Shown here: positions 1 to 12,505 of the stretch, in pieces | Layout: every line of letters begins with the position of its first letter | Numbering within the stretch: position 1 is the first letter of the stretch | Source of the DNA: a virus | Taxonomy: Duplodnaviria; Heunggongvirae; Uroviricota; Caudoviricetes | IMG/VR virus record: IMGVR_UViG_2671180747_000010 | Span: 1 to 12,505 of that record | Length of the DNA stretch: 12,505 nt | Reading direction: 5' to 3' (one strand) | Made by a program: the position numbers and the translations under genes | The notes under the pieces: model-generated | The model's database searches: none | Seen by the model: only the letters and a program-made list of their open reading frames with translations | What the model was told of the DNA's origin: nothing

Positions 1-6
1 TCGGGG

Positions 7-31
7 AAAAAAAACCCCGCCAGTGGCGGGG
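7..31 (-). terminator. Intrinsic terminator, tR'-like (minus strand)
   Basis: Perfect 7-bp GC-rich stem CCCCGCC(15-21)/GGCGGGG(25-31) with 3-nt loop; on the minus strand it is followed by an 8-nt T run (plus-strand A8 at 7-14). Confidence 0.55.
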
Positions 32-50
32 ATCTTTTGATAAAAACGAC

Positions 51-74
51 AAAGGCACCATTAAGGTGCCTTTT
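51..74. terminator. Hairpin with flanking T-runs on both strands (possible bidirectional terminator)
   Basis: Stem GGCACC(54-59)/GGTGCC(65-70), 5-nt loop, extended by AAA/TTT pairs; followed by TTTT on the plus strand and TTTGTCGTTTTT on the minus strand. Confidence 0.35.
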
Positions 75-204
75 ACACAGGGCAGCAGGCTTGTCATCAC
101 CTTATTGCTACTCCTGGCTTCCAGTTCGGAAGTCTCACAAGTCCCATCAGGGTACAGCGACAGTATCAGTCAACACTCTATGATTCTGCTGAACAGGCAG
201 TTTC

Positions 205-340
205 GCACTGTACATTATAACCTGTTAAGCCAACAAAAAACCCGCTCGGCGGCGGGGTTTGCTTACTTTGCCATCGCGAACAAAATCTGCAAAATATCAG
301 ATTTACACGGAATATATGCTCTTCAGTTCTATTTTGCAAG
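205..340 (-). promoter_or_regulatory. Candidate late promoter (pR'-like) region downstream of the Q-like gene
   Basis: Two minus-strand candidates: (a) -35 TTGCAA (334-339), 17-bp spacer, -10 TATATT (311-316), overlapping the Q stop; (b) a perfect -10 TATAAT (214-219) with a poor -35, placing a start ~195 nt upstream of the terminators at 7-74. Sequence-only call. Confidence 0.3.
235..257 (-). terminator. Intrinsic terminator-like hairpin after the Q-like gene (minus strand)
   Basis: Stem CCCGC(241-245)/GCGGG(252-256) with 6-nt loop; on the minus strand followed by TTTTTT (plus-strand A6 at 235-240). Confidence 0.4.
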
Positions 341-1012
341 ATATGGTTCTAAATTAATCGACTTTTGCCGTGAACGTACCCGCATTACTGAAATAAGAGC
401 ATCCCTGTCCAGCATCTCTGCACTACCCCGCATAGCCAACCAGTGAGGCCTGTGTGTTTTTGTCCATGTAGATTTAGCAACTCCTATGAACACCGCTAAC
501 TCCTGATGTTCATAGGTCTCACGCCCTGCCAGCTCACTCTTCACATCCTGTGCCGCCAGCCAAATCAGTTTCTTCAGACGATCCAGCGTTTTCCCTGCAA
601 TTTTTCTGGTACCAGCCTGAGCTTTAAACTCACCCCATACCCATTGTGTTATAGTGACCTGATCTTCCCAGCAAACATTTCCACTGTAGCACCACAGTAA
701 CCACGCCTTCTGATGTTCTTCCAGTTCCAGAACGGCACGCCGCCACGATGATGTTGCAAACTCAACCGGACTGACCAGCGCAATTGATGAGCCTTTCGCC
801 AGTGATTGTTTACCCGGGATCGGTTGATTATCCCGCGTGATCATTTTTCCGGTTACCTCATCGCGATAACGAATTTTTTTGCGTCTGTAACGCCCTGTAT
901 CGAACAGGGCATTCTCCTGCCAGGCTTCCAGCTGGCCTTTTGTCGCCCCACTGAGATCCGCAGTGGCAATCATGAGTTGCTCACGAACAAACTGTAAATA
1001 CTGGTTATTCAT
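329..1012 (-). CDS. Phage antitermination protein Q-like (227 aa from ATG at 1012; a GTG at 1018 is also in frame)
   Basis: Position immediately downstream of rusA, with the ATG overlapping the rusA stop (ATGA), and immediately upstream of promoter-like sequence plus terminators. Size is typical of the longer Q families. Assignment is mainly contextual. Confidence 0.5.
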   Translation of the reverse strand: MNNQYLQFVREQLMIATADLSGATKGQLEAWQENALFDTGRYRRKKIRYRDEVTGKMITRDNQPIPGKQSLAKGSSIALVSPVEFATSSWRRAVLELEEHQKAWLLWCYSGNVCWEDQVTITQWVWGEFKAQAGTRKIAGKTLDRLKKLIWLAAQDVKSELAGRETYEHQELAVFIGVAKSTWTKTHRPHWLAMRGSAEMLDRDALISVMRVRSRQKSINLEPYLAK

Positions 1013-1368
1013 GCGCACTCCAGTTCTGTGATTTTTATCCCCAGCCGCCCGCCAGGAACAGGCAGGCCACGCACAATATTGATTTCATCAAACTGCTCAT
1101 CGTCCATTAACAACCCCGCATGCGTAAGCGCATCCAGCGGCGCTTTCAGAATATTGTCCAGGTCACGGCGGCGCTTATCCGGTGGCTCTGCAATAATCCT
1201 GATTACCAGCCTTCCGGACAGGCTTAATTTCAGCCGCTGCTGGTTAACAATAAGCGCCACAGCACGGCGATAGCGCTTTCCCTCCTCCGAGATAAAATAT
1301 GTGCTGCCACGACGACGCCAGTAGGTGTTCACCGTTGGCGGGTAAGGTAAAACCAAATCTATGAGCAT
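1009..1368 (-). CDS. rusA: Crossover junction endodeoxyribonuclease RusA (Holliday junction resolvase), 119 aa
   Basis: Translation MLIDLVLPYPPTVNTYWRRRG...PPDKRRRDLDNILKAPLDALTHAGLL...GGRLGIKITEL aligns along its length with E. coli RusA as I recall it (LPWPPSNNRYY...PDRRRRDLDNLQKA...GGRLELTITE). Strong SD AAGAGGTG upstream. Confidence 0.9.
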   Translation of the reverse strand: MLIDLVLPYPPTVNTYWRRRGSTYFISEEGKRYRRAVALIVNQQRLKLSLSGRLVIRIIAEPPDKRRRDLDNILKAPLDALTHAGLLMDDEQFDEINIVRGLPVPGGRLGIKITELECA

Positions 1369-1380
1369 CAGTCACCTCTT

Positions 1381-2430
1381 TTACCCGAGCACGCCAGTCG
1401 CAAAGGCGTGATCAAGAAAATGAAAAATTAACTCAACCTGGGACCCGTACTTTTTCTCAAACTCCAGCGGGTCAGCATGAAGTTCGTTGTGGTGCTCCCG
1501 GCACAACGGTAGTGTGAAAATATCGTGGGATTTTGTCCCCATACCGCCCTGCCCATGGCCAATCAAGTGATGCGGATCATCAGCTGGCTTTCCACAGCAT
1601 GCACACGGCTGCGTCTTAACCCAGCGCGTGAACTTTTCATTAACCCAGCGACGACGTTTAGGCCGTTTCATGAAAGATTCCGGGGACTCCGGATCAACGG
1701 CGATGCTTACTACCGTCTTTTCCTGTGGCGTGGTTTGTGGCTGGTGGGCGTGAAGCGGTGGCGCTATGTTTTTTGTCCGCTGCTTCAGGATGCTGGTGGC
1801 GGTCTGCTCTCCCGGTATGATGTCGCTCTCACTGTATACGGAGCGAATTTTTTCCACCGGTAATCCCAGCGAACGACGCAATACAGATTCCGGAAGCGCA
1901 TCAGCCACCTGATTGCAGACCGCCCACCAGGATAATTCAGCCAGCGATAATTCACGCTCCTGTGCGCCATTCATTACGTGACGGATGACGTCAATCATCC
2001 AGGCGGCCAGATTCTGTTGAGCAAGTAGCTCCAGTGAATCAGATGTCTGCTCCCGCAGGTGGTTGTCGCAGTGCCAGCACAACACCATCGCGCCGGTACT
2101 GTAACGGTGAATGACGGTTTCGCTGTGATGATAATCGCCGTGTGGCCACTGGCAGGATTTCACGTGACGTAATAACCAGTCAGACAGTACACCAGCGCCA
2201 CCCGCAGCACGGATCACCCGCTCATCGCTGAAAAATGGCAGTAATGATTTATCTTCCGCCAGCGGCTGGCGAACGGCAGGTACAAACCCGGACGGCAGAG
2301 CACGCATGCTTTTCGGTTCCGGCTCCACCAGCACCCTGCCGCAATGAAAAACAGGCAGTGATTCGCGTCCGGGCTTAAGGACCACCAGGCCAAGTTCCGG
2401 CACCAGAACAGGTCGAAGTAATACCCGCAC
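1381..2430 (-). CDS. Phage protein, DUF968/YdfU-like, with C-terminal Cys/His-rich HNH-like motif (349 aa)
   Basis: C-terminus QPCACCGKPADDPHHLIGHGQGGMGTKSHDIFTLPLCREHHNELH is a CxCC...HH...C..HH zinc-finger/HNH-like signature. Size and position upstream of rusA resemble YdfU-type nin-region proteins. GTG start preceded by GGAGG. Confidence 0.7.
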   Translation of the reverse strand: MRVLLRPVLVPELGLVVLKPGRESLPVFHCGRVLVEPEPKSMRALPSGFVPAVRQPLAEDKSLLPFFSDERVIRAAGGAGVLSDWLLRHVKSCQWPHGDYHHSETVIHRYSTGAMVLCWHCDNHLREQTSDSLELLAQQNLAAWMIDVIRHVMNGAQERELSLAELSWWAVCNQVADALPESVLRRSLGLPVEKIRSVYSESDIIPGEQTATSILKQRTKNIAPPLHAHQPQTTPQEKTVVSIAVDPESPESFMKRPKRRRWVNEKFTRWVKTQPCACCGKPADDPHHLIGHGQGGMGTKSHDIFTLPLCREHHNELHADPLEFEKKYGSQVELIFHFLDHAFATGVLG

Positions 2431-2431
2431 G

Positions 2432-2704
2432 TTACCTCCAGATACGTTGCTGGAATGTGCGGGACGGACGCGGTGGACGTTCGGAATAAGGGAGCCTGAC
2501 AGAGATTATCCAGTGACGATAATTGAGGCTGAGGGCTTTCTTAACCTCGTATCCGCGCCTGCGGTAACACTGAATCAGCCATTCGGCCTGTTCTTCAGTG
2601 CATGGAGGATGCTGGTACCAGTGGGTTTTAAATACGTGCGAATGCCGCCCCCGCTTAATGGCCGGGACGGCTTCAGAATTGTGGGATTTTATATGTTGCG
2701 CCAT
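2432..2704 (-). CDS. Hypothetical phage nin-region protein (90 aa from ATG at 2704; longer GTG start at 2722 possible)
   Basis: ORF ends 1 nt before the DUF968 gene start (operon-like). The ATG at 2704 has a GGAG SD 6 nt upstream. No family recognised. Confidence 0.45.
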   Translation of the reverse strand: MAQHIKSHNSEAVPAIKRGRHSHVFKTHWYQHPPCTEEQAEWLIQCYRRRGYEVKKALSLNYRHWIISVRLPYSERPPRPSRTFQQRIWR

Positions 2705-2722
2705 CGGGTTCTCCGGTGACAC

Positions 2723-2876
2723 AGCAGGTGCCAGTTGTTCAGGCTGGCTGGATGATTTTAACCAGAATGCGATAAAAAGTGTATAAGACCATCACATATT
2801 GCATTCATGCAAAATGATTGTTACATAATATTACTTAATAAGTATAGGTTTTACCGTTTTATCATTAGAAGATTGT
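2723..2876 (+). promoter_or_regulatory. AT-rich divergent intergenic region, probable promoter of the PAPS-reductase/ParB-like operon
   Basis: ~150 bp strongly AT-rich between divergently oriented genes. Contains TTGCAT (2799-2804) then a 17-bp spacer and TACATAATA. The exact promoter is not resolvable by eye. Confidence 0.3.
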
Positions 2877-4103
2877 ATGTCAGGAACCATAACAAAAATC
2901 AGCACAGGGGAAAATGTTCTGTCAGCAGCAATCCATCGCATTGAATGGTTGTTCGAAACGTTTAATGAGGTCTGCTTGTCTTTTTCTGGTGGCAAAGACT
3001 CTACTGTGCTTTTCCATCTTGTGGCAGAAGTCGCCAGTAGAAAAAAACGTCGTTTTTCGGTTTTATTCATTGACTGGGAAGCCCAATATCAGTGCACGAT
3101 TAATCATATCCAAAAGATGAGGGAAATGTACCGGCATGTGACAGACAATTTTTACTGGGTAGCGCTTCCTCTGACTACGGTAAATGGCGTCTCTCAGTTT
3201 CAGCCAGAATGGATATGTTGGGAGCCAGGTGTAGAATGGGTTCGTCAGCCACCAGATGACGCTATTACAGATATGTCGTATTTCCCATTTTATCGGTATG
3301 CCATGACGTTTGAAGAATTTGTTCCGGCATTTTCTTCCTGGTTTGCCGGTAACCGATGTGGAGTGGGAATACTAACTGGTGTTCGTGCTGATGAATCGCT
3401 CAATCGCTTTATGGGACTGGTGTCTCAGCGCAAACTGAGATATGCAGATGATAAACCCTGGACCACCGCTTCACCCGATGGTTTTTACTACACCATGTAT
3501 CCATTGTATGACTGGAAAACAAATGATATATGGACGTATAACTCAAGAACCCGCGCCATCTACAATCCCCTGTACGACCTAATGTACCGTGCCGGAGTGT
3601 CGTTACGCAACATGCGTGTTTGTGAGCCCTTTGGCCCGGAACAGCGTAAGGGGCTGTGGCTTTACCATGTTCTGGAGCCGGAAACCTGGGCCAGGATGTG
3701 TGAGCGAGTGTCAGGGGCTGCCAGTGGCGCTCTTTATGCCAATGAAAGCGGTGCCTATTTTGCTCTGCGTAAACGAATCACAAAACCGGCTCATCATACC
3801 TGGCGCAGCTACGCAATGTTCATGCTGGATGTTATGCCAGAAAGAACAGCAGAACATTACCGTAACAAAATTGCAGTCTACCTGCGCTGGTATCAGACGC
3901 GGGGCTTCCCGGATGATATCCCGGATGAACAGGAGAATGACCTGGGGAGCCGGGATATCCCGTCCTGGCGACGTATCTGTAAGACGCTCATAAAGAATGA
4001 CTTCTGGTGCCGGACCCTCTCCTTCAGTCCGAACAAACCCCGGCACTATGAGCGTTATCTGCAACGAATGAAGGAAAGGAGGAAAGAATGGGGGATTCTG
4101 TGA
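2877..4103 (+). CDS. PAPS-reductase-family PP-loop protein (IbrA/YbdN-like; DndC/SspD superfamily), 408 aa
   Basis: N-terminal SFSGGKDS PP-loop ATP-pyrophosphatase motif; length ~406 aa matches YbdN/IbrA. Followed by an overlapping ParB-like gene, as in ybdNM/ibrAB. Confidence 0.85.
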   Translation: MSGTITKISTGENVLSAAIHRIEWLFETFNEVCLSFSGGKDSTVLFHLVAEVASRKKRRFSVLFIDWEAQYQCTINHIQKMREMYRHVTDNFYWVALPLTTVNGVSQFQPEWICWEPGVEWVRQPPDDAITDMSYFPFYRYAMTFEEFVPAFSSWFAGNRCGVGILTGVRADESLNRFMGLVSQRKLRYADDKPWTTASPDGFYYTMYPLYDWKTNDIWTYNSRTRAIYNPLYDLMYRAGVSLRNMRVCEPFGPEQRKGLWLYHVLEPETWARMCERVSGAASGALYANESGAYFALRKRITKPAHHTWRSYAMFMLDVMPERTAEHYRNKIAVYLRWYQTRGFPDDIPDEQENDLGSRDIPSWRRICKTLIKNDFWCRTLSFSPNKPRHYERYLQRMKERRKEWGIL

Positions 4104-4732
4104 CGCCTGAGATGGATGTACTAAGCAACATGATTCGTCAGTACTTCAGTCGGGAACAGCCCGAAGAAGAGTCCATACGAGCCCTTAACCATCTGCGCAG
4201 GGTACTGCATGAAGTCAGTCCTTTTGCACAGGAGCCTGTAGACTGTGTGCTGTGGGTGAAAGCGGATGAGGTGGTAGCCAACGATTATAACCCCAATGTC
4301 ATGGCACCAAGTGAGAAGAAACTGCTGAAGCAGTCACTGGAAAAAGATGGTTTCACACAACCGGTGGTGGTGTCAGAGGAGAAGAATCATTATCTGGTGG
4401 TGGATGGTTTTCATCGTCAGTTATTGGGCAGAGAATCAGTTACAGGAAAACGTCTGAGGGGCTGGCTGCCTGTAGCCTGTATTAATCCAGAGAGAAAAGG
4501 GCAAGCCGCACGCATTGCCGCAACCATTCGACATAACCGGGCTAGGGGGAAACACCAGATAGACTCAGTGTCTGATATTGTAAGAGATCTTTCACGCTTG
4601 GGATGGGCAGATGAACGCATTGGCACTGAGTTGGGTATGGATCAGGATGAAGTACTGAGACTTAAACAAATTAGCGGGCTAACTGAGTTATTTCAGGAAG
4701 TGGATTTCAGCCCGGCATGGACAGTTAAATAG
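4088..4732 (+). CDS. ParB/sulfiredoxin-fold (DGxHR-like) protein, IbrB/YbdM-like, 214 aa
   Basis: VVDGFHRQ motif and an arginine-rich segment (ARIAATIRHNRARG) typical of ParB N-terminal-domain/DndB-like proteins. Start overlaps the upstream gene by 16 nt with an AGGAGG SD (translational coupling). Confidence 0.8.
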   Translation: MGDSVTPEMDVLSNMIRQYFSREQPEEESIRALNHLRRVLHEVSPFAQEPVDCVLWVKADEVVANDYNPNVMAPSEKKLLKQSLEKDGFTQPVVVSEEKNHYLVVDGFHRQLLGRESVTGKRLRGWLPVACINPERKGQAARIAATIRHNRARGKHQIDSVSDIVRDLSRLGWADERIGTELGMDQDEVLRLKQISGLTELFQEVDFSPAWTVK

Positions 4733-4785
4733 CAAGCTCGACTTACTCCCGGCAAGGCAACAAAATGATAACTAATACAACTCAA

Positions 4786-4808
4786 GGGCGATTAATATCG
4801 CCCCTTTT
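4786..4808. terminator. Hairpin between convergent genes (possible bidirectional terminator)
   Basis: GGGCGAT(4786-4792) TAAT ATCGCCC(4797-4803) followed by CTTTT on the plus strand. The T tract is weak. Confidence 0.35.
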
Positions 4809-4897
4809 ACTGCTCAATTTTCGACCGATACATCTACTTGACTCTCGTTTTACTCCCCCTTTTTACCCGATATGGAAATTCCCATATCGTAATGAAT

Positions 4898-5002
4898 TCA
4901 GCTCCCCAGACGATCCATCAAAAGCACGACCAGGCAGTAAACACCCACAACAACAATAACGGCCAGAGCGCCTTCCATTGCCAGTGAGATATCATCCGAC
5001 AT
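4898..5002 (-). CDS. Small hydrophobic peptide (34 aa), predicted single transmembrane helix
   Basis: ATG preceded by AAGGAGG SD. Translation MSDDISLAMEGALAVIVVVGVYCLVVLLMDRLGS. Not in the supplied ORF track (below its size cut-off). Confidence 0.45.
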   Translation of the reverse strand: MSDDISLAMEGALAVIVVVGVYCLVVLLMDRLGS

Positions 5003-5037
5003 ATTCCCTCCTTTGGTGTGAATCCCGGCGAACGTTT

Positions 5038-5121
5038 TTACCCCCACCGACAAATAACATATATTAAAAAAGCGATAACCATAGCAACGCCTGTAATTGC
5101 AAATGCTTCAGGCCAGTTCAT
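5038..5121 (-). CDS. Small hydrophobic peptide (27 aa), predicted single transmembrane helix
   Basis: ATG overlaps the stop of the upstream DUF551 gene (ATGA) and is preceded by AGGAGGTG SD. Translation MNWPEAFAITGVAMVIAFLIYVICRWG. Confidence 0.45.
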   Translation of the reverse strand: MNWPEAFAITGVAMVIAFLIYVICRWG

Positions 5122-5630
5122 TGGCGCACCTCCTGCGGCGGTTCTGGTAGCGGCATCCAGCCGGTTACATTGCGGCTCTGTGTTTCGAAAAATTCATCAC
5201 CATTACGGACTACATCAAAAAACTCACCGTCTCGATATTGCGCATAAAGAACGAATGCGCCATCACATAAAATAATTACGTGCTGACCATCATCCGGCAT
5301 TCGCTCACTACAGCTTATCCAACCATCCGGAGTTACCGGATAGTTGGTTGACGTTTCCGAGATTTCCCGAAAATTATTGGTTGACGACCCCTTATTTTCC
5401 CGAAAGTTTCCAGCCTGAAGCATGGCGGCGCGGTGACACCAGATAATCCAGCCAAGCGCCATATCCCATGCCATGTATTCTCTATCGCCATTTTTTGCTC
5501 TGCGGCGATCTACAGATTCTCCGAAACGCTTCTCCATAAATAATTCATAGGCTGCTCGTTCATCCGATACTGCTGCCAGTGATGCCAGCGCAATCCGTGC
5601 CAGCTCTTCCGCTTCTTCTGCTGGAAGCAC
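5118..5630 (-). CDS. DUF551-type phage protein (170 aa from GTG); likely N-terminally disrupted (see finding)
   Basis: C-terminal DGWISCSERMPDDGQ...GWMPLPEPP resembles the DUF551 signature (W-x-S-x-x-D-x-LP ... GWMPLP). An in-frame upstream ATG at 5705 with SD is cut off by TGA at 5682-5684. Confidence 0.6.
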   Translation of the reverse strand: MLPAEEAEELARIALASLAAVSDERAAYELFMEKRFGESVDRRRAKNGDREYMAWDMALGWIIWCHRAAMLQAGNFRENKGSSTNNFREISETSTNYPVTPDGWISCSERMPDDGQHVIILCDGAFVLYAQYRDGEFFDVVRNGDEFFETQSRNVTGWMPLPEPPQEVRQ

Positions 5631-5977
5631 AACGTTGCTACCCGGTCCGTATGTTTCGCGCCAATGCTGGATTGTCAGCAGTCAATCTTTGGTAATAGTG
5701 GTCATGCCGCGTTTCCTTCTTTCTTATTGTAACCAGGTGAATCATTTGATACCAACGAGGGTTTTAGTGAAAGGAGGTGAAATCACCTGTAAGATACTGA
5801 AATAAAACAGGTGATGTCTGGATGAGCGCTTAAAGTCTATTTGATATCGATTGTGCAATAATTAATCGTTTATTCTAAAATCGGCAAAACTTTTGATACT
5901 GCGATCTCAACTTTTTAAAGCGTTTAAAACTTCATTAAATCTATATGGCAACTAACATACGGGCCAGCCTCGCCAAA

Positions 5978-6508
5978 CTAACCCGCTTTAGATTCTACCG
6001 GATTTGATTGCCTACTTGTCTCGGTTTTTTCCAAAATCTCTCTGACGCAATCGTCTGGCATATCTACAATCATCAACGCAGCCAGGCGCTTCCTGCCTTC
6101 TAGTTGTAATAAATCTTGGTTTTCTTTATTCAGCAGTGTCAGAACCGTCTCTACACCTTTGCGAGCAAGGAGATTGGTTAACTGTTCTCGTTCGTCTTTC
6201 GTAAGGAATGAAAGCATCTGTGTAAGCTGATCTCCCTTATCACCAGAACAACCAAAATTACCATAAATACCAATATCGTTTGGTAATTCACCCTTGCCCT
6301 CTTTAAGCCACTCAAGACTAACGCCTTCACTTTCAGAAATTCGTATAAGGATACTTTCTCTGGGGGCTGGTTGTGTTTGTCCTCCCTTGAAATAGCTGTT
6401 TAATGTGTTGATATTGATTCCCCACGCTCTGGCAGCTGCACTTCTTGAAGGGTAGCGCTTTGTAAGCATTCCAATACGTTCAATAACAGGTTCTTTTCCC
6501 TGCGACAT
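5978..6508 (-). CDS. Mu-like prophage repressor (c-like), HTH DNA-binding protein, 176 aa from ATG at 6508
   Basis: Leftward gene divergent from ner/A/B, as for Mu c. ATG at 6508 has an AAGAGG SD; the track's longer 6583 start lacks one. Putative HTH segment RSAAARAWGININTLNSYFKG; C-terminal part loosely resembles Mu c. Confidence 0.7.
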   Translation of the reverse strand: MSQGKEPVIERIGMLTKRYPSRSAAARAWGININTLNSYFKGGQTQPAPRESILIRISESEGVSLEWLKEGKGELPNDIGIYGNFGCSGDKGDQLTQMLSFLTKDEREQLTNLLARKGVETVLTLLNKENQDLLQLEGRKRLAALMIVDMPDDCVREILEKTETSRQSNPVESKAG

Positions 6509-6590
6509 AAAGATACCTCTTGGTGCTTTTCTAAGGAAAGGTTTCTTTCTATTTATCCAATTGAAAAATAAGGATAAAAGCAAAAATTAG

Positions 6591-6639
6591 CCAAAATACC
6601 AAAAATACCTTGATTTGGTATTTTTGGTGATGCATTATT
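6591..6639. promoter_or_regulatory. Operator-like palindrome overlapping a candidate early promoter (Pe-like) for ner-A-B
   Basis: Perfect 12-bp inverted repeat ACCAAAAATACC (6598-6609) / GGTATTTTTGGT (6617-6628) with a tandem CCAAAATACC copy at 6591-6600. Overlaps -35 TTGATT (6610-6615), 18-bp spacer, TG-extended -10 ATTATT (6634-6639). Confidence 0.45.
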
Positions 6640-6650
6640 TACCCGTACAG

Positions 6651-6670
6651 ATATCCGCACGAATATCCGC
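6651..6670. promoter_or_regulatory. Direct repeat ATATCCGC x2 at 12-bp spacing upstream of ner (possible Ner/IHF-type site)
   Basis: ATATCCGC at 6651-6658 and 6663-6670, between the candidate Pe and the ner SD. Confidence 0.25.
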
Positions 6671-6698
6671 GCGGGTAACTTTTTAGAATAGAGGAAGT

Positions 6699-6947
6699 AT
6701 GAGTAGAAGAGAAGTTTCAGATCACGATTGGCCGCCTGAAATCATCAAGGCGCGCTTACACATGGCTGGCTTATCACTGCGCTCTTTATCTTTAAAGGCT
6801 GGTTACAGCAGGGATTCGCTGAAAAGCGTATTACGTACTCCTTGCCGACCGTATCAGCAAATAATTGCTGATGCTCTTGGGGTATCACCTGAAGAAATCT
6901 GGCCCAGTCGATACCAGGTTAAGAGCTATATGAGAAAGGCGTCATGA
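6699..6947 (+). CDS. ner: Ner-like DNA-binding transcriptional regulator (Mu Ner / Nlp family), 82 aa
   Basis: DWPPEIIKARLHMAGLSLRSLS...IIADALGVSPEEIWPSRYQ matches Mu Ner / E. coli Nlp (DWHPADIIAGLRK...IWPSRY). SD GAGGAAG upstream; located between repressor and transposase. Confidence 0.88.
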   Translation: MSRREVSDHDWPPEIIKARLHMAGLSLRSLSLKAGYSRDSLKSVLRTPCRPYQQIIADALGVSPEEIWPSRYQVKSYMRKAS

Positions 6948-6948
6948 T

Positions 6949-9039
6949 ATGTATGTCATTGCAAAAGAACTGATTGGCGCGCCCGGAATGCCTGCTACAA
7001 CAAAAGGTATTCGCCAGGCATTACAACGTTACGTACAAGGGAAAAGCTGTTGTTCCCGTCGTCGCTCAGGCTCTAAAGCAACTGAATACAGCATCGACTG
7101 TTTACCTGAAGTGACGCAGCAGGCATTACGTGAACGCTACGCCCTGCAACTGATGACGCAAAAAGCCGATGAATCACCGGCTCCGGTGGTGACAAAGGCC
7201 AGACGCTCACCTGCCGTGGTTGATGCGGTGGAGGCATATCGCGGATCACCCCAACTGATGGTCGAACGCCTCAATGCCCTGACTGAAAACCAACGTAAAG
7301 TGGCAGAGGCACGAATAGCGATCGTCAGCGAGGTGCTGAAAATCGCGCAACAACCCGGCTTTAGTTGCGCTAAGGCTATCCGGTTCCTCGTTAACAGCCT
7401 GGCACGATCACAACTGGACGAGCGCATTGTGGCAATGGTTGAGACGGCGAACGCCAAAAAGGGAAACAGCCGCGCGTTGAGTGAAATCACGCTGAAACGC
7501 TGGATTGCGGCCTTTAACAAGGCACAGAACGCCGCTGAACGCCTGCTTTTACTGGCACCGGGTAAACGCCAGGAAATAAAAGCCGAAGATATTAACTGGC
7601 TGCCCGAATTTCTGGCGCAGTATCGCCAGTCAAACGGCCGACCAATGACCGAGGCTTACGAGGATTTTGTTGCTGAATGGCAGCACCGGCACGCTGATGA
7701 GCCTTATATGCTCGATATCATGCCCTCTTATGACACCATTCGCCGCGCAATGAAGAAACTGCCGGAAGTGGTGAAACAAAAAGGCCGGGTAACTGGCAGT
7801 GAATACCGTCAGCTTGAGGGATTCACGCGCCGCGACTGGTCCAGAATGCCGGTGAATTATGTCTGGATTGGTGACGGTCACGGCATGAAGCTGAAATGCG
7901 CGCACCCGGTTCACGGGCGGCCATTCGCACCGGAAGTGACCTTTGTTATCGACGGTGGCACGCGCTTTGTGGTGGGCTGGAGCCTTGACCTGGCTGAAAA
8001 TGTTTTCGCCGTAGCCGGTGCCATACAGCACGGTATTCGCCATCATGGCAAACCGTTTCTGTATTACTCGGATAATGGCTCCGGGGAAACCGCCGACGTC
8101 CTGGATAAGGAGATTGTGGGGATACTGCCACGACTGGGGATTAATCACCCGACAGGGATTGCCGGTAATCCGCAGGGACGGGGCATTATCGAACGGCTTA
8201 ACCGCACATTACCGATGCGCATAGCCCGTAAATACCGCACCTATTTCGGGAAAGGAGCAGATCGCGAGACGTTACGTAAAACCAACCGCGATTTACGCTC
8301 GGCATTCAGTGCCCTGCAACAGGGCAAACGGCTGAACGCCCGGCAGCAGTCAGCGATGCGTGATTTACCGTCCTGGTCTGAACTGATTGATGCCATTCGT
8401 GACGGTGTTGAGTGGTACAACAACCGGCCGCACGATGAATTACCCATGAAGCCGAACGGTAAACATTACAGCCCGGCGGAGTTCAGAAAAAAACGCCTGG
8501 CGGAAGAGGACACGGAAATTGAATGGCTGTCCGATGTGGAATTGCGGGACATGTTCCGGCCGATGGTGGAACGCCCTGTAAGACGCTGTGAAATACGCTG
8601 GCTGAATAATATTTACTACGCGCCCGAGCTGCGTGATGAACATGGCCGCAAAGTGCTTATCAGCTATGACATTCATGATGCCGAACGAATTACCGTGCGT
8701 CGCCTGGATGGCAGCGTGATTTGCGAGGCGGTATGGGACGGCAATAAACGCGAAGCCTTCCCGGTCAGCGCGGAATACTACAAACAGCAGCAGCGTCTTA
8801 AAGGCATGCGTAAACGCGCAGAGGAAAAAATTCGTGATGCCGAGGATGAGGTTATCAACGTGCTGGAGCACAAGCCGCAGGAGCCATGGCTGGAAAACAT
8901 ATACCGCCCTATGGGTAATACGGTGGCCGTTCAGCAGCCAGCGATTGATGATGAACCTGACGAAGAATACGAGCGTAATTTCCAGCGGGGATTACAGCTG
9001 CTTGAAGCGAAATTAAAAGAAAATGACCCGCTGGCCTGA
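6949..9039 (+). CDS. Mu-type DDE transposase (MuA-like), 696 aa
   Basis: Starts 2 nt after the ner stop. Candidate DDE-region motifs VWIGDGHG and YYSDNGSG. C-terminus YRPMGNTVAVQQP...DEEYERNFQRGLQLLE resembles the MuA C-terminus (FRPSGNTERV...DDEYETERDEYLNHSLDILE, from memory). Confidence 0.92.
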   Translation: MYVIAKELIGAPGMPATTKGIRQALQRYVQGKSCCSRRRSGSKATEYSIDCLPEVTQQALRERYALQLMTQKADESPAPVVTKARRSPAVVDAVEAYRGSPQLMVERLNALTENQRKVAEARIAIVSEVLKIAQQPGFSCAKAIRFLVNSLARSQLDERIVAMVETANAKKGNSRALSEITLKRWIAAFNKAQNAAERLLLLAPGKRQEIKAEDINWLPEFLAQYRQSNGRPMTEAYEDFVAEWQHRHADEPYMLDIMPSYDTIRRAMKKLPEVVKQKGRVTGSEYRQLEGFTRRDWSRMPVNYVWIGDGHGMKLKCAHPVHGRPFAPEVTFVIDGGTRFVVGWSLDLAENVFAVAGAIQHGIRHHGKPFLYYSDNGSGETADVLDKEIVGILPRLGINHPTGIAGNPQGRGIIERLNRTLPMRIARKYRTYFGKGADRETLRKTNRDLRSAFSALQQGKRLNARQQSAMRDLPSWSELIDAIRDGVEWYNNRPHDELPMKPNGKHYSPAEFRKKRLAEEDTEIEWLSDVELRDMFRPMVERPVRRCEIRWLNNIYYAPELRDEHGRKVLISYDIHDAERITVRRLDGSVICEAVWDGNKREAFPVSAEYYKQQQRLKGMRKRAEEKIRDAEDEVINVLEHKPQEPWLENIYRPMGNTVAVQQPAIDDEPDEEYERNFQRGLQLLEAKLKENDPLA

Positions 9040-9120
9040 AATAAAAAAATAACCCGAGGGGTAACTCAGGTTATTTGGGTTTCAGTCTCGGAGAATGCTG
9101 TCTCAAGCGAGGTAAATAAT

Positions 9121-10053
9121 ATGACTGATATTAACGATGTAATCAAGACCATAGATGAACTTATTGATGGCGGCGTACTGACGCAGTATGCCATCGCCAG
9201 GGAGGCGGGAATTTCCGACGGCACATTATCGGCTTTCCGCAAAGGGAAATATAAAGGAGACAATGATGCTATAACGGCGGCCATGCTTTCCTGGTATGAA
9301 AACTGGAATAAACAAAGCGCACTGTCCGAGCTGCCACAGTTTGTGGAAACGCAGACAGTCCAGGAGCTGCGCGCACTGTTTCAGGCGGTTCGCCTGATGG
9401 GCTGTATTAACGTCATAGTGGGCGTGCCGGGTGTGGGTAAAACGGCCACCGCCCGTAATTACTGCCAGGAGCAACCGAACACCTGGATGATCACCCTGTC
9501 ACCCGCGCACTCCAGCGTCACGGAGTGTCTGCTGGAGCTGGCAGAGGAACTGGGGATTGATTACACCCGCGCGAACAAAGGGGCATTATCCCGCGCCATC
9601 CGCCGTCGCCTGATGGGAAAGCGCGGACTGGTGATTGTTGATGAGGCTGATCATCTTGGTATTGACGGTCTGGAGCAACTCCGGGCAATCCAGGACGCCA
9701 CAGGGGTCGGGATGGTGCTTATTGGTAACCCAAAGGGGCTGTTTAAAGGCGGACGCCGCGCCGTTGATGATTTATCTCGCCTGTTCAGCCGTCTTGCCCG
9801 TACAAAACAACTACGCAAGGCCAAAAAAGCGGATGTGCTGGCTATTGCCAGGGCATGGGGGATTAGTGGTGAGGCCGAGCTGGCTGTCATGCAGGCTATC
9901 GCTGAAAAACCGGGGGCATTACGCGTTCTGACGCATACGCTTAACCAGGCGTGGATCACCGCCAGCGGTGAAGGTGCGGCACTGACAGAAAAACATATTA
10001 ATGCGGCCTTTAAAGAGGTTTATGCCAACCCTGAATTACTCTCACAGGTGTGA
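9121..10053 (+). CDS. Mu B-like transposition ATPase / target DNA activator, 310 aa
   Basis: Walker A GVPGVGKT. Extensive similarity to Mu B as recalled (GTLSAFRKGKYKGDN vs GTISSFINDKYNGDN; LPQFVETQTV; GLVIVDEADHLG; KKADVLAIA; KPGALRVL). SD GAGGT upstream. Confidence 0.92.
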   Translation: MTDINDVIKTIDELIDGGVLTQYAIAREAGISDGTLSAFRKGKYKGDNDAITAAMLSWYENWNKQSALSELPQFVETQTVQELRALFQAVRLMGCINVIVGVPGVGKTATARNYCQEQPNTWMITLSPAHSSVTECLLELAEELGIDYTRANKGALSRAIRRRLMGKRGLVIVDEADHLGIDGLEQLRAIQDATGVGMVLIGNPKGLFKGGRRAVDDLSRLFSRLARTKQLRKAKKADVLAIARAWGISGEAELAVMQAIAEKPGALRVLTHTLNQAWITASGEGAALTEKHINAAFKEVYANPELLSQV

Positions 10054-10055
10054 TT

Positions 10056-10277
10056 ATGATTGCATTTAATATTCCTGATATTTACGGACGCTTTCACCTG
10101 GTGAATTTCGATAACGTCAAAGCAGTCTCCGTGTCTGACAGTGAAGAATGTGGCGATTTACTTTTTGAATTTAATGATCGCACCAGAATGGCAATATCGG
10201 CAGGACTTGATCGTGAAGGTGCGAAAGAAGCTTACAGCAATATTTGTCGTTTTATCGGTGCAAAACGAATCAGCTAA
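10056..10277 (+). CDS. Small protein in the Mu kil position (73 aa from ATG at 10056)
   Basis: Immediately follows the B stop (GTG at 10050 overlaps it; ATG at 10056 has an AGGTG SD). Size and position match Mu kil, but no sequence-level recognition. Confidence 0.5.
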   Translation: MIAFNIPDIYGRFHLVNFDNVKAVSVSDSEECGDLLFEFNDRTRMAISAGLDREGAKEAYSNICRFIGAKRIS

Positions 10278-10289
10278 ACGAGGTGTTAT

Positions 10290-10922
10290 ATGAATACGCA
10301 GATACAGCAGGAAATCAATGTTCTCCACAGCTTTCGAGAGTTTAACGACAATGGCTGTGAGGTTCGTGATTATATCTATGAATTGATGATCGGTGATGGT
10401 GTGTGTTTTCTGTATATAGACCTGTATCAGTGGTATGCAGACATGCAACTTGATTCCATCAGACGCCGTTTTAATCATGAATGCTTTGATGTGGATGTAT
10501 GGGAAAGCCTGCGCTTTGGTTTTCTGATTATGGATGATTATCGCCAGGGGTGGCGACACGGTTACTCCATTCTTCGTGCAATCATGCGTGGCGAAACCCG
10601 AAAAATTCCGGGGATGGGTAAAGTTAATCGAGGCTTCCTGTCAGAGCTGGCTGCATTGCGCATGAATCCATTACTGATACAACCGGAGTTCCCTATGAAT
10701 TTGTTTGATTCACTGAATAACGCCCGCCGCCTGACTGAACTTGCTGGTGCGGTACTGGAGCGCAGCAAACGCTACCCGCAACGTTTTGCACTGAAAACCA
10801 CGCCGCCGGTAAACGAAGTTAAGGGAACCGGTGAAATTGAAATCACCGTTAAGACCAACGGCCTGCGCCGCCGTGTGAAGGCCACCCGTATAAGCGGATG
10901 CACGGTTTACTGGGAAGTATGA
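10290..10922 (+). CDS. Hypothetical protein of the Mu-like early (semi-essential) region, 210 aa
   Basis: Long ORF co-oriented with the early operon with a GAGGTG SD. No recognisable motifs. Confidence 0.55.
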   Translation: MNTQIQQEINVLHSFREFNDNGCEVRDYIYELMIGDGVCFLYIDLYQWYADMQLDSIRRRFNHECFDVDVWESLRFGFLIMDDYRQGWRHGYSILRAIMRGETRKIPGMGKVNRGFLSELAALRMNPLLIQPEFPMNLFDSLNNARRLTELAGAVLERSKRYPQRFALKTTPPVNEVKGTGEIEITVKTNGLRRRVKATRISGCTVYWEV

Positions 10923-10996
10923 AGTTGCTTCATGGTTCGGCTCTGTCATCAGGTCAGACGCCGGGTCAGTTATCCGAACAAAACGAGGACCAGAGG

Positions 10997-11194
10997 ATGA
11001 GTAAAGTCGTACGCATTATTTTCGAATACAAGGAGCACGTTATCCATAAAAACGCGGATGGAACAGTGCGCATGGGGGTAAGTCTGGACATACGTTCAAC
11101 CGGGATAAAGCAGAAAGGTGATGGACCTGCCATGATTTTTGGGGGGGGGTTATGCTCGCGGAAAGCAGAGACTTTGCTGAACTTGTGGCAATGA
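10997..11194 (+). CDS. Hypothetical early-region protein, probably truncated by a frameshift at the G9 tract (intact reading would be 10997..11271, ~104 aa)
   Basis: ATG at 10997 with SD AGGACCAGAGG. A 9-G homopolymer at 11141-11149 separates it from an open frame that runs to a stop at 11269-11271, 5 nt before gam. Confidence 0.4.
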   Translation: MSKVVRIIFEYKEHVIHKNADGTVRMGVSLDIRSTGIKQKGDGPAMIFGGGLCSRKAETLLNLWQ

Positions 11195-11275
11195 AAGCCA
11201 GTGCGCTCATGAAAGATATGGACATGAGTTCCGGGGTTATTAAAGGTAATGAATTTAATCAGCAGGGGTAATTCC

Positions 11276-11827
11276 ATGAGCAAAGTACGNNNNNNNNNNN
11301 NNNNACGCGTTACAAAATTAAAGGCCGCAGCCGAGGCGGCACCGCAGACCCGTGAAGAGGTCAGCCGCGATATCCGACGCTTTGGGGATATGCAGCGTGA
11401 GGCACTACGCCTGGAAACGGCGATGAATGACGAAGTGGCAGAAATCACCGCCCGTTATACGCCGCAGATTGAAAACCTTAAAAAAGAAATCAAAGTGCTT
11501 TTTAAGGGGATTCATGACTGGTGTAAAACCAACCGCAATGAGCTGACGAACGGCGGTGAAACCAAAACTGCCAATCTGACCACCGGAACGGTGTCATGGC
11601 GGCTGGGAAATCCATCATGCAGCGTCAGTCGTGATGTGGAAGGTGTGATTGAAATGCTGCGTCGTATGGGGCTTGAGCGCTTCATCCGCACGAAAGAGGA
11701 AGTGAATAAGCAAGCTGTCCTGGCAGAGCCGGATGCGGTGAAAGGGATTGCGGGTATTAAGGTGAATAAAGGCGCTGAAAATTTTCATGTCGAGCCTTTT
11801 GAACAGGACGCCGGACTGAATAAATAA
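11276..11827 (+). CDS. gam: Host-nuclease inhibitor Gam (Mu Gam family), ~183 aa, containing a 15-N gap
   Basis: DIRRFGDMQREALRLETAMNDEVAEIT...NELTNGGETKTANLTTGTVSWR...LERFIRTKEEVNK...EPFEQDAG matches Mu Gam as recalled (DIKRIGDLQREASRLETEMNDAIAEIT...DELTNGGKVKTANLVTGDVSWR...LQRFIRTKQEINK...IPFEQEAG). Confidence 0.88.
   Translation: MSKVXXXXXXRVTKLKAAAEAAPQTREEVSRDIRRFGDMQREALRLETAMNDEVAEITARYTPQIENLKKEIKVLFKGIHDWCKTNRNELTNGGETKTANLTTGTVSWRLGNPSCSVSRDVEGVIEMLRRMGLERFIRTKEEVNKQAVLAEPDAVKGIAGIKVNKGAENFHVEPFEQDAGLNK
11290..11304. other. Run of 15 ambiguous bases (N) - assembly/scaffold gap or masked bases inside gam
   Basis: Directly visible in the sequence; true length of the missing segment is unknown. 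Confidence 1.
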
Positions 11828-11911
11828 CACCGCATTAAATCTTTAAATATCACATCGTTTTAATTATGGCGCTCGCGTCAGGGGACTGCTCGCGCCTGAA
11901 TGAGGCATGTC

Positions 11912-12490
11912 ATGAGTATTAAATATCGTTATTTTAAAATGAATGAGAGCGATTCCCGTCATTATCACAGGGAATGGCTTGATTGTGTTGGCAGGGAGCG
12001 CCAGAAATTGATTGATGATTTTCTCAGTAATCAGAATGCCAGAGGGTATTGTTATTCCTGGTATTGTGGGGATTTTTTTGTCAAATCAATACTGGTGCAT
12101 GAGGATGTTGATGTCGGAAGAAATAAACGGGTGTTGTCTGATAAATTTGATGAAGATGGCCGTACTTTATTTTCAGTTAAGCCCGACCGCAGATTCAGAG
12201 AGGGAAAAAAACTGAACAAAGCACTGAATATCTTAAACGAGAAGTTAAAACAGCTTCCGTCATTCAGTACCTGGATGGTTAATAAACTGGACTGCTATTT
12301 TGAGGTTTTTGGTGTCAGCAACGGCCGCACAGTTATGGCGTGCTCTTCTGCCGGGTTCTATGGCGACAAAGGGGCTGTTGTGGTTCGTATTCCTGTCGGT
12401 GAATCAGATAATGCCTTTTCACCTGAAAAGCTGCATCCGTCATTGATGGCAATCAAGCATTCCGAATTCATCGCAATAACGGAGGAATAA
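11912..12490 (+). CDS. Hypothetical protein, AT-rich accessory gene downstream of gam (192 aa from ATG at 11912)
   Basis: ATG at 11912 with GAGG SD 6 nt upstream (the track's start at 11900 lacks one). No recognisable motifs; the gene looks AT-rich by eye relative to the neighbouring A/B/gam genes. Confidence 0.55.
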   Translation: MSIKYRYFKMNESDSRHYHREWLDCVGRERQKLIDDFLSNQNARGYCYSWYCGDFFVKSILVHEDVDVGRNKRVLSDKFDEDGRTLFSVKPDRRFREGKKLNKALNILNEKLKQLPSFSTWMVNKLDCYFEVFGVSNGRTVMACSSAGFYGDKGAVVVRIPVGESDNAFSPEKLHPSLMAIKHSEFIAITEE

Positions 12491-12493
12491 TTC

Positions 12494-12505
12494 ATGATTG
12501 ATGCA
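12494..12505 (+). CDS. 5' end of a further early-region gene (partial, runs off the window)
   Basis: ATG at 12494 preceded by GGAGG SD (12481-12485). Only 4 codons visible. Confidence 0.3.

Follow-up and report, generated by a model that had tools for sequence, protein, structure and literature searches.

Background

Why should three terminators be lined up on one strand between the antiterminator gene Q of a lambdoid prophage and its late genes? The question is raised by the first 340 positions of the viral DNA studied here (12,505 nucleotides in all; hereafter the window), where hairpins followed by T-runs are confirmed on the minus strand at 256-241 (with T6), 73-51, and 31-15 (with T8). 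A first-pass annotation, which had pointed out these three sites, viewed them as a single Q-dependent checkpoint, and proposed that a perfect TATAAT at 214-219 gives rise to a ~195-nt transcript comparable to the 6S RNA of phage lambda.

At the late promoter pR' of phage 82, a -10-like pause element with an extended -10 is followed by GCC at +15 to +17 (Bird, Strobel and Roberts; PMC5001585). The next stretch, +18 to +25, is A/T-rich, and the U at +25 is the site at which the polymerase pauses; single changes to A at +15, +16, or +17 each roughly halve the half-life of this pause (PMC5001585). The qut function of 82 lies within -31 to +30 (PMC4914094). Terminated pR' transcripts, such as lambda 6S, StxS, and IsrK, are abundant and sometimes act as regulatory small RNAs (PMC7547250).

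Results

The locus between Q and the late genes

A lambdoid prophage present in several Shiga-toxin-type E. coli strains matches positions 1-5728 of the window at 99.9% identity. The gene that borders the region under study is:

329-1018, minus strand: Q antiterminator gene of the phage-82 type (Pfam PF06323, Phage_antiter_Q, E 1e-88)

The match to PF06323 covers positions 1-217 of the 220 in the profile, which places the protein in the Q82 family. Its start codon in RefSeq relatives is the ATG at 1011. The gene shares ~79% nucleotide identity with phage 82 Q over 500-1015, and its terminal ~170 nt, the C-terminal part, have diverged from phage 82 Q at the DNA level. RusA and DUF968 genes precede Q. 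The first-pass annotation had recommended that the DNA left of the window be inspected for lysis or cargo genes. In L001, a near-identical relative, that DNA encodes a 66-aa ORF, a DNA methyltransferase, tRNA-Ile, tRNA-Arg, a SASA-type esterase, a holin, a lysozyme, and a terminase, so the site under study sits between Q and the late genes. No stx gene occurs in the left flank of the 99.9%-identical relatives (L001 inspected), in keeping with the earlier remark that toxin genes are not visible at the position that they occupy in Stx phages. Two ORFs in the region, 178-339 on the minus strand and 66-446 on the plus strand, were rejected as genes; neither has a Pfam match, and both run across terminators.

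A terminator/promoter scan found seven terminator-like sites in 1-1500, compared with 1.6 +/- 1.2 in shuffles. The notion that chance alone placed the hairpins and promoter-like hexamers in an intergenic spacer can draw on the first hairpin, which alone folds no better than shuffled sequence, and on the TATAAT, since a single perfect copy per 680 scanned positions is not improbable by chance. It has a negligible probability nonetheless, given the excess of terminator-like sites, the conservation of the features across genera with compensatory changes, and a covariance-model match with E ~1e-31, all of which are described below.

The region is very probably a mosaic of three minus-strand units (339-235, 234-43, and 31-7). 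Its three terminators are of three different origins and do not constitute one tandem checkpoint. What stands of the checkpoint originally envisaged is a Q-controlled late-promoter/terminator region with late genes to its left.

A late promoter of the phage 82 type

The first unit comprises the following features.

311-339, minus strand: late promoter pR' of the 82 type, called by the scan at a position conserved behind Q82-family genes; -35 TTGCAA at 339-334, spacer of 17 nt, -10 TATATT at 316-311
280-304, minus strand: initial transcribed region, with A304 as the predicted +1
291-299, minus strand: extended -10-like pause element TGATATTTT (299-291, +6 to +14), in a layout that matches published 82 pR'
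235-256, minus strand: first terminator, tR'1, with the stem CCCGC/GCGGG (256-241) and then T6 (240-235)

The Q stop codon, TAG, occupies 331-329, and the -35 end of pR' overlaps the end of the Q gene. TTGCAA-17-TATATT had been noticed at this place in the first-pass annotation, and the scan bears it out on the minus strand at 339-311. By homology to the 82/434-type module, this is a genuine pR'. The 120 nt past the Q stop align with the same site in phage 434, in PPompW prophages, and in E. coli SE11, and phage 434 has a Q82-like gene and an annotated terminator at the aligned site. Relatives of Q were sampled at one genome per species, which gave 26 loci with protein identities of 56-76%, from at least 10 genera, including Citrobacter, Kluyvera, Enterobacter, Atlantibacter, Phytobacter, Leclercia, Lelliottia, and Siccibacter. 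In all of them except L034, TTGCA(A)-17-(C/T)ATATATT overlaps the Q stop, and the order after the promoter in these loci is (A/G)TGTAAATCTGATAT, a variable stretch, a GC hairpin, and a T-run. Promoter architecture and placement are identical in phage 434, PPompW, SE11, Gifsy-1 isrJ, and 22 loci of other species. A module of promoter, pause element, and terminator stands behind Q82-family genes at ~25 enterobacterial loci, Salmonella IsrJ among them.

The comparison with 82 pR' was made with its published positional features and by homology through relatives. If transcription is taken to start (+1) at the first A in AAATCTG, SE11 and PPompW show every published feature of 82 pR'. The element AAATCTGATAT is almost invariant among 27 aligned loci. 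The window shares with the late region of phage 82 a PF06323 Q, a promoter over the end of Q, and an intrinsic terminator within ~70 nt; in both, positions +6 to +14 form an extended -10-like element, the G/C element occupies +15 to +17, and A/T-rich sequence then runs to the U at +25 (U280 in the window, the predicted pause site). Unlike phage 82, it has A at +17, and two more terminators and an RNA gene follow. The triplet at 290-288 (+15 to +17) is GCA in the window and GCC in relatives, and this natural +17A should, by analogy with the single changes in 82, shorten the pause.

The tR'1 hairpin alone is weak, with 5 GC pairs and a folding z of -0.4 relative to shuffles. Among relatives, however, it covaries: RNAalifold on 23 of them returned 8 pairs, 4 of which show compensatory changes. 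The homology of many relatives stops at 233-235. The natural +17A, together with a tR'1 of just 5 GC pairs, suggests that control may be leaky.

From homology to a known system, we hold with high confidence that 339-235 represents a late promoter of the ordinary 82 type, controlled by Q and equipped with a terminator, and we infer the start site, the pause, termination, and Q dependence from the same relationship. A Q-binding element is expected within 311-339. A constitutive sigma-70 pR' overlapping the Q stop would initiate transcription, and the -10-like element with its TG extension would hold RNA polymerase near +25, where DNA-bound Q would load. Without Q, tR'1 would release an RNA of ~66-70 nt; with Q, the polymerase would read past tR'1 and all later terminators into the late genes on the left. 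As another copy of a well-studied switch, this promoter-terminator part is of minor importance.

The predicted short pR' RNA and Salmonella IsrJ

The pR' RNA, from 304 to ~235, is predicted by homology to be 66-70 nt long, which agrees with the ~65-nt constitutive minus-strand RNA anticipated in the first-pass annotation. The Rfam model of isrJ (RF01393) gave a sub-threshold match at 307-236 (21.5 bits, with a gathering cut-off of 37), in which only the 5' part (first 14-15 nt) and the terminator are matched; the first 14 nt are identical to the model. By the Rfam criterion, the short RNA of the window is not a member of isrJ. In Salmonella Gifsy-1, isrJ, isrK, C4 antisense RNA, and c4-a1b1 elements all score above the Rfam threshold downstream of antQ. 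IsrJ resembles the window in having a TTGCAA-17-TATATT promoter in front, a GC hairpin and U-run at the end, the AAATCTGATAT element at its opening, and identity over the first ~11 nt from the predicted start (AAAUCUGAUAU); its middle 25-45 nt, in contrast, are unrelated. The canonical spacing is missing from IsrK (RF01394), which follows antQ directly and overlaps c4-a1b1 elements.

IsrJ has been detected experimentally as a 74-nt RNA (PMC2330248), and a module homologous to that of the window is therefore known to yield a short RNA in vivo. These correspondences suggest that Salmonella IsrJ is the short RNA of an 82-type late promoter.

The TATAAT hexamer and a 494-bp block

Beyond tR'1, the following elements were found.

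214-219, minus strand: TATAAT hexamer, present in the sequence, with no -35 at 16-18 nt and uncalled by the promoter scan
180/181: block junction, at which 24 of the 37 matching E. coli genomes carry 494 bp extra (BLAST against L006 and L007)
162-167, minus strand: GATACT, residual -10 of the RNA gene's own promoter, which is conserved in toxin-bearing relatives

Bases 1-234 were matched in 37 of 5426 E. coli genomes and showed no DNA similarity to any record in the phage collection (lambda records are covered only if the collection has them). On that basis, the short RNA of the window is unlikely to be StxS. The 494-bp block was seen solely in the 181|180 context and nowhere else in the collection; the difference may reflect loss in the window lineage or gain in the relatives. 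The protein encoded in the block is PemK/MazF-like and has 133 aa (PF02452, E 5e-14). The TATAAT of block-bearing relatives lies ~85 nt upstream of the start codon of this predicted toxin. TATAAT is thus probably the promoter of a MazF-like toxin cassette; in the window, it would drive a 5'-extended form of the RNA at 155-43.

The block also supplies the TTGACA -35 of the RNA's promoter. In toxin-bearing phage copies, TTGAC[A/T]-17-[A/G]ATACT, with some variation of the spacer, is conserved just ahead of the RNA, and in most lineages the phage copies have such a sigma-70 promoter of their own ahead of it. The -35 is missing in the window because the absent block ends between both hexamers.

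Under the JGI label, the family of the predicted toxin is YifN (PemK superfamily), for which a database search gave 892 proteins at E <= 1e-5. By sequence, its similarity to solved structures is marginal. Its structure model (pLDDT 90) has a MazF fold, with TM scores of 0.69/0.82 to S. aureus MazF at 16% identity. PADLOC and NCBIfam gave no annotation of the toxin, and PHROGs assigned it to phrog_15698, for which no function is given there. The literature searched on YifN and COG3692, and on prophage MazF toxins with an RNA antitoxin, yielded no relevant paper. Downstream of the yifN pseudogene of K-12, only a degenerate 51-nt remnant of the RNA was detected (7.6 bits, E 0.16).

According to the first-pass annotation, the TATAAT at 219-214 might act as a late promoter and a target of Q, the ~195-nt transcript running to the tandem terminators being the counterpart of lambda 6S. 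The hexamer itself is there, matches the -10 consensus perfectly, and stands ~200 nt from the last T-run. L008 shares bases 1-152 with the window; in that locus they follow a lambda-type Q (PF03589), and the same distal 152 nt end a predicted ~192-nt leader from a lambda-like pR' (TAAATT...AACGATGGG). Against a late promoter at this place are the lack of a -35, of a -10-like pause element, and of a Q-binding context around TATAAT, the 82 type of the window's Q, the conserved pR'/pause module upstream, at 339-280, the position of the TATAAT segment in relatives as the 5' flank of the toxin gene, and the lack of similarity to phage records noted above. We therefore consider this proposal very unlikely: pR' lies upstream of TATAAT, and the hexamer flanks a missing toxin cassette. 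The leader of L008 explains why ~195 nt looks familiar, and its promoter is not in the window. The agreement with the length of lambda 6S is a coincidence, and an analogy by length is not supported.

What the window shares with lambda 6S (pR'-tR', ~194 nt) and StxS is the logic of constitutive late transcription that stops early in lysogens; the Q family, the position of the pause, and the length (~70 nt in the window) all differ. The lambda type is marked by a PF03589 Q, a leader of ~194 nt, and a -10-like AACGAT (+1 to +6) whose pause falls at +16/17. In the window, Q is PF06323 and no such element lies near TATAAT, whereas L008 does show the lambda-type arrangement.

A conserved structured RNA at 155-43

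The middle hairpin is part of a larger element.

43-155, minus strand: structured RNA of a YifN/MazF-linked family (covariance model R1, 127.8 bits, E ~1e-31)
152-150/145-143, minus strand: helix H1
142-133, minus strand: conserved single strand ACUUGUGAGA
132-128/122-118, minus strand: helix H2
116-106/87-78, minus strand: helix H3, with inner GGU/GCC pairs at 101-99/90-88
98-91, minus strand: conserved loop GAUGACAA
73-65/59-51, minus strand: terminator hairpin of the RNA, with a U-rich tail at 50-43

The hairpin at 73-51 has a folding z of -5.3 relative to shuffles, and forms the 3' terminus of a gene for a conserved structured RNA. Strain A34 carries a fourth copy, 79% identical, in which the long hairpin is kept through several double changes. 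This copy led to scans of viral contigs for exact motifs, which returned many variants, and R1 was built from 14 close and medium variants, all phage copies, with distant copies left out. Its structure, drawn by hand, consists of the terminator and three helices, the third of which is long and divided into two segments. The RNA of the window matches R1 over its full length (model positions 1-114 of 114).

In an alignment of 28 distinct sequences, 97.0% of cells are paired and 24 of the 30 pairs have changed on both sides. Cells with double changes number 79, compared with 15.1 +/- 3.5 in shuffles (none of 500 reached the observed value) and 10-16 when partners were slid; fitting of the alignment to R1 inflates the pairing and favors the structure in these counts, and the margin is large. 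Moreover, the unpaired motifs GGGACUUGUGAGAC, GGYGAUGACAAGCC, and UUUGUCNUUU are almost invariant between the most distant copies, which come from metagenome-assembled genomes (MAGs) assigned to different phyla.

Rfam 15 gave no match at the position of the RNA in the twelve copies scanned (eleven loci and the first 1200 nt of the window). Weak matches to GcvB and to a Leu leader at 6-133 are caused by the terminators and were dismissed. A pseudoknot between CUUG(U) and (A)CAAG was also considered; both sides are invariant and show no covariation, one variant breaks a pair, and the pseudoknot is not claimed. As judged from sequence and covariation, 155-43 belongs to a new family of toxin-linked RNAs without an Rfam entry, and is an intact orphan copy. 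Hairpins that are read as "tandem terminators" in phage late leaders can therefore conceal entire RNA genes.

Linkage of the RNA to the toxin gene

Homologues of the toxin were collected down to 44% identity from an alignment of the toxin proteins. Beside the intact homologues at L123, L124, L125, L126/L130, and L128, the RNA lies 12-90 nt downstream on the same strand and scores 39-68 bits, although R1 included none of these copies. R1 matched beside more distant intact toxins as well, with 49-78 bits at L131/L134/L136/L137 and 39-56 bits at L139-L141; in all seven of the more distant family members checked, the RNA starts anywhere from 20 nt before to 55 nt after the toxin stop (39-78 bits). 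The sources of the distant members are labeled Actinomadura (a metagenome contig), Caulobacteraceae, Anaerolineales, Pasteurellaceae, and Xenorhabdus, the remaining ones being a Rep3 replicon and one further metagenome contig.

Altogether, the RNA was present at the 3' end of the intact toxin gene in every one of the 16 lineages tested, and no intact toxin gene without the RNA was seen among them. At L127, the toxin is a decayed pseudogene and the RNA has been lost. The RNA does occur without a toxin gene, namely in the window lineage, at L008, L057, L061, and L063, and also at L035 and in strain A34. In the window, no toxin gene stands directly upstream of the RNA, the gene being absent at 181|180.

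Q genes of three kinds precede the pair at some sites; at others, it is flanked by tail and antirepressor genes, follows a baseplate gene, or is carried on a plasmid-like Rep3 replicon contig or in chromosomal operons of distant MAGs. Such diverse contexts indicate that toxin and RNA move as a unit. At some of the non-phage loci, an upstream overlapping ORF resembles a conventional protein antitoxin (HTH_3 in one case), an observation that weakens the idea of an RNA antitoxin.

We propose that unit 2 (234-43) is the remnant of a two-gene cassette that, in relatives, consists of a promoter piece (TATAAT), a MazF-fold toxin gene of the YifN type, and the 113-nt RNA as 3' end and terminator of the toxin gene. 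For the orphan RNA of the window, this would leave TATAAT and read-through from pR' as the only sources of transcription.

Discussion

Possible roles of the 113-nt RNA

In type III toxin-antitoxin systems (ToxIN, CptIN, TenpIN), a tandem array of short RNA repeats is encoded upstream of the gene for an endoribonuclease toxin; this RNA binds and neutralizes the toxin, which in turn processes it. As in those systems, the toxin described herein is tightly linked to a co-oriented non-coding RNA in the same transcription unit, and, although the RNA may stand by itself, every intact toxin gene came with the RNA (16 lineages here). Unlike a type III antitoxin, the RNA is single-copy, non-repetitive, 113 nt long, and folded into four helices, lies downstream, and doubles as a terminator; the toxin, in turn, is closest to MazF proteins, and some loci have a candidate protein antitoxin. 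The pemK RNA motif of Rfam is a conserved structured RNA in the 5' UTR of Firmicutes pemK genes, upstream of the coding sequence. It is also tied to toxin genes of the PemK family, but differs from the new RNA in its 5' UTR position, and it gave no match at the RNA positions in the Rfam scans of eleven loci and the first 1200 nt of the window.

Linkage in all 16 lineages and the MazF fold are the basis for the type III comparison. The favored role for the RNA, held tentatively and as somewhat less likely than not, is that of a type III-like antitoxin which binds the toxin and so restrains it; the copy in the window would then be an orphan antitoxin that doubles as an extra terminator. In a fuller version, which is conceivable if somewhat doubtful, the RNA is an obligatory partner of YifN (COG3692) MazF-fold toxins, a widespread and uncharacterized family, and likely a toxin-binding antitoxin that acts through the unpaired, invariant motifs ACUUGUGAGA and GAUGACAA. 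If true, this would be a new class of RNA-protein toxin-antitoxin system, with a single-copy, highly structured RNA encoded as the 3' end of the toxin gene, and the orphan copy in the window could shield the lysogen from such toxins imported by other phages. A strongly covarying RNA in lineages assigned to several phyla, tied to an uncharacterized toxin family, provides a testable hypothesis for the control of YifN-type toxins.

Could the RNA instead have nothing to do with the toxin, and be a 6S-like leader or terminator of late operons next to which the toxin landed as a moron, just upstream? At L008, L057, L061, and L065, the RNA indeed lies directly behind a lambda-type Q and ahead of holin genes, with no toxin gene, and its end is always an intrinsic terminator. 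We nonetheless regard this as unlikely, since the pair also occurs far from any Q (tail/antirepressor genes, a baseplate gene, the Rep3 replicon, chromosomal operons of MAGs), the unpaired motifs are almost invariant between phyla, and the RNA accompanies all intact toxins of the 16 lineages. More broadly, the role of a plain leader/terminator or a 3' UTR element appears rather doubtful.

Another alternative is a trans-acting antisense regulator, similar to type I antitoxins, whose conserved loop would pair with the 5' UTR of the toxin mRNA and block translation. An ungapped complementarity scan with shuffled controls showed that, in the clade of L114/L117/L119/L120/L121, the toxin mRNA carries, between -28 and -14, a run of 11-15 nt (UUGUCAUCACC) with perfect complementarity to GGUGAUGACAA in the RNA (z 2-3 relative to shuffles), and that SE11 has two adjacent complementary matches of 9-10 nt. 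This complementarity is confined to one clade, and is absent in L123-L128 and every distant lineage; furthermore, the unpaired motifs of the RNA are invariant, yet the 5' UTRs of the toxin genes are not conserved. An antisense role is, accordingly, quite improbable.

The third terminator

The last of the three hairpins closes the region on the left.

7-31, minus strand: third terminator, with the stem CCCCGCC/GGCGGGG (31-15) and then T8 (14-7)

The hairpin at 31-15 has a folding z of -3.2 relative to shuffles. As unit 3, 31-7 adds one more terminator where the region meets the late genes, and marks the boundary of the module. A lone terminator in L011 aligns both with tR'1 and with the third terminator, and from there the L011 sequence runs on into what lies left of the window. 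Relative to L011, therefore, the window holds an insert of ~205 nt bounded by two similar terminators.

A predicted hairpin within the pR' RNA

Folding of the related pR' RNAs, the predicted short transcripts of the late promoter that overlaps the Q stop, yields a hairpin in the segment that separates the pause element from the terminator in 22 of the 23 sequences aligned (alignment A4). In the window it occupies the following region.

293-258, minus strand: internal hairpin region of the pR' RNA (folding, alignment A4)

The 5' arm takes in the conserved GCC at +15-17, and the +17A of the window disrupts one pair. The 3' arms fall into four unrelated sequence classes and use two pairing registers.

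Late promoters and short RNAs in other phages

In Gifsy-1 (L003 1392-1520 and 2228-2350), it is isrJ, not isrK, that lies behind the canonical late promoter of the 82 type and its pause element. IsrK overlaps c4-a1b1 elements that belong to a P1-like C4/antirepressor module located between antQ and isrJ. Because the promoter and pause element precede isrJ, and isrK overlaps c4-a1b1, the actual short RNA made from pR' in Gifsy-1 may be IsrJ.

A lambda-type arrangement was found in L008, where the gene for a lambda-type Q of 273 aa (PF03589) has a lambda-like pR' behind it.

L008 2680-2740, minus strand: lambda-like pR' region, with TAAATT and the pause motif AACGATGGG

The toxin-linked RNA element, a member of the same new family as the structured RNA of the window, starts 47 nt beyond these motifs, and this arrangement predicts leaders ~159 nt and ~192 nt long.

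The toxin-linked RNA in decayed loci

In E. coli K-12, a degenerate 51-nt remnant of the toxin-linked RNA (L138 2406-2456, minus strand) lies immediately 3' of the yifN pseudogene; it scores 7.6 bits (E 0.16), and its H1 helix and linker are still recognisable. The toxin homologue at L127 1201-1620 has decayed to a pseudogene, interrupted by several stops and frameshifts, and the toxin-linked RNA is missing downstream of it. A second toxin pseudogene, that of L129, retains the RNA. Two toxin-RNA pairs have another known RNA nearby.

L136 1837-1922: sRNA-Xcc1 match of 55.8 bits, within a prophage from Pasteurellaceae
L125 2457-2567: C4 antisense RNA (52 bits), adjoining an antirepressor gene

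Boundaries of the lambdoid segment

The third terminator, at the left end of the window, has a 7-bp stem and T8, versus 6 bp and T6-7 elsewhere, and the last 20 bases (1-20) differ from those in every near-identical relative. In one such relative, L001, the sequence that adjoins the window on the left (11688-12010, minus strand) holds a reading frame that begins at an ATG within the T-run of this terminator and continues in frame into an annotated 66-aa hypothetical protein with a weak TrmB-like HTH. The true gene may encode ~104 aa rather than the annotated 66.

At the right, the match to the lambdoid prophage ends at 5728, and 5728-12505 matches (94-97%) a Mu-like transposable prophage found elsewhere in the same strains. 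This element also carries Gam and DUF5420, in addition to two genes.

6949-9039: Mu transposase gene
9121-10053: MuB-like ATPase gene

Since the match switches there and the gene content beyond is Mu-like, ~5728 appears to be the point where a Mu-like phage end joins the lambdoid early region.

The nin region contains, on the strand opposite to its own, two mutually overlapping genes that form a cargo pair of the IbrA/IbrB type (2877-4732, plus strand).

2877-4103, plus strand: PAPS-reductase-like gene
4088-4732, plus strand: IbrB-like gene

Follow-up and report, generated by a model that had tools for sequence, protein, structure and literature searches.

The window, a stretch of 12,505 nucleotides from a lambdoid Escherichia coli prophage, carries two overlapping genes, ibrA and ibrB, on its plus strand, antisense to the nin/Q genes (Table 1). 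Every gene flanking the pair lies on the minus strand, as an earlier note on this DNA had described, and the same note had correctly placed the ibrB start codon inside the end of ibrA, behind an AGGAGG sequence. The hairpin downstream, also recognised earlier, is terminator-like on both strands in a terminator scan; it stands between the convergent ibrB (plus) and small ORF/DUF551 (minus) genes and is followed by CTTTTACT.

Table 1. Coordinates of ibrAB and surrounding features in the window
Feature	Position	Strand	Remarks
Q	329-1018	-	
RusA	1009-1368	-	
DUF968 gene	1381-2430	-	
Small ORF	2432-2722	-	
Leader upstream of ibrA, AT-rich	2723-2876	+	Presumed promoter/regulatory region
ibrA	2877-4103	+	408 aa; TGA at 4101-4103
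Shine-Dalgarno AGGAGG of ibrB	4077-4082	+	Within ibrA 3′ end; 5 nt before ATG 4088; read from sequence
ibrB	4088-4732	+	214 aa; ATG 16 nt inside ibrA
Hairpin GGGCGAT-TAAT-ATCGCCC	4786-4803		Perfect 7-bp stem; terminator scan
DUF551 gene	5118-5630	-	

A cargo slot in the nin region

The pair was thought to possess its own AT-rich upstream region, and in composition this is so: G+C falls to 0.36 across positions 2700-2999, as against approximately 0.5-0.59 in the flanks. The promoter expected there did not emerge. A sigma-70 consensus scan of 2723-2876 returned no promoter-like site, so the module's own promoter is a presumed element only. The leader is possibly a target of H-NS-type silencing. 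This flank is common only to 11 genomes with this prophage variant, and copies of ibrAB that are 80-90% identical match the window at 2870-4731 only, a span confined to the two ORFs.

In 358 complete E. coli genomes, the same two flanks are matched near each other at a single place. Among the 30 matches listed, the gene between them is hokD and not ibrAB, and at the one locus inspected, that of O157:H7 strain 493/89, hokD occupies the ibrAB slot. Because the same slot holds hokD in O157:H7 prophages, ibrAB is true moron-type cargo, and the moron status proposed earlier stands on a swapped slot content, an AT-rich leader and a hairpin, with a sigma-70 promoter match missing from the set. The evidence thus supports ibrAB as exchangeable cargo of a lambdoid nin-region slot, transcribed against the phage early operon.

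The allele itself is distinct: the common island form is approximately 87% identical to it, which amounts to a DNA divergence of roughly 12%. Common ibrAB is found on plasmids or in an island of the chromosome close to cobU; the window copy occupies the nin-region slot with flanks of its own.

Two conserved proteins and their relatives

IbrA consists of two domains: a PAPS-reductase-like PP-loop domain at the N terminus, with the SFSGGKDS motif at residues 35-42, and the helical DUF3440 at the C terminus. Both are recognised by Pfam, at 60.8 bits for PAPS_reduct (PF01507; cut-off 22.5; 2.3e-16) and 115.7 bits for DUF3440 (PF11922; cut-off 25; 2.7e-33). Together with a PHROG 2302 match in the pair at 1.4e-85, these domain matches are far beyond chance, and they bear out the earlier assignment of the first gene to the PAPS-reductase family. 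RefSeq labels the protein "phosphoadenosine phosphosulfate reductase".

Conservation across 77 representatives of 30-55% identity is of a catalytic type. S37-G-G-K-D-S42, D66, E68, R170, E173, S174 and R177, along with D212, W213, D217, N230, Y233 and D234, are each present in at least 91% of these sequences. This fold and its invariant nucleotide-binding residues place IbrA in the PAPS-reductase-like branch of the PP-loop ATP alpha-hydrolases, which includes the PAPS domain of FAD synthase, CysD and the APS/PAPS reductases. A conserved catalytic cysteine is absent, as no cysteine exceeds 48% across the family (C249 occurs in 45%). Only among enterobacterial sequences do C249, C275, C368 and C378 reach invariance or a conservation of at least 90%; an Fe-S or catalytic-cysteine role for IbrA was considered and rejected, since the cysteines are not kept family-wide.

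Within this branch, the PAPS domain of eukaryotic-type FAD synthase and CysD share only 20-21% identity with IbrA over approximately 170 residues, lack DUF3440 and have no ParB-like partner. CysD is the small subunit of ATP sulfurylase, and no CysN-type GTPase partner is encoded beside IbrA.

IbrB contains a ParB/sulfiredoxin-type, NTP-binding N-terminal domain with VVDGFHR at residues 104-110, and its C-terminal region is, in our reading of the sequence, a predicted helix-turn-helix. Residues N68-P-N70, D106-G107, H109-R110 and T146-I-R-H-N-R-A-R-G154 are invariant across 44 sequences; the protein carries the invariant TIRHNRARGxH motif and every family-invariant residue. It matches PHROG 2159 at 4.5e-83 and is named an "IbrB-like domain-containing protein" in RefSeq. 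The family profile matches Helicobacter pylori ParB (4umk; 1.5e-5), where DGFHR falls on the GERR box, and Noc (4e-3), in agreement with the ParB/DGxHR-like fold claimed for the second gene. A single-sequence AlphaFold model of IbrB was unusable (pLDDT 42).

The N-terminal ParB fold is common to IbrB and the CTP-switch proteins ParB, Noc and VirB, of which VirB is a ParB-family precedent for an anti-silencer of virulence genes. The canonical GERRxR CTP-binding box is replaced in IbrB by DGFHR, as in the sulfiredoxin, DndB and SbnI-type members. IbrB does not belong to the canonical ParB proteins: it scores 20 bits (7e-4) against Pfam ParB_N, below the gathering score of 26.3, and no ParA-like ORF is found in the window.

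A PAPS-reductase-family PP-loop enzyme combined with a ParB/Srx-fold protein is also the composition of DndC/DndB, with SspD and BrxP, and the earlier note had proposed a minimal module of DndC-like and DndB-like proteins on these grounds. This proposal fails. IbrA reaches 16.2 bits against a cut-off of 290.4 for the DndC equivalog TIGR03183, has DUF3440 where DndC does not, and shows no cysteine conserved across its family. IbrB matches none of the DndB models in PADLOC, and no DndA/IscS, DndD or DndE partner is encoded among the window ORFs. The matches of IbrA to the PADLOC models of BrxP (4.5e-8, residues 17-96) and DndC (6e-5) are partial, weak and at the level of the domain, as is a partial match of the pair to PglX at 4e-3. 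The expectation that profile HMMs would place both proteins was accordingly borne out for PAPS_reduct and DUF3440, which lie above their cut-offs, but not for ParB_N and DndC, which lie below.

Pairing, distribution and the adhesin link

Intact and of full length, the ibrA-ibrB pair belongs to the IbrA/IbrB (YbdN/YbdM) family, a likeness named in the earlier note and upheld by the RefSeq names and by alignment to E. coli K-12. YbdN and YbdM (b0602/b0601) share the gene order and overlap of ibrAB, with full-length identities of 58% (over 405 aa for IbrA) and 56%, respectively. The K-12 pair constitutes a conserved chromosomal operon beside ybdL, downstream of the gene for CitR/YbdO, a LysR regulator by which it is repressed (PMC9068703). 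Methionine-salvage genes adjoin it in relatives of K-12. Unlike ybdNM, window ibrAB is carried as mobile cargo and has no accompanying LysR gene.

DNA near-identical to this ibrAB (at least 99% over the ibrAB region) is present in nine complete E. coli genomes, and copies of 80-90% identity in approximately 2100 of 5426, or about 40%. The exact sequences of the two proteins occur in 268 and 537 contigs of public databases, respectively. An IbrB homologue lies on the same strand as ibrA at all 79 bacterial loci, with an overlap of 16 or 28 nt in 60 of these, and at 77 of 80 viral loci; a contig edge cuts off the remaining three. The co-occurrence anticipated for the two genes is thus confirmed, and the pairing is effectively obligate; ibrA and ibrB are translationally coupled and inherited together in essentially every locus examined.

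IbrA and IbrB have homologues of 47-55% identity in environmental phages with unknown hosts; there the module is situated within replication gene clusters, on the same strand as the surrounding genes for a sliding clamp, SSB, DUF1376 and a homing endonuclease. Conservation of this degree in such clusters points to a substrate that is universal and not to a promoter specific to one host. The order IbrB - X - IbrA, in which X is an orphan protein of approximately 130 aa, is seen in 43 of 80 viral loci, and a GNAT acyltransferase is also present in 17 of the 80. In a homology search, protein X matched nothing but unnamed hypothetical proteins with no Pfam domains. Neither X nor GNAT was found in the window or at the 79 enterobacterial loci.

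In work by Sandt, Hopper and Hill (2002; cited through PMC7649339), ibrA and ibrB are reported to activate, together, the expression of prophage eib genes, which are of the immunoglobulin-binding YadA type. The ibrAB of E. coli ECOR-9 consists of the same two overlapping genes with the same domains, and is likewise associated with a YadA/Eib-type adhesin gene; RefSeq and phage PhiR5_2 ibrAB are 83-88% identical in DNA to the window over exactly the two ORFs, the ECOR-9 proteins themselves lying outside this alignment. The prophage of a 100%-identical genome encodes a 488-aa YadA-like trimeric autotransporter at its tail-fibre end, a gene with matches in only 67 of 5426 genomes. All nine genomes with near-identical ibrAB are among these 67 and so carry the YadA/Eib-type gene, which in at least six of them lies 38-40 kb from ibrAB, a spacing consistent with residence in the same prophage. 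A further YadA-family adhesin gene is located 2 kb from ibrAB on plasmid p100 of strain 317. This co-occurrence fits the role of eib co-activator as it is given in the citing paper. However, the nine genomes represent one prophage lineage and not independent events, and because ibrAB of 80-90% identity is found in approximately 2100 genomes and the eib-type gene in 67, eib activation cannot be the general function of the pair.

The ibrA-ibrB family is already known, having been named since 2002 and given its own annotation labels, and the window adds no new kind of system. IbrAB/YbdNM is nonetheless among the more widespread E. coli gene pairs without a known biochemical function, carried by K-12 as ybdNM and represented by homologues in phages of many environments. 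In line with the earlier note, no biochemical study of any IbrAB/YbdNM member was found in the literature searched.

Candidate mechanism and competing explanations

A nucleic-acid-directed enzymatic activity of IbrAB is plausible. In the mechanism that we favour, IbrA and IbrB would form a complex on DNA, an association suggested by the gene overlap only. Binding of IbrB to DNA would be NTP-dependent and ParB-like, by way of the predicted helix-turn-helix, and IbrB would recruit or license IbrA, which in turn may use ATP, by transfer of AMP and release of PPi, to modify a target that is nucleic acid or is bound to chromatin. Prophage cargo that is AT-rich and silenced, an eib-type adhesin gene for instance, would thereby be de-repressed. 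The association of a ParB-type NTPase with a DNA-acting enzyme is a recurring theme, as seen in DpdB with DpdA and in GmrSD (PMC12839542). Taken as a whole, an intact IbrAB pair carried as prophage cargo, with an NTP-dependent, DNA-bound mechanism that would de-repress such cargo, is the best explanation of the locus, and we lean modestly towards its being right. A bolder form can be offered only tentatively: IbrAB might represent, in its smallest form, a widespread phage nucleic-acid modification machine, made up of a PP-loop AMP-transferase and a ParB/Srx NTPase with GNAT and the approximately 130-aa orphan added in environmental phages, which would write a covalent DNA mark that relieves silencing of prophage cargo such as the Eib adhesins in E. 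coli lysogens.

If solved, this chemistry would show by what means a prophage turns on an adhesin that binds immunoglobulin and what role YbdNM has in K-12, as well as why diverse phages retain the pair, sometimes with GNAT, in their replication modules. The window offers a compact natural test case, with a regulator pair in its own slot and a presumed target 38-40 kb away in sister genomes.

The strongest competitor, though an unlikely one, holds that the pair is in essence a phage DNA or RNA modification module, serving for example in restriction evasion, and that eib activation is a by-product of modified DNA escaping silencing. On this view, AMP activation of a position would fall to IbrA, and DNA loading and NTPase activity to IbrB. 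The accessory genes X and GNAT at viral loci, the same-strand placement among replication genes and the very high conservation of both proteins across unrelated phages all speak for this reading. Additionally, the closest PADLOC matches, albeit domain-level, are the DNA-phosphorothioation enzymes BrxP and DndC, and ParB-type partners of DNA-modifying enzymes are known, as exemplified by DpdB (PMC12839542). Against it, a sulfur-donor gene is missing, no cysteine is conserved, and the enterobacterial two-gene form is without X and GNAT. A LysR-repressed chromosomal paralogue, ybdNM, is also found among metabolic genes in 27 species. The module of this prophage lies antisense to the early operon, and so is not co-expressed with the replication genes; a modified base in ibrAB-positive E. 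coli has not been reported in the literature searched.

That the lysogen expresses ibrAB as a moron for anti-phage defence or superinfection exclusion is improbable, despite the prophage cargo slot, which elsewhere holds hokD. Defence matches among the 109 proteins neighbouring ibrAB elsewhere (PADLOC and Pfam) are scattered, with Kiwa in two, DRT reverse transcriptases in two and others singly. A 2026 preprint does describe candidate 'PANGU-like' clusters of a nucleoid-associated protein and a PAPS reductase, also with Arc and ParBc proteins. When known defence systems were examined with the component models of PADLOC-DB v2, requiring a full-length match, neither protein gave one, and the system models yield weak domain matches only. 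The neighbourhoods are heterogeneous, containing transporters, PerC, transposases and metabolic genes, and are not defence islands. The defence-type reading of the earlier note is therefore not sustained. Many lytic-looking and temperate phage contigs, moreover, have the module in their own replication regions, and the core-genome paralogue ybdNM is widespread.

Less credible still is a two-gene toxin-antitoxin or addiction module, as automated predictors of such modules propose for ParB/DUF3440 pairs. The bicistronic overlap is tight, a Hok toxin sits in the same slot of related prophages and DUF3440 is mentioned in a toxin-antitoxin prediction survey (PMC7020466), but both proteins are large and enzyme-like with highly conserved catalytic-type motifs, the pair persists stably at core chromosomal sites, and a toxin fold is absent.

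Finally, a true PAPS/APS reductase that would raise host cysteine synthesis through auxiliary sulfur assimilation, as the RefSeq product name, the Pfam PAPS_reduct match and the fold shared with APS/PAPS reductases might suggest, is effectively refuted, as IbrA keeps the canonical SGGKDS PP-loop, has no conserved C-terminal catalytic cysteine of the ECGLH type in its family, is always coupled to a ParB-like protein, and scores only 37.6 bits against a cut-off of 154 (NF002537) and 33.5 against 254 (TIGR02057) with the CysH equivalogs of NCBIfam.

Identity, layout and pairing of ibrAB

The two plus-strand genes of the window belong to a known kind: public databases already contain the pair under its name and in its exact sequence. 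The profile searches proposed in the earlier note matched IbrA, the first product, to PAPS_reduct (2.3e-16) and DUF3440 (2.7e-33) in Pfam and to PHROG family 2302 (1.4e-85); IbrB, the second, matched Pfam ParB_N weakly (7e-4, under the gathering score) and the 'ParB-like' PHROG family 2159 (4.5e-83). IbrA is 58% identical to YbdN of Escherichia coli K-12 and IbrB 56% to YbdM, phage PhiR5_2 has genes labelled IbrA and IbrB that share 83% DNA identity with the pair, and RefSeq names the products 'phosphoadenosine phosphosulfate reductase' and 'IbrB-like domain-containing protein' in nine near-identical complete E. coli genomes. The IbrAB/YbdNM identification made from the sequence is therefore right, and the family already named. 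The exact proteins are present on 268 (IbrA) and 537 (IbrB) public contigs, and about 2100 of 5426 complete E. coli genomes carry DNA 80-90% identical to the ibrA and ibrB ORFs, and to the ORFs only; one such copy resides in a chromosomal island beside cobU, and another on a plasmid. No study on IbrAB biochemistry was found in the searched literature.

The flanking genes, for antiterminator Q, RusA, a DUF968 protein, a 96-aa ORF and a DUF551 protein, are all on the minus strand. The layout described in the earlier note, of overlapping plus-strand genes with an AGGAGG, antisense flanks, an AT-rich leader and a hairpin, stands except for the promoter, as a sigma-70 scan of 2723-2876, ahead of ibrA, gave no match.

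Features of the window and example loci of the phage variants
Feature	Position	Strand	Remark
AT-rich stretch	2700-2999		G+C down to 0.36
ibrA	2877-4103	+	408-aa ORF
AGGAGG	4077-4082	+	5 nt before ibrB start codon
ibrB	4088-4732	+	214-aa ORF; start codon 16 nt within ibrA
Perfect hairpin	4786-4803	both	terminator-like score on each strand
Mu-like transposable prophage, left end	5729-12505		inserted in lambdoid prophage just upstream of DUF551 gene
c-type repressor (Mu-like)	5978-6583	-	
ner-like (Mu-like)	6699-6947		
Transposase A (Mu-like)	6949-9039		
B (Mu-like)	9121-10053		
X/GNAT example, L036	5240-5632		environmental phage
X/GNAT example, L054	5243-5665 and 5631-6017		environmental phage
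X/GNAT example, L023	3723-4136		environmental phage

Loci encoding IbrA relatives, 80 viral and 79 bacterial, were taken for comparison. In every bacterial locus (79/79) IbrA is accompanied by an IbrB homologue in the same orientation, and the genes overlap by 16 nt in 35 of these loci and by 28 nt in 25. So it is in 77 of 80 viral loci too; in the other three, IbrA begins at most about 400 nt from the contig end. Thus the pairing is effectively obligate. The family is moderately large, with 310 clusters (50% identity) at E <= 1e-30.

Folds and motifs of IbrA and IbrB

Across 77 IbrA representatives (30-55% identity), conservation is at least 91% at the SGGKDS PP-loop and at each of a group of acidic and arginine residues, and no cysteine exceeds 48%. 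IbrA is therefore neither a PAPS reductase nor a DndC-type Fe-S enzyme, and the former suggestion of a DndC-like protein falls. In NCBIfam, IbrA reaches 33-38 bits with the CysH models, whose cut-offs are 154-254, and 16 bits with the DndC model, whose cut-off is 290. IbrA resembles FAD-synthase/CysD, with TilS, TtuA and other PP-loop enzymes in later places; this resemblance and the intact PP-loop point to a putative chemistry of ATP alpha-beta cleavage with AMP transfer. For the C-terminal, helical DUF3440 half, no PDB relatives were detectable by sequence profile.

The conservation of IbrB is striking, at 45-60% identity between E. coli and environmental phages, and its motifs NDYNPN, DG(F)HR and TIRHNRARGxH are invariant. 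A profile of the family finds the ParB N-domain of Helicobacter pylori Spo0J (1.5e-5) and Noc; in the alignment DGFHR falls on the GERR CTP box. IbrB is thus a DGxHR-type member of the ParB/sulfiredoxin superfamily and not a canonical ParB, which carries GERR where IbrB carries DGFHR. The ParB/DGxHR-like reading of the second gene is upheld by this profile and by PHROG 2159. The C-terminal region is predicted to be helix-turn-helix-like.

Prophage setting and the probable link to Eib-type adhesins

Positions 1-5728 of the window are 99.95% identical to a lambdoid prophage integrated beside ompW in strain STEC2018-607 (L001 17403-23129), where ibrAB runs opposite to its neighbours, the replication/ead genes on one side and DUF968-RusA-Q on the other. 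The two stretches differ by 1 nt in length and by about three mismatches over 5.7 kb. When the two flanks were the sole query, they matched close together at one place in 358 genomes, and hokD is annotated at that place in 30/30 among the records listed. At the one locus inspected, in O157:H7 strain 493/89, this type I toxin gene sits between the flanks (L166 1456-1611), corresponding to window 2723-4810. With this exchange of hokD and ibrAB the site behaves as a moron slot, as had been claimed from the sequence.

The Mu-like insertion is missing from STEC2018-607, and its junction with the lambdoid prophage occurs in none of the complete E. coli genomes in the collection; the same Mu-like end is found elsewhere within rhsD, citrate lyase, ypdB and other genes. 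It splits nin/Q off from the lambdoid replication genes, and activation of late genes in the host prophage is probably crippled as a result. Inside the Mu-like prophage, two ORFs are broken by 15 consecutive N at 11290-11304 (assembly gap or masking).

The sole reported phenotype of ibrAB is raised expression of prophage eib genes (Sandt et al. 2002, via PMC7649339), the products of which are described as immunoglobulin-binding YadA-type trimeric autotransporters (PMC7649339). The sister prophage of STEC2018-607 encodes a 488-aa YadA-like trimeric autotransporter (L165 16766-18232) 39 kb from ibrAB and after the tail-fibre genes, the Eib-type position. Genes matching it are rare (67 of 5426 genomes), and those 67 include every one of the nine genomes whose DNA is at least 99% identical to this ibrAB region; in at least six of the nine, the gene is 38-40 kb from ibrAB. 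This co-occurrence is that of one prophage lineage, and ibrAB is far commoner than eib-type genes; an association with an Eib-type gene in one prophage is probable. On IncFII plasmid p100 of strain 317 (L164 3919-5817, 8004-9859), genes for a YadA-family autotransporter adhesin and an OmpA-family protein are 2 kb away from ibrAB. The proximity of ibrAB to YadA-like genes fits a regulator-plus-target arrangement.

The analysis shows the folds and motifs, the coupling of the two genes, their status as cargo, and co-occurrence. IbrAB is proposed with moderate confidence to be a DNA-acting de-repressor. Translational coupling would yield both proteins at a fixed ratio, IbrB serving as the NTP-binding, ParB-type subunit that binds DNA and IbrA as an ATP-dependent AMP-transferase. 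We infer that the two form a complex, which would act on DNA or a DNA-bound factor, such that AT-rich silenced cargo in the lysogen, Eib-type adhesin included, would be de-repressed.

Phage variants, bacterial neighbours and alternative functions

Among the 80 viral loci, 43 have their genes arranged as IbrB - X - IbrA, where X is an orphan of about 130 aa (125-155 aa; consensus ...AWLGxAAC...PEDLTR.AWG...) that matched nothing in Pfam and whose relatives, by homology search, are all 'hypothetical'. A GNAT acetyltransferase adjoins IbrA in 17/80, mostly between IbrA and IbrB. These modules are set among sliding clamp, SSB, DUF1376 and homing-endonuclease genes; X and GNAT are both absent from the window and from the enterobacterial loci. 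Such versions within phage replication modules suggest the main rival to de-repression, that IbrAB primarily modifies phage nucleic acid covalently, which is judged unlikely, if the foremost of the alternatives.

The ybdNM-type copy in 27 enterobacterial species (L129-L162) has a LysR gene upstream and ahpF further upstream, with the ybdL aminotransferase and methionine-salvage genes (mtnA/B/C/D/K-like) downstream; in K-12, the LysR protein CitR/YbdO represses ybdNM (PMC9068703). Neighbours of the other bacterial ibrAB loci are mixed (transposases, transporters, metabolic genes, and a few defence genes, with Kiwa in two and DRT in two), and no defence-island signature was found among them. The defence-type system envisaged in the earlier note is not borne out and is improbable. 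Toxin-antitoxin activity and sulfur assimilation, each likewise weakly supported or contradicted, are very improbable, the latter slightly more so. The useful new leads on IbrAB are that its pairing is strict, that hokD and ibrAB share a slot, that an Eib-type gene is probably associated with it in one prophage, and that phages have four-gene variants.

PerC-type transcriptional activators adjoin ibrAB in three loci (within L084-L120), matching the ibrB-perC adjacency in STEC, which is described together with co-induction on epithelial cells (PMC7649339). Additionally, one ibrAB locus of the same set has a gene for a 37-kDa nucleoid-associated protein (NA37) within about 4 kb, which recalls 'PANGU-like' putative clusters given in a 2026 preprint.

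Follow-up and report, generated by a model that had tools for sequence, protein, structure and literature searches.

ORF1 and ORF2, two short reading frames on the minus strand of the analysed DNA (12,505 nucleotides, here called the window), are, taken as a whole, best explained as two separate protein-coding genes, each encoding a single-pass inner-membrane micro-protein, that belong to a decaying lambdoid prophage and occupy the distal end of its rightward early (nin-region) operon, and we consider this reading probable. Comparative sequence evidence indicates that ORF1 is a genuine gene of a widespread phage micro-protein family which we found neither annotated nor described anywhere. ORF2 is a genuine gene for a one-helix membrane protein that is already annotated. 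The original prediction held that both would normally go unannotated, and this stands for ORF1, which is uncalled in the records inspected; it does not stand for ORF2, which is called by RefSeq/PGAP in the window's own sequence (WP_072149359.1) and in Escherichia coli O157:H7 Sakai (ECs_5710). The sequence bears out what had been said of the ORF coordinates, the peptide sequences, both Shine-Dalgarno (SD) sequences and the ATGA overlap with the DUF551 gene, and also the presence of one hydrophobic helix in each peptide, with best 17-residue Kyte-Doolittle windows of 2.64 for ORF1 (residues 7-23) and 3.15 for ORF2. Loss of the frames in related prophages, which had been named as an observation that would speak against coding, was examined, and the frames proved to be conserved.

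Gene context of ORF1 and ORF2

The features of the region are listed in Table 1. The gene upstream of ORF1 matches the DUF551 family in Pfam (E=2.7e-20, 73.4 bits versus a cut-off of 22), and its translation shows that an in-frame stop at 5682-5684 removes the ancestral N-terminus; because of this early stop, coupling of ORF1 may be weaker in the copy present in the window. ORF2 starts 36 nt past the end of ORF1, and its consensus SD is exposed. The minus strand showed no promoter-like site from 5725 to 4898, and likewise none directly upstream of ORF2. The palindrome that follows ORF2 is perfect in most relatives and forms a stable RNA hairpin without a U-tract.

Table 1. Positions of the two genes and of neighbouring features in the window.
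Feature	Position	Strand	Remarks
DUF551 gene, upstream of ORF1	5118-5630	minus	PF04448; PGAP version reaches 5681
ORF1 SD AGGAGGTG	5134-5127	minus	within the final DUF551 codons (Q-E-V)
ATGA overlap	5118-5121	minus	DUF551 TGA (5120-5118) and ORF1 ATG (5121-5119); read from the sequence
ORF1	5121 to 5038	minus	27 codons + TAA, MNWPEAFAITGVAMVIAFLIYVICRWG; member of the M-x-W-P-(E/D)-A-F-A family
Direct repeat GGGTAAAAA, left copy, 9 nt	5035-5043	minus	takes in the ORF1 stop codon
ORF2 SD AAGGAGG	5013-5007	minus	read from the sequence
ORF2	5002 to 4898	minus	34 codons + TGA, MSDDISLAMEGALAVIVVVGVYCLVVLLMDRLGS; PGAP hypothetical protein WP_072149359.1
Palindrome CGATATGGGAATTTCCATATCG, 22 bp	4868-4889	strand-less	directly 3' of ORF2
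Direct repeat GGGTAAAAA, right copy	4860-4868	minus	175 nt from the left copy, ORF2 cassette between them
G+C-rich hairpin, bidirectional-terminator-like	4784-4805	strand-less	separates the ORF2 transcription unit from the convergent ibrB-like gene

A widespread phage micro-protein family that includes ORF1

The N-terminus of ORF1, MNWPEAFA, fits the octapeptide M-x-W-P-(E/D)-A-F-A from residue 1. Members of the family are 22-34 aa long and consist of this N-terminal motif, a variable hydrophobic transmembrane helix and a short basic tail, and all features by which membership was judged are present in ORF1: the motif, a length of 27 aa with the helix and the tail CRWG, and the ATGA junction. 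Homologues were sought with degenerate DNA patterns for the N-terminal motif and, separately, for the C-terminus. The motif scan of IMG/VR gave 73 distinct contexts with about 41 unique peptides, all combining the motif with a hydrophobic helix, and a hydrophobic ORF of 20-36 aa was encoded by 43 of 51 unique viral motif-bearing sequences, compared with 3 of the 118 matches listed in a genome-wide control, a scan of genome contigs with the motif pattern in which the matches listed are mostly chance occurrences inside long genes. Capture by the C-terminus only led to these 27-aa ORFs again, with the motif at their N-terminus, so that the motif is recovered independently of the search pattern. 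The codons of the motif vary synonymously within the family, high-GC members using different codons; among enterobacterial members, the first 24 nt are nearly identical in DNA even where the upstream gene is a different one.

Across 26 unique 27-codon sequences, which contain no indels, pN/pS was 0.39 in frame versus 0.73 and 1.48 (pS 0.54), and the stop is located at codon 28 in 27 of 30 unfiltered segments. A second comparison gave 0.50 for the sense frame versus 0.52 for one antisense frame. As the antisense frame mimics the sense frame, pN/pS was not relied on alone for ORF1, and the strand was assigned from other features, namely the SD and ATG, a stop that stays in place, the hydrophobic character and the direction of the operon. 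Substitutions among the closest relatives show no frame preference (8:17 versus 7:18), and in a few haplotypes ORF1 is broken by a stop at W3 or W26, a 1-nt deletion or a 14-nt deletion.

In nearly every family member, the start overlaps or abuts the stop of the preceding gene. Among 45 unique family members, 36 carry ATGA and seven a TAATG-type junction (43/45 together), irrespective of the upstream gene, and AGGAGGTG also precedes ORF1 homologues that are located after DUF551 genes. Judging from the sequence, the ATGA overlap is the arrangement expected for translational coupling. A frameshift fusion between DUF551 and ORF1 was considered and discarded, since ORF1 is equipped with an SD and an ATG of its own, different members follow unrelated genes, and the stop precedes the ATG in seven of them.

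Homologues of ORF1 were identified in Shiga-toxin (Stx) phages, 933W among them, in P1-like phages (phage-plasmids), in a virulent phage of the Vequintavirinae and in alphaproteobacterial phages, where they lie in replication modules. Among the matches listed there are also Rhizobium and Sphingobium genome contigs, which are probably prophages. In 933W and in the virulent phage Av-05 the homologues are uncalled in the annotation, and we did not find ORF1 annotated in any record inspected, those of the heavily studied Shiga-toxin phages included. In the literature, we found neither a relevant paper containing the string WPEAFA nor a published description of the family. ORF1 was not found in the supplementary data of the ribosome-profiling papers on Sakai and EDL933, nor in that of an Enterobacteriaceae micro-proteome preprint; the Sakai study used a cut-off of 30 aa, and ORF1 with its 27 aa falls below it. 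A review of phage small proteins does not mention membrane examples. Searches with ORF1 against Pfam, NCBIfam, PHROGs and PADLOC yielded only sub-threshold matches that reflect transmembrane composition (PTR2, 17 bits with a cut-off of 27; phrog_38566, E=0.027). The useful result is ORF1, a 27-codon gene missed by all annotations inspected, which illustrates the extent to which phage annotation overlooks coding capacity below 30 codons.

ORF2 is a translated gene on a separate cassette

ORF2 resides on a 175-bp cassette that lies between the two copies of GGGTAAAAA and comprises its own SD and ATG and the trailing palindrome. Loci that possess only ORF1 run from the left copy of the repeat straight into what lies beyond the right copy, and the stop of ORF1 is the same in loci without ORF2 (SJ46, WGPS2, 933W and Av-05). 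A MITE-like element was rejected as an explanation for the cassette, which has the 9-nt flanking repeats but is devoid of terminal inverted repeats.

ORF2 is confined to E. coli-type lambdoid prophages. It is a 34-aa protein of the WP_001278453 type with 88-100% aa identity to 151 IMG/VR loci and to the RefSeq proteins; membership was defined as at least 80% aa identity over the full 34 residues together with an own SD and ATG, all of which ORF2 displays. No family match was obtained in Pfam, NCBIfam, PHROGs or PADLOC. In the 18 unique coding sequences we counted 15 synonymous and 15 non-synonymous events, the latter all conservative, whereas the expected synonymous share is 0.27 (binomial p=0.005 for 15:15 in frame). 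The other sense frames gave 6:22 and 5:24, and internal stops occur in all five other frames. The substitutions, read as codon changes, are evidence of purifying selection, and in the ORF2 frame only. The start changes only from ATG to GTG and the stop only from TGA to TAA, and the SD is invariant over 36 haplotypes save for an A to G exchange at one position. At locus L181 the SD and the start are the same and the rest of the spacer is different. A 30-aa homologue (P0031) is divergent at the N-terminus, yet it still has an SD, starts with GTG and likewise occupies the site upstream of hok.

The same gene, with 88% aa identity, is present in prophage Sp6 of O157:H7 Sakai as ECs_5710, or XECs145, where it likewise follows a DUF551 gene and an ORF1 homologue. 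Hucker et al. (2017, PLoS One) modelled XECs145 as a 54-aa ORF that starts inside ORF1, and assigned no function to it (PMC5597208); in contrast to this model, PGAP now calls the 34-aa, SD-preceded ORF. In LB medium, XECs145 displayed a RIBOseq RPKM of 346, a ribosomal coverage value (RCV) of 4.35 and a coverage of 0.99, from reads that may be common to near-identical prophage copies (PMC5597208, Table S2). The footprints are strand-specific, and the protein is predicted to be located in the inner membrane (PMC5597208, supplementary file 10). As ORF2 has an annotation and a published record of translation, our analysis adds little to it beyond refining the start and the boundaries of the cassette. 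Generally, ORF2 is located in the nin region, past the last ead/DUF551-type gene and before a hok locus or DUF968-rusA-Q genes. A hok-type locus follows the homologue in Sakai, whereas the window, like STEC299, has an inverted ibrAB-like pair instead.

Discussion

It might be argued that ORF1 and ORF2 are halves of one two-helix protein of 74 aa, which has either been split by a frameshift into a pseudogene or is produced by a -1 ribosomal slip. ORF2 is indeed in the -1 frame of ORF1, and this frame is open through the 36-nt spacer (a 51-aa TTG ORF). For the slip, the G5 run at the ORF1 stop would be used (TGG GGG TAA to G GGG GTA), where, as read from the sequence, the P-site tRNA-Gly could re-pair on GGGGG beside the stop codon. 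Fused proteins of 74 aa and 70 aa do exist, rarely, in public data (P0001-P0004; the query of the homologous-protein search was the two peptides concatenated), and AlphaFold2 models the 74-aa fusion as two helices with a pLDDT of 71, which says nothing on an interaction between them. However, the W-G-stop end of ORF1 is unchanged in homologues without a downstream ORF2, and the last glycine codon is GGA in many family members, so that the G-run is not conserved. ORF2 retains its own SD and ATG or GTG in all haplotypes; locus L181 lacks the G-run and has an intact ORF2. The split form is found in 36 of 36 haplotypes, and the 34-aa cluster P0010 occurs on at least 997 contigs as opposed to one or two contigs for each fused form, with the fusions stemming from different indels. 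No slippery heptamer of the type X XXY YYZ was found at the junction, and neither a conserved slippery site nor a lack of downstream initiation signals, as looked for in programmed -1 frameshifting, is seen there. We regard a single split or frameshifted protein as very unlikely. Even less credible, to the point of being highly improbable, is that the ORFs are untranslated by-products of DNA conserved for a non-coding role, such as recombination linkers at module boundaries or 3'-UTR elements. The region does lie at a mosaic junction; in close relatives the spacer between ORF1 and ORF2 shows no less conservation than the ORFs (5 of 35 columns variable versus about 25%), and the near-identity of the ORF1 start over 24 nt of enterobacterial DNA despite differing upstream genes would be in line with such a role. 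On the other hand, high-GC members encode the same motif with other codons, the helix region has diverged to a pS of 0.54 and has stayed hydrophobic and free of indels and stops, ORF2 exhibits a frame-specific excess of synonymous changes, and strand-specific footprints have been published for its homologue (PMC5597208).

As to function, it had been proposed that peptides of this kind can be membrane-active toxins, superinfection-exclusion factors or regulators of membrane proteins. Type I toxins such as Hok/Gef, Ibs, Ldr, ShoB, TisB and DinQ are single-helix hydrophobic peptides of 19-50 aa, often prophage-borne. If ORF1, ORF2 or both were membrane-depolarising toxins like Hok, Ibs, Ldr or TisB, their action would ordinarily be suppressed, and expression would lead to death or arrest of the host. 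Both peptides belong to this size and helix class, the pair lies directly upstream of hok/sok loci in relatives, and the opposite strand has weak promoter-like matches (9/12) at 4978-5005 and 5037-5065. Of the hallmarks of type I systems, the small hydrophobic membrane peptide is present, whereas an antisense antitoxin, a dedicated promoter and a long structured leader were not detected. Rfam, which an undescribed RNA might escape, returned no match at E<=1 over positions 4000-6000, a terminator-bounded antisense unit was not found, there being no opposite-strand terminator before 5698, and the SD of ORF2 is, as mentioned, openly accessible. PADLOC gave no match, Pfam HOK_GEF did not match either peptide, and we found no sequence similarity to type I toxins. 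ORF1 overlaps the stop of the upstream gene inside an operon, to which it is apparently coupled, and it has homologues in the virulent phage Av-05 as well as in alphaproteobacterial replication modules. The ORF2 homologue is translated with an RCV of 4.35 in healthy, exponentially growing Sakai cells in LB (PMC5597208). Because no antisense RNA was found, ORF1 appears coupled and is present in a lytic phage, and ORF2 is well translated in growing lysogens, a toxin is the least supported of the three roles and quite unlikely. Somewhat less remote, although still unlikely, is that ORF2, and possibly ORF1, is a moron expressed in the lysogen that would shield the host from other phages, by superinfection exclusion at the inner membrane, and would not serve the phage's own lytic programme. 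The transcription and efficient translation of the ORF2 homologue in uninduced Sakai would fit this role (PMC5597208), as would its predicted inner-membrane location and a repeat-bounded cassette with a trailing hairpin that sits beside other morons (hok/sok in relatives, ibrAB here). Against it, a promoter directly upstream of ORF2 was not recognised, expression in culture could stem from an induced sub-population or from read-through in a defective prophage, and the occurrence of ORF1 in a virulent phage fits badly with a role restricted to lysogens. The known superinfection-exclusion proteins T4 Imm, P22 SieA and HK97 gp15 comprise about 80 aa or more and often have at least two helices. 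They resemble ORF1 and ORF2 as small phage-encoded inner-membrane proteins that are made from prophages or early in infection, but they are larger and unrelated in sequence, and neither ORF1 nor ORF2 matches a known defence or superinfection-exclusion family in PADLOC, PHROG, Pfam or NCBIfam.

The best inference is that ORF1 and ORF2 are inner-membrane accessory proteins with N-out/C-in topology. In the ORF1 family, lysine or arginine occurs within the first 20 residues in none of 39 members and within the last eight in 35 of 39, and from the distribution of charges the N-out/C-in orientation is predicted for both peptides. This topology would resemble that of small YidC-inserted proteins. Substrates of the Pf3 coat type, with an acidic N-tail, one helix and a basic C-tail, insert N-out/C-in without a signal peptide; the ORF1 family shares the charge pattern, in an analogy of topology only and with insertion as a prediction, and neither ORF1 nor ORF2 is a virion protein of a filamentous phage. 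Translation of ORF1 would be coupled to that of DUF551 through the ATGA and the SD inside the DUF551 coding sequence. Both peptides are most likely non-lethal accessory factors that would bind a host inner-membrane protein or complex; in ORF1, the N-terminal motif on the periplasmic face might act as the recognition element and the helix as an anchor. It might further be speculated, as a tentative extension that we consider possible and short of probable, that ORF1 represents a pan-proteobacterial family of about 25 aa whose near-invariant periplasmic octapeptide docks to a membrane machine conserved across hosts and which is produced in a fixed ratio with the preceding early gene by termination-reinitiation. 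The eight-residue N-terminus is unusually conserved across phages of distant hosts, and the combination of a short invariant motif with a variable membrane anchor provides a testable handle in the search for a conserved host target.

Binding of a membrane partner is well known from AcrZ, MgtS, MgrB, KdpF and CydX, which are chromosomal, condition-regulated inner-membrane regulators of E. coli. ORF1 and ORF2 are of the same size class and single-TM architecture, and partner binding is our working model for them; in contrast to these regulators, they are phage-borne and show no sequence relationship. Of the K-12 prophages, Qin, Rac and DLP12 were screened and contain no homologue, so that these three offer no named K-12 small protein to which ORF1 and ORF2 could be linked. 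For EHEC prophages, the two membrane micro-proteins are an addition to the accessory gene sets of the nin-region and exo-xis type.

Results and Discussion

Annotation of the two ORFs
ORF1 (27 codons) and ORF2 (34 codons) and their Shine-Dalgarno (SD) sequences were found where the original prediction had placed them (see the table of features). The ATGA overlap of the ORF1 start with the DUF551 stop is present, and the one hydrophobic helix proposed for each peptide agrees with a single strongly hydrophobic 17-residue window in both. Of the suggestion that both ORFs escape annotation, only the part concerning ORF1 held: this ORF is uncalled in the window record, in the related E. coli loci inspected and in E. 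coli O157:H7 Sakai, whereas ORF2 of the window sequence corresponds to the PGAP hypothetical protein WP_072149359.1 and is annotated in every related E. coli locus inspected, and in Sakai as ECs_5710. Intact ORF1 homologues of 933W, Av-05, Stx2a_WGPS2 and SJ46 are also uncalled in their records. In the POCJ13 homologue (locus L007, 1515-1598), W3 is replaced by a TAG stop, and the RefSeq record has the opposite-strand ORFs gp73 and gp72 across the region instead (L007 1519-1647 and 1604-1786, minus strand), which are probably shadow ORFs of the hydrophobic coding sequence.

Positions of features in the window
Feature	Position	Strand	Remark
PAPS-reductase-like gene (408 aa) and IbrB/ParB-like gene (214 aa)	2877-4732	+	convergent to nin operon
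Segment past second repeat (GTAAAACGAGAGTCAAGTAGA...)	4806-4860	-	start agrees with hok upstream region of relatives, then diverges
Direct repeat GGGTAAAAA, 9 nt	4860-4868 and 5035-5043	read on -	brackets 175-nt unit of spacer, ORF2 and palindrome
Palindrome CGATATGGGAATT(T/C)CCATATCG, 22 bp	4868-4889		directly 3' of ORF2
ORF2	5002->4898	-	
ORF2 SD AAGGAGG	5013-5007	-	
ORF1	5121->5038	-	
ATGA overlap	5121-5118	-	ORF1 start, DUF551 stop
ORF1 SD AGGAGGTG	5134-5127	-	
DUF551 gene	5118-5630/5681	-	upstream neighbour of ORF1
In-frame stop in DUF551 gene	5682-5684	-	after seventh codon

ORF2 is a conserved and translated gene
ORF2 proved to be a genuine gene. Of 5426 complete E. coli genomes, 723 carry the ORF1-ORF2 region (median, two copies each), which is also found on at least 151 IMG/VR contigs. 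The 143 captured ORF2 copies represent 18 distinct coding sequences, with GTG as the sole alternative start and TAA as the sole alternative stop. With each variant allele scored once, the annotated frame showed 15 synonymous and 15 non-synonymous changes (10, 5 and 15 at codon positions 1, 2 and 3), the latter all conservative (I/V/L/A/S, D/E, N/S, F/L). The corresponding ratios were 6:22 and 5:24 in the alternative sense frames and 7:23, 11:18 and 4:24 in the antisense frames, and each of these five frames has internal stops across ORF2. Against an expected synonymous share of 0.27, the frame conservation in related prophages that had been proposed as a test is thus seen as a synonymous excess in the annotated frame only (binomial p = 0.005). 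When 1.8 billion representative proteins were searched with a profile, one distant relative emerged, the 30-aa protein P0031 (MLAALKGFVAILAVVAIYCLVVVLMDRLSD). Its gene occupies the same position in a different lambdoid prophage, flanked by the last ead-type genes and hok, with GGAG and GTG as start signals; the C-terminal half differs from ORF2 mainly by synonymous changes, while the N-terminal half is different yet hydrophobic.

Among the novel translated genes of Hucker et al. (2017, PMC5597208), the Sakai copy of ORF2 is XECs145, with a predicted inner-membrane location and the classifier verdict 'real'. RNA RPKM, ribosome-footprint RPKM and ribosomal coverage value (RCV) were 79, 346 and 4.35 in LB (coverage 0.99), 121, 150 and 1.14 in BHI, and 73, 1.1 and 0.01 under cold/osmotic stress (PMC5597208). 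The model used in that study is a 54-aa ORF with a start inside ORF1; the conserved form is the SD-preceded 34-aa version, as called by PGAP. ORF2 is, then, not new: it has been annotated as a hypothetical protein and covered by ribosome profiling.

Two separate genes rather than one split gene
Relative to ORF1, ORF2 is in the -1 frame, this frame is open through the 36-nt spacer, and ORF1 ends with TGG GGG TAA, so that insertion of a single G, or tRNA-Gly slipping by -1, would yield a single 74-aa two-helix protein; rare fused proteins of 70-74 aa are indeed found in public assemblies (P0001-P0004). We nevertheless regard one continuous protein as improbable, as the same W-G-stop closes ORF1 in loci without ORF2, the G-run is not conserved because the last glycine codon is frequently GGA, and ORF2 always retains its own SD and start, even at locus L181, where a different ORF1 tail and spacer lacking the G-run are followed by the same ORF2 SD and ATG. 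The split form was present in 36 of 36 haplotypes, and the 34-aa ORF2 cluster occurs on at least 997 contigs, compared to 1-2 contigs per fused form. Moreover, P0001-P0004 arose from different single-base indels, one of which lengthens the G5 run at the ORF1 stop by one G. ORF1 and ORF2 are accordingly treated as separate genes.

Judged from its borders, ORF2 looks like a cassette. The direct repeat, extended to 11 nt in most relatives, has one copy at the ORF1 stop and the other 175 nt downstream, just past the palindrome. In ORF1-only loci, the first repeat joins directly to the sequence beyond the second (in O157 and 933W, the region upstream of hok), and such loci look as if the stretch between the repeats had been precisely deleted or inserted. 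The palindrome, perfect in most relatives but with a single mismatch in the window, folds into a stable hairpin; as a U-tract is missing, this does not qualify as a canonical terminator, and a role in protein binding or in RNA stabilisation is conceivable.

ORF1 belongs to a large family of phage micro-proteins
ORF1, too, is a genuine gene, and it belongs to a large family characterized by an N-terminal M-x-W-P-(E/D)-A-F-A motif, a hydrophobic helix and a basic tail. Its close relatives are too alike to be informative (8 synonymous and 17 non-synonymous changes, without frame preference). Divergent homologues without ORF2 were found in other contexts, in P1-like SJ46 (MSWPEAFAIVGVAMAIAAIFIFWG), in Stx2a_WGPS2 (MTWPDAFAIVGVAMSIALIVFAICRWG; 3' of the ead/Ea22-DUF551 gene and beside xis and int) and in POCJ13. 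A degenerate DNA pattern for M-x-W-P-D/E-A-F-A, run on IMG/VR and on 596 Gb of bacterial genomes, occurred in at least 73 distinct IMG/VR contexts; among the IMG/VR matches listed, 43 of 51 unique post-motif sequences have a 20-36-codon ORF with strongly hydrophobic residues 9-23, and about 41 unique family peptides are represented. Only 3 of the 118 matches listed from the bacterial genomes have ORF1-like length and hydrophobicity, and roughly 140 chance matches were estimated, so that the genome scan serves as a negative control.

The motif codons differ by lineage (CCT/CCC/CCA/CCG, GAA/GAG/GAT/GAC, GCA/GCT/GCC/GCG, TTT/TTC). Within the enterobacterial '...ICRW.' subfamily, 26 unique 27-codon sequences, motif codons excluded, gave a pN/pS of 0.39 at a pS of 0.54 with no indels, compared to 0.73 and 1.48 in the other sense frames, and the stop fell exactly at codon 28 in 27 of 30 unique segments collected without a reading-frame filter. 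One antisense frame could not be told from the sense frame by pN/pS (0.52 and 0.50), which is a codon-shadow effect, and the choice of strand therefore relies on four other features: SD and ATG, fixed stop, hydrophobic composition and operon direction. As an independent check, capture by the C-terminus only (Y-x-I-C-R-W-G-stop) yielded 73 unique regions, nearly all of which are 27-codon ORFs starting M-x-W-P-E/D-A-F/L/I. The substitutions W3R, P4S/T/L and A8T/I/V occur now and then, and a small number of copies have decayed. The ORF1 frame is also conserved in related prophages. By tblastn, the gene was identified in 92 phage records of GenBank, among them 933W, VT2-Sakai, BP-4795, Min27 and the virulent Vequintavirinae phage Av-05. 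Rhizobium sp. NFR07 and Sphingobium jiangsuense likewise carry true family members on genome contigs.

Among the matches listed, the junction with the upstream stop is ATGA in 36 and TAATG-type in 7 of 45 unique members, and the genes 5' of the family are mutually unrelated (DUF551, DUF669, 933W L0139, a P1-like 86-aa protein and others). Such a junction is the arrangement expected for termination-reinitiation coupling. Lysine or arginine is absent from the first 20 residues of all 39 members listed and occurs within the last eight residues in 35 of them, while all carry one acidic motif residue; the positive-inside rule would predict N-terminus out and C-terminus in. On the Rhizobium contig (L219), the gene 5' of the family gene is a DUF669 gene, and related members on viral contigs are preceded by similar genes. 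On L219 and on the IMG/VR viral contigs L192, L207, L116 and L120, this upstream gene is conserved and SSB-like, encodes ~190 aa with the C-terminus ...R(K/R)PWG(I/S/N)K and is coupled to the family gene by a TAATG or TGATG junction. The DUF669 match in Pfam was confirmed for the L219 protein, and the L207 protein gave no Pfam match; in L192, a dnaN-like gene follows downstream.

Possible function
Neither peptide had a significant match in Pfam, NCBIfam, PHROGs or PADLOC, nor did the ORF1-ORF2 region in Rfam, and the K-12 prophages Qin, Rac and DLP12 contain no homologue. The original prediction had considered a role as toxins, superinfection-exclusion factors or regulators. A toxin role is weakened, as Rfam and inspection of the region for promoters and terminators revealed neither an antisense RNA nor a dedicated leader and promoter, ORF1 is coupled to the upstream gene and also present in a virulent phage and in replication modules, and the Sakai homologue of ORF2 is efficiently translated in healthy cultures (PMC5597208). 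Both are best interpreted as putative non-lethal inner-membrane accessory proteins. It might be hypothesized that the conserved N-terminal octapeptide of ORF1 recognises a conserved host component at the membrane surface, with the variable helix as anchor, and that ORF2, expressed in lysogens, would be an accessory specific to E. coli, perhaps a moron or an exclusion factor. With ORF1, a new and uncalled gene joins a generally known kind, phage small membrane proteins; we found no annotation of its family, no relevant paper with the motif and no entry in relevant supplements. The finding is sound, and its interest lies mainly in the breadth of this family and the invariant motif.

Prophage context
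A lambdoid prophage part 100% identical to the window resides in the chromosome of E. coli S19-651 and in several other human isolates. The minus-strand order is cII/YdaS-YdaT-type regulators, replication genes, small early genes, ead/Ea22, DUF551, ORF1, ORF2 and two hairpins, followed, beyond the inverted ibrA/ibrB-like insertion, by DUF968, rusA and Q; this gene order therefore identifies the nin region of the rightward early operon. The prophage is decaying, and several neighbours of ORF1 and ORF2 are flagged by PGAP as frameshifted or with internal stops. In the window plus flanks (L001), PGAP marks at least three further pseudogenes in the early region (a hypothetical gene with a frameshift, and a DUF1627 gene and an ATP-binding replication gene with internal stops), with ORF1 and ORF2 still intact. 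The DUF551 gene reads MTTITKD* compared to MITITKERLL... in phage POCJ13, and at the PGAP start (5681) the ORF listing has no ATG, GTG or TTG; owing to the early stop, coupling of ORF1 may be weaker in the window copy.

The ibrAB-like pair, whose PADLOC matches to BrxP and DndC-type models are weak, sits where O157-type relatives have hokD and a rem-like gene, and STEC299 has the same insertion. The segment past the second repeat is a remnant from the replacement of hok by the ibrAB-like segment. In 933W (L333 1201-1446), the ORF1 homologue ends ~95 nt ahead of the annotated sokW RNA and mokW/hokW, and in several Stx phages ORF1 marks the insertion point of the hok/sok moron.

Follow-up and report, generated by a model that had tools for sequence, protein, structure and literature searches.

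A premature TGA at codon 8 of a DUF551-family gene in a lambdoid prophage of Escherichia coli

Is a DUF551-family gene with an in-frame TGA close to its start still able to make its protein, or is it the remnant of a gene? This question is raised by a stretch of viral DNA of 12,505 nucleotides (positions 1 to 12,505 of IMG/VR record IMGVR_UViG_2671180747_000010), referred to here as the window, in which a minus-strand frame of 195 codons plus stop (5118..5705) is broken by a nonsense codon. The minus strand reads aagaaggaaacgcggc ATG ACC ACT ATT ACC AAA GAT TGA CTG CTG ACA ATC CAG CAT TGG. The native ATG lies at 5703..5705 and the premature TGA, which is codon 8, at 5682..5684; as C comes next, the stop signal is UGA-C. 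A Shine-Dalgarno-like AAGGAA (5712..5717, minus strand) stands 7-12 nt upstream of the ATG with a calculated duplex energy of -5.7 kcal/mol. A preliminary description of this DNA had reported the ATG at 5705 with a good Shine-Dalgarno sequence, the peptide MTTITKD and the TGA at 5682-5684, and these coordinates are correct in sequence and translation. Its count of 194 codons after the stop has to be replaced: the internal TGA is followed by 187 sense codons, open up to the terminal TGA of the gene at 5118-5120, and 195 is the length of the whole frame without its stop.

The region downstream of the internal stop was compared with known protein families. The DUF551 domain (PF04448; residues 128-191, 5133..5324, minus strand) is undamaged 3' of the stop, with AF2 pLDDT values of 70-88. 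The product repaired to Arg8 matched the full Pfam DUF551 model (positions 1-68) with 73.3 bits against a cut-off of 22, and shared 98-99% identity with intact E. coli proteins of 195 aa (E ~1e-130), its intact orthologues including WP_000207955.1 and P0001. The domain match and the near-identity to intact proteins indicate that the frame is the remnant of a real gene and exclude a chance open reading frame. In the AlphaFold model codon 8 falls within a helix predicted for residues 6-19, but pLDDT in the N-terminal half of the protein is only about 50, too low to base a conclusion on. Codons 100-121 (5343-5408, minus strand) contain an imperfect 33-nt tandem repeat inside the gene, encoding NFRENKGSSTN and NFREISETSTN.

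The ancestral state of codon 8 was determined from the intact homologues. In E. coli O157:H7 TR01 the annotated start of the 195-aa protein WP_000207955.1 is the equivalent ATG, and the DNA alignment shows CGA as the eighth codon of its gene. CGA was found in every intact DNA copy inspected, comprising O157, O111 and O145-type strains and 14 IMG/VR contigs, and Arg occupies this position in 113 of the 120 best homologues. Homologues with this N-terminal module follow the pattern M[TIS]T[IF]T[KR][DEG]R-L-L-T-I and all begin at the equivalent ATG. The conserved start of the intact 195-aa orthologue group, MTTITKDRLLTIQHW..., aligns with the ATG at 5705 in over 110 homologues. Hardly any variation occurs in residues 1-40, also in homologues only about 75% identical overall. 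The window gene thus has the start and the N-terminal module of the intact group, and lacks its uninterrupted frame with Arg8.

The preliminary description had assumed that a TGG (Trp) codon was changed to TGA. A TGG ancestor was rejected, as every intact copy inspected has CGA; Trp occurs at the aligned position only in four proteins with another N-terminal module (MTELTKEW...). Since the intact copies carry CGA, the mutation is a single C-to-T transition from CGA to TGA, and on the aligned DNA the codon-8 change is a nonsense transition of an Arg codon. A further difference is GGC (Gly182, 5160..5162, minus strand), which is particular to the main TGA lineage; Asp182 (GAC) stands here in the closest intact alleles and in the TGA copy of strain SW070917. 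The D182G change was considered as a sign of decay and rejected as uninformative, because members of the family have H, D or G at position 182.

A sequencing error had been offered earlier as one explanation; in that case, or if the assembly were wrong, the window should have C at 5684. Nothing was found in favour of such an error. A 61-nt probe over the gene start matched 392 complete E. coli genomes: the match was exact, TGA included, in ten and had 1-3 mismatches in 382. The origins of the ten TGA-bearing genomes include Switzerland, Japan, China and Ecuador, and different laboratories produced them. All 19 fetched contigs encoding the downstream product, from assemblies and metagenomes, carry the identical ATG...TGA, and in IMG/VR the same 45-mer occurs with TGA in 3 contigs against 14 with CGA. 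The prophage context of the TGA in these complete genomes and contigs was always that of the window. Within the limits of sequence comparison, finding the identical TGA in many independent assemblies rejects a sequencing error, and we give that explanation practically no weight. Of the 82 deposited phage genomes that contain this gene start, most of them from Stx-converting phages, not one carried the TGA. With this distribution the TGA allele is real and inherited. It is already present in public databases, where it is inconsistently annotated, and nonsense loss in a prophage gene is a familiar event.

The databases place the start of the product at three different codons, so that the gene could be taken to encode a genuine shorter protein preceded by a leader of 24-75 nt. 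NCBI PGAP uses the CTG at 5679..5681 (minus strand) for the 187-aa protein WP_032331876.1 (P0121), found on 212 contigs; the CTG at 5678 gives a 186-aa product, found on 19 contigs; and Prodigal-type callers use the GTG at 5628..5630 (minus strand) for the 170-aa P0122, found on 59 contigs including gut metagenomes. Together the exact downstream products occur on nearly 300 contigs. WP_032331876.1 and P0122 represent the same allele as that of the window and are identical to it downstream of the TGA, their CTG and GTG starts being only assumed. The preliminary description had recognised the GTG at 5630 as the sole remaining start; it is indeed the only in-frame ATG, GTG or TTG before codon 57, and the two CTG codons, which NCBI uses, have to be added.

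Apart from its adoption by PGAP and other callers, a shorter protein has in its favour a weak, looped Shine-Dalgarno-like match of -5.0 kcal/mol before the GTG at 5630, though approximately one random window position in four reaches -4 kcal/mol or lower. The three starts are mutually exclusive, however, and neither CTG has a Shine-Dalgarno sequence (-0.9 kcal/mol). No homologue starts at the CTG at 5681, the CTG at 5678 or the GTG at 5630; homologues beginning at the GTG had been named in the preliminary description as what would overturn a broken gene. Moreover, the supposed leader encodes residues 1-26, which are nearly invariant in over 110 homologues. A genuine shorter protein is therefore very unlikely, and the start at CTG 5681 is probably a product of the annotation pipeline with no counterpart in translation. 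The lack of a credible internal start accounts for the three conflicting starts in the databases.

Translation could also pass through the stop itself. Programmed recoding of the UGA, either as selenocysteine or by regulated readthrough, would agree with the UGA-C context, and with that feature only. The 101 nt around the TGA folded no better than shuffled sequences (z -0.04), indicating that no stimulatory fold is present there, and no Rfam family, SECIS included, matched in the window. Homologues have Arg encoded by CGA at this position, and not UGA or Cys; the UGA is not conserved in other homologue lineages and is confined to one young lineage. Selenocysteine insertion or programmed readthrough was rejected on these grounds (absence of conservation, of RNA structure and of an Rfam match), and we regard its chance as negligible. 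No tRNA, including a possible suppressor, was found in the window.

Unprogrammed leakage is a separate matter. Poole, Brown and Tate are said to have found in 1995 that UGA-C is the weakest of twelve E. coli tetranucleotide stop signals. If tRNA-Trp read this UGA-C at a few per cent, which is physically plausible, or if ribosomes reinitiated, a little functional protein, R8W or nearly full-length, might still be made from the allele. In favour of this are the intact downstream frame and DUF551 domain of most copies and the frequency of the allele.

All TGA copies share the upstream context ...gtaattgttaataagaaagaaggaaacgcggcATG, which is the 3' end of a 171-aa ORF, and this context was present in none of the CGA copies inspected. 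The common context and its absence from CGA copies indicate a single origin of the TGA. In uninterrupted prophages the TGA stop of the 171-aa ORF overlaps the DUF551 ATG as ATGA. When the lambdoid part of the window (about 1100 to 5728) was compared with 24 TGA-bearing loci, 22 of them were 99.8-100% identical to it over 4.6 kb. These copies differ by 0-5 substitutions per 4.6 kb, which is too few for a dN/dS test of relaxed selection. In a lineage this young an intact downstream frame of 560 nt is what neutrality predicts, and it gives no evidence of maintenance.

The two diverged TGA copies support this interpretation. SW070917 (L003) and the IMG/VR contig L033 carry the TGA allele and the same upstream context, with a different downstream mosaic that includes hokD; their identity to the window is about 95% across the 3' portion of the gene and its immediate downstream flank (query 343-896, lambdoid segment). 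In both copies codon 97 is a second stop, TAG in place of CAG, and an insertion of 32 nt in the NFRE...STN repeat shifts the frame; PGAP labels the SW070917 copy a pseudogene ('frameshifted; internal stop'). The second stop and the frameshift in the diverged copies fit neutral decay, the expected fate of a dead gene. The intact frame of the other copies is thus explained by the youth of the lineage, and the copies that have had time to diverge bear more disabling lesions. These results, with the absence of a stimulatory RNA structure and of a conserved TGA in any other homologue lineage, make a leaky allele with a functional product unlikely. In the window, a Mu-like prophage that parts the gene from its operon (see below) also argues against it.

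Disruptions of other genes were seen near the TGA allele and in relatives of the gene. In strain S19-651, the one carrier examined in this respect, the TGA prophage adjoins ompW, and it has internal stops in a DnaC-like ATPase and a DUF1627 gene, a frameshifted upstream ORF and a truncated portal gene. Other carriers keep some of these neighbours intact, indicating that the TGA is older than the S19-651 lesions. The upstream 171-aa ORF (3465-3980 in locus L006) is intact in some carriers and frameshifted or cut to 99 aa in others. By eye its D...E-x-K pattern (DAMGF...LIEAKCSRAD) suggests a PD-(D/E)xK nuclease, and PHROGs places it in a family of unknown function.

CGA-type DUF551 genes were found broken independently in the IMG/VR contig L047, in E. 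coli 09-00049 (L024) and in O111:H8 strain 8B (L025). One of them has a stop at codon 129, and the others are split into parts annotated as 'missing C-terminus' and 'missing N-terminus'. These independent disruptions suggest that genes of the DUF551 family are often broken in prophages. In the 194-aa homologue P0046, residues 7-21 and about 61-69 are out-of-frame translations of the usual sequence, which indicates compensated double frameshifts in its N-terminal half.

In the window the gene lies next to the end of a second mobile element, which had been overlooked in the preliminary description. Positions 1-5728 belong to a lambdoid prophage (99.9% identity), and positions 5728-12505 (plus strand) are the left part of a Mu-like prophage whose right end falls beyond the window, 94-97% identical to other Mu-like prophages, with the end sequence TGTAACCAGGTGAATC and a terminal 5'-TG. 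Its left-end gene order is repressor, ner, transposase A and ATPase B, the repressor being a candidate. This candidate c-type repressor (201 aa; 5978-6583, minus strand) has the position and orientation of Mu c and no Pfam match. It is followed by a Ner-like HTH protein (6699-6947; HTH_35), the MuA transposase (6949-9039; Mu-transpos_C, HTH_Tnp_Mu_1) and a MuB-like ATPase (9121-10053); among the RefSeq annotations of regions that match the element are an AAA ATPase and Gam.

Homology to the 'inserted Bacteriophage Mu-like phage' (39.3 kb) of the Stx1a phage Stx1_JNE122137 begins at the first base of that element, which corresponds to 5728. The insertion point is therefore 23 nt upstream of the ATG of DUF551. 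Of the 171-aa ORF only the last eight codons and the stop remain (5702..5727, minus strand), the rest having been removed by the Mu-like insertion. The Mu-like phages found within Stx prophages (LC727895.1, Stx1_JNE122137, and LC727881.1) have a left end identical to TGTAACCAGGTGAATC and are 94-95% identical over 6.8 kb; they too lie inside a lambdoid prophage, at a different insertion site. Strains SCU-106 (NZ_CP053234.1) and JNEC-KY203 (NZ_AP045179.1) carry both the TGA lambdoid prophage and a related Mu-like prophage, at separate chromosomal sites, and these Mu-like prophages are 95-97.5% identical to that of the window. Searches of complete E. coli genomes, the GTDB representative genomes, JGI metagenomes and IMG/VR did not reveal the Mu/lambdoid junction of the window itself.

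On the lambdoid side, reading along the minus strand, DUF551 is followed by a 34-aa ORF, an IbrB-like and a PAPS-reductase gene on the opposite strand, DUF968, RusA and Q. The insertion thus stands between the early promoter of the lambdoid prophage on one side and DUF551, the remainder of the nin region and Q on the other. Uninterrupted prophages also carry the TGA, which is therefore older than the Mu-like insertion.

Several features around the junction may be recorded. A promoter-like site directed toward DUF551 on the minus strand crosses it, with a -35 TTGGTA (5755-5750) within the Mu end and a -10 TACAAT (5731-5726) formed across the Mu-end/target junction (9 of 12 consensus positions). 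The repressor candidate is transcribed toward DUF551, and a weak terminator-like hairpin lies at 5986-5959. The IbrB-like gene (4088-4732, plus strand; 214 aa, weak ParB_N match) overlaps the PAPS-reductase/DUF3440 gene (2877-4103, plus strand; 408 aa), the pair lying on the strand opposite to the nin genes; hokD is found at the same place in O157-type prophages.

The known relatives of the gene were compared with the window copy. The intact DUF551 proteins of 195 aa from E. coli O157:H7 and from Stx-converting prophages (WP_000207955.1; P0001 and P0003) start at the same ATG and are 98-99% identical, and their genes occupy the same nin position, after ead/Ea22-like genes and before the 34-aa ORF. 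They differ from the window gene by CGA at codon 8, by Asp182 and by being preceded by a 63-aa ORF instead of the 171-aa ORF. DUF551 is a portable, uncharacterised domain, which also occurs in YfdS of CPS-53 and in the V2 variant of Ea22 (PMC4776307, PMC10834534). YfdS and the Ea22 V2 of Stx phages share with the window gene the C-terminal DUF551, whereas their N-terminal parts and genomic positions differ, and a function is not transferable from either of them to the window gene. A search of PHROGs returned only families of unknown function, and a PDB sequence search gave no match for the DUF551 gene product.

Taken together, the gene has its stop at a conserved sense codon, has no conserved or ribosome-binding-site-equipped start downstream of it, and shows additional lesions in diverged copies, as expected of a nonsense pseudogene. 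In the other direction, most copies stand in NCBI as an intact protein of 187 aa, and the presence of the allele on nearly 300 contigs suggests that it is at least not harmful. We consider it likely that the window holds a nonsense allele, either a pseudogene or a hypomorph, of a non-essential DUF551 accessory gene located in the nin region of its lambdoid prophage. The preliminary description had suggested a pseudogene or an attenuated allele, and this is still the best reading of the gene.

According to this reading, one C-to-T transition turned codon 8 from CGA into TGA, and ribosomes starting at the ATG at 5705 would release the 7-residue peptide MTTITKD. The 187 downstream codons, DUF551 included, would be translated little or not at all, because no internal start is conserved or well equipped, and from these features we infer loss or near-loss of the DUF551 protein. 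The TGA arose once, in a prophage lineage with the 171-aa ORF upstream, and has been inherited into many E. coli strains; the youth of the lineage is the only reason why the downstream frame has stayed open. In the window the Mu-like prophage of about 39 kb, 23 nt upstream of the ATG, also cuts the gene from its operon promoter.

A more speculative idea is that the TGA acts as a tolerated or favoured attenuator, with Trp readthrough of a few per cent keeping a low dose of the R8W protein in lysogens. We hold this to be highly improbable. If it were true, expression in the window could come from readthrough of the Mu repressor transcript or from a putative promoter made at the junction (5755-5726).

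The biological weight of a single nonsense allele of this kind is small, since dispensable accessory genes of prophages routinely acquire nonsense mutations and DUF551 is an uncharacterised domain. The split annotation (187-aa protein from CTG, 186-aa protein, 170-aa protein from GTG, and pseudogene) should be harmonised, either as a pseudogene or with an internal-stop flag. The TGA allele is also a convenient lineage marker of one lambdoid prophage family. If the function of DUF551 were worked out, the strains carrying the TGA would be natural loss-of-function or hypomorphic strains.

Follow-up and report, generated by a model that had tools for sequence, protein, structure and literature searches.

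A contig on which lambdoid phage genes abut the left arm of a Mu-like phage raises the question of whether the two gene sets belong together, and if not, how and exactly where they were joined. The window considered here, i.e. the whole stretch of 12,505 nucleotides that was analysed, coincides over its full length with contig LNZK01000024.1 (12,505 bp; draft assembly GCA_001607415.1), and it ends inside Mu-like DNA. A first-pass annotation of the sequence had proposed that a lambdoid prophage here meets a Mu-like transposable prophage; this is borne out, and the join is found between positions 5727 and 5728, with lambdoid DNA to the left and Mu-like DNA to the right. The explanation advanced below, in which we have high confidence, is that an Sp18-type Mu-like phage integrated by transposition into a resident ompW-type lambdoid prophage.

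The lambdoid half, 1-5727, is 99.8-99.9% identical to eleven E. coli loci, matches at this level being found in nine complete genomes and several drafts, and belongs to a type of lambdoid prophage integrated at ompW (PPompW). It shares its nin-region gene order with the PPompW prophages of STEC but differs from them in being broken at 5727/5728 by the Mu-like element. Assignment of DUF551, RusA and Q to a lambdoid phage on the minus strand, made earlier from the sequence, is confirmed by Pfam and by the annotation of relatives: Q is preceded by RusA and other nin-region genes in the order of lambda, and the full layout can be seen in the relative L001. The features of this half are as follows.

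329-1012, minus strand: antiterminator Q of the late genes (Pfam Phage_antiter_Q, E 1.2e-88; annotated as Q in relatives)
1009-1368, minus strand: RusA Holliday-junction resolvase of the nin region (PF05866; annotated as RusA in L001)
1381-2430, minus strand: DUF968 (YdfU-like) nin-region gene (PF06147)
2877-4732, plus strand: IbrA-like and IbrB-like gene pair within the nin region (Pfam PAPS_reduct and DUF3440, weak ParB_N; L001 annotation)
5118-5705, minus strand: DUF551 gene (Pfam DUF551, E 2.8e-20)
5702-5727, minus strand: 26 nt (2 nt plus 7 codons plus the stop) forming the severed 3' end of a nin-region ORF of 171 aa, which is intact in the relative L008 at 11616-12131

The 171-aa ORF matches no Pfam family, and its TGA overlaps the DUF551 ATG (ATGA). 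The DUF551 gene itself carries an in-frame TGA at codon 8 after the ATG at 5705 (window 5682-5705, minus strand), and gene callers move its start to 5681 or 5630 (CTG or GTG). Since the codon 8 stop is also present in relatives whose prophage is uninterrupted, it predates the insertion and was not caused by it. The IbrA-like protein is weakly similar to the defence proteins BrxP (E 4.5e-08) and DndC (E 6e-05) in PADLOC, and the IbrA/IbrB-like pair may serve as an accessory or defence module carried by the prophage.

To the right of the join the gene order repressor (minus strand), ner, A, B, kil, gam is that of the annotated Mu record, and the earlier reading of this side as a phage Mu left arm is upheld by PHROG and Pfam matches together with comparison to that record (AF083977). 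The features of this half are as follows.

5728-12505, plus strand: Sp18-type Mu-like left arm of 6.8 kb, assigned by identity to known copies; the contig ends within it
5978-6508, minus strand: immunity repressor, placed like c in Mu (PHROG 3037 'transcriptional repressor', E 6.7e-61)
6598-6609 and 6617-6628, repressor-ner intergenic region: perfect 12-nt inverted repeat ACCAAAAATACC/GGTATTTTTGGT, found by repeat search
6699-6947, plus strand: Ner-like regulator (Pfam HTH_35, E 2.5e-19; PHROG 769)
6949-9039, plus strand: Mu-type DDE transposase A, 696 aa (PHROG 310 'transposase', E 1.7e-211; Pfam Mu-transpos_C and HTH_Tnp_Mu_1)
9121-10053, plus strand: MuB-like AAA+ target-DNA activator B (Pfam Phage-MuB_C, E 4.4e-25)
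10662-10922, plus strand: Kil-like protein (PHROG 2679, E 2.4e-40; PF26843)
11249-11827, plus strand: Gam-like host-nuclease inhibitor, given as the longest ORF, with gene callers starting it at ~11305 (Pfam Phage_Mu_Gam, E 8.1e-39; PHROG 491)

The likeness to Mu is thus one of order: c (minus strand), ner, A, B, kil and, further on, gam. Identity to the Mu proteins is 22.6% for A, 46.7% for B and 43% for Ner, and similarity of the repressor to Mu c is not detectable by protein comparison. Two domains of transposase A score above their cut-offs (PF09299, 63.8 bits against 21.7; PF02316, 28.5 bits against 23.3), with the rve core falling below its own. The inverted repeat at 6598-6628 is likely an operator, because it is placed between divergent regulatory genes as in Mu. 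Repeats of the ACCAAAAATACC type are also seen at 6576-6631 and at 6238-6273, i.e. as related copies within the repressor gene, and these are probably operators as well; a second inverted repeat, 6639-6678, lies immediately upstream of ner. In the B-gam module (10290-11194) a 210-aa ORF fuses a part similar to Mu E7 to a Kil-like part, where the O157 Sp18-like copies have four short genes, and this difference reflects mosaic variation in the early region.

The position of the boundary follows from searching 5000-7000 of the window against 5,426 complete E. coli genomes. Part of this query is matched by 2,501 of the 5,426, the matches split at the junction, and none among the complete genomes spans it. 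Among the best matches listed, those to the right part begin at query 718-729, which corresponds to window 5717-5728, and they lie beside unrelated genes, among them rhsD, citrate lyase, ypdB, a sulfatase gene, dcuC, garP and appC. In flanks extracted from nine loci, TGTAACCAGG is directly abutted by nine different sequences, in contexts that include rhsD, ypdB, the sulfatase gene, garP-garL, appC, a Stx1a phage and a plasmid-like context. These nine flanks differ right up to the base preceding TGTAACCAGGTGAATC, and the left terminus of a mobile element is therefore base 5728, with the sequence TGTAACCAGGTGAATCATTTGATACC... starting 5'-TG at 5728-5729. A fixed terminus joined to unrelated sites at these and many other E. 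coli loci is the behaviour of a Mu-like element, and the terminus falls within the interval of 5706-5977 in which attL had been expected. The repressor gene ends 250 bp from this terminus, compared to 338 bp in Mu, where the repressor gene likewise lies near the left end.

The Mu-like half is well known elsewhere: at unrelated loci it is found entire, 38.8 kb long, with ends and target duplications of its own. Over 5726-7000 the window matches a Mu-like prophage of E. coli JMF1 at 100% identity and the copies in other genomes at 98.8-99.8%, and 5728-12505 is 94% identical to the 'inserted Bacteriophage Mu-like phage' annotated in the Stx phage LC727895. With Sp18 of O157:H7 Sakai and the Sp18-like STEC prophages it shares 94-100% identity, the left terminus, gene order and end motifs; it differs from them in its insertion site, and from the O157 copies in the B-gam module, which in the window has the 210-aa ORF with Mu E7 and Kil similarity. 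Sp18 of O157 Sakai has been described as Mu-like and apparently intact (PMC2669165), its site differs from strain to strain (PMC7430833), and in clonal complex 119 STEC 6 of 10 Sp18-like phages lie within mobile elements, Stx phages included (PMC10132054). A varying insertion site, with lambdoid and Stx prophages among the documented targets, is thus common to the group; insertions of Sp18-like phages into prophages are already published, and the junction is of a well-known kind, now placed to the base. The site itself is new relative to the known Sp18-type copies, the junction occurring in no complete E. coli genome searched, and the exact left junction is also absent from the species-representative genomes and the viral contigs that were searched, so that a single assembly attests it.

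Among more distant relatives, the Yersinia phage vB_YpM_5 has a transposase region with 81% DNA identity over an aligned 1.5 kb. In its circular record (L023) the right and left phage ends are linked at 4573-4760 by ~100 bp that are unrelated to them and probably stem from host DNA taken up in packaging, so that the 'circular' topology is an artefact of assembly, of a kind typical for the virion DNA of Mu-type phages. In E. coli JMF1 (L003) and DLI.5a (L004), which give the closest matches to the left end, the Mu-like elements have undergone extensive deletion and are remnants 16.5 and 10.5 kb long; one of the two has an IS903B insertion, and both keep two ends and 4-bp duplications.

The site as it was before insertion is preserved in the lambdoid relatives. 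Comparison with relatives lacking the insertion had been suggested as a check, and in all eleven loci examined the sequence is uninterrupted, with prophage genes on both sides: it reads ...TTTCTTAT up to the insertion point and continues directly with TAACAATTACACC, so that the DNA to the right of the point begins TAACAATTAC. The insertion point precedes the 3' end of the 171-aa ORF by 26 nt and the DUF551 ATG by 22 nt. Where the window passes into Mu-like DNA, the empty-site loci carry ~11 kb more of lambdoid DNA, up to int and ompW, in the order 171-aa ORF, ead/Ea22, DUF4752, DUF4406, replication genes, a cro/cI-like region, dicB, exonuclease, xis, int and ompW. Loci with the IbrB-like protein, collected by exact protein look-up, comprise empty sites plus one unrelated Mu-like insertion. 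In L012 (GCA_051553915.1, 1-7300) a different Mu-like phage, with a 695-aa transposase and a 76-aa Ner and in the other orientation, interrupts DUF968 in a lambdoid prophage of this same ompW type, and prophages of this type have therefore been struck by transposable phages more than once.

The form of the right end comes from six independent insertions of this phage type in which both ends are available (L003, L004, L019, L020, L021 and L022). Each of the six runs from TGTAACC to ...CGCCGCGCTATA and has a 4-bp direct repeat on its two sides. Mu has a right terminus of CA and makes a 5-bp target duplication, and the first-pass annotation suggested looking for TG and CA ends with a 5-bp repeat; the left TG is present in the window, and the right end in 6/6 relatives is ...GCTATA-3', i.e. 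TA in place of CA, with 4 bp duplicated. Assigning a 5-bp duplication with a right end of ...CGCTAT was considered and rejected, because the fifth base mismatches in 4/6 insertions. Placement of the right end at ...TATA is supported by the finding that the first TTTGATACC then lies at +18 from both termini in the relatives. GenBank record LC727895 also annotates a 4-bp duplication, for the Mu-like phage inserted in the Stx1a lambdoid phage. A literature search for 4-bp duplications in Mu-like phages found nothing relevant; the 4-bp stagger stands as an unremarked GenBank annotation, absent from the papers searched, and its mechanism may be undescribed. The Sp18-type transposase (~23% identical to MuA) could, with about equal chances for and against, assemble a transpososome of a geometry unlike that of Mu, which would employ a 4-bp rather than 5-bp stagger, a TA-3' rather than CA-3' right terminus, and end sites of the TTTGATAYY type.

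For the insertion in the window these relatives and the empty site together predict the following feature.

5724-5727, no strand assigned: predicted left copy of the 4-bp target duplication, TTAT

The right junction is accordingly predicted to read ...CGCTATA-TTAT-TAACAATTAC: a simple nested insertion should show the right end AAAAAAATCGCCGCGCTATA, then TTATTAACAATTACACCGTC, then the remainder of the 171-aa ORF and ead/Ea22. A search of viral contigs for a right junction did not find it, the pattern used having assumed a 5-bp duplication where this phage type shows 4 bp. Since the right junction lies outside the window, the TTAT duplication, the nesting and the completeness of the Mu-like element are predictions.

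How far other arrangements could account for the same contig depends largely on what each half does elsewhere. Phage genomes are mosaic and both gene sets stand on one contig, so that a single phage carrying lambdoid and Mu-like modules inside common ends could be imagined, and this had been named at the outset as a finding that would overturn the two-prophage reading. When the halves were compared with their relatives, each was found without the other at 99-100% identity; with the halves existing separately and the Mu-like half complete at 38.8 kb, a mosaic phage is excluded for practical purposes, and we assign it a negligible probability. Joining of lambdoid to Mu-like DNA by misassembly of a short-read draft might be suspected from a small contig with both ends in prophage DNA, and is very improbable because the join matches, to the base, a terminus used elsewhere. 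It falls exactly at the end found in nine other insertions and not at a sequence common to both phages, assemblers break at repeats rather than fuse unrelated unique sequences at the last base of a transposon, and the index lists the contig for two samples.

Somewhat more weight, while still unlikely, is given to an arrangement in which the Mu-like element is not nested but adjoins a truncated lambdoid remnant, a deletion, inversion or second transposition having removed or relocated the half with replication, immunity and int. The right junction lies outside the window, replicative transposition of the Mu type yields adjacent deletions and inversions, and the deleted 10.5- and 16.5-kb Mu-like remnants among the relatives indicate that such loci decay. 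Against this, the eleven closest lambdoid relatives all keep the full prophage past the site, and the left junction is precisely what a primary insertion would leave. Integration of the Sp18-type phage into the ompW-type prophage is therefore preferred; because the contig ends inside Mu-like DNA, it is from the relatives that we infer nesting in this genome, where lambdoid DNA would resume beyond the Mu-like right end.

With the terminus fixed, the left attachment end (attL) of the Mu-like element is the 250 bp between base 5728 and the repressor gene, and it contains three inward-pointing TTTGATAYY sites. This motif occurs three times in the 12.5-kb window, compared to 0.54 expected, and all three copies are on the plus strand within 156 bp, at 5745, 5840 and 5892, i.e. 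at +18, +113 and +165 from the left terminus. The features of attL are as follows.

5728-5756, plus strand: left terminus, starting 5'-TG, with putative transposase site L1 (core TTTGATACC, 5745-5753), which aligns with Mu L1
5731-5818, no strand assigned: AGGTGA/CAGGTGA repeats, within and beside site L1 and over the spacer between L1 and L2, particular to the left end
5840-5848, plus strand: putative transposase site L2, core TTTGATATC (TTTGATACC in other copies)
5892-5900, plus strand: putative transposase site L3, core TTTGATACT, also found in the repeat search

At the right terminus of four full-length relatives TTTGATAYY is found at +18, +40 and +75, again pointing inward, and in L1 and R2, read inward on the top strand, it is preceded by (A/T)TCA. 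When aligned, the first of the sites (...AATCATTTGATAC) coincides with Mu L1 (GATTCACTTGAAGTAC) and with its counterpart in Yersinia phage vB_YpM_5. Conservation among the E. coli copies is uninformative for the end sites since these are 94-100% alike. In Mu one of the end sites L1-L3 stands alone at the terminus with the other two as a pair further off, and R1-R3 are closely spaced, a layout said to have been worked out by Craigie, Mizuuchi and Mizuuchi in 1984. The phage type considered here resembles Mu in its 5'-TG start, in the alignment of L1, and in having three sites at each end, all inward, widely spaced on the left and closely on the right (the latter from the relatives' right ends); it differs in the site core, TTTGATAYY as opposed to the Mu consensus, as well as in the ...TATA right end and 4-bp duplication of the relatives. 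By analogy with L1-L3 of Mu, the three TTTGATAYY sites most likely bind the phage's Mu-type transposase, and they are named here as putative sites on that basis.

Two other readings of the motifs near the left end were tried. The first-pass annotation had drawn attention to AGGTGA at 5735, 5775 and 5809 (plus strand), TCACCT at 5783-5788, GTGAAT at 5737 and GTGAAA at 5767 and 5777, all of which are found where it placed them, and had likened the GTGAA(A/T) repeats to the TTTCAC half of Mu-type transposase sites. Counting both strands, AGGTGA occurs 12 times in the window compared to 4.5 +/- 2.2 in shuffled sequences, and four of the 12 lie within 80 bp (5735-5814), a cluster that is therefore non-random; it consists in part of a 12-nt inverted repeat, 5779-5790 and 5807-5818, and in part of direct repeats of A(A/C)CAGGTGA. 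Neither kind of repeat holds up as a transposase site. The AGGTGA and GTGAA(A/T) repeats are both missing from the right end, where no AGGTGA copy lies in the terminal 1 kb, and from the Yersinia phage vB_YpM_5; alignment does not find the AGGTGA repeats conserved in Mu either, and a TTTCAC-like half-site formed by the GTGAA(A/T) words would be on the opposite strand from that in Mu. The repeats were rejected as transposase sites for these reasons, and TTTGATAYY, the motif common to both ends, is taken as the likely site. A role of TTTGATA as an IHF site was also considered, since its reverse complement TATCAA resembles the IHF core. The IHF consensus includes a flanking TTR part, which is not conserved among the six sites, and TTTGATA holds its +18 register at both termini; the IHF reading was rejected by eye.

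The event may be pictured as follows. An Sp18-type phage would have transposed into the nin region of the resident lambdoid prophage with 5728 as its left terminus, its transposase presumably acting on L1 (+18), L2 (+113) and L3 (+165) in attL. A Mu-like genome of ~39 kb, if full length, would thereby have been placed between the lambdoid replication and immunity genes and the DUF551...RusA-Q segment, and Q would be uncoupled from early rightward transcription. The first-pass annotation had supposed that the insertion split the pR operon and probably inactivated the prophage. The former part agrees with the empty-site comparison, in which replication and immunity genes are parted from DUF551...Q by the insertion point; inactivation by the insertion is uncertain, for in an uninterrupted relative a replication gene and another early gene of the lambdoid prophage already have internal stops and the codon 8 stop of DUF551 is common to empty and filled sites, and the prophage may have been defective already.

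For annotation, the left terminus of the Mu-like element is now fixed to the base, and likely transposase sites, still putative, can be named for a common STEC phage type. Recognition that this 12.5-kb contig joins two prophages should also aid the scaffolding of the draft genome. The locus adds another case of transposable phages entering resident prophages, a principle already documented, and such an insertion can part the late-gene activator Q from the early promoter, fixing the lambdoid prophage in place.

Follow-up and report, generated by a model that had tools for sequence, protein, structure and literature searches.

The window, by which we mean the whole 12,505-nt stretch of viral DNA analyzed here, consists of a Shiga-toxin-type lambdoid prophage with a Mu-like prophage of the Sp18 type inside it. 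The Mu-like prophage is 97.3% identical over 3.3 kb to an element of E. coli O157 Sakai, which is annotated as prophage Sp18, Mu-like, and which differs from the window by one base within the intergenic region described below. Its early region has the Mu-like layout, in which divergent repressor and ner genes are followed by genes for a MuA-type transposase and a MuB-type ATPase. The repressor gene (5978–6508, minus strand; ECs_4943 in Sakai Sp18) encodes 176 amino acids, and ner (6699–6947, plus strand; ECs_4944) encodes 82. Transposase A (6949–9039, plus strand) contains the Mu-transpos_C and HTH_Tnp_Mu_1 domains, and the MuB-like ATPase (9121–10053, plus strand) contains Phage-MuB_C and AAA_22. 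All matches in other genomes start at window position 5728 (TGTAACC...), and the genes that flank them differ, including rhsD, ypdB, citrate lyase, dcuC, sorM, and phage genes. Both the closeness of the element end to the repressor gene and the variation of insertion sites among genomes are as in Mu-like phages. The 190 bases at 6509–6698, which are exactly the gap from the repressor ATG (6508, minus strand) to the ner ATG (6699), were found in 195 of the 5426 complete genomes of E. coli, among them those of O157:H7 and further Shiga-toxin producers. About 40 non-redundant relatives were compared, with 39 non-redundant repressors in the association tests; a scan of metagenome contigs added just four loci. 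The genome-contig scan with a single repressor protein gave only three weak HTH matches, in Aquificae metagenome bins, which were unrelated to the element.

The intergenic region contains a predicted early promoter, Pe, on the plus strand (6610–6638), which consists of a −35 hexamer TTGATT (6610–6615), a 17-bp spacer, and a −10 hexamer CATTAT (6633–6638). A simple promoter scan of the window did not list Pe, which matches the consensus at 8 of 12 positions, and the promoter was subsequently identified by its conservation together with a weight-matrix scan. In all of the 32 plus 15 distinct relatives a −35 hexamer, a spacer of 17–18 bp (17 in nearly all), and a −10 hexamer of the form nAnnnT were found in the same place, and in nearly all loci Pe had the top plus-strand score in the weight-matrix scan. 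The separation of the hexamers, which falls within 16–18 bp, and the −10 bases A (second) and T (sixth) agree with a sigma-70 layout. The −35 hexamer is located where the initial annotation had placed it, but the TG-extended −10 ATTATT (6634–6639), which was proposed there, did not hold, because the conserved register lies one base leftward. ATTATT was rejected since its second position is T, where the near-invariant base is A. The extended −10 (TGn) was rejected on the same conserved register: positions −15 and −14 are occupied by A6630 and T6631, ATC or TCT is found there in relatives, and the TG near the −10 belongs to the outer operator subsite GGTGAT. The transcript from Pe is predicted to start at about 6645–6647, and the genes assigned to this promoter are ner and the A and B genes (6949–10053, plus strand).

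The −35 hexamer of Pe lies within a perfect 12-bp inverted repeat, which is formed by ACCAAAAATACC (6598–6609) and GGTATTTTTGGT (6617–6628) with the 7-bp spacer TTGATTT. Both this palindrome and an extra half-site at 6591–6600 had been noticed earlier, and each was present at the positions given for it. Among perfect inverted repeats of at least 12 bp with a spacer of up to 20, the palindrome is the only one in the 12.5-kb window. Shuffling that preserved dinucleotides produced such a repeat in 4 of 500 versions of the whole window, and shuffling of the 190-bp intergenic region produced one in 3 of 5000. The primary repressor operator is predicted to extend over 6591–6631, with the dyad centre at 6613 and four subsites: CCAAAATACC (6591–6600), AAAAATACC (6601–6609), GGTATTTTT (6617–6625), and GGTGAT (6626–6631). 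In many lineages, whose arm sequences differ, the dyad has its centre at the fourth base of the −35, and in the relatives L023 and L026 fuller 15-bp arms are present, which read ATCAC[CG]AAAAATACC and GGTATTTTT[CG]GTGAT.

The protein that is expected to recognize this operator contains an N-terminal five-helix HTH, a disordered linker (residues 71–93), and a helical C-terminal domain homologous to that of Mu c. In the structure model the helices extend over residues 8–16, 22–29, 33–40, 51–61, and 65–70, with pLDDT of about 90, and helix 3 (residues 33–40, NTLNSYFK) is the predicted recognition helix, as in CI/Cro-type domains. The fold of the HTH matched the HTH domains of P22 c2, 434, SinR, and 186 CI, with a target-normalised TM score of 0.74–0.77 and an rmsd of 2.3–2.5 Å to P22 c2; the Foldseek E-values for the whole two-domain model were weak. 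The repressor matched phrog_3037 at 6.7e-61, and its residues 91–174 matched phrog_7148, the Mu c family, at 1.5e-10, while reciprocally Mu c residues 69–163 matched phrog_3037 at 8.5e-5. A BLASTP comparison with Mu c aligned only the C-terminal part, with 29% identity over 80 amino acids, and no similarity to the Mu c N-terminus was detected by BLASTP or profile searches. A MuA-like N-terminal winged helix was not seen either, as judged by the lack of similarity to the N-terminus of the element's own transposase A; Mu c matches the transposase phrog_310 through its N-terminus, whereas the window repressor does not. A PDB sequence search found no relative, a Pfam search gave only a sub-threshold YfeC-like match and none to PF07022, and nothing similar to a self-cleaving C-terminal domain of the LexA/CI type was seen. 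A few homologues carry PF07022 (Phage_CI_repr) or the name "bacteriophage CI repressor." As judged from the profile searches and the model, the repressor is a P22/434/186-type HTH joined to a Mu c-like C-terminal domain. In Mu c the C-terminal domain has a role in multimerisation and regulation.

The arms of the palindrome vary together with the recognition helix. Among the 39 non-redundant repressors, those with a ..S-Y-F/Y helix have GT[AG][TC]TTT arms in 14 cases and GTTCTTT arms in one, whereas those with a ..N-Y-Y helix have GTT(T)CTTT arms in 16 cases and the other arm type in none. The association of helix type with operator type has a Fisher P=6e-8, which is uncorrected for shared ancestry and to which linkage alone contributes a part, because the operator lies about 200 bp from the helix codons. 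A further indication comes from the relative L002, whose repressor gene is 54% and left intergenic part 60% identical to those of the window, while identity is 98.5% between the −10 and the ner ATG, 99.6% in ner, and 96% in A. This comparison shows a natural module swap, in which the palindrome travels with the repressor gene and the ATATCC block, located downstream of the −10, with ner. The promoter conservation, the −35-centred dyad, the helix-tracking arms, and the module swap all support the earlier proposal that the repressor could occlude the early promoter. What speaks against reading the palindrome as an operator is that its inner left half-site, AAAATACC, is retained by E. coli phages with the other repressor type, and that a palindromic operator is also a potential RNA hairpin.

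If the palindrome acted mainly as such a hairpin, in the repressor-sense (leftward) transcript, its role would be that of a terminator, an attenuator, or a leader structure rather than a protein site. The scan indeed flagged it as terminator-like on the minus strand, with a 12-bp stem and a 7-nt loop followed by AUUUUGG. The minus-strand hairpin has a folding energy of −15.1 kcal/mol (z = −3.1), energies of −10 to −21 kcal/mol were obtained for the corresponding regions of seven relatives, and a transcript from a repressor promoter near ner would contain it. However, the stem is A/U-rich, with 8 of 12 pairs A-U and 4 G-C, and only four U follow it as a short run. The loop is always the −35 hexamer of the conserved promoter in a fixed register, and the half-site also recurs in direct tandem and at two further locations, where no hairpin forms. 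Moreover, the arm types are few and track the recognition helix, which a hairpin would not need, and an Rfam search of 5600–7000 gave no family match. A role mainly as RNA is on these grounds unlikely, and the palindrome is better explained as the repressor operator.

The A-rich repeats around the −35 could also be considered mainly as a transposition enhancer bound by the N-terminal domain of the transposase, because the Mu operator doubles as an enhancer and the Mu repressor is homologous to the transposase (PMC3820752). The transposase encoded here retains the HTH_Tnp_Mu_1 domain, and E. coli phages of both immunity types retain the core AAAATACCTTGATTTGG. On the other hand, the DNA-binding domain of the repressor has no similarity to the N-terminus of the transposase or of Mu c, so that the basis for sites common to repressor and transposase is missing, and the arms differ between phages with 96% identical A genes. 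This makes it very unlikely that the repeats serve mainly as an enhancer and leaves their assignment to the repressor as the preferred one.

The segment between Pe and ner contains a different set of repeats. The initial annotation had reported ATATCCGC twice at a 12-bp interval, and the copies at 6651–6658 and 6663–6670 are the sole two exact ones in the window. Some 8-mer was repeated at 8–15 bp in 172 of 5000 shuffles (3.4%), which makes the repeat in itself less remarkable than the palindrome; its significance comes from its conservation in relatives. When the relatives are compared, the direct repeat is the lineage-specific look of an array of GGATAA-like half-sites. The predicted Ner operator array (6639–6691) consists of 4–5 such half-sites in alternate orientations, TTACCCG (6639–6645), AGATATCC (6649–6656), GAATATCC (6661–6668), CGGGTAAC (6672–6679), and possibly AGAATAG (6685–6691), and it spans about −6 to +45, directly after the −10, with both ATATCCGC copies included. 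The consensus over 21 lineages is TTatCC..GATAaCCgcgcGgtTATCCGcgCGG.TAACTTTTTAGGaTAg, and the length from the −10 to the ATG is almost fixed in them, at 66–67 nt. Repeated and dyad-symmetric sites are hence present between the early promoter and the ner start, as expected of Mu and D108 Ner operators. The Ner protein itself matched Pfam HTH_35 at 2.5e-19, Mu Ner (1NEQ) at 9e-9, and EnrR (7F9H) at 1.6e-8. The co-inheritance of the array with ner, as in the comparison with L002, is what suggests that Ner would bind it. Of the second regulator proposed earlier, "Ner or IHF-like," Ner is consistent with this co-inheritance, while the IHF part does not apply to the repeats; a candidate IHF site lies elsewhere (6554–6566).

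The target of Ner in D108 is an inverted repeat of 11 bp whose arms are 8 bp apart, and a literature search for work on this operator returned nothing useful. The D108 element, CCGTGAGCTAC-N8-GTAGCTCACGG, is located just upstream of ner and its geometry is like the 12 bp-N7-12 bp of the palindrome, which could suggest that the palindrome is the Ner operator and that the ATATCC block has another role. However, the phages L002 and L029, which have identical Ner and different repressors, differ in the palindrome arms while the ATATCC block is unchanged. The D108 repeat, immediately upstream of ner, is in the position of the ATATCC block, whereas the palindrome is over the −35. An assignment of the palindrome to Ner is therefore hardly credible. 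A role of the ATATCCGC repeats as binding sites of a host factor (IHF or DnaA), or as part of an RNA structure in the leader, is also highly improbable. The TTATCC of relatives resembles, in our reading, the start of a DnaA box, and the early leader folds at −17.8 kcal/mol (z = −2.4). However, the ATATCC block contains no match to the IHF consensus, WATCAANNNNTTR, and by eye its DnaA-box matches have 2–3 mismatches in most lineages, the window included; the IHF/DnaA reading was rejected for these reasons. The RNA structure of the leader is weak, and half-sites 1 and 4 do not show pairing co-variation (TTACCC/GGGTAA in the window, TTGCCC/GGATAA in L011, and TTGTCC/GAATAA in L028). As the ATATCC block travels with ner, we favour its reading as the Ner array.

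The left part of the intergenic region contains a candidate IHF site on the minus strand (6554–6566; TTTCAATTGGATA), with two mismatches to the consensus, which is placed between the repressor start and the main operator. In 8 of 23 representative relatives scanned, a match with 0–1 mismatch, such as TATCAATTGGTTG or TATCAATGCATTG, was found at the same offset (−56/−57 from the −35) and on the same strand, and in three further relatives a match was found at −68 or −79. E. coli variants of either immunity type retain the IHF-like block. Two candidate promoters for the repressor were identified on the minus strand. Candidate (a) (6685–6713) consists of a −35 TTCTCT (6713–6708), 17 bp, and a −10 TATTCT (6690–6685), with a predicted start at about 6678 and a score of 7.6 bits, and it recurs at the same offset in about 10 lineages as TTCATT-17-TATCCT. 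Its position near ner is the one that Pc has in Mu. Candidate (b) (6565–6594) consists of a −35 TTGGCT (6594–6589), 18 bp, and a −10 TATTTT (6570–6565), with a predicted start at about 6558 and a score of 9.5 bits, and similar matches are found at −42 to −69 in many relatives.

Half-sites of the operator type were also found on the repressor side. A candidate second operator (6509–6530), which reads AAAGATACC-TCTT-GGTGCTTTT, adjoins the repressor start codon and overlaps its ribosome-binding site. Own-type half-sites are present in this repressor-start zone in 27 of 39 relatives, at a density of 2.4 per 100 bp versus at most 0.06 in controls (permutation P<2e-4), although in relatives with a longer N-terminus the repeat is coding, so that a protein constraint is possible. 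A candidate distal auxiliary operator (6252–6289) is located within the linker codons of the repressor, about 350 bp from the main operator, and consists of tandem CCAAAATTACC (6252–6262) and ATAAATACC (6263–6271) and inverted TGGTAATTC (6281–6289), each with one mismatch to the operator half-site. In the linker zone 26 of 39 relatives have an own-type half-site versus 0–5 of 39 in control zones (permutation P<5e-5), and synonymous-codon shuffles gave 20 observed versus 7.2 expected overall (P<0.0005) and 2 versus 0.29 in the lineage of the window (P=0.014). The motif varies in reading frame and orientation among phages, and the linker peptides vary widely, for example GIYGNFG, ENTKNTK, KEPIEQTKRTK, and KEQKNKRAKEQK. 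The occurrence of one DNA motif in different frames and orientations suggests that the linker peptide has been shaped by the DNA-binding specificity of its own protein. The wider proposal, that each immunity type writes copies of its own half-site into its repressor gene and that repression is looped, cooperative, and autoregulated, is tentative, and we consider it slightly less probable than its negation.

Taken jointly with the readings of the promoter, the operator, and the Ner array, these data make it quite probable that 6509–6698 controls lysis versus lysogeny in a Mu-like transposable prophage of the Sp18 type. In the mechanism which we propose, Pe would be used by sigma-70 RNA polymerase for expression of ner, A, and B, and the palindrome would be the core of the primary repressor operator. 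Its inner half-sites, ..ATACC and GGTAT.., flank the −35 hexamer with centres 11 bp apart, a spacing at which a dimer of P22/434-type HTH domains could occupy successive major grooves, and the outer subsites lie 9 bp farther out on both sides. With this layout over the −35, the bound repressor would cover the −35 and the spacer and keep RNA polymerase off. Ner made from the early transcript would turn Pe down through the array, and it would do the same to the candidate repressor promoter near the start of ner, provided that this promoter exists. The repressor probably also binds its own-type half-sites at 6509–6530 and 6252–6289, although this is less certain. With similar reservation, the Mu c-like C-terminal domain could bridge the clusters through multimerisation, with an IHF bend at 6554–6566 between the proximal pair. 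The clusters and the bend together would permit cooperative, looped repression of the transposase promoter and autoregulation. What the sequences show directly is the features themselves, their conservation, and their co-variation with the repressor and Ner, whereas binding, occlusion, looping, and the transcript starts are proposed from them. This is a phage switch of an ordinary kind, of which the Sp18-type version is without an earlier description, and a literature search for the Sp18 genes ECs4943–4945 found no mention of them.

The switch resembles the early control region of Mu (c/Rep, O1–O3, IHF site, Pe/Pc, and Ner) in several respects. In both phages the divergent repressor and ner-A-B genes are found some 1 kb in from the left end, an operator (here predicted) lies over the early promoter, and extra operator clusters extend toward the repressor gene with an IHF site between (here all candidates), as described for the operator-enhancer (O/E) and IHF layout of Mu (PMC3820752). 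Ner sites between Pe and ner (here predicted), a homologous Ner, and a homologous C-terminal domain of the repressor are also common to both. On the other hand, the DNA-binding domain of the repressor is here a P22/434/186-type HTH and not a MuA-like winged helix, so that a second function of the operator as transposase enhancer is not expected. The main operator forms a true palindrome with the −35 at its centre, one candidate auxiliary cluster is inside the repressor's own coding sequence, and GGATAA-like half-sites are found where the Mu stretch before ner carries CTAAGT/ACTTAG-type motifs. This comparison bears out the earlier statement that these operators differ from those of Mu. D108 also has a long dyad-symmetric element immediately upstream of ner, and the array arms TTACCCGTACAGATATCCG and CGAATATCCGCGCGGGTAA are 79% complementary over 19 nt. 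However, the D108 element is one perfect 11-bp repeat with an 8-bp spacer, while the array contains 4–5 degenerate half-sites with centres 10–13 bp apart, and the sequences are unrelated.

Further similarities are found outside the Mu group. Phage 186 CI has a CI-type HTH N-terminal domain (2FJR was among the fold matches) and a multimerising C-terminal domain, and in 186 the auxiliary FL and FR operators, about 300 bp from the main one, aid repression through looping (PMC3675496). In contrast to 186, the C-terminal domain here is of the Mu c-like kind instead of the 186 wheel domain, only one distal cluster is present, on the side of the repressor, Ner acts as the switch partner, and the phage is transposable. 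The five-helix HTH fold is shared with P22 c2, 434, and lambda CI (TM about 0.75 to the P22 c2 and 434 domains), as are palindromic operators over a lytic promoter and immunity types that consist of matched helix and operator changes, but the dyad is here on the −35 rather than in a tripartite OR1–3 arrangement. EnrR (7F9H/7F9I) is homologous to Ner, and monomers of this Ner-like protein pair on a short continuous palindrome, CTATAG (PMC9023278). GATATC and GGATATCC are found here and in L003/L004. EnrR differs in being a chromosomal global regulator with AT-rich targets, whereas Ner here has a dedicated phased array beside its own gene.

Sp18-type Mu-like prophages are common and occupy many insertion sites, including, as in the window, the inside of Stx prophages. 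The correspondence of the S-Y-F helix with GGTAT arms and of the N-Y-Y helix with GGTTC arms should make their immunity groups predictable from sequence, and the promoter, the operator code, and the Ner array offer ready-made mutations with which the induction and transposition of these elements can be tested. If the intragenic auxiliary operators are real, they would be a clear case of a regulatory site which constrains the coding sequence of its own regulator. The presence of a Mu-type switch with a repressor that does not have the DNA-binding domain of the transposase raises the question of where the transposition enhancer of these phages is located.

Nucleotides 1–5727 of the window form part of a lambdoid, Stx-type prophage that matches many Stx1- and Stx2-converting phages; a gene with a DUF551 domain (5118–5630) lies just before the Mu-like prophage inserted in it, which begins at 5728 (TGTAACCAGG...). 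This start is common to all matches in complete E. coli genomes, and the neighbors of the element vary among them (rhsD, ypdB, citrate lyase, dcuC, sorM, or phage genes). A 97.3%-identical stretch in O157:H7 Sakai is annotated as "prophage Sp18, Mu-like phage", with ECs_4943 named regulatory protein, ECs_4944 DNA-binding protein, and ECs_4945/4946 transposition proteins, and the same kind of insertion is annotated as an inserted Mu-like phage in two deposited Stx phages. Sp18 appears to be an intact Mu-like prophage, and it is not induced by mitomycin C (PMC2669165); a literature search found no paper on its control region. The element encodes a repressor on the minus strand (5978–6508) and, on the plus strand, ner (6699–6947, Pfam HTH_35), transposase A (6949–9039), and B (9121–10053). 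An AGGTGAA(A)TCA/CAGGTGA motif occurs three times just inside the left end (5724–5818), at 5731–5745, 5772–5790, and inverted at 5807–5818; these copies are probably transposase end-binding sites, counterparts of Mu L1–L3. A terminator-like hairpin of 12 pairs (5 G-C) on the minus strand (5959–5986) overlaps the repressor stop codon (5978–5980) and likely marks the end of the repressor transcript.

The early promoter, Pe, which is predicted to drive ner, A, and B, was compared among relatives from E. coli genomes, the phage records Pseudomonas phage VW-6B and Yersinia phages Tongde and YpM_5, IMG/VR contigs and a metagenome scan, and contigs encoding diverse homologues (Serratia, Klebsiella, Edwardsiella, Pantoea, Cedecea, Providencia, and others). 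All 32 + 15 distinct upstream regions share one promoter layout: the −35 reads TTGAYT, TTGACA, or TTTACn, the −10 has A at position 2 and T at position 6, and the spacer is almost always 17 bp long (18 in L002, a related E. coli phage, and the YpM_5 group). All sequences quoted in the initial annotation are present at their positions, including the −35 TTGATT (6610–6615). However, its −10 (ATTATT) was placed one base too far right, with T at the critical position 2, and the conserved register is CATTAT (6633–6638). In this register −15 and −14 are A and T, so the proposed TG extension is absent. Transcription from Pe would start near 6645–6647. In L014, a near-identical copy from IMG/VR, the −35 is altered to TTGGTT. 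Many relatives carry a Dam methylation site, GATC, directly upstream of the −10 (3–6 bases; e.g., GTGATC-AATACT), among them L003, L011, L023, L024, L026, L012, L038–L040, L067–L070, and L076, where the window has GATG; IS10 and Tn5 are established cases of transposase promoters that respond to Dam methylation.

The 12-bp perfect inverted repeat noticed at the outset (6598–6609/6617–6628) is the sole one in the window, and such a repeat arose in 4/500 shuffles of the window and 3/5000 shuffles of the intergenic DNA. Four lines of comparative evidence support its role as the operator of the repressor. In many lineages an inverted repeat is centered on the fourth base of the −35 despite differing arm sequences. 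The arms are fuller in L023 (15 bp, ATCACGAAAAATACC-TTGAATT-GGTATTTTTCGTGAT), which indicates two subsites per arm, 9 bp apart; in the window the subsites are CCAAAATACC, AAAAATACC, GGTATTTTT, and GGTGAT. The inner half-sites, TACC-N7-GGTA, have a center-to-center distance of 11 bp, which suits a dimer of helix–turn–helix (HTH) domains like that of the repressor, and repressor bound there would cover the −35 and the spacer. A natural swap was provided by L002, the phage of E. coli strain SMN013SH2, which is 99.6% identical to the window in ner, 96% in the first 1350 nt of A, and 98.5% from the −10 to the ner ATG, but only 54% in the repressor gene and 60% in the intergenic DNA left of the −10. 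Because these left segments diverge and the right arm reads GGTTCTTTT in L002 versus GGTATTTTT in the window, the palindrome belongs to the repressor module and not to the ner module. Arm type also followed the recognition helix among 39 non-redundant repressors: with a ..S-Y-F/Y helix, 14 had GT[AG][TC]TTT arms, one had GTT(T)CTTT arms, and none had neither; with ..N-Y-Y the numbers were 0, 16, and 1; and all seven with ..N-Y-F/L had neither. Fisher's exact test on the first two helix types gave 6e-8, a value that ignores shared ancestry and the linkage of the two features on DNA. The palindrome would also fold as a hairpin in any leftward transcript crossing 6598–6628, and it could have a secondary role in attenuation. 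The half-site recurs as direct tandem copies and at two other places, the proximal and distal zones described below, a pattern expected of a protein-binding site rather than of a hairpin. The tandem copies are seen in L006 (E. coli OkiPb01714), an otherwise near-identical copy in which an 8-bp insertion yields three AAAATACC half-sites. E. coli phages with the other immunity type also retain this inner left half-site. Several near-identical copies, including L001, L005, L006, and L019, carry GGTATTTTTAGT, which breaks the 12-bp perfection.

The C-terminal half of the repressor matches the Mu c family phrog_7148 (1.5e-10), Mu c reciprocally matches phrog_3037, the family of this repressor, and BLASTP gave 29% identity over 80 residues of the C-terminal part. 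No relation of the N-terminal domain to Mu c or to the N terminus of the element's transposase was found. In a structure model this domain is a five-helix HTH fold, with helix 3 predicted at residues 33–40 (NTLNSYFK), which superposes on the domains of P22 c2, 434, and SinR. Judged by homology, the repressor is thus a hybrid of a Mu c-like C-terminal half and an unrelated N-terminal domain. The Mu repressor is homologous to the Mu transposase, and its operator doubles as enhancer (PMC3820752); here this link is broken. A Mu-type N-terminal DNA-binding domain is still present in the transposase (HTH_Tnp_Mu_1, 2.2e-6; 6949–7400). The repressor does not share this domain, so its operator is not expected to double as a transposition enhancer. 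Upstream of its ATG at 6508, the repressor frame continues without a stop for 75 nt (6509–6583, minus strand; the mechanical ORF start is TTG 6583). In relatives the corresponding DNA codes for an extended N terminus, MxKE..GSF; translation in the Sp18 lineage and L003 begins further downstream, which places the inverted repeat next to the ATG (6509–6530 in the window) within the 5′ untranslated region.

The initial annotation also proposed a separate regulator site (Ner or IHF-like) at ATATCCGC, of which the window has exactly two copies, at a 12-bp interval. Because some 8-mer was repeated at a comparable distance in 3.4% of shuffles, this repeat alone is weak evidence. The distance from the −10 to the ner ATG is 66–67 nt in all 21 lineages aligned (consensus tAT..TTTatCC.ta.gGATA.CCgcgcG.gtTATCCGcgCGG.TAACTTTTTAGGaTAgagGAAt.ATG), and this interval contains a series of GGATAA-like half-sites that alternate in orientation, their centers 10, 13, 10, and 13 bp apart; the series extends from just past the −10 as far as the ribosome-binding site. 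The central pair reads GATAACCG and GTTATCCG in most relatives, in opposite orientation, and forms a perfect palindrome in Tongde. The Sp18 lineage reads GATATCCG and AATATCCG instead, which gives the impression of a direct repeat; L003 and L004 have GGATATCC at both positions. With the outer half-sites of the window, TTACCCG and CGGGTAA, the array makes up an imperfect dyad of 19 nt, and the block is co-inherited with ner (window versus L002). The array takes the place of the 11-bp inverted repeat immediately upstream of ner in D108 and of the repeated CTAAGT/ACTTAG-type motifs upstream of ner in Mu. In Mu and D108, Ner binds those elements and represses the early promoter and the repressor promoter (Pe and Pc of those phages); a study of D108 Ner reportedly used a 61-bp operator. 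Mu Ner and EnrR are homologues of the Ner protein of the window, and EnrR monomers pair on a short palindrome (PMC9023278). The proposal of a regulator site is thus supported, with the ATATCCGC copies being part of a predicted Ner operator, while their direct-repeat look is a lineage variant of alternating half-sites. A structural RNA role for the early leader is unlikely, since half-sites 1 and 4 showed no co-variation keeping pairing in the 21-lineage alignment and the predicted leader fold was unremarkable.

Half-sites of each phage's own operator type, counted with at most one mismatch in 39 loci, were concentrated in two further zones relative to the −35 start: the proximal zone (−112 to −72; 27/39 loci, 2.4 per 100 bp) and the distal zone (−420 to −290; 26/39 loci, 0.8 per 100 bp), versus 0–5/39 loci and 0.00–0.06 per 100 bp in four control zones. 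When half-sites were permuted among loci, the observed proximal and distal counts were never reached (0/5000, 0/20000). The position near −121 was kept out of the tested zones because GGAAAAGAACC inflates the counts. This sequence encodes a conserved G-K-E-P near the repressor N terminus (6489–6497 and the equivalent in all relatives), and it matches the GTTC-type half-site perfectly whichever of the two immunity types the phage has. The candidate proximal operator of the window, AAAGATACC-TCTT-GGTGCTTTT (6509–6530), adjoins the repressor ATG. Its conservation could possibly reflect protein-level constraint, as the same repeat encodes K-E-x-x-G-S-F in relatives with the longer N terminus. The distal zone is DNA for a predicted disordered repressor linker (model pLDDT <50 at residues 79–88), and the candidate cluster of the window, CCAAAATTACC ATAAATACC ... 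TGGTAATTC (6252–6289), encodes IGIYGNFG. The Tongde motif lies in the other orientation and encodes ENTKNTK, AAAAGAAC of GTTC-type phages is read as K-E-P in one place and K-R-T in another frame, and the four 8-bp repeats of L021, another related locus, are read in three frames. Synonymous-codon shuffles within each gene gave a mean of 7.2 and a maximum of 14 half-sites in 2000, versus 20 observed (window lineage: 0.29 expected versus 2, P = 0.014), which points to selection on the DNA. The repressor gene thus probably holds auxiliary operators; the nearest precedent is coliphage 186 CI, which uses distal operators ∼300 bp from the main one (PMC3675496). Farther toward the main operator than the proximal zone, at −56/−57, a minus-strand IHF consensus with 0–1 mismatch was present in eight of the 23 representative relatives scanned; the candidate site of the window there is TTTCAATTGGATA (6554–6566, minus strand), with two mismatches.

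Two leftward candidate repressor promoters recur in relatives. One has its −10 at 6690–6685 and its −35 inside ner, the position that Pc has in Mu, and the −35 of the other (6594–6589) overlaps an outer operator subsite. With the −10 corrected and the view of the repeats revised, the comparative evidence supports the original interpretation, an early promoter occluded by the repressor next to a second regulator site. These data suggest that the region is a Mu-type immunity switch built with another class of repressor DNA-binding domain, a widespread and previously uncharacterized variant of the known Mu-type switch, with probable operators inside the repressor gene.

Follow-up and report, generated by a model that had tools for sequence, protein, structure and literature searches.

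The interrupted early gene and its neighbours

The window analysed here is a complete draft contig of 12,505 nt (LNZK01000024.1 of assembly GCA_001607415.1), a scaffold with an internal gap of 15 Ns. Its bases 1–5728 belong to a lambdoid prophage that has a counterpart of 99.9% identity in E. coli STEC2018-607; from 5728 on, the contig represents the left end of an Sp18-type Mu-like prophage, a type known from E. coli O157:H7 Sakai, with a MuA-like transposase gene at 6949–9039. The lambdoid prophage, into which the Mu-like left end (TGTAACCAGGTGAATC...) is inserted at 5728, carries genes for a Q antiterminator, RusA, a DUF968 protein, a PAPS reductase, an IbrB-like protein and a DUF551 protein. 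This arrangement resembles that of the Stx phages LC727881 and LC727895, into which Mu-like elements are likewise inserted. Farther downstream, a 210-aa ORF (10290–10922) is tagged PF26843 (Kil_protein) in precomputed tables; a separate Pfam scan of this ORF returned no match at E-values up to 1, and its start varies with the gene caller (75, 76, 85, 86, 208 or 210 aa across records).

The deposited sequence contains nine consecutive G residues on the plus strand at 11141–11149 (G9). This is the sole run of six or more G or C residues in the window; in dinucleotide-preserving shuffles of the same sequence, the mean count was 0.07, with one or more such runs in 11 of 200 shuffles. The run falls within a 65-codon ORF that opens with the ATG at 10997, reads through the tract and closes with a premature TGA at 11192–11194, 14 out-of-frame codons past the tract (LCSRKAETLLNLWQ*). 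An alternative frame is open from the tract to a TAA at 11269–11271. Adding one G, or removing two, fuses the two frames. As to the tract, the two frames and their fusion by one added G, the initial annotation had read the sequence accurately, as it had in placing a gap about 140 nt away: the N run at 11290–11304 lies 141 nt downstream of the tract. The fused protein had been put at about 104 aa; this figure was too large, as the computed product is 91 aa with ten G residues and 90 aa with seven, the latter being the length found in all relatives.

Profile searches assigned both ORFs to a single family, PHROG 4107. The ORF at 10997–11194 matches positions 1–50 of the 90-position profile (E = 2.3e-31), and the ORF at 11152–11271, which in a mechanical call begins at an internal ATG (11152), matches positions 52–90 (E = 6.8e-22). 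The two window ORFs are therefore halves of one gene, cut exactly at the G run, as had been proposed for a small Mu-like early gene lying in two frames. The 5′ part (10997–11140, plus strand) comprises codons 1–48 in the original frame (MSKVVRIIFEY...PAMIF); its assignment rests on the profile match and on DNA identity with seven related loci (L006, L008, L010, L011, L014, L063 and L069). The 3′ part (11150–11271, plus strand; VMLAESRDF...NEFNQQG), which is identical to loci of the L006 type, is in the −1 frame relative to the 5′ part and ends with the stop at 11269–11271. Between them, at 11141–11149 on the plus strand, G9 stands where relatives have GGGGTGG, encoding Gly49-Val50-Val51. The profile is covered end to end in the window only when both frames are combined, and the +2 shift at 11141–11149 leaves the deposited sequence without an uninterrupted ORF of 90–91 aa.

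The ATG at 11276–11278, 4 nt 3′ of the stop, had been taken as the start of gam. It instead opens a separate gene of 97 aa, of which the first 14 nt (ATGAGCAAAGTACG; 11276–11289, plus strand) precede the gap; alignment, the annotations of three related loci (L003–L005), gene tables and a phrog_2230 match all support this reading. The 97-aa protein, a member of PHROG 2230, is distantly paralogous to the split gene's product (26% identity, E = 3e-6), and the two genes stand in tandem. RefSeq annotations of three complete genomes, together with gene tables of ten assemblies that have an identical upstream 210-aa protein, show that in relatives the 90-aa gene is followed after 4 nt by a 294-nt ORF (97 aa) and then by gam (176 aa). 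The gene order at ten loci is MuA, MuB, a 73-aa gene, the kil-like gene, the 90-aa gene, the 97-aa gene, Gam and DUF5420; apart from the gap, the window has the same order, and its split gene sits between the kil-like gene and the 97-aa paralogue plus gam. The proposal that the fused gene is tightly packed against gam thus did not hold, since the paralogue intervenes and the ATG and first 8 nt of gam lie inside the gap.

The 15 Ns (11290–11304) are present in the public record itself, and the source record among our loci (L068) has the same N run. The gap is larger than it appears. Window position 11289 corresponds to position 3998 of locus L006, and 11305 corresponds to 4298; the Ns therefore represent 299 nt. 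Judging from the closest relatives, the hidden bases comprise the rest of the 97-aa gene, a spacer and the first 8 nt of gam. The remainder of gam, which encodes a host-nuclease inhibitor (PF07352), occupies 11305–11827 on the plus strand and is 100% identical to L006 4298–4820. The apparent ORF MSKV-XXXXX-RVTKLK... is chimeric: it begins with the start of the paralogue and continues, after the Ns, in gam. The source record's own gam call starts directly after the Ns. Two other explanations of the gap were rejected. A mask that preserves length is incompatible with flanks that lie 299 nt apart in otherwise identical loci and with the presence of the Ns in the public record, and a true deletion between the ACGCGTTA repeats on either side of the gap would leave no Ns.

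The gene and its tract in related prophages

The protein encoded by relatives matches PHROG 4107 from end to end (positions 1–90 of 90, E = 1.1e-60), and every related locus has a single 273-nt ORF of 90 aa at the position of the split gene. Homologues of the fused product are thus encoded as one ORF, a point that the initial annotation had asked to be checked, although at 90 aa rather than about 104. PHROG 4107 is a phage family of unknown function, and the window has no single-ORF version of it. The family is narrow: its 41 protein clusters come almost exclusively from E. coli, and most are 90–91 aa long. Neither the 90-aa protein nor its 97-aa paralogue nor the window fragment matched a Pfam family. 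A tblastn search of 50,697 phage records returned homologues of the 90-aa protein only in two Stx phages that carry inserted Mu-like elements, and none in Mu itself.

Purifying selection acts on the intact gene: of 17 distinct alleles, 14 have a length of 273 nt, and the median pairwise dN/dS among these 14 intact alleles is 0.28. Across 21 full-length homologues, Gly49 and Val51 are invariant and Val50 is at least 90% conserved. An AlphaFold2 model built from the 21 homologues was poor (mean pLDDT 57.6, pTM 0.43). The locus itself is an unremarkable representative of a prophage gene family that is known but functionally uncharacterised.

We read the tract in about 75 related loci, not all of them independent, drawn from complete E. 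coli genomes, Stx phages, IMG/VR, metagenomes, and NCBI, ENA and Logan assemblies. The equivalent seven bases, encoding Gly49-Val50-Val51, are GGGGTGG in most of these loci, and all matching complete E. coli genomes have GGGGTGG or, rarely, GGAGTGG or TGGGTGG. The minority forms are GGAGTGG, TGGGTGG (one locus) and GGGGGTGG (one draft locus). Neither G9 nor G7 occurs at this site in any of the approximately 75 loci, in which the longest G run is five or fewer; a G7 intermediate is likewise missing from the protein clusters. The best of 233 matching complete-genome E. coli records reads GGGGTGG at the tract, with 99.0% identity across the region. The form shared by relatives indicates that the window's tract is the ancestral one with a T>G substitution plus two extra G residues, with a net effect on the frame of +2.

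Wider searches agreed with this picture. An exact look-up in an index of 153 billion genes found the 65-aa and 98-aa truncated products in no other assembly. A tract pattern of variable length had zero matches in GTDB representative genomes, and the tracts it recovered in IMG/VR and the metagenomes were all 7 nt long but for one of 8 nt. The variant occurs in a single draft record and is absent from all close relatives, as would be expected of an artefact.

Comparison with two named alleles illustrates the point. The hypothetical protein ECs_4950 (NP_312977.1) of prophage Sp18 in E. coli O157:H7 Sakai is the product of the same gene at the same position as the window's; in Sakai and in strain JNEC-KY203 (WP_064768961.1, the nearest complete-genome allele), as in the window, the gene lies 3′ of the MuB and kil-like genes and 5′ of the 97-aa paralogue and gam. 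The region is 95.5% identical to the window at the nucleotide level in Sakai and 99.0% identical in KY203. Both strains have a single 273-nt ORF of 90 aa with GGGGTGG, whereas the window has G9 and two ORF fragments. The start codon of the Sakai allele is GTG.

Origin of the G9 tract

The initial annotation had offered three explanations for the G run: a sequencing error, an inactivating frameshift, or a switch that turns the gene on and off by slippage. Of the three, a sequencing error near the gap has the strongest support, and a genuine frameshift stays as its rival; the switch found no support, because no relative has a homopolymer here and there is hence neither a conserved tract nor length polymorphism. 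With fair assurance, we ascribe G9 to an error of sequencing, base-calling or assembly in what would be a low-quality, poorly supported stretch of the draft scaffold beside an assembly break, a technical cause that we infer from the comparisons below. The organism itself probably lacks such a tract, and its actual locus is very probably an intact 273-nt gene for a 90-aa PHROG 4107 protein with the tract GGGGTGG (Gly-Val-Val), situated among the early genes of an Sp18-like, Mu-like E. coli prophage, with the 97-aa paralogue and then gam on its 3′ side. In the deposited contig, the T that interrupts the run would have been misread as G and two extra G residues inserted; the frame shift arising from such a miscalled tract would make one gene appear as two ORFs.

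Segment-by-segment comparison shows how isolated the change is. The stretch 1–5728 has 3 differing columns in 5,728 nt relative to NZ_CP075697.1, all within positions 6–15. Zero differences separate 5729–11140 from locus L069. The T>G substitution and the 2-nt insertion at the tract are all that sets 9100–11289 apart from six loci, and 11305–12505 is 100% identical to four loci. These comparisons leave just two private changes in 12.5 kb: the tract and positions 6–15. At the latter (plus strand), the GGGCATAAAAAACCC of relatives is replaced by GGGGAAAAAAAACCCC, that is, C>G and T>A plus one additional C. All 36 complete E. coli genomes that match window positions 1–150 lack this change, with none exceeding 98.0% identity. 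The changed bases adjoin a GC-rich hairpin (CCCCGCC-AGT-GGCGGGG).

The change at 6–15 looks like a contig-end error, and it is of the same kind as the change at the tract. Both are compound: bases that interrupt runs are replaced, neighbouring runs are merged, and bases are added. Both also lie near a contig end, one in the first bases of the scaffold and the other 141 nt from the internal gap. An artefact would be expected to lie near an end or a gap and to have a counterpart of the same type in the same record, and this is the pattern found. Outside the tract and this one further run-merging anomaly, the contig is identical to its relatives.

The bases at the tract are also suggestive. The T of GGGGTGG sits in a GGT>GGG context, and among systematic-error motifs of Illumina reads this one is reported as the strongest (PMC3295828), although the platform used for this assembly may differ. 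A public draft record (L021, IMGVR_UViG_2617271340_000001) has GGGGGTGG at the same tract and two more +1 homopolymer changes within 300 nt; its extra bases indicate that such artefacts do occur at this spot. As in the window, the gene in this draft is broken by extra homopolymer bases, but it has three separate +1 changes and retains the T. It is no evidence about the window's own contig. We also count in favour of an artefact that the intact form is the selected one, as allele lengths, dN/dS and the invariance of Gly49 and Val51 indicate. Two considerations weigh against an artefact. The change is a net +2 insertion with a substitution, which is not a textbook one-base homopolymer error, and real frameshift nulls in other strains make a genuine null allele here unsurprising.

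Such an allele is the principal rival, and we regard it as unlikely. Under this explanation, a strain-private T>G substitution made a run of seven G residues, to which replication slippage added two more. The gene would then be a PHROG 4107 pseudogene with a 65-aa truncated product and its last 39 codons out of frame, in keeping with neutral decay of a dispensable prophage early gene. Once a G7 run exists, further slippage is expected to be fast, given the instability of homopolymers. Natural, inherited null alleles of the same gene do exist in other strains. A G5>G4 allele (P0041; equivalent of 11074–11078) gives ATG GGG TAA in at least 24 independent contigs and occurs on both the GGGGTGG and the GGAGTGG backgrounds (loci L060 and L072–L077). 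Other natural alleles have G6 in place of the same G5 run (P0040) or T5>T4 beside the tract (P0031, P0038), and a deletion that fuses the 90-aa gene to its paralogue (P0036) is also known. The PHROG 4107 gene appears to have been lost repeatedly in lysogens.

In P0041, P0040, P0031 and P0038, as in the window, a short homopolymer of altered length interrupts the gene. However, the natural alleles are single-base changes in runs that all relatives have and recur in many independent assemblies, whereas the compound change in the window makes a run where relatives have none and has been seen once. A genuine allele would require that two or three events struck a single site, with no other in 5.4 kb upstream or 1.3 kb downstream, and the G7 intermediate that it implies was encountered in none of the relatives or protein clusters examined. 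The proximity of the tract to the scaffold gap also counts against it. Moreover, the sole other private change is of the same odd, run-merging kind and lies at the contig end; this twin anomaly points to a technical cause and is hard to explain biologically.

The remaining explanation is a functional, slippage-prone tract, which would act by phase variation or would yield a certain amount of full-length 91-aa protein through −1 ribosomal frameshifting or transcriptional slippage; we consider it highly improbable. Poly-G/C contingency loci, in which the length of a G run toggles the frame, are known from phase-variable genes of Neisseria, Haemophilus and Campylobacter. The window resembles these loci and known slippage sites in having a long coding G run, but conservation, length polymorphism and a stimulatory structure are absent. 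By sequence reasoning, the original-frame codons GGG GGG GGG would permit perfect tRNA re-pairing after a −1 slip on G GGG GGG, and the product of that slip (...IFGGGVMLAES...) would be the same as that of the G10 fusion. A G9 run is also expected to be unstable. Nevertheless, a slippery site is not conserved and its length is not polymorphic, for relatives have no homopolymer here. A phase-variable tract would be expected to recur in relatives at varying lengths, and the approximately 75 related loci offered no such case. Homologues occupy a single frame without a run, such that a two-frame architecture is not conserved, and the tract displaces the invariant or near-invariant Gly49-Val50-Val51. 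No stimulatory RNA structure was detected downstream: the 126 nt from the tract on had a minimum free energy of −24.6 kcal/mol against a shuffle mean of −27.65 kcal/mol (z = +0.93). A programmed frameshift was rejected on the basis of the missing conservation and downstream structure. Finally, the tract itself is probably not real.

A variant of the last explanation would take G9 as real and newly born, formed by T>G and subsequent +2 slippage, and would have its hypermutable length switch a Mu-like early gene of unknown function on and off. We give this scenario very little credence. Such a newborn tract might also leak the full-length 91-aa protein by −1 slippage on G GGG GGG, and the contig would then offer a snapshot of a contingency-type tract arising in an E. 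coli prophage gene.

The assembly boundary and its consequences

Three independent assemblies with an identical transposase (L069–L071) end about 30 nt before the gap, at the equivalent of window position ~11259. These assemblies switch to a Sakai-type allele from ~11170, shortly 3′ of the tract. This behaviour suggests a repeat boundary between co-resident copies of Mu-like prophages, which would break short-read assemblies at this place. The stretch is hard to assemble, probably on account of this boundary, a circumstance that accords with an artefact at the tract. A literature search with the source assembly's accession found no paper.

If G9 is an error, as we favour, the locus serves chiefly as a caution: a local error makes one gene of a well-sampled prophage family mimic two ORFs, and an undersized gap makes gam look fused to a foreign start codon. 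Annotation or pseudogene counts derived from the source record would be wrong at this locus. Were the tract real, a further null allele would join the several natural frameshift alleles already known for this dispensable prophage gene, with little wider consequence.

The fusion allele mentioned above provides a further observation on the neighbouring genes. Protein P0036 (NCBI, E. coli) is a 67-aa hybrid that comprises the 90-aa gene's product up to ...AMIFG and the last 18 residues of the 97-aa paralogue. Its joint is equivalent to window positions 11135–11145 and a point in the hidden part of the 97-aa gene, consistent with a deletion via shared TTTTGGGG microhomology.

Follow-up and report, generated by a model that had tools for sequence, protein, structure and literature searches.

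Organization of the locus

The stretch of DNA analysed here (the window; 12,505 nt, from IMG/VR virus record IMGVR_UViG_2671180747_000010) falls into two halves. The left half is a lambdoid prophage, with Q, RusA, DUF968, a PAPS-reductase-like/ParB-like pair, and DUF551; the right half consists of the left end of a transposable Mu-like prophage, whose sequence begins at 5728 (TGTAACC...); in Stx1a phage LC727895 the aligned position is annotated as the start of its 'inserted Bacteriophage Mu-like phage'. Insertion of Mu-like phages into Stx and other STEC prophages is on record (PMC10132054). The window cannot be equated with the deposited LC727895 sequence itself, since the Mu-like part alone matches it (94–96%) and the lambdoid flank is different. 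Features of the Mu-like part are as follows.

5978–6583, minus strand: c repressor, first in the Mu-like prophage gene order
6699–6947: ner, after the c repressor
6949–9039: transposase A, after ner
9121–10053: B, after A
11305–11827 (readable part, after a masked run), plus strand: gam (Mu Gam family; Pfam PF07352, E 8e-39; PHROG 491)
11828–11900, plus strand: conserved non-coding post-gam segment, left cassette anchor; 92–97% identical in 232 E. coli records, with either allele downstream
11902–11905, plus strand: Shine-Dalgarno GAGG, 6 nt before the ATG at 11912, read from the sequence
11912–12490, plus strand: DUF5420/PHROG 2260 (EaC-family) gene, 192 aa, GC 41.6%, minority allele of a swappable slot
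12479–12505, plus strand: right cassette anchor ACGGAGGAATAATTCATGATTGATGCA, comprising the last codons T-E-E-stop and the Shine-Dalgarno GGAGGA (12481–12486) and start of the next gene
12494–12505, plus strand: Mu gp11 homologue (Gp11_C domain protein), start only, running past the window end

Several small early genes, one of them with a Kil domain, lie between B and gam. The 5' end of gam is hidden by a masked run of 15 N at 11290–11304, which according to alignment with loci L001 and L004 stands for about 300 nt; the listed start of the gam ORF at 11249 is therefore an artefact. The post-gam segment 11828–11900 is 77% identical to Mu, compared with 64% for gam and 58% for B, and contains an imperfect hairpin at 11868–11896 whose stability does not differ significantly from that of shuffled sequences (z -1.15). 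The gene that starts with ATGATTGATGCA... carries the Gp11_C domain (PF25754, E 5e-40) in loci L001 and L002. Nothing was found by an Rfam search of the whole window, and no meaningful repeats were found. Around the DUF5420 gene no promoter was found, nor any terminator on its strand; the sole terminator-like match, within gam and on the other strand, is no more than shuffled sequences yield.

The ORF at 11912–12490 is a protein-coding gene

An earlier note on this DNA had proposed a 192-aa ORF here, and it is a real gene according to shuffling, polymorphism, and the AlphaFold2 model described below. ORFs of at least 192 aa occurred in none of 5000 shuffles of 11828–12505 (shuffle mean 62 aa, maximum 184 aa), and pN/pS over 8 distinct sequences of the window-type allele is 0.33, a value of relaxed purifying selection, not of positive selection. 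The ORF is a protein-coding gene under purifying selection. Translation from another in-frame ATG, at 11900, would lengthen the product to 196 aa (four more codons); the start at 11912 is favoured by the GAGG spacing, by the 579-nt RefSeq call in a 98.8% identical prophage, where the gene is named 'DUF5420 family protein', and by the length of homologues (188–192 aa). The stop codon TAA occupies 12488–12490 and the next ATG stands at 12494, which bears out the 4-nt gap read earlier. The proposed place in a packed early operon likewise agrees with the lack of promoter or terminator signals and with the position of the gp11 Shine-Dalgarno inside the last codons of the ORF; the DUF5420 gene is translationally linked to the gp11 homologue.

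Family membership

The product had been described as free of any recognisable motif, which does not hold: it is a member of Pfam DUF5420 and of PHROG 2260, the family of P22 EaC. Residues 45–189 match DUF5420 (PF17457) on profile positions 41–181 of 184 with 52.2 bits (E 8.5e-14; gathering cut-off 26 bits), and residues 1–192 match PHROG 2260 over its full length (profile 1–192 of 192; E 9.9e-40). P22 EaC matches the same PHROG with E 3.8e-71 and the allele found in O157:H7 Sp18-type prophages (Sp18-type allele) with E 1.4e-71; further members come from SfMu (gp11), Mannheimia phage 3927AP2 (gp11), Vibrio phage H188 (a protein labelled 'EaC'), and Haemophilus phage SuMu (an ORF without annotation). 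A 33-sequence family alignment compared with EaC by hhalign gave a probability of 91.7% (E 7.8e-7, 157 columns), and the H188 protein, 35% identical to EaC, bridges the family and EaC. The grouping with P22 EaC had already been made by PHROGs, and the window protein is a divergent further member.

An exhaustive HMM search (E up to 0.001) returned 237 clusters at the 50% identity level; of the best 150, nearly all are proteins 170–200 aa long with a single matched stretch. No second Pfam domain was found in longer family members, whose additional N-termini are low-complexity or mis-called. Few further proteins came from a third search for homologues, in which the profile comprised 147 sequences. 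Every locus examined for the family is a phage or prophage, and the identified hosts are Enterobacteriaceae, Pasteurellaceae, or Vibrionaceae only. The closest relatives outside E. coli are Salmonella proteins with 46–52% identity. Searches of the literature for 'DUF5420', 'PF17457', and 'phrog_2260' gave no mention and 'EaC' appeared as a gene name only; no experiment or homology tying any family member to a function was found.

SfMu gp11 and Mannheimia phage 3927AP2 gp11 share with the window protein the full-length single-domain match, a size of about 180–192 aa, a place within the early operon of Mu-like phages, and the conserved ends, Y-F-K close to the N-terminus and IKxSEFxA at the C-terminus; the window allele forms a divergent branch, with 24–32% identity to them and a GC content of 0.416 versus 0.46–0.49. 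P22 EaC (211 aa) is a distant homologue, about 19% identical, encoded in the PL operon and adjoining xis. Like the window gene it belongs to an early-left accessory region and its function is not described; it differs in lacking the conserved PD and IKxSE residues and in coming from a lambdoid, non-transposable phage, where it stands beside xis/int and not gam.

Base composition

The ORF had been judged by eye to be more AT-rich than A, B, and gam, and measurement confirmed this: its GC content is 0.416 (GC3 0.425), compared with 0.537 for A, 0.543 for B, and 0.504 for gam; the downstream gp11-like gene has 0.534. The DUF5420 ORF is matched in AT-richness by the c repressor (0.413) and orf75 (0.399), and 8–10% of 579-nt windows are equally low or lower, so that the ORF is no extreme outlier. 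Family members mostly fall below their own phage in GC content (0.46–0.49 in backbones of 0.50–0.54), the window allele being the lowest among the alleles compared. The composition does differ from that of the neighbours, and no match to a housekeeping phage function was found.

An exchangeable slot between gam and gp11

By megablast against 5426 complete E. coli genomes, the entire segment 11828–12505 was found in 9, and its first 73 bases (11828–11900) alone in 231. In the other genomes, e.g., those with O157:H7 Sp18-type prophages, the slot is filled by a 180-aa protein that shares about 25% identity with the window protein (pairwise E 7e-12). In DNA alignments near-identity extends to 11900 and resumes at 12479, with unalignable sequence in between; the right anchor is identical in 4/4 aligned prophages despite the unalignable ORF bodies, and the same arrangement is also present in SfMu and close Mu relatives. 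Occurrence of the alleles in the complete E. coli genomes is as follows.

Sp18-type: 214
Window-type: 9
SfMu-type: 6

The Sp18-type allele (WP_000323215, 180 aa, E. coli O157:H7) occupies exactly the same slot, with the same spacer and gp11 start, and has the same PHROG and the same predicted topology (pLDDT 89.9); it differs from the window allele in being 12 aa shorter, in a smaller second beta-sheet, in its GC content (0.48), in falling below the Pfam threshold, and in being 24 times commoner in complete genomes (214 versus 9). The window carries the rarer and most AT-rich allele.

The same picture emerged from 56 IMG/VR loci. Their Sp18-type backbones encode Gam and gp11 homologues each 92–98% identical to those of the window type, and a slot protein 23–24% identical; either allele is found with different repressor (c)/ner types, and allele type does not follow variants of gam, gp11, B, or the immunity genes. 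Synonymous diversity within the same prophages is 0.053 for the window-type allele, 0.157 for B, and 0.132 for the gp11 homologue, and the low value for the allele fits a recent spread of the cassette across older backbones. Separate acquisition of the gene, as suggested in the earlier note, is supported by the sharp break points and by the disparity between a slot homologue with 23–25% identity and flanking gam and gp11-like genes with 92–98%. No alleles were found on plasmids, and a plasmid origin was rejected for want of any plasmid match. The gene thus behaves as an exchangeable cassette: through recombination at the conserved post-gam spacer and at the gp11 Shine-Dalgarno/start, backbones that are otherwise near-identical have received very different alleles (about 25% identity) or, as in Mu, no gene.

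Phage Mu has gp11 immediately after gam (Mup10), and no DUF5420 homologue is detectable in its first 11 kb. Phages with a Gam 100% identical to that of Mu carry the SfMu-type copy between gam and gp11. The Mu junction ...ACTGAGGAATAAAACATG... resembles a fusion of the SfMu pre-gene Shine-Dalgarno with the gene-ending GAGGAATAA, so that Shine-Dalgarno-like repeats bound the presence/absence polymorphism (loss or gain). Since Mu completes its life cycle without it, the DUF5420 gene is probably accessory and dispensable. The clean cassette boundaries, the allele frequencies, the natural null in Mu, and the lack of a solved structural relative (see below) are what the present analysis adds to the existing family grouping.

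Predicted structure

The AlphaFold2 model, built with 33 relatives, has a mean pLDDT of 91.4 and a pTM of 0.83, and the product is predicted to be a compact alpha/beta protein. Its elements are, in order, a strand (residues 4–9), a long helix (12–40), four strands within 45–90, helices 96–112 and 118–125, four strands within 131–162, a short strand (179–181), and a helix (183–190); the Sp18-type model has the same order of elements, with the smaller second sheet. Foldseek against the PDB found no solved relative (best E 0.067 with TM 0.18; TM at most 0.22), and sequence and profile searches of the PDB returned noise only. A search of BFVD retrieved uncharacterised family members only, among them a 196-residue entry with TM 0.80 to the model, whose length matches the H188 protein. 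The model may thus represent a new fold, an assignment we regard as provisional.

Conservation among 166 relatives is highest for G98 (98%), P161 (95%), and P91 and G148 (83%); K99, S184, E185, and K182 follow with 75–82%. These conserved polar residues (K99, K182, S184, and E185) could form a ligand-binding or active site. No match was found in NCBIfam, and searches of Pfam and the PDB likewise returned no enzyme. As the most conserved positions are mostly Gly and Pro, fusions are lacking, and no enzyme is matched, the protein is probably not an enzyme. The window allele, the Sp18-type allele, and the H188 protein had no match in PADLOC-DB at E up to 1, a collection that models defence and not anti-defence.

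Genomic neighbours of family members

The order Gam, DUF5420, gp11 homologue is that of enteric Mu-like phages; in Pasteurellaceae Mu-like phages the gene lies in the same early operon without adjoining Gam. P22-type prophages have eaC-xis-int, and the PL operon of P22 itself has EaC immediately ahead of xis and int. Neighbour clusters of the EaC branch include Ea22-like proteins, DUF551, C5 and Dam methylases, HNH, pol III theta, and RecT. Among the non-Mu loci, of which a handful of independent ones were examined, the gene of Vibrio phage H188 follows a Cas4-like exonuclease, a helicase, and an RNaseH-like gene; that of metagenomic phage L081 directly follows a Lar-type restriction-alleviation protein; that of metagenomic phage L077 has a Lar-like gene at 2 kb and a ribbon-helix-helix (RHH)-like 65-aa gene 4 nt upstream, and in a close relative of this phage an N6 methylase stands beside the family gene. 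Another metagenomic phage has two tandem family paralogues after a Dam-like methylase; the phages with an N6 or Dam methylase beside the gene are L078 and L079.

Proposed function

Our overall reading of these sequence and context data, offered tentatively and with somewhat less than even confidence, is that the protein works early and without catalysis, by binding a host target. The product (about 22 kDa, pI 8.5) would be a soluble protein with no catalytic signature, made early after induction or infection and acting by binding its target and not by catalysis; a host component would be a more likely target than a phage protein. Two observations point this way. The family spans transposable, lambdoid, and other phages with unrelated replication and integration machinery in related hosts, which suggests a host partner or a generic nucleic-acid structure and not a Mu-specific protein, and allele type does not co-vary with the neighbouring phage genes, which argues for a host-directed target. 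The leading candidate for that target would be a host nuclease, restriction, or other defence function, because of the company the gene keeps (Gam, Lar-like proteins, and methylases) and the arms-race-like replacement of alleles; this narrower proposal is the more doubtful one, and the neighbourhood association with defence-related genes is weak, as early accessory regions hold many kinds of gene. Among the small proteins that phages make early, Mu Gam, Lar, and Ral counteract nucleases or restriction of the host. The DUF5420 protein shares their company and timing (early, non-essential, and host-directed, the last being a prediction here) but has no sequence or fold similarity to them, and the comparison is offered as an analogy, not as a claim of membership.

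Alternatively, the protein might act on lysogenisation, induction, or the host cell cycle, as a modulator of phage development or of the physiology of the host, with no part in anti-defence, a reading that we also consider doubtful. It would suit the position of EaC immediately before xis and int in P22 and the EaC-branch loci, which are mostly eaC-xis-int with Ea22-like neighbours. A precedent exists in the exo-xis region of lambda and Stx phages, whose genes are described as non-essential and as affecting lysogenisation and induction (PMC3824215, PMC6213356, PMC7093339), and the semi-essential region of Mu also holds host-directed modulators, e.g., Kil and GemA. None of the exo-xis proteins studied to date belongs to the DUF5420/EaC family, however; the Mu-like phages have no xis/int, so that the conserved link cannot be to excision; and extreme replacement of alleles, in a backbone that is itself conserved, is a more typical trait of conflict genes or immunity determinants.

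A role as accessory factor in phage DNA metabolism, in which the protein would attach to DNA or its ends and cooperate with Gam or with recombination or replication functions, seems unlikely. It would accord with the place next to gam in enteric Mu-like phages, the position of the H188 copy after genes for a Cas4-like exonuclease, a helicase, and an RNaseH-like protein, the presence of RecT and pol III theta among EaC-branch neighbours, and the mildly basic character of the protein (pI 8.5).

We think it more improbable still that the product is a growth-inhibiting, toxin-like effector, made in the lytic phase only and so harmless to the phage, and kept in check elsewhere by a small RHH partner. 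The proposal draws on the 65-aa RHH-like protein encoded 4 nt upstream of the DUF5420 gene in two metagenomic phages, where both genes form their own divergent two-gene unit in a classic antitoxin-toxin layout, and on the fact that the Mu early region already has a killer, Kil. The two loci are closely related, however, with RHH proteins 89% identical, and hence count as one observation; the partner is absent in Mu-like and P22-like contexts, its Pfam RHH match is 'faint' and it may be a mere regulator, and the DUF5420 protein has no similarity to any toxin family (Pfam, PADLOC, NCBIfam).

An enzyme of the PD-(D/E)XK nuclease or C3-like ADP-ribosyltransferase type is very improbable: the first was suggested by 'PD' at 91–92 and 'E-I-K' at 180–182 in many DUF5420 members and rejected because the window protein has Ala at 180, D92 is poorly conserved, and the fold does not match, and the second by a weak match of the family profile to C3larvin (E 0.036) across the VYRGD motif with the catalytic Arg, rejected because the match is partial (17 bits), the catalytic-Arg column corresponds to K90, which is not conserved, no STS or ExE motif is aligned, and there is again no fold match.

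Implications

DUF5420/EaC proteins might constitute an undescribed fold of early inhibitors of host nuclease, restriction, or immunity functions in Enterobacterales, Pasteurellales, and Vibrionales, with the sharply different alleles at the slot between gam and gp11 and the absence from Mu reflecting a match to different host defence repertoires; we consider this proposal doubtful. If it is true, laboratory Mu, which naturally lacks the gene, would be a ready-made null background. Natural controls are at hand: Mu has no gene, SfMu and the phages with identical Gam have one allele, the O157:H7 Sp18-type prophages another, and the window a third. As all alleles lie between the same conserved junctions, allele swaps would be easy to design.

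The gene is not related to virulence or toxin production, and the understanding of Stx or Mu-like prophages is unchanged by it. Should the protein not act on the host, it would be routine phage "dark matter", and a mosaic early accessory gene would come as no surprise to a phage specialist. Should it do so, a function would be gained for a family (237 clusters at 50% identity) shared by phages of several unrelated kinds, namely Mu-like, P22-like, and Vibrio phages, and a new fold would be added to phage counter-measures.

Borders of the DUF5420 cassette

The spacer that follows gam (11828-11900) is 77% identical to phage Mu, compared with 64% for gam and 58% for B (coding DNA). This non-coding spacer is contained in 232 E. 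coli records, whichever allele lies downstream; at the least, its role is that of a left recombination anchor. One element lies inside it:

11868-11896, imperfect hairpin GGCGC...GCGCC

The hairpin is no more stable than shuffled sequences (z -1.15), and a U-tract is absent from it. The junction between gam and gp11 was compared in Mu (L005, 6326-6423) and SfMu (L006, 3410-4062). In Mu the sequence at this junction, ACTGAGGAATAAAACATG, has the appearance of two pieces joined together: the Shine-Dalgarno sequence preceding the SfMu DUF5420 gene, and GAGGAATAA at the 3' end of that gene. Presence or absence of the gene is thus bounded by short Shine-Dalgarno-like repeats.

Extent of gam

A run of 15 N (11290-11304) replaces about 300 nt of the close relatives, whose counterparts are:

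L001 (close relative), 7179-7477
L004 (close relative), 11650-11948

Under the run lies a hypothetical gene of about 97 aa, together with the opening three codons of gam, so the listed 192-aa "gam" ORF (11249-11827) is chimeric, joining parts of two genes. The true Gam is about 176 aa long, ending at 11827.

Small early genes upstream of gam

In the 210-aa ORF at 10290-10922, the Kil domain (PHROG 2679) is confined to residues 136-210, and the N-terminal 74 residues match another family, PHROG 3690. Since relatives have shorter or separate genes at this position, the ORF may represent either genes fused in frame or a pair of genes called as a single ORF. ORF 10898-11194 matches PHROG 4107 from residue 34 onwards, so that the true start is probably the ATG at 10997. 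Of the 90 positions in that profile, the match takes in no more than 1-50; because the gene at this place in the 96% identical relative measures 273 nt, the window copy may have been shortened by a frameshift.

Junction with the lambdoid prophage

Positions 1-5727 are lambdoid and 5728-12505 Mu-like, the Mu-like prophage being inserted in a lambdoid one. Features at the junction and in the lambdoid part are as follows:

329-1018, Q
1009-1368, RusA
1381-2430, DUF968
2877-4732, overlapping gene pair, PAPS-reductase-like/DUF3440 (408 aa) and ParB-N-like (214 aa)
5118-5630, DUF551
5728, left end of the Mu-like prophage, beginning TGTAACCAGG...

The overlapping pair presumably resembles IbrA/IbrB of E. 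coli. The Stx1a phage LC727895 carries a Mu-like insert 94-96% identical to that of the window, but its lambdoid flank is different.

The DUF5420 gene in non-Mu phages

Across four non-Mu metagenomic loci (L077, 5799-6531; L078, 903-1638; L079, 5440-6543; L081, 2487-3689), the DUF5420 gene occurs in three settings. In two related loci a 65-aa ribbon-helix-helix-like protein is encoded 4 nt upstream of it, in a divergent two-gene unit; elsewhere, two tandem DUF5420 paralogues lie downstream of a Dam-like methylase; in the third setting, the gene immediately follows that of a Lar-type restriction-alleviation protein.
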